From Bugula neritina (taxonomy: Eukaryota; Animalia; Bryozoa): a DNA stretch of 64,000 nucleotides. The stretch covers positions 16,151,292 through 16,215,291 of the forward strand of contig OZ037767.1 in the NCBI GenBank assembly GCA_964035545.1. Reading direction: 5' to 3'. Below the pieces are notes generated by a model. The model was not told the DNA's origin, did not search any database, and was given only the letters and a program-made list of their open reading frames with translations. The stretch's first letter is position 1. Each line of letters begins with the position of its first letter. A program made the position numbers and the translations under genes. This document shows positions 1-64,000 of this stretch, piece by piece.

Positions 1-372
1 ATACAAGGGAAGCGCTTAAAAAGCTGGAAAAAGCTGTGTGAATTTTTTAAAAAGCAAAACCCCTTTTAAGCCCAAATTCTACGCAAGGAGGAGCTCCCCT
101 AAGGTTGGAGCCACTGCTTTAAATTTTTTAACTACATTATTCCAAGTGCAGTGAATAATGAGCTAACCATGTGACATCTTTCTAGAATGTCCCTTTGTGT
201 AAATTAGTGCTAGAGAAAGGTCAGCTATGATCAACTCAGATAGCAATACTTGAGACAGAGTCCAACTGTTTAGTAATTACATAGTATGTGTATAGTGATA
301 CATCATCTACCTGTAGTCGCAGATAGTAGGTGTACAATATCATATCTAAAAGTATATTACTTTTATTAATAG

Positions 373-3300
373 TGTGGTTTTATGTATACAGAAGAGACAG
401 TAGCATTCCATGACTTGGCATCTTTGAGTGATTTGTCTTGTGAGTTACGAGAAAGTCTGACTGGTGGAATCGAGACTCTGTCTGAGAAAGTTGCAGAGTT
501 GAATGACATCTCAAAGGATGCTTGGAAAGAACTGAGTAAAATAGAAGATGAAGTGAAGAAGATGGTTGCCAGAGTAAACGCTGTAGCTGATGCTCAGGTA
601 TGCTGACATATGGTGATGTCATCTAATGTATTTCTGTTTGTCTGAAATTAGGTTTTGCATTTGGTCTTTCAGTTGTAATCAGAAATGAATTTCATTTGTC
701 ATTCAAATTAACTGGCCATTAAAGCATTATCATTCTGTGTGCAGGTAGCAGTAGTAATTCATCACATGTAAGCCTAGGGCTACACGGTGCGTATTTTCGC
801 ATGCGAAAGTTGAAATCACAAGTAGCAAAGGTGTCCACTGTACGCGTTGAGAAAACATTCGCACTTGTCGCTCAGCATTCTCAACGCAAGTGCGAATCGT
901 CTCTGTCGTCGTCACTTAATTGGCTGGTAGTTATTCAGCAGCCCAATTTCTTTATTTTAGTGCTACATTCCAGTACATTGCGTTTTATTAAAAGCGAGTG
1001 CGATTTAAAAATGAAAGCTTCATTTATCACGCACCACTGACGCTACAGTGGACACCTTTGCTACTTGTGATTTAATTTTCGCATGCGAAAATACGCACCG
1101 TGTGGCCCTAGGCTTACTCAGTGCAGAGGAACCTGCATGTCAATACAGATGACTCAATCATCCTTCTGCAACTGTCAATCAATCACTCAGAGAGAGGTTG
1201 GCTGTGTGAGTGATTGACAGGTGTCAGCAGGAGGAGACTAGTCACGTGATTTACTAGCCCTCTGCTGTGTATAATGAAGTGTCACATGACTGAGTCATTG
1301 TATTCTTAGTGGGTGGTTTGTCACTTTCATTTCAAGTGTAGAGGTTGTGAGGTTCAGAGGTGGTTATCCTGTGTTACTATTTATTAGATAGAAAAGATTA
1401 GAAAGAGAGCTACAAACCTGAGGCTAGAAATATATGGATATTTGAAGAGCTGCACACAGATAGTGGATAATTATAGAATAGAGCTGGCCTTGAGTAAGAC
1501 AATGGACAGACAGTCTCTGCTGGACACAGTACAACATGCAGTTGATAAGTTCAATGATGCAGGGATTGTGAGAGACTACAAAGAGATGAGTGGGAAGATG
1601 GAAAAGGCTACAGATCTTGGTGTAATAGAGAAGTGTGTACTTCCAGACAGCATCTTGGTACCAACATGTAGGTGGAGTCTATAAATAGTAACACCAACTA
1701 TAAATAACTTTCTGCTTGTAATCAGTTAAATTGCTTTCATTGAATATTTAAATAGGAGAATAAAGAGAAGCCTCTGATAATTCGAAAAGTTGATGGAATT
1801 TATTTATTAGAGAATTGAGTTTTGTTCTACTTTCACATTATGAGACATCTCTGCAGTGTTTCAGAGTTTATGATGTATGAGTGAGTTGCTAAAGTGTGTT
1901 ATGCTGACTACGTGCTGTAGGTATTACCAAAATATTCTCACTTAGACCTGTGCATTACGCAGCAACTTGTAGTAACTACAGACTGCTTGTATTTAAAATA
2001 TCTTTTCATTTCAAGTTTGAAAAGCTGTTCCCCACCTCCTCAGGTGATGAGATTCTCAAGTTATAGAATTGTTCTTTTGTTGTTGCAGACAGTGAAGACA
2101 GTCTGGGACTGAAGCTGCTGCAGCCACCATCTTTTCTACAGTTTGATGGACTTCCTGTACGTGGAACGTGTTACACAGTAAACATCTCAGCTGATGGACA
2201 TGTGTTGTGTCGGATACCAGTAGGTGTAGAAATAAGAAATAGAGACTCTCTGAATACTATAATCAGCTCGGTGAAGGACACCGACACTACAGAGTGGAGG
2301 GAGATAATCCAACCTGAAGGGGTGATGGTTGGCAGCTGGTATAACAAAAAGGAGAAAACAGCTGAAGTCTCACTTCTTGATCCGAACTCCTTCAAAAAGT
2401 CTCGCTCTGTCTACAAGCTGTCAGTAGATGTACCCTTTTACTGTAGAATTGCTCAGCACCACTCACTGCTCTATATTGTAGACAGGAGAGAGATTCAGCT
2501 GGTAGTCTGTAATCTAGTTGACAATAAAATACAGAACTTCCCACTTCCTGAGATAGATTACCCTGTACCTGTATGCATCCTCCCAGACTCAACTCTCCTC
2601 ATAGGAGACTTTGCTGAAGATGGTAAAGTGAGAAGGTATAAAGCGGAGAACACAACTCTCACTCTAATGTGGGAGTTCCCTCACATCTCATATCCATCTG
2701 GTATTTCCTTTGATCCAACATCTGAACTGATTCACATCTGTACATGGAGAGGACCTCTCCTCATCTTCTCACTTGAAGGTAAATACTGTGTTTATTATAG
2801 TAAGGTTAGTTATTTTATATATAATTATGCTGTAGTAAATAATATATTTTATTAATTAACAGTAAACAAATGCTACTCATAAGATATAATATCGTTAGTA
2901 TTTATCAAGTCAGTGATGTTACTTTTAGCTAAAAGTTATGTAATAAAGACTGTAACATGCTGATAGTAGATGTTACATTCTTCATCACATGACTTGTAGC
3001 TAATAATATTATTAGTGAATAATATTGTCTCCCTACAATAAGTTTATTTCCAGCTGCAGTAACATGCAGGATGTAAGCACAGGTAAAAGTGTATATTATA
3101 CTGTATAGGTTTAAGGTGTACTCTGTGTAGTGTGCAGTGAGCTCTTAGTAAACTCTCTATGTGATAATGGTGGAGTAGCTGCAGTAGTAGTTAGAAATAG
3201 ACTTGCATGTGAGTGTGTTCTTGCTAAAGACCGCAGGCTAAGTTTGTGGGTCAAGGTCAATACATTAGTATAATGAGACACTATTTTCTGCTCTGTTTGA

Positions 3301-6300
3301 ATATTTACTCCATGCATATAACCTGCTTAGCTCTATCTTTAGAGGAAGTCTGTCTGTTTCTCTTAAAGAATTCCTGACACACTTTACTTATATAGCATGA
3401 AAATATTCATCTATGTCTTAGCTATCATTTTAATACTCTTTTGGGGTTTCAGGTCTAAACAATTTTGTTTTATAACAGTTTTAGTGCATGCATGTCCAAA
3501 AAACTTCGAGAATTGTTTTCGCCCTTCTGTGACGTATTACACCGCAGTTGCGAGAAATAGATGGAAACGCCGCCTGTAAGACATTCGGAAAATAAGTATA
3601 GGCTATATTTTCCGTTGCATGTAACCTTAGTTTTAGCATTTTTAATTTATCGGACGTCTGTCTAGCCCCCAATTAGTGTTTTTTTGTGGAATTTAGGTTT
3701 TATTTCATAAACAAATTTCGCGGCAATAAAATATACATAGCTACCAACTTACCGTGTCCGAGTCTGTGCAGTGTAATTGTGATAAAGATAAACCTAATAC
3801 AGAAATAACATAAATACGATATCAATATGAACATATCTGGCTCTGACGAAGAATACTTAGAGCACAGTGAGAATCGCAATGAGTATGACTATGACAATCA
3901 CACTCACGCTGTCACTGAGATTTCTGAAGTAATGGGCTATCAGTTTGAGCCGTTTACGTATCAAGATGAAAATGGAGATGATAGTCATGACAAGGATTTT
4001 ACTGTTACTGATGAGCAACAGGTGATAATATTTATAATTTTACAGTATCAGTACGATTTAATTTTATAAACTATAGTGTTACTAATACCGTAATACTTAT
4101 ACTAATACTAATAGTAATACTTTAACTTTAAGTTATAAGTATAAGCTAGTATAACTATAAGTTATAAATTATTATAATTATAATATTTCATTTTCATTTT
4201 GTAATTGTAAATCCAATGCTCAATGCCAATGCTCGTATTGATCCTGGCTTAATTAGTTAATATAGCTGAGTTTTGTGCTACTAAAGCTTTAGAGCAAGCA
4301 TGATATCAAATTACAAGCTAAATATTTGATGATTGCTATCGGTTTATATAATATTATTAATAATAAAGTGATAATCATTAAATTTAATGATTACAAATTC
4401 CAGTCAAGTAATTAAATATTTGATCAATACTAATTTTGTTATTACTACTACCAATACAGGTATTAGTATTAATTATTTGTAGTTAGATTTACCTGATAAT
4501 TTAAGTCAAGGGAAAGACTGTATTTTTATAAATGCATAATAATGATAATTATTATTCACTTTTATTGTAATTGTGGTTATACCGATCCTTAACAAAATAA
4601 GTTAATCACATACATAATCATGTCAAACTTGCATTCACGATGATAGCATTTAGTATTTTATTTCTAAGCCCCCTATTTCTCTGAATTTCTGCTTTTATAG
4701 TATAACATATAGTACTAACAACAATAAAATGTTTTAAAATTTCTGAAAATTAGTTTATTTCATAGCAAAAATTATGAGTTTGTTTTAATATAAAAAATCT
4801 AATTAATTTTCAACTATAAATATAAAAATAGTTTGAACAGTAATGCAAACTTGGAATATTTTAAAACCCATGATTTTAAAGTATTTTCAAACTTCAGCCT
4901 CATTGGACTCAATTTTCAATACAAAGAAAAATACAGGAAACAAATTTAGACACAGTAATTCATGGACTTAATGTGGATGATACTGGTAATAACGTTTTTA
5001 GAAAAGCTTGTTTGTTTTGTAGAAAAATATAAGGCCAGCCACGGAGTGGTGCACTTGCCACCGCTGCCAAAATCAGCCTACAGTGGAACAGTCTGTTTGT
5101 TGCCGTGATCATGCTGCAAACCTTCGATTAGATAGCAGCATGGAATGTATAACACAGCACCCGGGAGTACAGCAATTGACGCAACCAGCTGTATTAGAAG
5201 TTGCATACAGCGGCTACCTGAGATATCATGGTTAGTCAATTGCTACTGTAGATCAGTAACTGTCATTGTTAGTTTTTCTAGATAGTCTTACTTGATTATT
5301 TAGCCAATCATTTATTTTGGTAGATGATTTGTTTGATGAGAAGGCCCATTCTCTCAACACTAAAAAAAGGTTCTGCAGCTACCGGTTTTTGGTGTTCTGG
5401 CTGTTTCCAGATATTAAAAAAGGTGAGAGACGCCCTCTACCAGCTTGCTTATATGATTGGGTGCAAGCTACATTCCTCCCAACTGGTGATGAGGAAGAAT
5501 TTGCTGAATGGATGTTCAGCAAATTCGTGTACAATGAAGATTTATGAACATTAACACTCTGGTGATTTTTAGTAGCAGTCAGTTGCTACTGCCTCTTGTA
5601 GTGTGTACAGCTTACTATGAGAATAAACCTCATTATTTGCAATCTCCCTGACCTTTGAAATTAATTTACCGTTGAGTTTGAGTTGCAATAATGGTGAATA
5701 TACTTCAATATGGTGACTATTTTTGCGCTGAACTTTTCAAGTGACTCTAAGATCATATTCTACAATGCTTGAATTTTGATTCAACAAATAGAATTTACTT
5801 CACTACTTAGTTATGTAGAGCAATCAGGTATTGCAATATTCCTAGTACACTAGAATATCTAATGCAATGTAATATAATATAATATAACAATATTGTTTTT
5901 ATGAAACTTTGTGACATAGTATAACTTTTTACATATTTTTACCAATATATTGTTTTATTTATTGCTATTTATTGTTTTCACATTGCTATTTATGGCTCTA
6001 ATAAAGTACCAACAAAACCAAACATGCAGCTGCTCTACAGTGAAAACGAATATTTACATTTCAATGGAAACTGAGACTACAAGTAGATATATTGTCCAAA
6101 TTTATTTTTGACACACCTTGAGGTGGAAAATTAAAAATAGTATTTCCATTACACAAAAATATTTGTTTTTTTTTTGTTGCATTAGAACATGCATTTTAAA
6201 TAAAAATAAATATGGAGAAAAGCTATGAATTCAGTTTTTGAGCTAAGTGAACAATACTATTTCGCCATATTTCTATATACCAGCATTGAACAGCTTTGCT

Positions 6301-8390
6301 TCTAATCTTTTTCTGCATCCTTTTAGGTGTTTGTACATATTTATTGTGTCCTATTCCTTTCTGTAGGCCCTTCTTTTCTGGCTTAAGATTGAGAGCTGGT
6401 TTTTTAGTTTGACTTGGCAAAGGTCTAAAATATTATTATATATGAAGGTAAATGGAAAAGTATTATTGAAACAGCTGCAGAAAATCTCAATTGCTGTCTA
6501 TATCATATTTCAATTTTATTGCTCAAGATCGCATTTTCAATATTATAATCCTTACAGAAAACCAGGGTCTGATCTTTTTAACCAGCGAGCTTCTTTAGGT
6601 GTGATAGTGGCCGCCTGCTGACTTTGTTTCCGAGGAGTTAATGGAGTGCATCCAGTTGCACCCTCAGTTTCCACTAAATGAATAGTTGGGACTGCTGTTT
6701 TCTCTAAATGCAATCTAAAGAGTAAATCAAAGACAATGAATTTTTATTCTTTCAATAAGCTAAGTGAACAATATTTACCATTAATTTTTACTGGTATTGA
6801 TGATGGGCACCATTACCAGTATCATACTCATAGCATGAGTATCAGTGCGTATGAATCATAATATTAATGGTATGTATCCAAGTGACTATGACACATTCTG
6901 ATAATCATAAGTCTTTCATATTATCGCCATTATAAATGAATTTCCTTACAATAATGGTTATCGTGTAAATCATAAATGCAAACTTGTACTTGCAAGTTTA
7001 TGTCATAGTCACATGAAATTGAATCAACACGGTCATGACAATCCTATTGACTTATACCAACTTGTAGTAATACTTAATAGTTATAGCTATACTTATTGTT
7101 GAAAATCAACATTAAAAAAACTATCATTATCGTCTAATTTTATCACAATCACTAAGTCAGTATCACTATGAGTTTGAGTGAGTTATTCACTTACATGTTA
7201 ATGAGTTTTGCTTTATACCTGCCCATATTTGTAAATTGTTCATCACCAAAATGCTGAAAACACAAACGAGAGTTGTTATCAGGCAGAAAGTTTTTTCTTT
7301 TCGTATTGACAAACTTGGTCCATTTTTCACCACACACACTCACAGTATCAGCAGGCCATTTAAACATGGGTTTTTCCTTGTACGAACACATTGCAGCTTC
7401 ACACACTCTTCTTTTGCATTTGCCTTTAGAACTTGAAGCCATTCGTGTAGTCATGTCGACAGTAAGTGCAAGTGTAACTAGTAATATAGGTAATAAGTTT
7501 GTTCATTAGAGTCCAATGGCAATATGAATATGAAATCGAATTTATATAGATAGCGAGCGACTACTACTAGTAGTAGTGTAGTAGTAGTACTACTAGGCAC
7601 AGGTTATATTGGTAATATCCGGTTACGGTAATGATAATCTATTTGGAAGCGTAATAAGTTACATAATTGAATATGCAATTATTTGTAATGTTTTATAGAA
7701 AAGTTTGCCACTCGTTGGATTTAGCTAATTTCTTTTAACAATATCGTGTTATCACCGTACTTAGCCACCCGTTCTAATTACATCGTGAGGGTGAGGCTAT
7801 TTCATTTTTCCGATGTTCAAAATTTCTAACGGAAGTAACTTTAGCTTCTAATATCAATAATAAAATGGTATCATTTGTTTTTTTCATTGAGCATTAGTTG
7901 TACTCTGTGTTTTAAAATTTATGTCAGTATAGTGATTTATCTGTGTGTTGCAGTGGCTAAAAATAACACGCTGCGAAAGTATGCAATTATTACTATTAGT
8001 TATATAGTAACTAGGACTCGAAGCAGACCGGAAACCGGTGTAATACGTGTGCACTGAGAGCTTAGAAATCCGAAAGTTTTTTGGACATGCATGCACTAAA
8101 GTTGTTATAAAATGAAATAGTATAGCCATCCACCCTTAAAGGGATGCTTAATTGATAGCTAAGATATAGATGAATATTTTCATGCTATATAAGTAAAGTG
8201 TGTCAGGGATTCTTTAATACACACCAACTGATACAATATGATGCTATTATTTACAGGTCAACTGGTGCTTACAGTTCCCAGAGAAAGTCTTGGTGTGAGT
8301 GGCTGGGTGCTGGACATTGCTGTGTATAACAGAGACACAGTGTTTCTAGCAAGTGGAGACGGACTGAGGAGATGCACAATAAAATACTAA
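373..8390 (+). CDS. TRIM-family protein, copy 1 (3' part: coiled-coil and NHL-like beta-propeller); 5' exons lie upstream of the window
   Basis: Phase-consistent GT-AG exons 373-597, 1388-1667, 2089-2778, 8257-8390 (TAA). Heptad-rich helical segment followed by propeller-like repeats (PVCILPDSTLLIGD, PSGISFDPTSELIHIC, VLDIAVYNRDTVFLAS). The paralog at 22.7-24.7 kb shares the last exon and has RING+B-box exons. AATAAA at 8683. First acceptor position is uncertain. Confidence 0.8.
771..1114. mobile_element. MITE (non-autonomous DNA transposon) in a TRIM intron
   Basis: About 70-bp terminal inverted repeats AGCCTAGGGCTACACGGTGCGTATTTTCGCATGCGAAA...; TA flanks both ends (769-770, 1115-1116). Superfamily unresolved. 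Confidence 0.85.
3827..5547 (+). CDS. KolX-like / P2X7 cytoplasmic ballast (Zn-coordinating Cys) domain protein, 208 aa, 3 exons
   Basis: Exons 3827-4021, 5023-5230, 5324-5547 splice in frame (627 nt). Motifs YQFEP, WCTCHRCQNQPT..SVCC, CITQHP, KRFCSYRFLVFW..GERRPLPAC. Confidence 0.82.
6223..7454 (-). CDS. THAP-domain protein, 206 aa, 3 exons (transposase N-terminus without DDE domain)
   Basis: Exons 7454-7195, 6714-6556, 6424-6223 splice in frame (621 nt). C-x4-C...FKWP...W...LCFQHF...AVPTI THAP signature; basic C-terminus. Confidence 0.82.
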
Positions 8391-10075
8391 ACTTATCAGC
8401 TACAGTTTACTAATAATCAGCTCAGTGAGGTACTGAGAGAGAAAATGGATAATATTTGTCATCAGCATAATTATATTCATTACAATTCAATACACACACT
8501 AATGATAGTGTCAGGTATATTATATCGTGTGTTTCATTTACACTGTAATTATACTTTTTTATATTATTATATATTCAACAGAACTAGCACTGCTTATATG
8601 CATTATTATATGTTAATTGTCATGAATTGTAGTTATTTAAGATATTTGACTGTATAAAATATGTGTTGCTATTTTACTATCTAATAAAGGTTATTTGTTA
8701 GTGAAAAGATATTTTGTTTTCATGCCTCATATTAGCTTTAATTCAAGTTGAGTTTGGTTACTAAGGAATAATCTTTACTGGAGCAGTAACTGTAAATGAC
8801 TCATCTGTGGGAGAATGCATTCACTGAATTGACATGCAGGTGAAAGTAACTCCAACATGACTGTAGGCAAGTTTTTCCAAACATATATAAAATACATTTT
8901 ATTGCTGTGTATACAACAGCATTGAGTAGCCAATCAAATTGCTTCTTGCCATGCATTCAGGAAGCTGATAAATAATATATAAGGCAATCAACTAGATATA
9001 AACACTTTGGTACTCTACACATGAGCTGTCTGTAATGCAGTTGCTTTGTAAAATGTATTTCATTTGATAAGTTCAATTCAACTGGTTGCAGTTTAATTAT
9101 GACATGTTCCCTATTCACCTGGTAGAAATACTGTTCATATCTGTACTAACACTATCAAGAACAAGCATGAGGAATCCAAAGTTTTTACATAATATTTATT
9201 TACATGATGGGAAAAGAAGTTTACATTTCAGCGCATCTGTTTCAGCAACATCTCAAGTAGATATCAGCGTATTGACAGGCAAAGAAATCAAGTTGCTATG
9301 TTGACCACCAAACAAATCCCATACATAAGATAATGAGCCAACTCTCACACAATGTCATATAATAGTATATGATATAAATAATAAGCAATGCAATAATGGA
9401 GAAGGTAAAACAATATTTACAACAAGGTACAGCAATAGGTAGGATGAAATATAGATTGTGATGTATTATAAAGTGTATTAGCTACAGCCATTAATGTTAA
9501 TAGGTCATTTTATAGATACTCTGAAATTTAATTTATTGGCTTTCTATCTTATTGATGGTTGAATGTTCCGGAAAATGTTATCTGCAGCAAATATATTACC
9601 ATACAAGTTGAAGAAAGAATATCTGCAGCAAAATCTCATTTCATGATGGAGTTTATTCGTTTATACTCCTTGTTATACTCTTTCATGTTAAACTCAGCCT
9701 CAAACCTTTCCCTCCATTCGCACACAGAAGGTATCCTTGTATATTCTGGAGAGGAGAAAACTCCATATAATAATTTCATTATTCTCGTTACTCCAAATAG
9801 TATAACAGCAATATGAATACATGTGATGCAGCTCCTCGCCATCAAACTTATTATTAAAACATAAACTGCTGGTTATAGAACAATTCCTAATACCAGTGAG
9901 AAAACTTGTGCCAGCTACAAGCCTACCTGTGCAAATTGAACATGGCTGGTTGGGTTGCCAAAGCTGGCCGTTGTATGTGACAAGCATGTAGTTTTGGAAG
10001 AGTAGAGTGTACACCGTGCCCAGTATTCCAAACAGATCCGTCTGAAATATGCATGATACTGCTGGGAATACAGTG

Positions 10076-10218
10076 TCAGTAATACAGTAATACTAGCTGA
10101 GTAATACAGTAATACTAGCTGAGTAATACAGTAATACTAATTGAGTAATACAGTAATACTAACTGAGTAAAACAGTAATACTAGGTAAGTAATACAGTAG
10201 TACTATAGCTGAGTAATA
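10076..10218. repeat. 22-bp minisatellite (TAGCTGAGTAATACAGTAATAC), about 6 copies
   Basis: Direct tandem units; same intron as the longer array at 31265-31985. Confidence 0.9.
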
Positions 10219-10392
10219 CGAGACAGTACCTGGTAAGTCCAGGGTCTCTGTGTCTTCATCTCGATGCACATGAACCCTTCGGTCTCGTTCCTCGAATAAA
10301 CTTAGACATGTCAATACCTCTGCCAAAGTCTATCAGCTTTATGCTGGATGAGGAGAACGGCTTTTCGGGAAAAACTTCGGGACTACACGGGG

Positions 10393-10828
10393 TAGAGTAT
10401 ACAGTGTAGAGTATACAGAGTAGAGTATACAGAGTAGAGTATACAGTGTATACAGAGTGTATACAGTGTGTATACAGTGTGTACAGAGTGTACAGAGTGT
10501 ACAGAGTGTACAGAGTGTACAGAGTGTACAGAGTGTACAGAGTGTACAGAGTGTACAGAGTGTACAGAGTGTACAGAGTGTACAGAGTGTACAGAGTGTA
10601 CAGAGTGTACAGAGTGTACAGAGTGTACAGAGTGTACAGAGTGTACAGAGTGTACAGAGTGTACAGAGTGTACAGAGTGTACAGAGTGTACAGAGTGTAC
10701 AGAGTAGAGTATACAGAGTAGAGTATACAGAGTATACAGAGTAGAGTATACAGAGTAGAGTATACAGAGTAGAGTATACAGAGTAGAGTATACAGAGTAG
10801 AGTATACAGAGTAGAGTATACAGAGTAT
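10393..10828. repeat. Compound minisatellite: 14-bp TAGAGTATACAGAG flanking a 9-bp GTGTACAGA core
   Basis: Tandem units; source of the spurious repetitive ORFs. Confidence 0.95.
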
Positions 10829-11354
10829 AACGACACTTACAACCCACAGAAGAGGATGTTGTCTGGCTTGATGTCTCCATGAATTATCTTACAGCGATGC
10901 ATGACCTCTACAGCATGCAGTAGCTCGATGGTGACGTACATGACTAACGACTCCGGCATCTGTAAACAGTAGACGTAGACATGACTGAGCAGTGAGCAAA
11001 GTACAGTGCAACTCATGAACTGAACAGCCAATGAGAATACAGACACACGCCAAACAGCCAATAAGAACGCAGCTTACTTTACAAGAGTTGGCCTTCATGC
11101 CGTTGACGAGGTTGAGAAGAGAGCCGAGGGGCACCAGTTCGTTGACCATGAGGGATCCGTCGGAGAAGAAGACGGAGTGGGTGATGTCCATCAGCTTGCT
11201 GCCGATATCTCTCTCGATGTCTTCGTCCATGTAGAATACTCGCTGCCGCAACTCCTTGCAGATGTACAGCTCCCACGGGCAGCTCGGCTTCTGTGCCTTC
11301 ACACACACATCGTCACTCTCGGAGTAAGCCTGGAGACTTTACCTGCATAGAGAG

Positions 11355-11492
11355 ACATACTAGTGTAATATAAACATATTCTGGTAATATAAACATAGAC
11401 TAGTAATATATACATATACTAGTAATATAAACATATACTAGCAATGTAAACATATACTAGTAATATAAACATATACTAGTCATATAAACATA
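11355..11492. repeat. 19-bp minisatellite (TAGTAATATAAACATATAC), about 7 copies
   Basis: Tandem units; paralog of 33165-33580. Confidence 0.9.
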
Positions 11493-11824
11493 CCCAAGCT
11501 GGTGGATCTGTCGGCAGAAGTGTCGATAGCCTTGTAGGCAATGGCGAAACCCCCAACACCTACAAACACCGTGACAAGTAAATATGAAATCTTGAACTTT
11601 TCTCCAAATGTTTGGATAAGAATATTTGCATATTCAAAGGTTTTTCATCACCACTTGGAGTTTTGTTTTAATATAAAATGTCCCAAGTAGTTGGCCTAGG
11701 TTTATATATTAACCAATCACATGCATCCGTTACTGCATTTGCTCAACCTAGTTCCTTCTGAGGTAAAGGGCTTTATCCAGGAGGTAGGGTTCTTCCAAGG
11801 GTAGTTGACCTAGTTTTATGTTGA

Positions 11825-11862
11825 CCAATCAAATTCGAACACATTTGATTGTGACTATAAAT
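11825..11862 (+). promoter_or_regulatory. CCAAT + TATA promoter of INSM/Nerfin-like copy 1
   Basis: CCAAT 11825, TATAAAT 11856, then ATG 11940 and a G|GTGAGT donor; conserved in all three copies. Confidence 0.6.
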
Positions 11863-12574
11863 ACAGCAGTGTGATCTGTTAAGATTCAGTCTACAACTTA
11901 TCTGTGTAACACATCTGAATCTGAACTCTATTCTCCACAATGAGCAGCAACAACACATTTGGTGAGTGACTATGCATACAATACTTGTATTTATATAATT
12001 TAAAAGAATATTCTATCTTGAAATTTTGCAACTAAATTATATCAAAGAGTAAATAAAAACATTCTCATCATTATAGTTTAAAAATCTTTTTTAATGTTTT
12101 TCTATTTTTAAAATGTAACTATCACTAAAGTCACAAAGTCCCATAACTCTACACCAGATGTTAAATGTAGCTCAGAACTCTGTGGAGATATTGACTCGAT
12201 GTAAGTGTTACTAGTTATTTGCTTCTATTTTACTTTCAGAAAAAACTGTTGGAAATTCAAATTTTTCACTGATCAAAAAAGAATTATTGCTTATAGAAAA
12301 GTTATCGTATACGATTTCAACTTTTCTGTACTACATTTTGACTTTCAACGTAATTTCTTTCAAGAATTAGATTGGATGCTTGCTATTATTATTATTATTG
12401 AACTATTTTTGGAAAAAATAATATTTAATTACAAAAAATAATAAAATATTTGTAAGCGTTTTGTCTATTATAGGTTATCTGCAGACGCATGATGATATAA
12501 ATAAATGAGTCGACTACAGCAAATCAATCTAGCTTTGCCGGCTAAAGTTTTGTAAGCTATGCCTGCATTGGGCT

Positions 12575-12845
12575 GTTATTTTACCTGCATGCAGGCACAA
12601 TGTAGTAGTTATCATTTTACTTGCTGCATATGGCTCAATGTTGGGCTATTTTTTACCAGCAGGTATAACAATGTTGGGCTATTACTTTACCTGCAAATAT
12701 AACAATGTTTAAGCTACCTATTATTTTACCTGCAGGTACAATGTCATAGACTATTATTCTATCTGCAGGTACAATGTCATAGACTATTATTTTACCTGCA
12801 GTTACAATGTCATAGACTATTATTCTATCTGCAGGTATAATGTGC
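12575..12845 (+). repeat. About 33-bp tandem repeat built from a splice acceptor
   Basis: Units GACTATTATTTTACCTGCAGGTACAATGTCATA; exact 33-bp period at 12736/12769/12802/12835, degenerate upstream. Confidence 0.85.
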
Positions 12846-13045
12846 TGGACAAATCGGAAGAATCTAAGAGGAAGTTGACGAACATCAAGAACGTAATAGG
12901 AGACTATATCTGTAGGCTGTGTGACACCAAGTATGCATGTGTGTATGACCTGGCTGAACACAGATGTCCGAGCATCATCTACATAGAGTACAAGTGTCCT
13001 GAGTGCTCAAAAGGTTAGAGATCATGTAGTGTTAAGTTCACCCAC

Positions 13046-13098
13046 TAGCAGTTGTAGTGCAAAGGTTAGGGCACTTGCTTGGAAGCTGGCGGTCTGCG
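13046..13098 (+). mobile_element. tRNA-derived SINE head
   Basis: A-box-like TAGTGCAAAGG and B-box GGTTCAAATCC at tRNA-like spacing; no good cloverleaf. Confidence 0.55.
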
Positions 13099-16000
13099 GT
13101 TCAAATCCTAGTGGGGGCAAAAAGGTTAATAGGTAAAAGTCTGATTAAACTAAAATGAACAAATTTTCCCATGTAACAAATAAACTTTTATACTTTTTGT
13201 TCAATATTCAACTGAATTAAATAACGTAACACAGCTATAGACCTGGGTAAATGACATGTAAAATGCAGTAAATAACAATAATTGGTAACAGGCAGCAAAA
13301 ATTCTTATGCTGCTGCCAATGTTTAAGAACTGTTTAACTTTTAGAAGTATAACTATAGTTAGTCATACCAGGTTATGACATATTAATTGAATAAATATTT
13401 TTTTCTCCTAAATTACCAGTAAACTATAAAAATAAGAATAGATAAATTTATAAAATACAAAGTATTGAAAAAGCATATTAAAAACTTATTTACTAAAACT
13501 TTTGGCGACCAAAATTTTAATAAGCTAATACATATAACTATAGGTTTACTTTTTAGTAAATAGAAAAATTTAAATTATGTCTTTTATATTTTAATACATT
13601 TATATTATTTATATTATATTACAAATTATTATATAATCAATATCTTTGTATCATGTTATTTAAATATTTTATCTGTTGACTTTAATCTTTCAGTGTTCAA
13701 CTGCCCAGCCAACTTGGCATCCCACAGACGTTGGCACAAACCTAAACCTGCAGCAGACTCTCAACCAAACACTTCAAAACACAGAGAGAAGACAACTACT
13801 AAACAAATAGTTATTGCAGCTCCGAAGCGAATACCAAACTCTGGAAGGATAACTTCTCATAATGACTAAGTTAAAACAGTGTGAACAGCTTGTGAGGCTT
13901 CCTTTGCTGAATTCTTTCATTCATAGTAAAATATTTTGAAGAACAAACCCCCCCATCTACTTTCTTACTTTGTGGTTACTTATTTATAGTATTTATTAGA
14001 GAACTTTACAGCCAAAGGCTTTGTGCAATCCTATGAGTATAAATATTGTTTTAGATTTTAGTGTTTTTATAGTATAATTATATTATATATTGTTTCCTAT
14101 TCATGATTTAATCTAAGTTATTTATGATGTTGTCCACCATTTGAATTCCGTCCAATAAAGCTCTAATTGTCAAGTACATGTGTATACACAACTTGCTTCA
14201 AATGGAGTGGAATAAAAGTGAAAGATGAAAGTCTCTACAGTATATATAAGTTACATAATTCTAAATTTCCAGTACTAAAGCATTTAGACTAGGATGCAGC
14301 TAACTCGAACAAAAAATAGCTATTTCTGTAAGTTTCAAGGACTAAAGTATTAGAGTTATCTTCCCAGAAAACTATAAGCCTAAAGTTTTTACTTTATAAA
14401 TAAGAATTTTTGGAAATTGAAAGATTATTTTTACTATAAACTTTGTTTATCGTAAGCTTCTGCCTTTACATATTTAAAAGTATTTGGAATCACTTTCGAA
14501 TTTTAAAATTCTGACAATATTAAAAAAATAAAAGATTTTAATCTTTACGGTATATATGAGTATAGAGGCAGTTTGCTTATTAATGTTTTAAACACTGTCA
14601 TAGTATTTCTTCCTTGTAATTTTGAAATTTTCTACAGTTGCATTAAAAGTTACAAATTTTAGTTATAAGGATAATATAAAAGCAGCATTTCCCTTTGCTT
14701 ACAAAGCTTTACAACTAAACTGTAGCTAACACTTGCAGTGGAATTATTTCCCAGTTAGATCAAACGCCTGAAATAGAATTTGTTGTTTGTTTGCAGAAAC
14801 CGAGAAATTAAATTCATTTTTCTGTTGAATTTACCATCTGAACATATTTGCTAAAAAAAACTCCGAGTTGGAAGAAAAATAGAACCATTTGCTTACTTGA
14901 AATTTTGAAAACTACATAATATAATATAATATAAATTATATAATATATAAAATATAGTACGATATAAATATAGTCAACTTGAGAAAATAGTTTATAGATA
15001 TTTAGGCTATATAACAAGCTTTGTACTCTCCATCAAGCTTTTCTTATAAAGCTCATATATATAGGTACTGCTTCAAGCTATGGAAACAGCCATGACTAGC
15101 TAAAAACTATAATATTCTGATTATAATTTCTATAAATAGAAAGATTAGATGTCCAGTTATTAGTAAGATTTGACTGGGGTATGGCTAGTCATTGCAGTGA
15201 AGCTAGCTATAGGGATAATTATATTAATATTCTGCATGATACTTTATATACTGCATGAAAATACTAATATGTTATAATGACAGTTATAATCTTTCTGTTT
15301 ATCATTTCTATTATTTTGCTGATAAACCTAAATTTTTATGAGAATTCTTTTCAAAATGATTATTTTTATTACCTTAATTTTTAAGTTAAAGTTTTTTCAA
15401 AGTGAAAATGCAAGTTTAAGATTATTTAATTAATGCAGTTCATTATTTTACTGATAATTCAAAGCTTCTATAATAGAATATAATTCGAACAGTTTACTTA
15501 CCCTATTGCATTACAGTAGATTATAGCATAAGTTTTTAAAAATTTGCAATTTATGATATTTTTAATGATTTCTATTTTATTGAAATTATTCCAATATGGT
15601 GTATTATAAGAAAATTATTTCGATTAAACCAACACAAAAAATCTATAAAAATTACATTTACCTTCTTTGTTGTAGAACTACGGTAAAAATCTATTATCCC
15701 AAGGTGTGGTGATTCATCACAATACTATGCATTAATTATACCAATTGCAGCCCTCTCACAAATATATTATTTTCTTCTTGTTTCTTTTCTGGAATGTTGT
15801 AGAAGTTATCTTTTCTCGAGGAATTGTCTTCACCTGGTAAGCATAGTTGCTAGCAAGGAATAATTTTATCATTCTACAAGATCTTTTAATTTGAAATTGC
15901 AACTGATTAACAGTTTGGTTTACTGTTGATTATAAGATTTTATGGCAGCTCAAATTCAAACAGCTTACGTGCACTATTTTATTACCTTTTTTTTCTAAAG

Positions 16001-16455
16001 AAAACTCTGTTTATAAAAAAATATAACTTATAAAAATTTTAAAAAATTATTTTTTAATGGCTTTTACTAAAATTAAAATTAAAACAATATTTTTTTGGAT
16101 TAAGGTATTAAAATTTGTTCAACTAAAACAAAAGTAAAATTTATGAACTGTATTAAACATTTGACTGGTTTTGTTGTAGAGTTACAGTATAACTCTGGAG
16201 AGAATTTAAAAAAGCTACAGAAATTAAAATTCTAGTACATCTGTGACAAGAAAGTGGGTTTGGTCTTCCTCCACAACAAAGTGTATTAGCTACAGGCAAA
16301 GTGATGTTTATAACAATATAAGTGTTTTACAAAAAGCATTACTGCAACTGGATGTGTTCCTCTCAACTAATACTATGATTGAACAGCCCAGGTCATCTAG
16401 AGGTCAAAGAGTAGCCTCAGCTCATAGTGTTCAGACTGCAAGCAGCACAACTCAC

Positions 16456-19370
16456 TAAGTGTCCATCTCTGCACTGAGCTGTGAGCTGAGTTTCTCCTGC
16501 ACCGAGGTCAGGTGCTGAACAGCCTCAAGTGTTGCTATATTATGTTAACAAAATTCAATTCATATTTCTGTATTTTTATGTGTGAAATTATCATATGAAT
16601 GGTGTAAATGTGTAATAGTTGAATTATATACAGAAGTTCAAAGTGTGCATTTTTTCTAACCATCAAACTGCCAAGTTTTATATGCTTTCAAGTTGAAATG
16701 TTTAGGTTTGCAAGTTGTTTTTGGTACCTATTTTGATACCTGAGCTATTTTCTCTACATTGAAATTTGAAATTCTAACACATGCCAATATAAAAACAGCT
16801 CGCAACATTTAGTGCCGAGTGACTTCAATTACAAATTGTTAAAAGCATATATATATTCTTTTGCTTAAATAGTTAGAATTCTTCTACTCTAGCCGCAGTT
16901 TAAGTAGTTCAAACACTTTCACCGCCTACTTTCTTTCAGGCAAAAAATTTCCATTATTTCAGCCTCAGCTTTCAATAATATATAATCAGTGAAATTTTTA
17001 GCTAAACAAATTAGTCTAGTTAATCTTGCAAGTCAAAAAAAGAAGGTTTAGCATTTATTCTGTACCATAATAATTACGTAACAAGATCCACTTTTAAAAG
17101 ACTCACACCTTTGAAAAGCTGTATATAATTACTGACCAATCAGAGAGGATTAAAATTTGAGAAACTCAGAAAGCCAAAAATCAAAGGCTGTAGTTAAAGA
17201 ATTACATAATAGAGTAGCTGTCATCAGCTGGTAATACAGTCAGTTTTGGGAAATTATTGTATTTGCATGTGAGCTGTATATCCAATGAAATCAGTCTAAC
17301 TTATACTAAATTTGATCCAGTAAATTTATTTTTAAAGTTTAGGTCACTTTTACCATCAAAGAATAATGAACCAACCATTCTTAATTATAGCAAATGAATT
17401 CCTGCAAGACTTTATTCTTTCAACCATCATTTTTAGCTCTGATTTGTCAGTTTTAATTTTTGGAATTGTAATTGTACAAGTTTTACATCTATTTTCAAAC
17501 TTCCAAGTTTTATTTGAGAGAAAATATGGTTATAGAATACTATTAATAAAAATATGTTATACACACCATAAAACATACATTATACATAGTTGAACTGCTC
17601 AAAGCATACTTCAATTGAAAAACAATTTGTTTTTTAATAATATAACATATACTATATACATATAAAGCATGGATTTTATGATCATCATTTTAGTCTTCTT
17701 TCATATTGTGGCTTCATATATAACTATAAAACTTGAACTGTTAATGTGTTTGTTTGCTGCAAAAAGCATCAAATAAATCCAGTAATTTCCATGTTAATTA
17801 TTTGCACTGCTTTATTTCCTTTCTGCCTTTCTTTAAATAGAAATGGCAGCACTTTTAATAAATAGGATGTTTTATTTTACTCTAAATAGTTACTTTACTA
17901 ATGGCAGTGGGAGACAAAATTAACCAACCACAGTCATTATATAAATTACTAAAACATAATAGTTCATTATGGTTTCAGCTAAAATCTTGAACTTTTTCTC
18001 TAAAATGCTTGGATAAGACTAATTGCACATTCAAACGTTCTTCATCACCACTTGGAGTTTGGTTTTACATAATATTATAAGTAGTTGGCCTAAGTTTATG
18101 TATTAACCAACCACATGCATTCGTTACTGCATTTGTTCAACCTGGTTACTTCTGAAATAGGGCTCTTCTCAGGAGGTAGGGTTCTTTCAAGAGTAGTTGA
18201 CCTAGTTTTACGTTGACCAATCAAATTCAAACACATTCGATTGTGACTATAAATACAGCAGTGTGCTCTGTTAAGGTTCAGTCTACAACTTATCTGTGTA
18301 ATACATCTGAATCTGAACTTCATTCTACACAATGAGTAGCAACAACACATTTGGTGAGTGACTATGCATACAGTACTTGTATTTTTATAATTTAATAAGC
18401 AACATTAAAGAGAATATTCTATCTTGAAATTTTGGAACTAAATTATGTCTGTGAATAATTAAAAACATTTTCATCATTATAGTTGGAAAATCTTTTTTAA
18501 TGTTTTTCTATTTTTAAAATGTAACTATTAATAAGTTTTACGTAACTTTAGTTTAGCTTGCACAGCCTCTAAAACTTATTCTAATCTGATTCTAATCTAC
18601 AAACTAGTAATACTGCAAATTGATTGTAATATCACAGCTAACTCTTTCGGTACAAATTATTTGTTTAAATTAAAACTACTTGCTTGGTACTAAATTGCAG
18701 TGCAATTCAATAGTATATTACATAGTGGAGTACAAAATAGGATGTATAAAATTGCATAACACTTTACTTTAATTTCAGACATTAAAAAACTCCCTCCAAA
18801 AAAGCGATACACGTTAGTATGGAGGAATTTTAACATTCTTCCACCTGCACACATAGCAAGACAATATGTGGAGATAATCCAACCAGAACCATACTATGAT
18901 TATAATGAGTAAGTACTGCTTTACTGCTCAGTCTTTCTGTTGTAACCAAAATTCTTAGTCGAACTGCTCTCTGATTACCAGGTAAACTTTCTCCATATAA
19001 TTATTTATAGTCTAGATCTGTCAGGTTTGTGTTTGCAAAGTTTAAATTAACAATAAAGGCATATATGTAGATATAGAAATATTCCATGCATTCAGTAGTT
19101 TTGATGATGATGTAATTCTAAACTTTGTTTGACAGAAGAGAAACTGTTATGAGTCTTCATAATAATATCTGAATAACTATTATTTTATTATACTTTTAGA
19201 AAGATGACAAGTTACCTCCAAGATGGTGGACTGCATACATATTTTGTAATAAACTCTGATACTCAGGTGAAAAGAGAGAGCTGAATCTGCCACATGCTGA
19301 GGAATTGAATTACTCAGTTTTCTGTATTTTATTAACTGATCTAAACAAGTTTCCTCACGTGTAAAGTTAC
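16456..19370 (-). pseudogene. BUB1: BUB1 N-terminal-region exon remnants in the middle duplicate unit
   Basis: 16534-16456 duplicates exon 42650-42572 (TLEAVQHL...EMDT). 19370-19314 (NFTREETCLDQLIKYRKL) is phase-compatible upstream and weakly GLEBS-like (inference). Confidence 0.6.
18217..18908 (+). pseudogene. INSM/Nerfin-like copy 2: promoter, exon 1 and exon 2 only
   Basis: CCAAT 18217, TATAAAT 18248, exon 18332-18353, exon 18779-18908 (DIKKLPPKKRYTLVWRNFNILPPAHIARQYVEIIQPEPYYDYN; phase 1 to 2). No zinc-finger exons found downstream. Confidence 0.6.
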
Positions 19371-19769
19371 CTGAAATGTCAAACAAGCATGTCAACATAA
19401 TATTTATATAACTTTGTAACTATATATAATAATGTATAATAATATATACTATATTCTATTTTATTGTATTATTTGAACTAATAAAGCTATTTTATTATCT
19501 TGTATACCAGGTGTGCTGCAATATAAATATATGACTTAAATAGATGTGCTTACAAATATATTTTATTTCATATAATAATAAATCGCAATCCTTATGTTGC
19601 CTACAAGTCCAAAACACAGAAAATTTGAGTGAAACTATAAAAAAAGAGCTAAAAATCTAATGCTGTAGTAGATTACATGACAGTTGTATGACTGCTGCTT
19701 TAACCATATGTAGTAACTGCTTTGAATTCAGCAGCCATCAGTCTGTATAACTAGTGTTAGTGAAGAATA

Positions 19770-20462
19770 TTTTTAATTTGCATGTATTTTTATTTTAACA
19801 CACCCAGCTAAGACTTTCTCTACATTTAACTGTGAAATTATAATTGCAGAATCAACACATGCCAATAGTAGTTATAACCACTAGTTATATTTAATATTTA
19901 TATTTTGGTTGCTTAAATAATTATAACGCAATTCTCACGCTAGTAAATTTTTACTGGTTTTATTCAGCTTTAACAGTACAAAAACCATATTTTGTCACTT
20001 ATGCTGCCTATTTCTCTCCTAATGAACAAAAGTTATGATTATTTCGCATGGGCATGTTTCTTCAATGTTAAAGGTCTTTCAGGTAAAAGAAATTTAAGAG
20101 TTCAATAGTTTAATTTATTTACAGGCCAATGAATGAAAATTTCGTAATTACGTATCATTATTATTATGTTATAAAATCTACTCTCAAGAGACTCACATCT
20201 TTGAAAAGCTGTATGATTGCTGGCCAATCTGTGAGGATTAAAAATTGAGAAACTCAGAAAGCTAAAAATTAAAGCCTGTAAATATAAAGTTGCATAATAG
20301 AGTAGCTGCCTGGCATTAGCTGGCAATTACAGTCAGTTTTGGCAAATGCTGTGCATGTGAGCTATGAAATCTGCTCTACTTATACTGAACTTGGTTTGGT
20401 AAAATAGTTTTCAGAGTTTAGGTTGTTTTCAACACAAAGAATAATTCACTAACCAATCTTAA
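19770..20462. repeat. Dispersed repeat of about 0.7 kb (more diverged copy of ~16690-17390 and ~42800-43500)
   Basis: Shared blocks such as AAGACTCACA(C/T)CTTTGAAAAGCTGTA and GAGAAACTCAGAAAGC; ends at TTAA. Boundaries approximate. Confidence 0.6.
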
Positions 20463-21589
20463 GCAGTATGATGGCTGCAGCAAAAGTCATCAGCTGAAGC
20501 CATCATATTAATAATTTAATTATTGCTCCTTGCTTTATACATGCATAATATAATTATTATATAATCTTATATTTAATCAAATATAACAAAACAAATATAG
20601 ACTTGTATTGTATATTATGTCTATGATATATATAAATTGCGTTTTTAGAAAGGGGGAATTTAATAGTAAACATCTATGGAAGGGGAGTTGATGGTATGAC
20701 AAAGGTTTGGAATCGTTTAAGTTCTTATGGAATGAGCTGCACTTTAGCGTAGGTAACTTATAACTATTGTTTACATCTCGTAACTAAGTAGCTAGCCGCC
20801 ACAATTAGCGATCCCTGACTCCGGCGCCAAAGGTTTCATTTGATTTAGTCAATGGCCGTTTCCGTAGTTACCAGGTTACCAAGTGGCCGGCCAGTTTACA
20901 GACCGATACTATAATAATAGAAATAAAAATATACTCTCGTGTAGTTTGAGTAATATCATTATTTCTCAAATTAATATGGTACTTTACCCTGTTTACTGTC
21001 TATTTACATTATATTTATACTTACTCTTAGTCTTACTCTAACAATAACAGTAACGACTAACTCTTACTCTTAGTGAATTACTATCACTCTGTAACACACT
21101 AATACTAATAGTATTAGTAATACTAATACAGTAATAGTAATACTAATACTAATACTAATACTAATAGTAATAGTATTTGCTATTTAGTATTTAAGCGTGT
21201 CATTCTTTAAATTAAAATCATTATAATATTATTTAAAATTAAATAGTTGGTAATCTTTAACTTCAAATGTATAACAATAAATTATTGTTATAAACTCAAA
21301 GTTGAAGATTACCATATTAATCAAATGATATAAATTATTGAATATTCTATTATATTTATTATTATATTACTTATTCAAAAAGTTATTGTTATAATAAACT
21401 TAATGATTTTAATTGACTTCAAGTTTAGGGTCAAGTTTTAATAATGGAAAATTGATCTACTACTAGTACTAGTACAAATTTTTAGATTCATGTTACACTT
21501 ACTCAATTTGAATATCAAAATATCTTACCCATGGTACTAGTCAGTTAATAATCACAATGAATAGTAATCACTGCATGCAATCACTATTT

Positions 21590-22330
21590 ACAATCTTTCA
21601 CCTTGCAAAGTCTTCTCACTATATTATCATGATGTATTCAATCGCTGTATGGTTTAATCCGCTTTTGTATGTATATAGATCTTCTCATCAGTTTTGGTAA
21701 GGAAAGTATTACCTAGCGCCAAATCACTGCTTCTTGTATAATCTAGTATTTTCTCTCCATCATCATTCCTGACTTACCTTTATGCCATCTCTCAAAGCCC
21801 TCCAGTCTAACTGTTCAGTCATGTCCATTCCGGTCTCCTGCAAATATCAGTTGTTCTGATGCCGGGGTGCGTGTAATGGTTCCTTACAGTTGGTTCCAGA
21901 ATCGCTGCTCCTCCTGCTCTTTGCAACCCTGTCATGCAGGGCGCATATACGGTCACTATGTTGTATGTCTTCTCAGGTGTTATTAATTTCATTGCCATTA
22001 TTCTTTCAGATGCTCTCTTAGTTGCTATTACTTTGTCTTGCCACTCCTCACTAAGGCATATTGCAACTCCATTTCTCGGTCTTCTACCTCCACTATAGTA
22101 TAGTTTATAAACATCTCCGATGTTTCTTGTTTTTCCTCCCTCTTGTCCTTCCTCCATCACGTTTCCTTTAAGCATACTATGGGTATTTTTCTTTTATTCA
22201 TCTTGTCTGTTACCTCTCTACTTATTTTTTGTTAGGGTGCCTATATTAAGGGATGTCGACCTCAACTTTGTTTGCCTCTCTCGTTTTCTTTTCACAGCGT
22301 CAATGCATAAGTGCCATTGCGCATCGCTTC
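21590..22330 (-). mobile_element. RTE-clade LINE fragment (AP endonuclease domain), degenerate
   Basis: YKLYYSG..RNGVAICL, SERIMAMKL, NIVTVYAP, LIFAGDRNGH motifs with frameshifts and stops. Confidence 0.85.
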
Positions 22331-22711
22331 CGGGATATGCTCTAGTGTTAGCTGTCTATATTCTGATTGCCTCTGGCATAATTGTTTGTGGGGCATGTTT
22401 TATTAAGGACTGGATGCTCTTCCTGATGTCCACCCTCTGTGTTCACCTGAGCTCGTGACCGGCTGTTTGCTCCCCTGGTTTGCTGAGCATTCAGGAAACA
22501 TTCTGACTATCATGTATACCAATGTTATTAACTGCCTTTGTTTAACATTATTCTTCATGTCTTTATATGTATAGTTGGTTGTTGATGGTCTGGTTAAGAC
22601 CTAGAACCTAATAGGTCAGTCTTTGGTTGGGAAAGTGAAGGACAAACCTTCACAGATGTAGGTTAAATATTATGCGTATCTTTTACAGGATTTCCTTATC
22701 ATATAACCAAG

Positions 22712-24709
22712 ATGGCAGAATCCAGAGTTGTGAAAAAAAGACTAAACAACTCGTATCGCTGTGGGTACTGCTCACAGTACTTCAACAAACTTGAAGACCC
22801 CAGAACTCTGCCCTGTCTGCATGTGTACTGCATGCGATGTTTGAAGACTGACATCGGTGGTAGGAAGGATCATATTAGATGTGCCTATTGTAGGTGAGTT
22901 ACAGTACATAACACAATATATCATGTCATAGGCTTGCATATGATTTTCTCACTATCATCTAGGAGTTGTCTGATCTGTGTCTATGGAAAGCTAACAATAC
23001 TGTATATTCTATGTGAACTCTGGTTAAAAACTTGTGGATAATGAATGTATTTTTGCTAATTATTTAAATCCAATTTAAATGCTCTCACTTTTTGTACCTT
23101 CTACCCTCTATAATTTTATATAATAGAGTTTTGTTAATCATTGTAATTGAAGTCAAAGTTTTGGCATCTGAAAAAGTGTCTATTATTAAGTACTTTGCTT
23201 AGTAATTAACAATAAGTTCTCACTTTTATTAGCAGACAAAGTTTTAGCGAACAGTCTTTTTCTACTTCGCAGATATATCTGGTGTCTTTTCATGGATCGA
23301 TCGATCTCAGACAGTGATTGTGTAATAGCCTGTGGTCTATATAATGAATGTGTGTTGATGAGTGATGAGTATCTATTTGAGTATTTGTCAAGGACATAGC
23401 TGTGTGTGTGGATGGAGTATTTCATTACTTGTCACATCATATTATATTAGACTTCCTGGTATAGTAAACAGAGATAACACACTGATTAATATATTGTAGG
23501 AAAGATCACTATGACATAACAGACCCCACTACTCTACCTGTCGCAAAGCATGGAGATCCCTTGGAATATAAATCTCCACCCAAACCTGCACCCATGCCTT
23601 GCGATGTTTGTAAAGATGGAACGGAAGCTGCCACGTTCTGTGTAGAGAGTCAAAAGAAGTTGTGTCAGCAGCATCAACAAGTGAGTCTTTCTTATATCAT
23701 TCCTCAAGATTGGTTACTAAACCAGTTCTGGTTTGTGTGTAGAATATTATTGAAAAGAAATGTTGAGTCTGTGTGACTTTTTATACTAAACACGCAATTT
23801 CACAGTGCAGTGAGTCAACAATGACAGACTTGTTGGTGAAAATACAACCAACTAAACTGTTGACCTTTATTATACAGAATCACAGAGTAAAAGTGTAGAT
23901 TATATTGTATAGGTTTAAGGTGTACTCTGTGTAGTGTGCAGTGAGCTCTTAGTAAACTTTCCATTCAGTCTTCTATTTCAAGGGTTCACGTGGTAGTGTA
24001 GAGGATAGGGACTCCACACTGCCAAGTGCTGCAAGGGGTTCAAACCCACCCATCAGCATGTATACTTAGTATACTATGGAAGTGTTTTACAGTAATTTTA
24101 GAGGTGCTCAACCTAACAACTGTACAAACTGCCAGCTACACATAAGTTGAGTTGTAGTTTGACTTCAGTCTAGTGCTATATTGTTTGGGTCATCAGATAA
24201 TTTAAAGATAAATAGTTTGAGACTTTTTGTCTACCATTACTGAGACTATTGTAACTTGATGATGGCTGGTAAAGTAGTGTTTGCTGGTGGGACTCATGTG
24301 GCTGTCGTTGGTTCTTGTCAAGTATTTAATATGTGATAATGTTGGAGTAGCTGCACTAGTATTAGAAATAGACATGTGGGTGTGTTCTTGCTAAAAGCCA
24401 CAGGCTAAGTTTGTGGGTCAAGGTCAATACAGTAGTATAATGAGACACTATTTTCTGCTCTGTTTGAATATTTACTTCATGCATATAACCTGCTTAGTTG
24501 CATCTTTACAGGAAGTCTGTCTGTTTCTCTCAATGCACACCAACTGATACAATATGATGTTATTATTTACAGGTAAACTGGTGCTTACAGTTCCCAGTGA
24601 AAGTTTTGGTGTGAGTAGTGACTGGGTGTGGGACATTGCTGTGTATAACAGAGACACAGTGTTTCTAGCATGTGATGGTAGTCTGAGGAGATACACAATA
24701 AAATACTAA
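22712..24709 (+). pseudogene. TRIM-family copy 2 (RING + B-box + last exon; central exons deleted)
   Basis: Exon 22712-22893 C3HC4 RING (CGYC...LPCLHVYCMRC...CAYC); exon 23500-23680 B-box (CDVC...FCVES..LCQQH, one Cys to Ser); then a jump at ~23885 into the last intron and last exon 24573-24709, which is out of phase. Confidence 0.8.
23987..24055 (+). mobile_element. tRNA-derived SINE head
   Basis: TAGTGTAGAGG A-box-like and GGTTCAAACCC B-box, within ~370 bp absent from the paralogous intron. Confidence 0.5.
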
Positions 24710-25828
24710 ACTTATCAGCTACAGTTTACTAATAATCAGCTCAGTGAGGTACTGAGAGATAAAATGGATAATATTTGTCATCAACATAATTATATTCATT
24801 ACAATTCAATACACACACTCATGATAGTGTCAGGTATATTATATTGTGTGTGCCATTTAGGCTGTAATTATACTTCAGTATATTCAACAGAACTTTCACT
24901 GCTTATATGCATTATTATATAGTAATTGTCATGAATTGTAGTTATTTAAGATATTTGACTGTATAAAATATGTGTTGCTATTTTACTATCTAATAAAGTT
25001 TATTTGTTAGTGAGAAGATAATATTCCGTTTTCATGCCTCATTAGCTTTAATTCAAGTTGAGTTTGGTTACTAAAAAATAATCTTCACTGGAGCAGTAAC
25101 TGTAAATGACTCCTCTGTGGGAGAATGCATTCACTGAATTGACATGCAGGTGCAAGTAACTCCAACATGACTGTAGGCAAGTTTTTCCAAACATATATAA
25201 AATACATTCCACTGCTGTGTACACAACAGCATTGAGGAGCCAATCAAATTGTTTCTTGTCATGCATTCAGGAAGCTGATAAATAATATATAAGGCAGTCA
25301 ACTAGATATAAACACTTTGGTACTCTACACATGAGCTGTCTGTAATGCAGTCGCTTTGTAAAATGTGTGTCATTTGAAAAGTTTAGCTAATTGGTTGCAG
25401 TTTAATTATGATGTGTTGCCCCATTCACCTGGTAGAAATACTATGTGTACTGACAGAGGACAACTCCTAAGCATGTATAAAGGCATCCTTTTAGTAAACA
25501 AGATATCGCAATGCTACCGTCTGTCTGGACAGTTGTGTTCTTGTGAAACAGCTTAGAGCTCTTGTGTAAATTTAAACTAGTTCCAAAAAGATGATGGTAA
25601 CATTTACGTGTAAACTCATTTCTTTTAGGTATAGGCATTATATTAGGGAATTTTACTGATGTGTTTGTAATACTTTTACCTGCAGGGCTGATTACATTAT
25701 AAATTGTTTGATCTCATCCTGGAGTTTTGTCCCCAAATAGTTTCAGTAAGCGTACGCTCAAGCTTAAAATTTTTAAAAACCTGTCCCGGGAGCGACATGC
25801 TTACACGTGTGCGGGTGTATGTGTATAA

Positions 25829-26231
25829 CTTATATAGAACTCTACATTTTCAAATGCAAATGCATTATTAGGCCATTAATCAGATACAGGCATCATCTGG
25901 TCATGTAGAGTCCAGCCAATCAGAACTGTGCAAAGTCTGTAGTGCTTTGAAGCTAACCAATTGCCAAAAACAATCAGCTTATTCACCACTATATCAATAA
26001 AAAGCCACTAAGTGTGTTTTGCCAAAACAGATGTCAATTTCCACCAGGGTCCTTTTTTATACTTGCATTTTTGATTTGCGTGTTTTGAGCACTTAATTTA
26101 AACATTTTGAAAAATTAACTGGTGATTCATAAATTTAAGATATGAAATAAAATAATGCATGTAATGAAGTTTGCACAGCTATTTCCTAGAAGCATGCATT
26201 TTGCATTTGAATTTGCAGAAATTTATATAAG
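25829..26231. mobile_element. Degenerate MITE
   Basis: About 40-bp imperfect IR (CTTATATAGAACTCTACATTTTCAAATGCAAATGCAT), flanked by ATAA / TTAA. Confidence 0.5.
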
Positions 26232-26829
26232 TTAATCTAGTGGTGAGAATTTTAGAGTTGGGACAAGGTAGTAAATGTACCAAATTTACATGATCTATTG
26301 TGATATAATTAATAAAATATATAAACGAATCTGAGTTGGAATTAATTTAAAGAGGCCCAGGTTAGTTTTGTTTTTCAGTATTTGTCATAATTTACAGCTT
26401 TCGTTAGGTATGTTTGATCTATTCCAACTATAATAACATGTTTATAGGAGTTTAACATTTTTTGGAATGCTAGTGCGGTCAGCGTGATAAAATCACTTTA
26501 TAATATAGGTTTCTCATGAAATTCTATTCCGACTTGTTTGTTGTAGAGTTACAGTATAACTTTGGGAGCATTCAGAAAAGCTACAGAGATTTTTTTCGCA
26601 ACATCATATATTAAAATTCTAAAAAATAAAGTTGGTGAAGGAGAACCTAAAAAAGTGCCATTTTCTAGTACATGTGGCTGGAAAATAAGTTTGGTCTTCC
26701 TCCACAACAAAGTGTATTAGCTACAGCCATTGATGTTAATAAGTCATATTATAGACACTTTGCAATTTAATTTATTGGCTTTCTATCTTATTGATGGTCG
26801 AATGTTCAAGAAAATGTTATCTGCAGCAC

Positions 26830-29649
26830 AAGCAAGCTCACGCCCGGCCAACATTGCCGCCAACTTATTAAAGTCAATGTGGCACTTGTGTCGCTGCAGG
26901 AATAACATTCCCAAGATGGCATCCTGCTTAAGCTGACTGACGATGAGGGTCTCACTGATCATCTGATCACGGACTCTACCAGTCAGCTCTATCACTACAC
27001 GAACCCGTCCGCCAACGTGCCGTGTTCCCCTTCATATGGCTCCAGGTTCGCCCTATCTCCGGCATGGAGTGTGTCGAAAAGACACCGGCTCAGAAGATTT
27101 GTGGTGCACCCAGTATCCAACAGCTAGAAAGTTGCAGCTTTGCCGGCAAGTTTACTGAGCAGGAAATAACTGCTTCCATATGGCTGAGTGCTCACTGAGC
27201 GGTTCATCCCCAGAGGTGACACCTTATGTGCATGAAGTCAGGGATGCACCTGCGCTTTCCGGTTGCGAGGGGGTCGGCGACGTTCAGTGGGCAACCGAGT
27301 GACATCTCGGCCTTGCTTGCACGGCCGAGTGAAAGCTTGGCCCTGCTCACGCGTGAGCAGCCGAAGGAAATCTCGGTCTTGCCCCCACTCTTCGTACGCC
27401 CCCTTATCAGGCAGCCCTTCAAAGCGGTTTTTGAGTGGCCAAGTGGGGATTTTAGCAAACATTGCGGTCTGCTAACTCTCCGTGGGACTTGACACTCTGA
27501 TGAAAGCGGCCTCATCACTCGATTGAGCTTGAGCCTTGGTCGTGGCCTTGGTCTCAGAGGGTTAAACCGAGGCCCACGGTTGGCGAAGTCTACCGTGGGC
27601 CATTGTCGTTTAACTGTTTCCTCCCACCGTGGAGGCAGCTCCTCAAGAGGTGCCCACCACTACCACAACCCCAACACACAGGAGTTCGCCTGCCGACGGC
27701 AGTTGTCGGCGACCTAGCTGGTTGCTCAACTGCTGACTGTCGGCGGAGATGCCTGTTTTCGGCCAGCAGCTCCTGAACCAGGCTCGTCGTTAAGCCTGTC
27801 GGCTTGTCGGCTGCCGCCGTGGCCACGTGGCCAACATAGCCGATGACGGCAATACGCTGTCGTCGGCTTCTACTTGCTGTACAGTCGCCCCAGGCCGGCA
27901 CGTAATGTCAGCCTGGAAATATGCATACCCAGGCCGAAGAGCCCGCTTCATCGTCTTAACTTCGTCTACCACCAAATGCCTTTTTAAGCCCATGTTGTTG
28001 ATAGACTGGAGGAAGACATCTAGTGCCAAACTCTGTCGACCTTCTGCAGGCAAGTCGCCATAAGCAACCGTTCTACCACGTTTGCGGAAGGTCTCAAGGA
28101 AGTCTTCAGATCTCTCCTAACACAGGATAGTTAAGGGCAACCTTTTAGCTGCAACTGCCTTGCTGAGGTTTGCATTGTAATCATATAAGAATTCAGTACC
28201 AGTAAAATAAAATCTCACCCAATTGTGCTAGAGTCAAAATTTAAAAACTATGTTGTAGATCTTCTTTTTCTCCAGGGTAACTTTTTTGGAAATTTCAATT
28301 TTAATTTTTTTTGCAAAGTTATAGACAAAAAACTGCCCAATTTTGGCCAATTTTGCCTGAAAAGCTGACTTTTCAGTACCAGTAAAATATCTCAGCAGCA
28401 AAGCATGATATCTGAATAAAAATTGCACTGCTGGAATCCTGAGATACTTCTCCAGGGTAATTTTTTTTCTTTTTCCAATAACTCTTCTAGATTGCCCACA
28501 AATTGGTGATTTATACACTGAAAATGCCATATTTTTTCATAGTAAATTAGCAGCGCGCAGTGCTTCACGCTTCAATGAGCACTTAGGGATGAGAAGATAT
28601 TGGCGCGTACATGCTAATTACAGGCTTGCTAGCTGGCAGGCTATAATGAATAGCTTGCTTGGTACTTTGTTTATGTAGCGCCTATAATGGAATGTTGATA
28701 GATAACGCAGCCCTAATGAAGGTTGCTGCTTATTGGTTATAGTTTGATCTTAGGCTAAACAATTGCAAGTAGGCAACACGCATGCCGCCCGGCAGAGTAG
28801 TATTATTCAAGAACCTAAACTACATTTTGGGAGAAATTTATGATATTCTTAGTGAGGATGCCCTTAACTATCCTGTGAAGCCCCTGGAGATCTCGAGCAG
28901 TGAGCCCAAACCGGGCTTTCAACGCATTGAAGATGTCGCCGACATCCTGACCAATATCATAAGGTTTGGCTGATCCCATCAGGCACAACCACAGCTGGAT
29001 CAGAGCAATTCGGGCAGGCCATCGGCAGATGGCTGCTACATCTCTGAACTGGGCGATAAATTGCTCCACATCTTCTTCTCCTGAGAAGGTGGGAGCCCGC
29101 AAATGATACCTGTCCATAGGCAGCACTGGGCCGCCTATGACATCCTCTATAGCTGCCGGTTCAATCTGCTTCAGACGGAAATGTCTCCTTTGTCGGCCAT
29201 ATTCTTCTACTCCTCGGCCAGAAGCATTGGCTTTAAATTAATCCCACAGCTGTCACCACCGTTATTAATTTGCGCATTTACTTATTACAGGTTATTTAGA
29301 GCTAATGCAATGTTGCAAAGTTAAGAGTAAGAACAAGTTTATTTGCATGAAAGATAAACAAGTACCTAATTACTACACAAGTAAGAAAAGCATTACATAA
29401 TTACTGATATCAAAACATGACTTATCTAATTCAAAAATCACGCTACAATTCAACTGCGCTTATCCAAGAGCGCTGTCAATCAACTCTAATTAACCAGCCT
29501 CCTGTATGTCGTAAGCTGCTGTCCATTGTATGAGAGTTATTGGGTGCCGTACTAGGCTAGATATACGTCCTCCTAGAATACTTGGAATGCTAAAGAGATA
29601 CACTTGGAGTTGCCTGTTCGATATATACACAAAAGATAAAACTCCTACA
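26830..29649 (-). mobile_element. Ty3/Gypsy LTR retrotransposon, 3'-truncated (5' LTR, PBS, gag, protease)
   Basis: Putative LTR 29649-29261 starting TGTAGG; PBS TGGTGACAGCTGTGGGAT (29258-29241, tRNA-Leu-like); gag APTFSGEEDVEQFI; CCHC knuckle CWGCGSGGHLLRSC; protease LLDTGC...DAILGM; frameshifted; no RT/RNaseH/integrase or 3' LTR. Confidence 0.88.
28121..28877. mobile_element. CAC-ended non-autonomous DNA transposon (EnSpm/CACTA-like) inserted in Gypsy gag
   Basis: Perfect 19-bp TIR CACAGGATAGTTAAGGGCA, 2-bp TSD AA; removal restores gag LQGL|RRDLKTS. Confidence 0.85.
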
Positions 29650-30757
29650 ATATTAATATAGAACTCAATTCTGTTTTAACCGCTAGATAAAACAGTAAAT
29701 GAAACGTACAGGGTGTGTGTTTTGACTAGTTATACTCTAAAATTACAGCGAATTAAACTTTTCATGGAATTGCATGAATTTCCTATAACCTGATAAATCT
29801 ATTAAACTTGTTTTAAAATATTTGAAAGTTTGCTTATTTGTTGGTGACATTTTGAAGGGATATTGAGGAACAGAGATGGGTTTATAATCTACTAACAGAC
29901 GAAGTGCAGAATGCTACTAGTGATCTGGTGGTAAGAGTGCTGATGATTATAGCATATTAACATATGTATGTAACGGCAAGGTACAGTTGGCTACGCCAGG
30001 AATATCAGCTAACTGTTATTACTTCTAGTTCATGAAAAACGCCAAGTAATTTGTCTGAGCAGTAAATTATTCATTTAATTTCATAGTTACCTTATTGTAT
30101 TAGTGTGTATAGTTAAATGACACTTTAGTTAGTTGTATTATTTGAACTAATGAGTCTTTCATCCATCTTTTACCCGACAATTATTATGTATATTCAATTT
30201 TCTTATGATAAAGAGATAAAGAGTATTTTAAGACAGTTTATATAACATGAAATAAATATCCAAGTTCATATCTGTACTAACACTATCAAGAACAAGCATG
30301 AGAAATCTAAAGGTTTTACATAATATTTATTTACATGATGGGAAAAGAGGTTTACATTTCAGCGCATCTGTTTCAGTAACATCTCAAGTAGATATCAGTG
30401 TATTGGCAGGCAAAGAAATCAAGTTGCTATTTTGACCAATAAACAAACCCCATACATAAGATAATGAGCCAACTCTCACACAATGTCATATAATAGTATA
30501 TGATATAAATAATAAGCAATGCAATAATCGAGAAGGTAAAACAATATTTACAACAAGGTACAGCAATTGGTAAGATGAAATATAGATTGTGATGTATTAT
30601 AAAGTGTACTAGCTACAGCCATGGATGTTAATAGGTCATATTATAAATACTCTGCAATTTAATTCAATGGGTTTCTATCTTATTGATGGTTGAATGTTCC
30701 AGAAAATGTTATCTGCAGCAAATATGTTGTTGAAGAAAGAATATCTGCAGCAAAATC

Positions 30758-33700
30758 TTATTTCATGATGGAGTTTATTCGTTTATACTCCTTGTTATAC
30801 TCTTTCATGTTAAACTCAGCCTCAAACTTTTCCCTCCATTCGCACACTGAAGGAATCCTGTCACATGACTCTATGTTTAGCAGCTCTGTAAACATCTCCG
30901 CCCATAATCTCGACTTGTATATTCTGGAGAGGAGAAAACTCCATATAATAATTACATTATTCTCACTACTCCAAATAGTATAACAGCAATGTGAATACAT
31001 GTAATGCAGCTGTTGACAGAAAATATCAATAAAGCTCCTCGCCATCAAACTTATTATTACAACATAAATTGCTGGTAAGACAATTCCTAATATCAGTGAG
31101 AAAACTTGTGCCAGCTACAAGCCTACCTGTGCAAATTAAACTTGGCTGGTTGCCAAAGCTGGCCGTTGTATGTGACAAGCATGTAGTTTTGGAAGAGTAG
31201 AGTGTACACCGTGCCCAGTATTCCAAACAGATCCGTCTGAAATATGCATGATACTGCTGTGAATACAGTGTCAGTAATACTGTAATACTAGCTGAGTAAT
31301 ACAGTAATACTAGCTGAGTAATACAGTAATACTAGCAGAGTAATACAGTAATACTAGCTGAGTAATACAGTAATACTAGCTGAGTAATACAGGAATACAA
31401 GCTGAGTAATACAGTAATACTAGCTGAGTAATACAGTAATATAAGCTGAGTAATACAGTAATACTAGCTGAGTAATACAGTAATACTAGCTGAGTAATAC
31501 AGTAATACTAGCAGAGTAATACAGTAATACTAGCAGAGTAATACAGTACAACTAGCTGAGTAATACAGTAATATAAGCTGAGTAATACAGTAATACTAGC
31601 TGAGTAATACAGTAATACTAGCTGAGTAATACAGTAATACTAGCTGAGTAATACAGTAATACTAACTGAGTAATACAGTAATACAAGCTGAGTAATACAG
31701 TAATACTAGCTGAGTAATACAGTAATACTAACTGAGTAATACAGTAATACTAGCTGAGTAATACAGTAATACAAGTTGAGTAATACAGTAATACTAGCTG
31801 AGTAATACAGTAATACTAGCTGAGTAATACAGTAATATAAGCTGAGTAATACAGTAATACTAGCTGAGTAATACAGTAATACTAGCAGAGTAATACAGTA
31901 ATACTAGCTGAGTAATACAGTAATACTAGCTGAGTAATACAGTAATACTAGCTGCGTAATACAGTAATACTAACTGAGTAATACGAGACAGTACCTGGTA
32001 AGTCCAGGGTCTCTGTGTCTTCATCTCGATGCACATGAACCCTTCGGTCTCGTTGTTAGCGGTGAAGGTCGTTCCTCGAGGAAACTTAGACATGTCAATA
32101 CCTCTGCCAAAGTCTATCAGCTTTATGCTGGATGAGGAGTACGGCTTTTCGGGAAATACTTCGGGACTACACGGGGTAGAGTATACAGAGTAGAGTATAC
32201 AGAGTAGAGTATACAGAGTAGAGTATACAGAGTAGAGTATACAGAGTAGAGTATACAGAGTAGAGTATACAGAGTAGAGTATACAGAGTAGAGTATACAG
32301 AGTAGAGTATACAGAGTAGAGTATACAGAGTAGAGTATACAGAGTAGAGTATACAGAGTAGAGTATACAGAGTAGAGTATACAGAGTATACAGTGTAGAG
32401 TATACAGAGTAGAGTATACAGAGTAGAGTATACAGAGTAGAGTATACAGAGTAGAGTACACAGAGTATACAGAGTAGAGTATACAGAGTATACAGAGTAT
32501 ACAGAGTATACAGAGTATACAGAGTATACAGAGTATACAGAGTATACAGAGTATACAGAGTATACAGAGTAGACAGAGTAGACAGAGTATACCGTTTATA
32601 GTATACAGAGTATAACGACACTTACAACCCGCAGAAGAGGATGTTGTCTGGCTTGATGTCTCCATGAATTATCTTACAGCGGTGCATGACCTCTACAGCA
32701 TGCAGTAGCTCGATGGTGACGTACATGACTAACGACTCCGGGATCTGTACACAGCAGACGTAGACATGACTGAGCAGTGAGCAGAGTAGAGTGCAACTCA
32801 TAAACTGAACAGCCAATGAGAATACAGACACACGCCAAACAGCCAATAAGAACGCAGCTTACTTTACAAGAACTGCCCTTCATGCCGTTGACGAGGTTGA
32901 GAAGGGAGCCGAGGGGCACCAGTTCGTTGACCATGAGGGATCCGTCGGAGAAGAAGACGGAGTGGGTGATGTCCATCAGCTTGCTGCCGATATTTCTCTC
33001 GATGTCTTCGTCCATGCAGGATACTCGCTGCCGCAACTCCTTGCAGATGTACAGTTCCCACGGGCAGCTCGGCTTCTGTGCCTTCACACACACATCGTCA
33101 CTCTCGGAGAAAGCCGCAGAGTCAAGAGTGTTGCACATAGAGACTTTACCTGCGTAGAGAGACATACTCGTGTAATATAAACATATAGTAGTAATATAAA
33201 CATATAGTAGTAATATAAACATATAGTAGTAATATAAACATATACTAGTAATATAAACATATAGTAGTAATATAAACATATACTAGTAGTATAAACATAT
33301 AGTAGTCATATAAACATATACTGGTAATATAAACATATACTAGTAAAATAAACATTTAATAGTAATATAAACATATACTGGTAATATAAACATATATTAG
33401 TAATATAAACATACTAGTAATATAAACATATAGTAGTAATATAAACATATACTGGTAATATAAACATATAGTAGAAAAATAAACATATACTAGTAATATA
33501 AACATATACTGGTAATATAAACATATACTAGTAATATAAACATATACTAGTAATATAAACATATGCTAGTAATATAAACTTACCCAAGCTGGTGGATCTG
33601 TCGGCAGAAATGACAATAGCCTTGTAGGCAACGGCGAAACCCCCAACACCTACAAACACCGTGACAAGTAAATATCATATCCTAGTCTAGTCATGTGTAT

Positions 33701-36700
33701 CTTTAGTCTATTTGCACAGAAAACACCTACACAGAGAGAGCACCTGCACACAGAGAGCACCTACACAGAGAGAGCACTTGCACACACAGAGAGCACCTGC
33801 ACACACAGAGAGCACCTGCACAGAGAGAACACCTGCACAGAGAGCACCTGCACACAGAGAGAGAGCACCTGCACAGAAAGAGCACCTGCTGAAGAACTCA
33901 CCCAGCTTAGACACCAGCTTTACTGTGAGATTTGACACAGTCACCTGACTGCCAACTTTCAACTTGGGCATTGAATCTTTCCTGACTTCTACATTCTCAT
34001 ATGACGTGATGTCAACCTATGATACGTGGAGTATAGTATCATAGTATTAGAATATATAGTATCATAGTATTAGAGTATATAGTATCATAGTATTAGAATA
34101 TACAGTATCATAGTATTAGAGTATATAGTATCATAGTATTAGAGTATATAGTATCATAGTATTAGAATATATAGTATCATAGTATTAGAAAATATAGTAT
34201 CATAGTATCAGAATATATAGTATCATAGTATTAGAGTATATAGTATCATAGTATATTTGAATATATAGTATCATAGTATTAGAATATATAGTATCATAGT
34301 ATTAGAATATATAGTATCATAGTATTAGAGTATATAGTATCATAGTATTAGAGTATATAGTATCATAGTATTAGAATATATAGTATCATAGTATTAGAGT
34401 ATATAGTATCATAGTATTAGAGTATATAGTATCATAGTATTAGAATATATAGTATCATAGTATTAGATTATATAGTATCATAGTATTAGAATATATAGTA
34501 TCATAGTATTAGAATATATAGTATCATAGTATTAGAGTATATAGTATCATAGTATTAGAATATATAGTATCATAGTATTAGAATATATAGTATCATAGTA
34601 TTAGAGTATATAGTATCATAGTATTAGAGTATATAGTATCATAGTATTAGAATATATAGTATCATAGTATTAGAGTATATAGTATCATAGTATTAGAATA
34701 TATAGTATCATAGTATTAGAATATATAGTATCATAGTATTAGAGTATAGAGTATCATAGTATTAGAGTATATAGTATCATAGTATTGGAGTATATAGTAT
34801 CATAGTATTAGAGTATATAGTATCATAGTATTAGAATATATAGTATCATAGTATTAGAATATATAGTATCATAGTATTAGAATATATAGTATCATAGTAT
34901 TAGAATATATAGTATCATAGTATTAGAATATATAGTATCATAGTATTAGAATATATAGTATCATAGTATTAGAATATATAGTATGATAGTATTAGAATAT
35001 ATAGTATCATAGTATTAGAATATATAGTATCATAGTATTGGAGTATATAGTATCATAGTATTAGAATATATAGTATCATAGTATTAGAATATATAGTATC
35101 ATAGTATTAGAGTATATAGTATCATAGTATTGGAGTATATAGTATCATAGTATTAAAGTATATAGTATCATAGTATTAGAGTATATAGTATCATAGTATT
35201 AGAATATATAGTATCATAGTATTAGAGTATATAGTATCATAGTATTAGAATATATAGTATCATAGTATTAGAATATATAGTATCATAGTATTAGAGTATA
35301 TAGTATCATAGTATTAGAATATATAGTATCATAGTATTAGAATATATAGTATCATAGTATTAGAATATATAGTATCATAGTATTAGAATATATATTATCA
35401 TAGTATTAGAATATATAGTATCATAGTATTAGAATATATAGTATCATAGTATTAGAATATATATTATCATAGTATTAGAATATATAGTATCATAGTATTA
35501 GAATATATAGTATCATAGTATTAGAATATATAGTATCATAGTATTAGAATATATAGTATCATAGTATTAGAATATATAGTATCATAGTATTAGAATATAT
35601 AGTATCATAGTATTAGAATATATAGTATCATAGTATTAGAGTATATAGTACCATAGTATTAGAGCATATAGTATCATAGTATTAGAATATATAGTATCAT
35701 AGTATTAGAATATATAGTATCATAGTATTGGAGTATATAGTATCATAGTATTAGAATATATAGTATCATAGTATTAGAGTATATAGTATCATAGTATTAG
35801 AATATATAGTATTATAGTATTAGAGTATATAGTATCATAGTATTAGAGTATATAGTATCATAGTATTAGAATATATAGTATCATAGTATTAGAATATATA
35901 GTATCATAGTATTAGAATATATAGTATCATAGTATTAGAATATATAGTATCATAGTATTAGAATATATAGTATCATAGTATTAGAATATATAGTATCATA
36001 GTATTAGAATATATAGTATCATAGTATTAGAATATATAGTATCATAGTATTAGAATATATAGTATCATAGTATTAGAATATATAGTATCATAGTATTAGA
36101 ATATATAGTATCATAGTATTAGAGTATATAGTACCATAGTATTAGAGTATATAGTATCATAGTATTAGAATATATAGTATCATAGTATTAGAATATATAG
36201 TATCATAGTATTGGAGTATATAGTATCATAGTATTAGAATATATAGTATCATAGTATTAGAATATATAGTATCAAAGTATTAGAGTATATAGTATCATAG
36301 TATTGGAGTATATAGTATCATAGTATTAGAGTATATAGTATCATAGTATTAGAGTATATAGTATCATAGTATTAGAATATATAGTATCATAGTATTAGAG
36401 TATATAGTATCATAGTATTAGAATATATAGTATCATAGTATTAGAGTATATAGTATCATAGTATTAGAATATAGAGTATCATAGTATTAGAATATATAGT
36501 ATCATAGTATTAGAATATATAGTATCATAGTATTAGAATATATAGTATCATAGTATTAGAATATATAGTATCATAGTATTAGAATATATAGTATCATAGT
36601 ATTGGAATATATATAGTATCATAGTATTAGAATATATAGTATCATAGTATTAGAATATATAGTATCATAGTATTAGAATATATAGTATCATAGTATTAGA

Positions 36701-39700
36701 GTATAGAGTATCATAGTATTAGAATATATAGTATCATAGTATTAGAATATATAGTATCATAGTATTAGAATATATAGTATCATAGTATTAGAATGTATAG
36801 TATCATAGTATTAGAGTATATAGTATCATAGTATTAGAGTATATAGTATCATAGTATTAGAATATATAGTATCATAGTATTAGAATATATAGTATTATAG
36901 TATTAGAGTATATAGTATCATAGTATTAGAATATAGAGTATCATAGTATTAGAGTATATAGTATCATAGTATTAGAATATATAGTATCATAGTATTAGAG
37001 TATATAGTATCATAGTATTAGAATATATAGTATCATAGTATTAGAATATATAGTATCATAGTATTAGAATATATAGTATCATAGTATTAGAATATAGAGT
37101 ATCATAGTATTAGAATATATAGTATCATAGTATTAGAATATATAGTATCATAGTACTAGAGTATATAGTATCATAGTATTAGAATATATAGTATCATAGT
37201 ATTAGAATATATAGTATCATAGTATTAGAGTATATAGTATCATAGTATTAGAGTATAGTATCATAGTATTAGAATATATAGTATCATAGTATTAGAGTAT
37301 ATAGTATCATAGTATTAGAATATATAGTATCATAGTATTGGAATATATAGTATCATAGTATTAGAGTATACAGTATCATAGTATTAGAATATATAGTACC
37401 ATAGTATTAGAATATCCACTAGAGTTGCCCCACCTTTCTCAACACCTTGGCCTGCACACTCTCAGAGAAAGGGTTGGTGGGATCAATGAAGACAGTGGTG
37501 TTCAGCATAGCCTCGGTGAGCTCCGGGGGTTGATAGAACGTCGTATCCACCACTGGCGTCATTCTCTGTAACATCAGGTCTGATTTCACCATGTCATCCG
37601 CTCCAGCCGCCATCTCCCGCTCTCTTCTCTCACGATGTCTAAATCACAACACTCATCAGTTACTATAGCTCTCCATCAGACAGCAAAGATACGTAAACCA
37701 ACGCAATGAAAGTCAACTTCACCACTCACCAGTAGGTATAAACTAGAAACTCACCCAAATGGTGTTCACCCTGTTCGTCGGCAGCACACACAGCTGCGGC
37801 AGCGACAGACGTCTGCTGCCCGTCAACCGATGTCAGGTGCTCAGTTGGCTGAGAATCACTGCACGTCCTCGTTCTCGTGAGATCAGAGAAAACTCGAGTA
37901 TTCGCGGAGCTCGTGGCACTTTTACTGCTTCCTGTTGTGTTACGACTACTTCCTGTGTGACTACGAGTGCTGCTGGTGGCGTACGTCTCAAGACTATGTT
38001 CAGAGATGGCGCTGAGTAACAAAACAAGTATAGTAATAAGAATAGCACGCAGGAGACTAAGAATAGTAAATAGTAGACTAAGAATAGCACACAGTAGACT
38101 AAGAATAGCACACAATAGACTAAGAATAGCACATAGTAGACTAAGAATAGTATACAGTAGACTAAGAATAGCACACAGTAGACTAAGAATAGCACATAGT
38201 AGACTAAGAATAGCACATAGTAGACTAAGAATAGCACACAATAGACTAAGAATAGCACATAGTAGACTAAGAATAGCACACAGTAGACTAAGAATAGCAC
38301 ACAGTAGACTAAGAATAGCACACAGTAGACTAAGAATAGCACACAGTAGACTAAGAATAGCACACAGTAGACTAAGAATAGCACACAGTAGACTAAGAAT
38401 AGCACATAGTAGACTAAGAATAGCACACAGTAGACTATGAATAGCACACAGTAGACTAAGAATAGCACACAGTAGACTAAGAATAGCACACAGTAGACTA
38501 AGAATAGCACACAGTAGACTAAGAATAGCACATAGTAGACTAAGAATAGTATACAGTAGACTAAGAATAGCACACAGTAAACTAAGAATAGCACACAGTA
38601 GACTAAGAATAGCACATAGTAGACTAAGAATAGCACATAGTAGACTAAGAATAGCACATAGCAGACTAAGAATAGCACACAGTAGACTAAGAATAGCACA
38701 CAGCAGACTAAGAATAGCACGTAGTAGACTAAGAATAGCACACAGTAGACTAAGAATAGCACACAGTAGACTAATAATAGCACATAGTAGACTAAGAATA
38801 GCACACAGTAGACGCTGACCTGAGATGTTGAGTCATGGCAAAGTCTACGGATGGTCTGGCTGCCGAAGTGAACTTAGGAGCAGCTGCCGTGTTCTTTATT
38901 GAGCTGACTTCAAATTCCGACAGCGGTGCGGCATCAGAGTTAAACGGAGTGGAGGCCAGTCGGGCTTGCTGGGAGAAGTTGAACTCTGTGTGACACTCGG
39001 TCACCTCCCTGCAAGGAATGGCAGACGTGAGGAAAACAGTACGCTGTCGACAGCACATGCACACAGCAGCCTCCAGAAATCTGCTGAGTTAGTGTCTTTT
39101 AATATCCAATACTGGGTGGCTTGAAGGAAAATATCATTGTCATATACACTGACTGAACGCCAGAAAAGGAGAACATTTAGAGAGAAAAAGAACATGTTTT
39201 ATTTGGTGCTCAAAGCTAGTAGCTTACTGCAACACTTCTCAGTAATCTCAATTAGTATATAACAAGCCAACTCACAAAAATTGACTTTAAAAAAATTTTT
39301 TTTAGCTTATGCTTTTACAAAATAACTTGAATGTTCTAATTTAAGTGAAAAGCAGAAACAGCTGGATGATTTCCATCTCTAGGTAATGCTGTGCTAGTCA
39401 ATGCAAGAGAGAACATGTAGAGATAACATACTGTTGCAAAGTATCCGTGCTTTGTGGTGGGACTCTTGCAGGCTGATTCTCCTAAAACAGAAGGGAAATG
39501 AAGCTTTGGCTCTGTGGACTTATCTGTTGAGATGAATCATGACGAAACTCAATCCAAACCTTGACTTACAATATAAACTGCATCAGCCTAACAAGCACAT
39601 GCTTATATTATACTTTTACAGACTAACATTAATCCTATATGAAAGAGCGTCTTAGGATAGATGGCACTGTCAAGTGTGACAGGTGTGTCAAGTGTGGCAG

Positions 39701-42650
39701 GTGTGTCAAGTGTAACAGGTGTCCAAAGTGTGACAGGTGTCCAAAGTGTGACAAGGGTGGCAGGTGTGTCAAGTGTGTCAATTAATACAAGAGTGTCAAT
39801 TGTGTTAAATGTGACAGGTGTCTACAGTATGGCAGGTGTGTCAAGTGTGGCAGGTGTGGGGCAAGTGTGATAAGTGTGTAAACCGTGACATGTGTGCCAC
39901 GTGAGGCAGGTGTGTCAGGGGTGGCAAGTGTATCAGGTGTGGAAAGTGTTTCAAGTGTGGCAGGGGGTGGCAGATGCGGCAGTGACACAACAGCCTGTAC
40001 CTTATCAGAGTAGACTGAGAAGGCTGAATGTCGTCCAATGCTGACTTTTGGTGAATGCTGCTCGACATCAAGTGACGTCTGCTGCCCGAAGGCTGCCTCT
40101 ACCTGTTTACATCCATGTGAGGGAGAAACAAATCTCTCGAGAGGCGCAATACCGGTATTCGGCTCATCAGTATAAATTTTAAAGTTAGAAGGTTTGAGGC
40201 TTGCGCTAACAGGTTCTTGGTCATCAACATAAACCTGGAAGTTTGATGGCTTTTGAATGGGAGCAGCAGGTTCTTGGAGTTCCTGGTCATCAACATAAAC
40301 CTGGAAGCTTGATGGCTTTTGAATGGCATCTGCAGGTTCTTGGAGTTCTTGGTCATCAACATAAACCTGGAAGTTTGATGACTTTGGAACGGCAGCAGCA
40401 GTTTGCTGCTCAACATCAGCCCTTGCCAAAGCAGATAACCTACAAAGAGTATAAAACAGCTGAGAGAAGGAGACGCAAAGCCTTCCGAGTTTAAACACAA
40501 AGTTCAGTCAATCAATTCCAGTATTTGAGGAGTAAGACAATGACACAGACCAGGTCTAATGGGTCACACATTGCTAATGTGTCACACACAGCCAAAGTGT
40601 CACACATTACTCAGGGGAGGGGGGCACATATTGCTAGTGTGCCACACACTACTAAGGTGTCACACATTACTAGAGTGTCACACATTGCAAGGGTCACACT
40701 TTGCTAAAGTGTCACACATTGCTAGGATGTCACACATTGCTAGGGTGTCACACATTGCTAGGATGTCACAATTTACTAAAGTGTCACACATTGCTAGGAT
40801 GTCATATATTGCTAGGGTGTTACATCCCGTTAGCCTGTGTCTAGTTCTCGGGAAGGACTCACCTAGTTGATGGTATTCTATCTATTTGAGAGTTCTGATT
40901 GGATGCACTGAATGTTTGGTTATACAAGTCGTTCATCAGCCTGTCACAGTCTTGAGTCATTCCAAAAGGTGACATCTACAGCACACAAAACACAAAAGTA
41001 AAATCTGCAGCAAACAAGGTGTCAGCATTGTCTCAGCTTTTTAGCGGCATCAACTAACTACAAGTCTTGTCTATCTTGAACATAGTGACAGCCAGGCTCT
41101 GCACCAATATGCGGGGGGGGGGGGCTGAGCAAGCTCACCTTGATGAAGGACTTCTTGGCACAAGATGTGTCTGGTGTGCGGTGTCTCTTTGAGCTCCTTA
41201 CAGACGACCCAGACTTGGGATCAGGAGTCCTGCAACAGAAAATATGTGTGAAACCAGACGTGAGAGCTAACTGTGAAGAGAGTAACTGAAGGTTGTTGAC
41301 TAAACTTCCACGTACTTGTCATCCATCTGCTGAGAATGTGCTTCCTTGTTAGAGCCAGAGCAAGAGAGCTTGGTGTCAGTGGTGGATCCAGAGAGCTCAG
41401 GGCCAGTGGTGGATCCAGAGAGCTCAGGACCAGTGGTGGATCCAGAGAACTTAGGACCAGTGGTGGATCCAGAGAGCTCAGGGCCAGTGGTGGATCCAGA
41501 GATCCTGTGGTCAGTGGTGGATCCAGAGATCCTGTGGTCAGTGATGGATCCAGAGATCCTGTGGTCAGTGGTGGATCCAGAGAGACTGTGGTCAGTGGTG
41601 GATCTAGATGGCTTATCACTATAGAGTGCTGCCTGAGCTTTGGTTTCTTCCATAATTTGTTTCACCGTTTCAGATCTCAGTTCTGCCAACTCATCCCTAA
41701 AAGACTTCATACTACAAATAAAACATGTGACACAATTGGTACTCACAAACGGATAATATAGTTACAGCAATTTATCACACTGGTTCCACTTCCCTGCAAT
41801 CATTAAATCAACCAGCACTTTGTAGAAGCCATGAGTAAACAACTGCTAACTCGGATACAAAAATAATAATCAAGCATCAAATAGTAATATGTCAGCTAGT
41901 AAATGTGTCAACTTGTAAACGTGTTAACTAGTATATGTGTCAGCTAGTATATGTGTCAGCTAGTAAATGTGTCAGCAAGTAAATGTGTCAACTAGTATAT
42001 GTGTCAGATAGTAAATGTGTCAACTAGTATATGTGTCAGCTAGTATATGTGTCAGCAAGTAAATGTGTCAACTAGTATATGTGTCAGATAGTATATTTGT
42101 AAGCTAGTAAATGTGTCAGCAAGTAAATATGTCAGCAAGTAAATGTGTCAGCTAGTAAATGTGTCAACTAGTAAATGAATCAGCTAGTATATGTGTAAGC
42201 TAGTAAATGTGTCAGCAAGTAAATATGTCAGCAAGTAAATGTGTCAGCTAGTAAATGCGTCAGCTAGTAAATGCGTCAGCTAGTAAATGCGTTAACTAAG
42301 TAACATCCCAATAACTTTGCTATATAAAAAGGTAAGCAACACATCACTTGGAATTATTGATGAGCAAAACAGTTGATAGAGTCAACAGCATAATAACAAT
42401 GAAATAGAGAATTCAGACCCAAGTGGTGATAGGAACGTGTGTTTTACAAGAAGCTTTACTGCAACTGATGTGCTCCTCTCAACTAATTCTATGATTGAAC
42501 AGCCCAGGTCATCTAGAGGTCAAAGAGTAGCCTCAACTCATAGTGTTCAGACTGTAAGCAGCACAACTCACTAAGTGTCCATCTCTGTGAGGAGCTGTGA
42601 GCTGAGTTTCTCCTGCACGGAGGCCAGGTGCTGGACAGCCTCAAGTGTTG
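30758..42650 (-). CDS. BUB1: Mitotic checkpoint Ser/Thr kinase BUB1 / MadBub (5' TPR exons not in the window)
   Basis: Exons 42650-42572, 41711-41316, 41229-41139, 40975-40863, 40439-40001, 39481-39432, 39008-38820, 38011-37755, 37638-37434, 34016-33902, 33649-33584, 33149-32863, 32744-32626, 32166-31995, 31236-31127, 30923-30758. ABBA motifs, KEN, ARLASTPF, LxxIxE, NPF, GVGGFA, KAQKPSCPWELYI, HGDIKPDN, LIDFGRGIDM, CIEM..RPWTYQTD. All junctions phase-consistent except 37755/37638. Confidence 0.92.
31265..31985. repeat. 22-bp intronic minisatellite, about 33 copies
   Basis: TAGCTGAGTAATACAGTAATAC tandem. Confidence 0.95.
32177..32612. repeat. 14-bp / 9-bp compound intronic minisatellite
   Basis: TAGAGTATACAGAG then AGTATACAG tandem units. 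Confidence 0.95.
33165..33580. repeat. 19-bp intronic minisatellite, about 22 copies
   Basis: TAGTAATATAAACATATAC tandem. Confidence 0.95.
33712..33890. repeat. Variable 16-22-bp intronic minisatellite
   Basis: AGAGAGCACCTGCAC(AC)n units. Confidence 0.9.
34033..37415. repeat. 23-bp intronic minisatellite, about 147 copies
   Basis: ATAGTATCATAGTATTAGA(A/G)TAT tandem filling a 3.4-kb intron. Confidence 0.97.
38035..38812. repeat. 21-bp intronic minisatellite, about 37 copies
   Basis: AGACTAAGAATAGCACA(C/T)AGT tandem. Confidence 0.96.
39665..39965. repeat. Degenerate 18-bp intronic minisatellite
   Basis: GTGTGGCAGGTGTGTCAA-type units. Confidence 0.85.
40560..40825. repeat. Degenerate 18-bp intronic minisatellite
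   Basis: GTGTCACACATTGCTAGG-type units. Confidence 0.85.
41370..41608 (-). repeat. Coding 27-bp tandem repeat in a BUB1 exon (9 x GSTTxxxxS)
   Basis: CAGTGGTGGATCCAGAGA... units in frame within exon 41711-41316. Confidence 0.9.
41885..42295. repeat. 16-bp intronic minisatellite
   Basis: CTAGTA(A/T)ATGTGTCAG tandem. Confidence 0.92.
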
Positions 42651-45600
42651 CTATTATGTTAACAAAATTTAATCCATTTTTCTGTATTTTTATGTGTGAA
42701 ATTATCATATGAATGTAAATGTGTGATAGTCGAATTATAATATACAGAAGTTCAAAGTGTGCATCTGTTCTAACCATCAAACTGCCAAGTTTTATATGCT
42801 TTCAAGTTGAAATGTTTAAGTTTGCAAGTTGTTTTTGGTACCTATTTTAATACCTGAGCTATTTTCTCTACGTTGAAATTTGAAATTCTAACACATGCCA
42901 ATATAAAAACAGCTCACAACATTTAGTACTGAGTGATTTCAATTACAAATTTTTAAAAGCTGTTTTATATTCTGTTACTTATATAGTTAGAATTCTCCTA
43001 CTCTATTAGCAGTTTAAATAGTTTAAACACTTTCTCACCTACTTTATTTCCCCGGCAAAATATTTCCATTATTTCAGTATCAGTTTTCAGTAATATATAA
43101 TTCGTGAAATTTTCAGCTAAACAAATTAGTCTAGTTAGTCTTGCAAGTCAAAAAAAAGAAGGTGTAGCAATAATTCCGTATCCTAATTATTATGTAATAA
43201 GGTCCACTTTCAAAAGACTCACGCCCTTGAAAAGGTGTATAATTACTGACCAATCAGAGAGGATTAAAATTTGAGAAACTCAGAAAGCTAAAAGTCAAAG
43301 GCTGTAATTAAAGACTTACATAATAGAGTAGCTGTCATCAGCTGGTAATTACAGTCAGTTGTGGGTAATTTTTGTACTTGCATGTGAGCTGTATATCCAA
43401 TGAAATGAGTTTAACTTATACTAAATTTGATCCAGTAAATTTGTTTTTAAAGTTTAGGTCGCTTTTACCATCAAAGAATAATGCACCAACTATTCTTAAT
43501 TATAGCAAATGAATTCCTGCAAAACTTTATTCTCCCAACCTTCATTTTTAGCTCTGATTTGTCAGGTTTAATTTTTAGCAATGTAATTGTACAAGTGTTA
43601 CACCTATTTTCAAACTTCCAAGTTTTATTTGAGAGAAAATATGGTTATAAAATACTAATAATAAAAATACGTTATACACACCATAAAACATACATTATAC
43701 ATAGTTGAACTGCTCAAAGCGTACCCTAATTCAAAAACAATTTGTTTTCTATAACAATATAACATATACTATATAGGGGTAAGGGGGGGGGCACAACGGG
43801 CCGAATTTTGCATTTGTTGCTCTCATTTGTCTGTTTTTCAAGTTACTAGTTCAATAATCTCTAGTCTTAATGCTGCATATGTTGTCTATTACAGGTATCA
43901 ATTTGTTGTTTCTATCTTTCTCACAACTTTCAGAATAATGAAATGTTAACGACAAAAAAATCGGCCCGTTGTGCCCCGGTACCGGGGTACAATGGGACAC
44001 AACAAATATATTGAAATTTTGCGTATATTTTGTTACATTTGATCTTTATTTATTTAATATTACAAATAAATAAAGATTCTCTTTCAGATCTGCAGCAAAA
44101 TTCATGTTTTAGCTGTACAGTTTGTGTTACTACGGTTAGCAGAGGAAGGCAAAATCAAACGCACGTCACTCGGTTCTGCAGTGCCATTATCATTACTGTT
44201 TAGAACTAAAAATGTTCTGCTATTTTCACTTCAGAGCAAAATTTATCAAAAAAAAACTTTAGTAACGTGTACTACAAAAACCCGAGTAGACTTTTTTCTA
44301 TGAACTGTAGCTAAGGTGCATGCATGACTGAGGTTTGTGACTGGAGTACGGAGGGGAGAGGGGAAGCAAATGAGCAAATCACAATTTATTTCAGTCAAAT
44401 ACATGTATATTCTCTCAATGGTGTAATATATAATGATTATCATGACTATCTACTAGTAGCAACAGCAGAGTGTTTTGTATTATGTATAAAATTGCAAAGC
44501 TTTAACCTCACCAGATGTATATATTAGGGGAGCTTCAACTTGTAGTTTTGTAGTCTTACCATGATGTCTTTGATATTTTACAAAAAGGTCAGAAATGGCT
44601 ATATCTATAGATTTTAGTAACAGTTCAACCAATTTTTTAGGCAAACAAACTAATAACAGTGATCAGGGTGCAATAATCAGGTGGCCCATTGTGCCCCGTG
44701 TGGCCAAATTGAGAATAAATGTGCCTCAAGGAAAATTTATTTCAGTGTTTGCTGTTATACTAGTTAAGCATTGTAGAGACAAGCAATGGCAACAATATTA
44801 GTAAAATCTAAGCTTCTTGCCTTTGAGTGTAAAAAGTTATGAGGCTTTAACGACGTCCTAAAAAATTTACAAAAAGTAAGTAAAAACAGTTTTTTACTCG
44901 TCTTTTCAACAAGTATGTTCCGCAAGTGTTGAAACTACAAAAGCTGAATAATTATGTCAATATCTTTTTAGGAAAAAAAACCCACAACTCTAAGTTAATA
45001 AGTTCTCTCACAATTTGGCCGGCTTTTTGTACCCCTATGACCGTTGTGCCCAGTGCATCAGTCGGTCTTTTCAGCTCATTTGGCTGAAGAATTTTTAGGA
45101 GATAGGACTCAAACAGACCACTGGACGTGCTAATCCACCCTGTCCTGATCAGGCCAAGCTGTCTTCAGCTGATTGGGCCCTGAGAGTTGAAGCAATAGGA
45201 CAAAAGCTGTCCAAGAGAATTTTTCATAAATGTTGACCCGCTCAAGTCACTGCATTCAACAAATCAAATTTCTCAAATTTAACGTGTGCAGTCTATGCAT
45301 GCATGTTGTTATGGCTACTGTAGTAAGCATGGAAACAGCATCTCTGAGAAGACAACTCCCATAGACACACCTTATTTATTAAATTGCTTGTCTAGCCCAT
45401 TGAACTATAAGGGTTATAGTTTCAGTTCAGTGGTCTAGCCTATATCTTGCCATTAATACTTTCCAAAACACAGAACACTGAGGATAATGCATTAACAGCT
45501 AATTGTCAATTTGTTTTACAATTAACTTTGCTCAGCAAGCCTTAATATATTAAATACCTCCGCAAAGCTACACAACATATTAAATATTAAATGCTGCTAT

Positions 45601-48600
45601 GTGTTTTACACCCTGCATTCAACTGGCTACTATTTTATATAGATTTAGAGCCAATATCTATCTAGGATTGCACTTTATTTCGTAAAAAGGCTACTGCAAT
45701 AGACACAATGACAATACATCACTGGTTTAAAAATATGACTCTATTCTACTAGACTGTCTAATGCATAAGATTTTGGAGTTGTCTCACTATAGTACAATGA
45801 TTATCTACAAGAGTGTATACAAACTATCACTGAAAACAAATCACAGCATAAGTTTATTGCTATTAAAAGGTCTTTTTCCACAGCATATAATATTCTTTCC
45901 ACATCAAACTTCTAGAATTTAACAGATGTTTTTTCTCTTGGTAGAAAACAGTTAACAGGTTGTTGTTCTCTCAAAGTCTACCTGAAAAGACAAATGCAAA
46001 TGCAAAACCTATCCTTTAAATAAAACCAGTATACAAAAGTGGTTGCCCAACCAGAAAAATTACTACTCTAATAAAACCTTTAGGGGAAGTTTTTAAATAC
46101 ATCTATCAGCATGATGAAGCAGCTGCAGCAACAATCATTCACCTTGAAATAGTTAATAGTACAACGAAAAGGGCATGTGATATTTATGCTTATTGAATAT
46201 TCAATTTGTAATTCATGACCCAAGCTTTCTACTTTCAGTGTATAATTACGACCACTAACACTTTTGTTGGCCAATTCTTAATTGAAACAGGAGGTTTTAA
46301 AATCAAGCATTCTTGCATGTCAAGTGGGAGTTGTCTGTCTTTTAAATAGTGCACACAAGTCAAACTATTTTAATTGGAATTTAATTAAAATCGTGATACC
46401 TTAAAACTATGTCTTTCAATTTTACTATAAACTAAATGAACTGTACATTGTAAAAGATCTCTTTATAATTGCCAATAATTTCAAGATAGCCAATTATTTT
46501 GGGTTGACACAACCGATATATACAAAATATGGCCCACAACAATAGCTTAGATAAAGCATCACAGCAATACGTTTTAATACTGTCATATTTTCCACAACTA
46601 TTTTAATATGAAAGTACCAAATAACAACAAAAATGCATGCTGATAAAAAGCGTTATTAAAAGCAATTTTTATGTAACTAATTTGAAGTTATCTAACCTTG
46701 CCCCACTAGATGACAAAATAATGACATGGATAATAGGCAGCACCAAATGATGAGAGATAAAATCATTACTTTAATAATTACTGCATATAATTTTGGAGAA
46801 ACTATAGGTAATTATTTAATAAACGCAACTGTACTGAAGTTGAAAATAGGCTTCCTACTATCTACTACTTCCTAACTGTATCATCATACAACTTGAGTCT
46901 CATTGACTATAGAACCATAATGGTGCTTCATTTACATAGTTATATGCATGCACATACACACACTTGCACTAGTAAACTACTGGTTTTCACATGAAATAAA
47001 AACCTAAGGCAGTAGGAGACTTTTAGGCAATGTTAGAATGGAGTTTCTCTCAACAATTCTAACTACAGCAACTAGAAAACCCACTATAACAGCCTGAATC
47101 AATTGTCAGTTCTGTATAATACCATTAAAAGAGATTCATAAAGCTGACAAATAAATATCGTGAGATACCTTGTAAATTACTCATTAAAATTAGATGTGGA
47201 TACTACACGTAATCAACATAATATGCTGCAGCAAGATGGTTCAAAAGCAGCACAACAGGTACAAATCAACAAAGGGGCGACACAATGTTAAGCAAACAAA
47301 ACTAAATCATTCGAATAGTAAATGCACAGCTAAATGAAATCACTAGTAGTTTATTTAATTTCACCCAACCAACCACTTTTCACAAATTAATATATGTAAC
47401 TATATGCATATTAGCAATGTAAATGTTATGAGCATCAATCCAATTAGGTGACTGAAATCAGACATAGTCCTACTTTCAAACATTGTCCAAGTCAAAAATT
47501 GATTAGGGAAAAATGAATAAGTATAAAAACTGCAATAAGTTACTTTACTATTAGGTAATATAAACTGAGCTAGAATATTTCTATGGCTGTTTATTAAATT
47601 GAGGCAAAATTATTTAAATTTAACTCCATATGTTATAACAATTAAAAATAGAATTAAAATAATGTGAGTACATCAAATTACAATCGGAATTGTTATTCAC
47701 CTGCAGTTACATTTTATTCACAATATTAAAACATGGTGGTTGTTGAGACCCTATGACGCCTACTTACTTTTTCAGTTAGTTTCTTTCTTTGACTTATTTC
47801 TAAAGTTATTAAACATAGTAAACGATATTATAGCACTAATAATAGTCTAAAAACAAAGTGCCTGCATGAGTTTTACACATGTTTATATTAGGTGACACAT
47901 AACTGTAAGTTATAACTGAGCATAGTAGGCAGCAGCAGTAATTGTAATTATTCACATTTATTTCAACGGTAATTATAATTGTAATTGACAAATTGTCTTG
48001 TAATTGTAATTAATTACATTCATATATAATTGACCCTAACCCTGCTATCAGTATGACTATGAGTATCAGATTCAGTATGAGTATCACTATCACTCTAACT
48101 ATAAGTCTATGAGTAGGCTATACTATAATTATAAGTATATGTATCACTGATGTCTGATACTATGAGTTAATGTATCAGTATGAGTATGACATTGACTATG
48201 ACTATGAGATTGAGTATCACTATCACAGTATGAGTATCAGTATGAGTATGACCATGACTATGAGTATCACCATCAGTATGAGTGCAAACTGTAAGTATAA
48301 ACTCATTATAATTATCATTATCCATACGATTATGAAGTTAAAAAAATAAATAATAATTATGATTATCATAATCATGAATCAATATGATTATCATTGTCAT
48401 AGTGATGCTGATGGTGATGAGTGATGTGATGAGATTGAGTGATACTGATAACGATAACGAATAATCATTAAAAATAAATGATTAATCTAAATCTTTCCAT
48501 ATTTGATAATTTAAATCATTACACTAGTACTACTACAGCACAAGATCTGGTAATTTCAAACCAGTTCCAATTTCAATTTAATTTCGTTTGACGATTTGCA

Positions 48601-50899
48601 GGGAATAAGCCTGGAGTTGATTAGAAATTTATATACAACTATTAAATTTGGTAGAGTTTGAGATTTCTTATTATCGGTTGTCGGTGAGTACGATTTACTA
48701 CGATATACTTTGCGACCCTATGATGACCCTTGACTTTACACTGAAGAGCTTTATTGGTCAAAATATGGGACAGCGAAGCAAGTCACTTTTATTATTTGAA
48801 CAACGCTTGACGCAGCACAAAATACATAATCACTGAGTGCAGTAGTCGAAAGTTCGTTAGTTGGCGTCTGGAATTTGCACAACTCAGCATTTAACGACAC
48901 CTATTTCGTGCTGCTTATAGCAATTCCCTAGTGCTTAAAATCTGGACGCTCACTCTATCACTCCAACTAATTTGATTTAGTTTAGTTTGATTTAAGTTTT
49001 TTACTTGAAATTTTAATGAAATTCTTATTTAATTTAATCTTCATCATTATTAGTTTAAAAGCAACGTATTGATGGCTGAAAGTCATGACAATTGTTTTTG
49101 CAATACATCAAATCCAATATGAATATGCATATCAAATTCAATATCAATAGAATATCAATATGCATTAGGCTTAGCATATGCCATATCATTATCTGTATTA
49201 AATAAAATATAAATATCAAATTCAATATGAGTATAAATAACTCAATATGAATATCACAATATGAATATCGCTTAAACCTAAAGTTAAACTATGTCAATTT
49301 GAATATTAACTGACTTCGAGTATCAGTATGAAAGATTACCTACCAAAAGTGAAACGTAAACAGTTGTATGCTTGTCACAGTCAGTGTCACTATGACTATC
49401 ACAATCTGAATCGTACTGATACTCACAGTCACACTCACAGTGATACTGATAGTGATATTTATATTAATCGACTAATTAACAAATAACTAATTACTCAATT
49501 AGTTTTGTATTCATACTGATAGTGATACTCATAGTCATGGTGATAGTGATAAAGAAGTTCACGGTGATGGTGATATTCAAATTCACAGAAATTGATAATG
49601 ATATTGTATTTTTTATTTTAATTCATCATCATAAATTCATTATGATTTAGATTATCACTGTAACTGGTTGTGTGTTGCCCACTATAAATAACTATTGACC
49701 TCATCAACTTCCTATTTATGTTTGGGTGACATACATCAGTAGGCATTACTTATCTGCCTTGTGCTAACTAATAGATTTGTGGTCAGGTCGTTGTGGTTAA
49801 GGTGGCTGTCATTCTTGCCCTATTATTATAACTATAACTTATATTGATAATCATAATGATGCTGATGCCTGATAGTACTACTTAAATATAATAATATAAT
49901 CAATATAATAATATTATTATATTTCCAAATGTCAATTTATCAATATAATTATAACGCGCGTGGTTACCAATCATTATTACCATCATCAATATATGCTGCT
50001 TTTTACACAAACTGCCATCTATTTCGTACACAATTTATAGAAAATGGATTAATTCGTTGGATAACCAATTGAATGATACTAATTTCCTTATCTATTGCAT
50101 CTAAGCATGTATCTATAACACTTCCCATGTTACTTATTGATCAATATTTTACATTAATTTATCTATAACGATTATGATAAATAAGGTAATCTTTGTTTTA
50201 ATTGAACACACTACTAGTACTATTTTTTGGTTTAATTTTGATCAGTGGTGTATATTAATCTATCATCTATTATGAAATGTTCAAGTTACTTGTGACAAGT
50301 ACTGTATGGCTCGTAGTCTCCTACATCAATTAATAATAAAAAAATTTAAAAATATGTATTTTGGTTCATTTATATTGATGTGTGCAAAACGACCTATCGG
50401 TTGCATCGCAGTTAGATGATAGGCTAAATTTCCCACTTGAATGATTCCCAGTTAGAAGCTATTTTTTATTTTAGTGCTATATAATTATATAGTAATATAC
50501 TTATATATATAAATATATGTATACCTATATAACTGTTGTATTGATTGCTAAATAGCTAAAATGCTAATAGCTATAATAGTGAACATGAATTATCTGTTAT
50601 AATACTCAAGACCAGCTGCTGCTTCCTAAGCAGAGTTTTTGCTCATTTACCCTATAACACTAAGGGTTGATTTTTATCTTTATTGTAATACTCAAAAACC
50701 TTTACAACCTTGTTCTTACAATCAACTATGAAACCTTGGAAGTCTATGCTTAGTAGATGTCTTACTGATTAATAATTAATGATATCTGCTTGTTGTATGG
50801 GGAAGAATTTTTTGCATTTGTTAAATTGCAAGAGGCCGCAGTGGGACTTTTAGTATTACGTTATTTCTACCCGTTTTCAACTTTTTCTGAGTCTAACTG

Positions 50900-51560
50900 A
50901 GTTGGTTCATCATATGTCATCCACTAGTCGCAGATTGACTGTCATGAATCTCTATTTGGATATTTCTCATGCCATTCGTAAACAGTATCTGTTGCTAATC
51001 TTAGTCCAGTCTTTGAAATTGTCTATCCATATAACTTTAGGCTGGCCTCTTCGTCTCTTTCATTCAATCTCTGCTTCTAGTGTAGTTCTTTGAATATATT
51101 GAAAATATCGGCAGTTTTGTTTTAAAATATATTTCATTAATAATCTTTTTGTAAATTTGCCATGTTTAATATCCCTTCATCAGTTTTATATTCTGTCCAA
51201 GATGCTCTCACCATTCTTTTATATGGCCACATTCCAAAAACTTCTAATCTTTTAATTGTTGATTTAAGTGGTGACTATCTTTTACATTTATATAGTAGTG
51301 TTGACTGCACACAAAGCATGGAAGTAATATTATCTTTTGTGTTTGTATTTTTGTTTTCTTAATGTCAATATACTTGAGAAATATTCTGGAAAACATTTTT
51401 CGGAATTTCAATTCTTCTCTTGATTTTTCGTTCACATTTACCATCCAATATCAGTTTTTAACGCTCCCAAGATTTACCATTTTTATTGTTTGTTGTACTG
51501 ATGTAGCATCTAGGGTCGTGTTGATTTTAAATGTGGTGCCGATTTATTGAAAATCATGGC
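50900..51560 (-). mobile_element. RTE-clade LINE 3' fragment (RT C-terminal region), degenerate
   Basis: Reads across frameshifts as STLLY..KRLEVFGMWPYKRMVRASWT...KRRRGQPKVIWIDNFKDWT. Confidence 0.75.
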
Positions 51561-53559
51561 TTTTGTTTAACAGCATTTATATCCATACCACAAAGTTTTC
51601 TTGCTTCGTTTGCTGCAATAAGTTCCACTCGAAATAGAAAAGCAATATTAGATTAATTAAATTTCTTATCTGAAGTAGTTTTTAAACTGCTTTTGCCATT
51701 TTACATTATTTTGTTAATGCTATATTAAAGTTATTTTAAAAGAGAGTTTTGCAGTGATACTAGATGTACTTATGGGGATAGTTAAGCTCAATAAGAATAT
51801 AAATAACATAATCATTATTAAAATGTTCACAATGACAACTCTGTTCATATGAGCTGCTGGCTATAACTTAAAATTTATCTGTTTGGAATGATTTCTTATA
51901 GACTCTGAATAATGAGAAATAGGCTATAGCTATTCCCTGTGCTTGTCACAACTTGAGACATTGACTGAAAAGAGTATGGCAGAAAATAACATCAGAAATG
52001 TTGCTGCAGTTGAAACTTGAAACATAAAGATTGAAACTGCGTGAAAGAAGTAAGTGCATCATACATATTTATTAAAATACTACGTTTAGTTTGCTTGCTT
52101 GATTTTACATCAATTTGTGTCTATTCCTAATATTTAAAAATTCTCTGACACAATGTATACACTAATGCAATAATTATTTATAATATCTTAGCTCTCATCT
52201 GTTTGTGAGTTGGATGTTCAAACAGTTCGATGCGTGAGTGTGTAGCTTGTTCTGCTGTTAAATGCTCAGTCTAGCTAGACTATTTATTTGTTAAACTCGT
52301 GACCGTTGAAAGCACAGTGTTTCATTTTTGCTTTTTTGAATGTAAGGGAACAGATAAGAATTGTAAGTATGATATTATTTAATTTTTCAGAAGATTTTAT
52401 TTGGTGGCCACTATGGAGGAATTGAATGGAAAGCTGCAAAGACAACTTCAGGCATTTATATGTAAGGCATTGGGTATGGAGAGGGGGAGATATGTGCTTA
52501 TCCCTATATAATGCAAGTGAGTAAATTAAGGCATTGCTGACTTTTATTCATAGAGTGCATTTAAAGTTTGTTTAGCGACTATTTTTGCTTGAAATTAGTT
52601 GCAAATGTAATTTGTCCTCTGCTTCTAAAAACATATTCGGTATTCGAAATTTTTTGCCTGCAGAATCTTCAACGTTTAATTATATTTCTGAGAAGTTTTA
52701 AAAAATAATTTCTTGGTGCATAATCTATTGCCACCAACATAGTGTGACAGTACTTCCCCTGACGTCTAAAATGGAAGCAAAGCTTGTTTCCTCTCACGAT
52801 TATTTTTTGAGTGTGATGTTCGCTAAGGCACACATTTTGACATGTCAGTTACTACGCTTTAATAGATGTTTTAGTATTGAATATATTTTAGTTTTAGGTA
52901 ACGTATAACGTTGAAAATAATGTATGTTTCCAATTTTTTACTATGTTAATCTAGTGAATGTTTAGACTTCAACTACCCCTATGGAAATGTTGATTTAAAC
53001 TATAAAATCAAACTTCTAAAATTAACTATTTTTGACTTCGAGCTTTTTAGGTTCGAAATTGTTTTTTTTTTATATAGAAAAAAGGGCTACAGTTGGAAAA
53101 TATCCGTATTCACCAGGCCACAGCTGCAACATTTACACTGCATGTCATTGTGGTTTATGATTAAAGGCTTTAAAATGCACTAAATGCGGGACAATTTGTT
53201 ATGTTAATTTTTGTAACCATAATTTATTTCAAACTCTTACATGTGATTAACAAAATTCTTCATTTTGTTTTGCAGTATAATCAGATGAAATTATGGATGA
53301 TGACTACTTACAGCCAATCTATTTTGACTCATCTGATGAGGACTAGAGTTTATTTTGAGGTAGTTTCAATTTTGAATGTATTCTGCTATAAATCAAATGT
53401 TTACCTCACTGTCTGCTTTGATTTTCAGTCAGATTTTACTCGTTGCTGCTAAGTACATATCATCTCATCTCACTGACAGCCTATGAGACTGTCATTAAAG
53501 TTTGTATTGATATATTTTACAAATTAATTAAATTAAATATAACTTTAGCTTCACAAGTG

Positions 53560-54090
53560 GTGTCACTCTCACACTCCTTGTTTTACTTAATTGTACCATC
53601 CCCCTATTCTTCACTGTATTCGTTTAGGTGACAGGGTTTGTTCATTTCCAACTCAATCGATGATTTCTTTTAATTTTTAACCCCCATGCTTAAATGTTTT
53701 GGTCTTGCTCCCTTTCTCTCCAGTTTCACACTGATGTAGCTGATCCCTTCTTGTTTTATTGTTCTCTGCTACATAGGTGCCCATACCATTTCAGCCTTCT
53801 TTTCCTACATGGTTAATGCTTTTACTGCTGCCCTGTCTCAGATCTCCTCATTCCTTTTGTCCATAGATTTATCGCAACTCATCTTCATTGATCCTCTAGG
53901 TACTAGGAGCTAGGTGCTGTCAGCGGCCATAATTTACTGCCATAAAATATTGCCGGTCAGATGCACATTTTCATATCAGCATTTTCAATTTTGTTGGAGC
54001 CTTCTTGCATTGCAACAACCAAGCAAAATCTCTCCACTTACCTTATGCTTTTCTCTACCTCTGGTTCAGGTACTCCATTGTTATGTGTCA
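53560..54090 (-). mobile_element. Second RTE-clade LINE 3' fragment, highly degenerate
   Basis: GKWRD..KKAPTKLKMLI, RPAIFYGS.LWPL, KRNEEI, RLKWYGH remnants. Confidence 0.65.
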
Positions 54091-56769
54091 CTTTAATGAA
54101 GCCCTCACTTCAACTTATTTACTTTGACTGTTAAAACATATTTTTGTTTTACAGATCTAGAAGAAAGTGGCCATTTGAGTTTAAGTGCAGTTGCACTTTT
54201 ACAAGAACACTTGCATAAGAAAAGAACATTCTGCTATGTAATAGAGATGATTTGCAGTGACAGTTGCACTCTGATTGATATGATACTTATATATGGTTAT
54301 GTTGTCATACTATCATTCTTTATTTTTATAATTTTTATTGTATTGCGCTCTGTAATAAGCAAGCCTGCAATATATATATATATTATATTGGTTGACAAAC
54401 AAATACCTCATCTCTCTCCCATAACCACAAGGACTATATTCTACCATTGGTTTCTCAAACTTACACCTTAGTAATTAGTTACACAGCACAAAATTCTAGC
54501 TATAGGAGTATTAATGAATTTTTCACTTGAGTGGTGAGGAAATAATACTAACCTGATACATTTCTAAATCTATGAACATTGCATGACAAATTATCTGTAA
54601 TGTATAATATAATAGGTCTCAAAGACCAAAAAGCTACATTTATTATCTTTTATCCAATGCTAGCTAGTATTTTTAGACAGTTAACCACATCTTCTCTCCA
54701 ACAATAACGACATTAGGTTTTGCCTTTTTGTACACATAATGATTCATTTAAAAACTTCAAATTATTTTCGCAAGCAGCAGCTTACACACTTAGCTCCCAT
54801 CATTATCATTGCATTGTACAATGAATGTCTCATCGCATAATAAGAATTTAAAAGTTACATAAACAGAAACCACAATAGATAAGTTATTGCAAGCTGCAAT
54901 TGCAAATAAGTCCCATAATGCTCAGTCATAGAAGCCAGTAATGAGGAAATCAATGTCAACCATGGTCAATTTTGACCTAAATAACTACCAACTAAATAGT
55001 TAGCAGAGTAGTTGCACAGGCCCTGTTCAATAACAAGTTTTTTGCTACATGTTTCAAGTTATTTCTCCATTATGAAAGTACTCTATTTAAAACAACTGCA
55101 AGGCTTACCTACTGCCAAAGGCAAACCACCAATAAGAACTATTACTGGTATTAACTATGCACACGTGCTATACTTTTATTATTTTTTGGATTGTGGCTCA
55201 GGTGCCAAATATTTAAACTTTGTGTGCTTAGTTCTCTGTACAGTTGCACAGCTCAATAGTAATCTAAGAATAAACTTTCTACTTCAATAGACTTCCTGTA
55301 ACTTTGCTGCTACAGTGTAGTATTTAGTATACATTCTTTGTCTGCTAAAACTGATGTGCAAAGCAGCGGTTATGTTTTGAAAGAATAGCATTGTAATGTT
55401 TGTATCTGTTTACTAAAGCTATGCTTATAATATTATCCCACGACTTATACCTGCTTATAGTAGCCTTATATTGTGGAATGTTATAGCGATGCAATTATGC
55501 TGTCAAAGTAATTATGTTGTGGTTTTAAAAGTGCTATGTAACTGTTGGGACATACTGTTTGTTTATCAAGTGGGTCAGTTAGCTTCGAGATTTCAGATAA
55601 TAAAGTGTAGTGACAGTAAGAAAGTTGGTAGTAATTCATTGCAGTACTTATCTATACAACACAACAAGCATGATGTTTGGCACACCAGTTTGGCCCTTAT
55701 AGAAATTCAAGAGGCTGGTGATTAGAATAGTAAACTAATTGCTACTGCAAGTGGAGAGTAGTGTGTCTCTGCCATGGCATAAAGTACTTCAGAGCAACTT
55801 CAAACATATCATAACGTCACAAAGTTATGCATTACAGGTTTAGCTGGCTGCTGGCCTTTTTGTCACAGTAACACGTTCTGTAAATGCATTCTGTTAATGC
55901 ATTCCTGAACTACTTGTATAGTTAACTTGTCAACTTCTGTGTCATTAACCATTTCTTTCCATATAATATTTAGTGCCCTGTTGTGAACTGCAAATACATT
56001 TCCAAGACTGACAATATTATATACAAACCACAAAGATAAAGGGGATTTAGAAAACAAAAGAAAACAACACAACTATAGTAATATTTACAAAACAGATTAC
56101 ATAATTGCATGGTGCATTGTCATGCACATTACAAACTGCATTATGTTAACCAACAATTTTGTAAACTCATCAGTAATAATTTTAGCTAGCTATGTAAATA
56201 GCTTGCATACACCAGGATTTGTTCTACACCTGGCAATACCATGGTAGGTCAACTGCTAGTACCATGGTTAGTGTAGCCACTATATAGAACTAGTATAACC
56301 AACCACTTTTCACTGTAGTACAGCCATAAGTTTGGTTTTCTTGGTATTTTGTTAGAGTGCAAGTCTCAACTGATGCTATAAATTGCAATGTAAAAACTAT
56401 TATGAATCAAGCAATATTTTGGTAAATATTGCCAAACTGTATAACAAGTCACAACGTTATTTTTATAACAATTAAGACTTCATATGAATTCCATCACTGG
56501 TAGCTCAAACAGATTGAATGTCACAGCAACAAACAATATAAAGAGGAACTTACTTCCTCTAATATACTTTTTAATCTTTTTTAAAAACACCGTGAAGCTG
56601 TAACAACATGCAGACAAGCTTATAGAAAACCCCTTTTAGAAAATGTGGCTTAATAGTTCAATCCTTCAACTATTTTACTTTCATTTTATCTATTTATAAA
56701 TAATTTCAATCCTTCGGCTTTATAATTTTTATTTTATAGCTTTCATAGACATTTTCATATTATATCCTG

Positions 56770-56773
<4 letters not shown>

Positions 56774-56845
<72 letters not shown>
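56774..56845. repeat. (TA)n microsatellite, about 36 units
   Basis: Pure dinucleotide run. Confidence 0.97.
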
Positions 56846-56848
<3 letters not shown>

Positions 56849-59661
56849 CATTCTTACACTATTACATCTTTACATTTTATCCTATGATTGTGTATATATA
56901 ATGCACATGGAGCTTATAGTAATAAAAAGTTTTAAATCAAATTTTATTGCACAGAACTTTTGTTCACTTTGCTCCGAACTATACTGAGCCTGTGCTACTA
57001 TTGATTTTGCAATTCTTTGGCACTCCTCAGGCACATATTGAATTTAAATTTTTACATTAAGAAAATCAAGATGTGAAGCACAACTTAAAATATAACGCAA
57101 ATATAGTGGTAATATAATATAGTATTATATAATAATATAATGATATTATACATGATATGCATTATATTTTTACATATTAATATCTATTATTAATTTATGA
57201 ATAAGCGCAATTAACCTGAGTTTTCAAAATGCACTTTTAATATTAATTTAGATCATTTCATGGTTTGCTGGGTAAACCTAAAATAAAGGCTGTATTTTTT
57301 CTTAAAAAAAGGAATGTTGAACTATATTATGATAAATTACCTCTTATGCATCAGTATAATATTATATGAATAGCTGCAATGCTTCTCCTCAGGTGCCTGG
57401 TTGTGCCTTATAGTAATGTGCAATCTACTTATTTTTAACTTTTGGGTTTATTCAAAACCATTAGCATCAGTAGCCATATGGCCATCAACCACAGAGTCAT
57501 ATAGGCTATAGTAAAAAAATTGAAACAAGATTGCTATGCACAGCTGGTAAACATACTGCTGAACTAATATAACCAGTTCCCATCCCTAGCTGTATAAGTT
57601 TAAGTCATGATAGTTACTCACGTTGTGCATACCCTCATCAGTGTGCGTTAGAGTGGCCTAGTGGTTAACAGGGTTATCAGTGGCACCGTAACCACAGGAT
57701 TGATCGCCTTAGCGTCGTTTTTTTGCCAAATTTTTATTCAAATTCTACACATCGGTATGTATAAACAATGAGAGCATAAATATGACTATAGCTGTAGACT
57801 TTATTTTACTTTTAAAATATTCTTTAACAGGTGGACAGCATGAATGCATGCATGCCAATTAGATACTGAGCACTGGGCTAAACCTTAGGATTTAATAAGT
57901 AAAATATATTGAGAGCTGGTGCAATAATCAAGAAAACCTGGGATCTGATATAGCAAATTAAGTTACATTCTTGCAATTTATTCTTTACCTACACTCCAAA
58001 CTAAAATTTAATAAGCTTTTCAATTACCACGCGTGCTAGAGGATGGATCATTATAGTCCGAAAATATTTTTCTAGTACACCCTGACTGGAACAAGTTGCT
58101 GTGCAAATTACACCATACTATATTGTTACAGTAGAAGTAAAATAGATTTTAAAATTATTGGTACTTATATTGCACTGTTTTTCATAATCATACTTTACTA
58201 AGAATAGGAATTTATAAATAAAACTTTCTTTGCCATCATTAGCCATCTTTGCGTGCATATATTATAATATATACTGGGCCGTATGCAATTTGGAAATTAT
58301 GCTGAATATTTAATGCTGAGTTATATAATTTATTCTGAACAGTAATGCAAAAAACAAAAAGCTTGAAAATATAAATAAAGCACTAGCAAAAAATTAAGTT
58401 CAATTAAGAACATTAAACGTCTTTTTTAACTAATTACAATACAATACATGCATATAGGCCTACAAAACAAAAGCAACAACAGTTTTATATTTTAATAAAC
58501 AAACACTTTCGGACTAATGGGTCTTCGGAATATTGACTAGTTACCCACATACTGTAAGTGACAAAAATTGTAGGCATGTATAGCTGCTATAACAGGTTAT
58601 TTCTTCTTACAATAGTGAAATGTAATACATAATTATGTGTATAGGCAAATATTGGTGATGCTCAGAAAAACAGATTGCACCTTTACGTTTAAGAGGCATT
58701 TTCTGGCAAGGTTGCTGTATTGATTAACTTTGTGTAAAAAACAATTTTTGCCATGTCTAAGGTGTGCTCTAATATAATATTTTACCTGCTACTTTTCTAT
58801 TTGCACTGCATGCATAGACACTATGAAAAAGCATCATGCAGTCGATCAATATATGAACTTTTTACCAATTACAAATTGTTTTTATATATAGTTATATCTT
58901 TCACGGTACACTTTGTTGACAGCTTTTATAAGATTTTTAATAACATATTAGAAAAAAATAGAAATCAGGATAAAAAACAATAATTTATGAACATTGAGGT
59001 TTGATGGCTTAAGGAAATAAATATTAAGTTGACAGTAAAGAGATACAAACACTTATAGTATACAGAACTATATATACTATAGCTGCATGCTATCCATGCA
59101 ACAGACTATAATATATAAATTATTGTAGGACTGAAATATTAAATTGTTTTATTTTAGCAACATAAATTAATGACACATCCTGTATGCTAAGCGTTTAACA
59201 GTAAAATTGCGTTGGTTGTTCACACCACCCTAATTGAGGAAAAAGATACCACACTCAATAAGAATTTACATTATTAAAAAGAAGTTTATACTTGCAGTTT
59301 TGTATCCAAGATTGAGATTAATACATGAATCAGAAGCACTGCTGTAGTTTGCACAACAATTAGCAATAACACAACCGACAAAAGCTGGGAACATCTAGTG
59401 TATAAGCAGCTAGATTATATATATATACACAGATAATATGTAAAGCCAAGTCTGACAAATACGCAGAATTTATATCATAAGCCACATTGGCGTAAAGTAA
59501 CTCATTTGGAGTTGAACTGACACAAACATCACTTTTCTAATATTAACTAAATTAGTTTTAATTATATACTTATAATTAAAATAATAGAAGTACGACAAAT
59601 AGAAATTGCATAAGTCTGCTGCAGCATAAACTGCTTTCTTTCTATACATAAATATATAATG

Positions 59662-59949
59662 TTATAAGTTGGCAACTACATTATAATAATTTACAAAATA
59701 CTGCAAGTCGACTGAATAGAACATTGATAGAGAATGAACAGCTTTCTGCACTTTTAATTTGGAGTTGTCTCACTATTTCTTTCTTTCTGGAGATGGTGGT
59801 ATATATACCTATCATCTCCAGAAAGAAAGAAATAGTGAGACAACTCCAAATTAAAAGTGCAGAAAGCTGTTCATTCTCTATCAATGTTCTATTCGTGCGG
59901 CTTGCAGTATTCAGTATAATATTACTATCATGTAGTTGTCAACTTATAA
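59662..59949. repeat. Near-perfect palindrome / foldback of about 288 bp
   Basis: Arms 59714-59795 and 59813-59894 are exact reverse complements; centre GGTATATATACC is itself palindromic; outer arms diverged. Confidence 0.95.
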
Positions 59950-60989
59950 ATTATATTTGAAAAATTGCATATAATTGAAATCAGGTGCAAGTCTGTCCAA
60001 CAGTTTGAGGCACCATCATCAGTATGTGATGCTACAATCTAGTGATTTCAGTATAATATCTGTATATTATAGTATATAATGTAGCATAATATTACATGAG
60101 CAAAAGCATTAGACTGTTAACATGATTATGTAACAGCTACAAGGTTATGCACAGAACAGAAAGATGACTCAAAGTCTCAAACTCAGTTTATAGCGTGGTG
60201 TTGTCTGTATACACATTTTATTGATGCTATACTATATAAACTATTTAGAAGTACATAGGTTGCATAAATATATCAAGATATACTTTTATTAGCAGAATAT
60301 ACTTTATTTTGCACAACATCATATTATAACAATTGATAGTATATGTTAACAACTTGAAAATTACAATCGCAATTCATACAAACGAAGAATTTTTTTTTCA
60401 TTTTTTCACATTTGCATCAGTTATTTCAGCAAAATTCTTGAAACTATCTTTGTCTGTTATGCTTCGTACCTGCCACAACACCTAAAATAAACATCGTATC
60501 TTTACAAAAATCACAGAGCCTATATAATTTGCAAAAGATCTCAGCCTATCTTTATATTAAATTGAATCATTTATAATTTCATTCAACTTCTATAATTGAG
60601 TGATTATAGAATGTTAATATGATTATTATTGCAATTAAATTATTCTAATTTTATTGCAAATACATGTTATACTACACACAAGTAATACTTGTACCGCTAG
60701 TGCTACCAATTTGCTAACTTAGAATAATAGCAACAGCAAGAATTAATATCTAGTAGCCTACAAAGACTGGTAGCAGTGCAACTACAAGCATTAAGTAAAT
60801 GTAAATACTGTTAGTGTTACTAGGAGTTGTGGTGTAGTAATATATAGATTATTGTGATATTTAATTTTGTGGCACGAACTCTAAGTAATAATTATGTAAC
60901 TAAATCTAAAATCAATACTAATAACAATAAAAATACCAATAGCTTAAAGGATTGGTAATGACAATACTTAGGCAATTGAAGAGTAACAG

Positions 60990-61680
60990 ATATAATAACT
61001 GTGAGTGCAAGTCGAATACTAATAGTAATAGAAAGTCAAAATAGCAGTATCACTAACATTAACCACTTAGTACTAGTACTACTGCTAGCAGTGGTACTAA
61101 TAGTAATACTAAACCTAGTAAAAGTACTACTACGTCTACTGTTAACAGTGATTACCAATACTGATAGTAATAGTAATACATAATCGTAATGATAATCAAG
61201 TTGAAACTTGTTGATATTAATAGTAATAGTAATACTATTACTATTAAAAATTTGAACTTGATTATCATTATGATTATGTAATAGTATTACTACTATTACT
61301 AGTATTAGATAATTAGTATTACTATTAGTGATCACTGATCACTGATCACTATTACTATTAGTATTGGTACTACCTGTACTATTACTATTAGTATAAGTGT
61401 TACTATATTTTATACTGGTACGACTACTAGTATAATTACTATTACTATTAGTATTACAGTATTAGTAGTAGTACTAGTAGTAGCAGTAATAACAATTACA
61501 ATATGAATATGAATAACACTAAAGTAATACTAATACCTCTACTATAACTTATTATTGTAGTTAATTACTTAATACTAATAGTAATACTAATAGTAATACT
61601 AATAGTAATAGTATTATTATTAATATTATTAATATTATATTTATTGTTATAACTATAAGTTACTGGTAGTTAATAAGTAT
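60990..61680. repeat. Low-complexity (TAA/TAG/TAC)-rich tract
   Basis: Mixed trinucleotide-like runs; similar tracts at ~4070-4200, 21010-21180, 48050-48450 and 49380-49570. Confidence 0.75.
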
Positions 61681-63670
61681 GAATTATTGAATATAATTAT
61701 ATAGTTATACTAAATAGTCATAAACCAGAGTCACTAATAGTTAGAATGCCATAAACACTCACCTGATTTAAGTTTTAATGATTGGCAAGAACATCTCTTC
61801 ATTTAATTTATTTGCGAAAAACTGGTACAAATTACATGAATGAGAAGGATTTTCAATTTTTCAAATTGGGTCCTGATGTATTATTATGCGTAGCGGATGC
61901 CTGCAATTAATATATTTAAAACCCGAAATAAAATATTTCTATACTATGATTCAAGTTTTTAAGAGAATAGGTTGACAAAATATTTGGGCCTCTTTGTGAC
62001 AAATCAAATACTAATAGAGCTTATATTATAGTCATTTTTTAATGACAAAAAGTTTTTTGAAAAGCTATTTTCGTTTTCACTTTTATCACAACACTTTACT
62101 TTTCGAAACTTTTCATGTATCGAATAGACAACTCCTAAAGAACATGCGCCATTTGCCCATGAAGTGAACTTCGAGTTATAATAATGATTATTTACAAGTT
62201 TGATCAACCCAATACAAAGCTACGTCTTTTTATGAGTACATCTCGCAACATAAATAAACGATAAAAATAATGGATAAAACGCAATCGAAAAATATATCAA
62301 ACACATATACTTAAATCAATATTAATAAATAAAATTGTATCTAATTATAAATATATATATATATATATAATATACAAAACATATAAATAATAATTATGAT
62401 ACATAATTATAACATATAAAATGTATATAATTTAGTATAATATATAATATATTGCGTTGGTATATAAAAATAAAAATATATTGTTATATATAATATGATA
62501 ATTATAAATAAATAACATTATATATCAACGTAATATATATTTGGGCTATTTATATCAGTGCACATAACTTCCTAGAATATAAAAATAATTTTAGGAGGTG
62601 CAACATAAAATGAGAGGACAACTATTTTTGAATTGAGTTTGTAAGACTAAATTCCTACTTGCTCATTATAGTTGTAATTGTGAAAAGCTGGTGCGAAGTC
62701 TACAAGGGGTGGATTGTTTTCAAATCAATGCATTTTAATTTATTATAAAAATTTTATCTAAACCAAAAGATTTTAATATTATCTTTATGATATGTAAGTA
62801 TATAAACTATGTAGTTAAAAAATTGTACTTTTGAATACATATTGCTGCTAAAAATATGTGTATAGGCATCAACCCCCTTGATATCCACCACTAGTTGTTA
62901 TTAGTACTTCAAGCTACTAGCAGTCTTTTAACCAATCAAATTGAATTGGTTATCACATGCAGCCAATCGAATCTGTACATATTAACTGACCAGAGTAGGT
63001 GAACATTCGTGATCACTGCCACTCACTGACTCCCGTCGAGCCGTGATAGGACTTAAAATGTCCAGTAGAGGAATAGATATACTGGTTGTGCCCCCCCCCC
63101 CCGTTACCCCTACACATAAAGCATGAATTTTATGACCATCTTTTTTAGTCTTTTTACATATTTTGGTTTCATATTTAACTATAAAACTTAAACTGTTAAT
63201 GTTTTTGTTTGCTGCAAGAAGCATCAAATAAATCAAGGGATTTTCATGTTAATTATTTGCATTGCTTTACTTCCTTTCTATCTTTCTTTAAATAGAAATA
63301 TCAGCATCTTTCATCAATAAGATGTTTTATTTTACTTTAAATAGTTACTTTACTAATGGCAGTGGGAGACAAAATTAACCAACCGGAGTTATTATATAAA
63401 TTACTAAAATACAGTTCATTATGGTTTCAACTGGAATCTTGAACTTTTTCTCTAAAATGCTTGGATAAGACTATTTGCATATTCAAAGGTTCTTCGTCAC
63501 CACTTGGAGTTTGGTTTTATAAAATATTATAAGAAGTTGGCCTAAGTTTATATATTAACCAATCACATGCATTCGTTACTGCATTTGCTCAACCTGGTTA
63601 CTTCTGAGGTATAGGGCTCTTCCCAGGAGGTAGGGTTCTTCCCAGAGTAGTTGACCTGGTTTTATGTTGA

Positions 63671-63807
63671 CCAATCAAATTCAAGCACATCCGATTGTGA
63701 CTATAAATACAGCAGTGTGTTCCGTTTAGGTTCAGTCTACAACTTATCTGTGTAACACATCTGAATCTGAACTCTATTCTCCACAATGAGTAGCAACAGC
63801 ACATTTG
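63671..63807 (+). other. INSM/Nerfin-like copy 3: promoter and first coding exon (gene presumably continues beyond the window)
   Basis: CCAAT 63671, TATAAAT 63702, ATG 63786 MSSNSTF, donor G|GTGAGT at 63807. Confidence 0.6.
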
Positions 63808-64000
63808 GTGAGTGACTACGCATACAGTACTTGTATTTTTATAATTTATTAAGCACTGTTAAGTAGAATATTCTATCTTAAAATCTCGGAGCTAAATTAT
63901 ATCAAAGAGTAATTAAAAACATTTTCATCATTATAGTTGGAAAAATTTTTTTAATCTTTTTCTATTTTTAAAATGTAACTATTAATAAATTTTATGTAAC

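Follow-up and report, generated by a model that had tools for sequence, protein, structure and literature searches.

The locus described here lies in a 64,000-nucleotide stretch of the Bugula neritina genome (the window) and raises the question of whether a transposon carrying two intact-looking spliced genes and no transposase core is a module maintained by selection or a young internal-deletion product on its way to decay. The element spans positions 3367 to 8213 (4,847 bp), and direct reading places a TTAA target-site duplication on either side of it (3363 to 3366 and 8214 to 8217). Its left terminal inverted repeat (3367 to 3426, plus strand) begins 5'-AG and, on comparison of both ends, matches the reverse complement of the right repeat (8154 to 8213, minus strand, ending CT-3') at 58 of 60 nucleotides, which bears out the TTAA-bounded insertion with near-identical terminal repeats proposed in the first-pass annotation. 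A second, well-matched pair of inverted blocks (3471 to 3506 on the plus strand and 8074 to 8109 on the minus strand) sits ~105 to 140 nucleotides inside either end, and the left block, with its core GCATGCATG, is a candidate transposase-binding site. Across the family copies whose ends were read, the termini are 5'-AGAATT...GATTCT-3'; TTAA plus the first 16 nucleotides occurs ~660 times in the genome at three or fewer mismatches, versus 33 times for a reversed control. Pfam searches of the flanking host open reading frames found no domain.

Between these ends lie two convergent three-exon genes, both predicted to splice in frame. On the plus strand, the KolX gene (3827 to 4021, 5023 to 5230, and 5324 to 5547, stop codon included) has GT donors, AG acceptors, and phases 0 and 1, and yields a stop-free frame of 208 amino acids. 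Its first exon (65 codons) is acidic and without a family match, and its GTGATA donor is kept in 21 of 22 copies. The second exon carries a cysteine-rich core of the form WCxCxxC...CC...C that resembles the P2RX7_C domain, and the third, likewise P2RX7_C-like, is collinear with it; together they hold eight cysteines, the WCxCxxC and CC motifs among them. In the P2X7 ballast (PF20478), seven conserved cysteines bind two zinc ions, and a guanine-nucleotide site is present as well. In domain searches run on single exons, exon 2 matched profile positions 78 to 115 of PF20478 (E = 0.005, 17.1 bits) and exon 3 positions 133 to 181 (E = 0.054, 13.8 bits), both below the gathering score of 23.5. P2RX7_C was also found in 26 of the 30 named Atlas clusters nearest to exon 2 (top score, 0.92); a phmmer search of this exon against PDB sequences returned nothing at E <= 10.

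On the minus strand, predicted splicing would join exons at 7454 to 7219, 6714 to 6556, and 6424 to 6223 into an in-frame, stop-free sequence of 198 amino acids. The earlier description of two convergent, in-frame three-exon genes thus stands, except that this product had been given as 206 residues long, and no alternative AG/GT boundaries yielding that length were found. THAP domains (PF05485) combine a C-X2-4-C-X35-53-C-X2-H zinc finger with a C-terminal AVPTIF-like motif; here, the finger reads C18-X4-C23-X41-C65-X2-H68 in exon 1, and direct reading of exon 2, which contains the end of the domain plus a linker, shows AVPTIH. Pfam scored exon 1 at 20.7 bits (E = 7e-4; cutoff, 23.9). The same exon contains an AC-rich slippage hotspot near 7336 to 7345, where indels recur among copies. 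Exon 3 is basic and NLS-like and reads into a stop 676 bp from that of KolX, in agreement with the ~680 bp reported before. Since both frames have Pfam matches (P2RX7_C and THAP) and since 21 to 22 of the 22 copies share their exon layout and splice sites, we do not regard them as chance open reading frames. As had been noted from the sequence, no DDE domain is present; Pfam found none in any exon of the window element. The stop that ends the THAP frame also occurs in a longer copy of the element (see below), where the DNA retained next lies ~410 bp downstream, and must therefore, we infer, have been intronic in the parent gene. The apparent three-exon THAP gene would accordingly represent the first three exons of a transposase gene, reading into a former intronic stop, with the last ~20 C-terminal residues probably being intron read-through.

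At least 22 young copies of this family were found in the genome, every one at its own TTAA site and with unrelated flanks; TTAA was seen at every copy end that was read, the reading in six type-B copies stopping short of the right end. Mapped against the longer copy (7,419 bp, at C8:9090471-9097889), eight copies (type A, the type of the window element) lack positions 2475 to 5029 (2,555 bp), eight others (type B) lack positions 2424 to 5269, and a further five single copies each have other breakpoints, which amounts to six or seven independent central deletions. The type-A junction lies at 5809 to 5815 of the window, where two arms, corresponding to long-copy positions 1 to 2474 and 5030 to 7419 and 96 to 98% identical to them, meet at a 7-nucleotide imperfect microhomology (AGTTATG). 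This identical junction occurs in eight copies, each at a different TTAA site, so the lineage is mobile and multicopy, as the first-pass annotation had held. Its further contention that the element is something other than a simple deletion derivative is not supported by the map, on which a single internal deletion separates the window element from its longer relative. The loss at the junction comprises the 3' end of the transposase gene along with the rest of its core exons. Across the family, junction microhomologies measure 1 to 7 nucleotides and the arms kept measure 2167 to 2614 and 2150 to 2799 bp, and both genes, or nearly so, are present in types A and B and in all five single-copy variants. 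Short derivatives without both genes exist as well (e.g., C1:3630185-3631336).

The long copy is the only member of the family with core exons. The region deleted in types A and B holds, as read there, core exons with LTTDRH (the second D) and DTWH; this core has a DxxH signature and matches THAP-fused transposases, together with weak Mutator/MULE-like matches, and one of its relatives, P0129, carries an N-terminal THAP domain. Pfam returned nothing for most of these exons, save a weak MULE match. Comparison with guide proteins and a related element on C6 showed that the exon or exons with the first Asp are missing. Bridging the gap are 101 bp that repeat, perfectly and in inverted orientation, host DNA starting 3 nucleotides past the long copy's own TTAA. 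In addition, its KolX is frameshifted. Given the missing first-Asp exon and this frameshift, we rejected the long copy as an autonomous partner. No autonomous source of the same subfamily was found, even though one pair of type-B copies shows no difference across 3,402 aligned sites, which speaks somewhat against the explanation favored below. The related family, with elements at C6:5.89 Mb and C5:13.49 Mb, might be the source of the transposase.

Kolobok transposons are characterized by TTAA duplications and 5'-RR...YY-3' termini, the latter separating them from piggyBac (PMC9587614). The window element has both the duplication and AG...CT termini; the Kolobok DDD/E core with its C/DxxH signature is absent from this copy, so the assignment is by descent, via the long copy. 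Within Kolobok, the Kol0 lineage pairs a transposase with KolX, published as a P2X7 ballast fold (Kojima & Bao 2022, PMC9587614). A KolX with a ballast-like cysteine-rich core (subthreshold for PF20478), convergent with a transposase remnant, is what the window element contains, and judged by this architecture, it belongs to Kol0; the earlier reading of a Kolobok-type element with a P2X7-ballast-like gene is therefore upheld, with the pairing and the ballast link being already in print (PMC9587614). Kol0 has been listed from vertebrates, annelids, cnidarians, and sponges, and Bryozoa have been listed with KolobokP only (PMC9587614); the present family appears to be undescribed so far. Because piggyBac elements duplicate TTAA too, and some of their families have a KolX-like gene, a piggyBac-type origin was also weighed. 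The AG...CT termini are unlike those of piggyBac (PMC9587614), the window KolX keeps the cysteine-rich core that is mostly missing from piggyBac KolX-like proteins, the long-copy core has the signature and the matches given above, and a piggyBac domain was found in no exon of either the window element or the long copy, making this origin extremely improbable.

Taken together, we consider it very likely that the window element is a non-autonomous, internally deleted two-gene Kolobok (Kol0) copy that was mobilized in trans and whose frames are decaying neutrally. In its parent, a THAP-DDE transposase gene and, on the opposite strand, KolX would have run toward each other; one central deletion of 2.55 kb would have stripped the transposase gene of its 3' end and its entire set of core exons, leaving KolX and the first three transposase exons, now reading into a stop. 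With both ends kept, the deleted element could then be mobilized in trans, as it was at least eight times. The deletion most likely originated from interrupted gap repair after excision, in which synthesis from both ends would have been aborted and the ends would then have been joined at microhomology. The 101-bp filler scar in the long copy points to such a source, and aborted gap repair would also explain why six or seven deletions all kept 2.15 to 2.8 kb per arm and, hence, both terminal genes. Selection for keeping both genes would also fit the tight grouping of the breakpoints, which lie just beyond them.

Such selection is what one would expect if the 4.85-kb form were a maintained module, consisting of a THAP-only end-binding repressor or recruiter and a KolX helper. 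That both genes are kept, or nearly so, in the amplified types A and B (eight copies each) and in the five singles is in line with this proposal, and, in a breakpoint sample collected with the window element as the query, random placement would have left the two genes untouched in each of the six primary events with a probability of ~6e-6, given the deletion lengths. The KP repressor provides a precedent (PMC7776569). Private substitutions amount to 2 to 4 per kb in exons as well as in introns. Leaving out codons split across exons, terminal branches showed 30 nonsynonymous and 9 synonymous changes in KolX, versus 30.3 and 10.2 expected (omega, ~1.1), and 16 and 12 in the THAP exons, versus 27.6 and 9.1 expected (omega, ~0.44). 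The latter deficit of nonsynonymous changes, which would favor maintenance, is marginal (P = 0.045, uncorrected over four tests), and three of the synonymous changes fall in one already frame-broken copy, without which P is ~0.1 by a hand estimate. On internal branches, KolX has 6 changes versus 17 expected, a shortfall that may stem from earlier selection on autonomous ancestors or from something else.

Indels and shared lesions weigh against maintenance of either gene. Indels are as common in exons (26/kb) as in noncoding DNA (24/kb), and in-frame (3n) indels make up 12 of 32 and 20 of 52, respectively (Fisher P = 1). An excess of in-frame 6-bp exon insertions was considered as a sign of selection and rejected, as noncoding DNA has an equal excess. 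The two frames are not retained together: both are open in 8 of 22 copies, versus 7.7 expected if independent, and among the eight type-A copies, this holds for the window copy only. KolX exon 3 is frameshifted in 7 of the 22. A 2-bp KolX deletion is common to three type-A copies at different sites, and broken copies therefore still transposed; shared frameshifts and stops have spread among copies by transposition, a zinc-ligand Cys>Arg change is common to two copies, and a conserved Trp>Arg change is common to three. For maintenance of the KP type, then, we found no robust purifying selection and saw that broken copies had propagated. Since the proteins of eukaryotic DNA transposons act in trans, the encoding element gains no private advantage. 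Together with the short derivatives devoid of both genes, these observations make the maintained module very improbable. Both frames of the window element have decayed neutrally since the deletion, and their intactness reflects youth, not function. The helper or repressor pair envisaged in the first-pass annotation is not supported by these data. That annotation had also named what would speak against it, a single copy recently deleted from a near-identical autonomous element with dN/dS near 1. The window element did indeed turn out to be recently deleted from a longer, near-identical one, and for KolX, the ratio is near 1, but the element is not single copy.

A repressive effect might also arise without selection, if the truncated THAP-plus-NLS protein of young copies competed for element ends and incidentally damped transposition. 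The retained frame does have a complete C2CH finger, along with the AVPTI motif and basic stretches resembling an NLS, it is still open in 13 of 22 copies, and KP again sets a precedent (PMC7776569). However, no dimerization region was identified in the THAP-only frame, its C terminus is probably the read-through mentioned above, and no sequence observation requires such an effect, which we regard as unlikely. It is more doubtful still that the deleted copies spread by virtue of keeping both genes, supplying a THAP-only, KP-like competitor and an intact KolX in trans. The beneficiary would in that case be a family in which KolX is broken in the sole copy that bears core exons, and the trace left would be the weak THAP signal (omega, ~0.44) and the clustered breakpoints.

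Cut-and-paste transposons normally end up as deletion derivatives that are mobilized in trans. Returning to the neutrally decaying deletion derivative, we attach little weight to it as a discovery, with the Kol0 architecture, KolX, and the P2X7-ballast link already published. Rather, this clean and well-resolved set of young central deletions, independent in origin and in one case with filler from the copy's own flank, illustrates how non-autonomous Kolobok elements would originate by interrupted gap repair, and it offers many near-intact KolX genes for studies of the role of KolX. When the genome is annotated, these KolX and THAP frames should be labeled as transposon derived, lest they be taken for "P2X7-like" or "THAP" genes of the host.

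Compared with known systems, the window element is closest in architecture to Kol0 (type element, Kolobok-1_XT; Kapitonov & Jurka; Kojima & Bao 2022), with which it shares the TTAA duplication, RR...YY termini, and a KolX with a cysteine-rich, ballast-like core. The THAP-fused DDD/E transposase of Kol0 is shared as well, being seen as remnants in the window copy and the long copy, but the window copy has no catalytic core whatever. The likeness in sequence to the vertebrate P2X7 ballast consists of the collinear, weak profile matches of KolX exons 2 and 3, each below the gathering score; KolX differs in being a stand-alone protein of 208 residues that lacks a channel and has an acidic exon at its N terminus. 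Internally deleted P elements, finally, encode KP, a 207-amino-acid THAP-containing repressor (PMC7776569), and share with the window element the central deletion of a THAP-DDE transposon, amplification in trans, and a THAP-only frame of ~200 amino acids. P elements lack the second gene, KolX, and whereas the repression by KP and its spread have been shown experimentally (PMC7776569), the THAP frame of the window element is known from its sequence and decays neutrally.

The element occupies window positions 3367-8213 (4,847 bp) between two copies of the target-site duplication TTAA (3363-3366 and 8214-8217), both read from the sequence, and its outermost 60 nt match as inverted repeats at 58 positions, in line with the TTAA-bounded insertion and near-identical termini described in the first-pass annotation. 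A second, well-paired inverted block is located ~105 to 140 nt inward of each end. On the plus strand, three predicted exons of the P2X7-ballast-like gene KolX (3827-4021, 5023-5230, and 5324-5547) are joined in frame at GT/AG sites to give 208 codons, the length first reported. The convergent THAP frame on the minus strand (7454-7219, 6714-6556, and 6424-6223) also joins in frame, but its length is 198 aa in the present model, and no other splice site yielding the originally proposed 206 aa was found in the window copy. The distance between the two stop codons is 676 bp (initially put at ~680 bp). As had been noted, a DDE domain was found in none of the exons by a Pfam scan, which was run exon by exon. 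In that scan, KolX exons 2 and 3 gave collinear matches to P2RX7_C (E = 0.005, profile positions 78 to 115, and E = 0.054, positions 133 to 181, respectively), both below the gathering score; 26 of the 30 nearest named Atlas clusters of KolX exon 2 were P2RX7_C (top score, 0.92). The match of THAP-frame exon 1 to THAP (E = 7e-4) was also below the gathering score when taken singly, while the THAP signature itself is legible (C18-X4-C23-X41-C65-X2-H68, with AVPTIH in exon 2). An AC-rich slippage hotspot in exon 1 (window 7336-7345), with repeated 2- to 16-bp indels among copies, accounts for a large part of the lost reading frames in that exon.

A sister copy (C8:9090471-9097889; 7,419 bp), referred to here as the long copy, contains 2,555 bp that are absent from the window copy. 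Contrary to the suggestion that the latter is something other than a simple deletion derivative, it equals the long copy minus positions 2475-5029, with a 7-nt imperfect microhomology at the junction (window 5809-5815). The extra DNA contains transposase exons with LTTDRH and a DTWH (DxxH) signature and gives a weak MULE match; in a large protein library, it has 893 relatives at E ≤ 0.001, among them proteins of 550 to 670 aa, one of which carries an N-terminal THAP domain. Since the stop codon ending the "THAP gene" is also found in the long copy, ~410 bp before the start of the deleted stretch, it would be intronic in the parent gene, and we infer from the sequence that the apparent three-exon gene represents the first three transposase exons, read into a former intron.

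The long copy is itself defective. Its KolX is frameshifted and, as established against guide proteins and a related element at C6:5.89 Mb, it lacks the stretch bearing the first catalytic Asp (GDGRCDSPGHSA in that relative). Exactly at the site of the missing exon, the gap is bridged by 101 bp (positions 4415-4515 of the long-copy sequence, L033) that are a perfect inverted copy (100% match) of host DNA beginning 3 nt past the element's own TTAA (L033:8398-8498; C8:9097897-9097997). The bridge represents filler copied by template switching, a repair scar, and shows that the lesion arose in situ at the C8 locus, recently and during repair. The extra DNA has no second full occurrence in the genome, the sole other piece being a fragment on C5 that has decayed to 84% identity, and the first-Asp exon is present at only four loci, all of a different family (~60% amino acid identity); the search for an autonomous partner thus revealed none of the same subfamily. 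A related Kol0 family (55 to 60% amino acid identity) is found in the whole genome assembly (G000) at G000:C6:5893681-5896875 and G000:C5:13491353-13494565. Reading frames are open in its KolX exons and in its transposase exons, the first-Asp exon among them, and its core exons look complete; we consider it a candidate source of active transposase.

As anticipated, the structure is multicopy: the 216-Mb genome contains at least 22 young copies, 8 of them of the window's own deletion type. Every copy whose ends were read has TTAA on both sides, AG...CT termini, and unrelated surrounding DNA, so each of them arrived by its own transposition rather than through segmental duplication. TTAA followed by the outermost 16 nt of the element occurs ~660 times in the genome (≤3 mismatches), versus 33 times for the reversed control, and many further elements therefore have the same ends, probably including MITEs. 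Inverted terminus pairs less than 100 bp apart (e.g., G000:C1:26734010-26734102) are among these occurrences, so a large MITE-like population has these ends. In the type-A copy at C5:11.70 Mb, KolX intron 1 is interrupted by a Gypsy-like LTR retroelement of 7.5 kb (L032:2029-9515, in the sequence containing that copy) with gag, protease, RT, RNase H, and integrase in long open frames; an older copy (C1:34.84 Mb) has a similar-sized insertion ~100 bp away, probably the same kind of retroelement. Six-base-pair insertions make up ~27% of short indels in all 22 copies, in exons and noncoding DNA alike (e.g., at window 4150 and at the L033 equivalents of window 3978 and 6893). The 19 listed insertions include 7 in which a hexamer is perfectly duplicated in tandem and 9 in which 5 nt are duplicated but the sixth base differs; the excess could be either a mutational signature or the footprint of something else.

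Type A, the window's type (8 copies), lacks long-copy positions 2475-5029, type B (8 copies) lacks positions 2424-5269, and in five single copies the missing positions differ in each. One of these five forms is derivable from type A via further deletion, leaving six or seven independent deletions. Counting substitutions only, type-A copies diverge by 1.2% on average and type-B copies by 0.4%. A pair of type-B copies from separate sites shows no difference across 3,402 aligned positions, implying very recent transposition. Junction microhomologies are 1 to 7 nt long, and all deletions preserve 2,167 to 2,614 bp of the arm on the KolX side and 2,150 to 2,799 bp of that on the THAP side. By our arithmetic, if deletions of the observed lengths were placed at random, the probability that all six primary events left both genes untouched would be ~6e-6, so the breakpoint clustering is real. 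As the origin of every central deletion we favor interrupted gap repair after excision, which is a well-established process in P and Ac/Ds elements: synthesis would run inward from both ends of the element and stop early, after which the ends would be joined at a microhomology, at times with filler. This model explains the survival of both terminal genes with no need for selection.

Selection to retain both genes, as a maintained helper or repressor pair, would also explain the clustering, but it is contradicted by the neutrality tests, by the fact that the products act in trans, and by the presence of short derivatives without both genes. Private substitutions, most likely postinsertion, amount to 2 to 4 per kb in each copy, whether in exons or in introns. 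With changes mapped by parsimony on a maximum likelihood tree and the element's own noncoding spectrum as the neutral expectation, terminal branches of KolX showed 30 nonsynonymous and 9 synonymous changes (30.3 and 10.2 expected; omega, ~1.1), and those of the THAP exons showed 16 and 12 (27.6 and 9.1 expected; omega, ~0.44). The latter deficit has a P value of 0.045, uncorrected across four tests, and 3 of the synonymous changes occur in one copy whose frame was already broken; minus that copy, P is ~0.1 (hand estimate). Indels are equally frequent in exons (26 per kb) and noncoding DNA (24 per kb), with similar in-frame shares (12/32 versus 20/52; Fisher P = 1). Lesions were passed on to further copies: three type-A copies share a 2-bp KolX deletion, two copies share a Cys-to-Arg change at a zinc ligand, and three share a Trp-to-Arg change at a conserved position. 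KolX is open in 13 of 22 copies, as is THAP, and both are open in 8 (7.7 expected under independence); within type A, this holds for the window copy only. Internal branches of KolX, which largely divide deletion types from different long ancestors, carry 6 changes against 17 expected, with synonymous changes lowered too; at most, this reflects some past selection on autonomous ancestors. Together, these data fit neutral decay of trans-mobilized copies. The THAP-only product may have an incidental KP-like effect, although nothing in the present data requires one.

Open frames on the same strand lie on either side of the element (window 2202-2855 and 8238-8390, both plus strand), neither with a Pfam match, and the element is probably inside an intron of a host gene. 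Farther along the window, a short unit repeats in tandem over a long stretch (10339-10880; translated as CTLCTL.../VHSVHS...), next to a kinase-like fragment (HRCKIIHGDIKPDNILF) on the minus strand (~10837-11308).

Kolobok elements generate TTAA duplications and, unlike piggyBac, have ends of the form 5'-RR and YY-3'; elements of the original Kol0 group code for a DDD/E transposase and a second protein, KolX, which matches the cytoplasmic ballast of P2X7, with its two zinc ions and seven conserved Cys residues, and is probably the origin of that ballast (Kojima & Bao 2022, PMC9587614). Both the architecture and the ballast link flagged in the first-pass annotation stand in that paper and were therefore already known. 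By its termini, target site, THAP, KolX, and descent from a core-bearing copy, the window element belongs to Kol0 Kolobok, the elements of which are the closest known systems, while its closest functional analogue is found among P elements with internal deletions, for example KP (PMC7776569).
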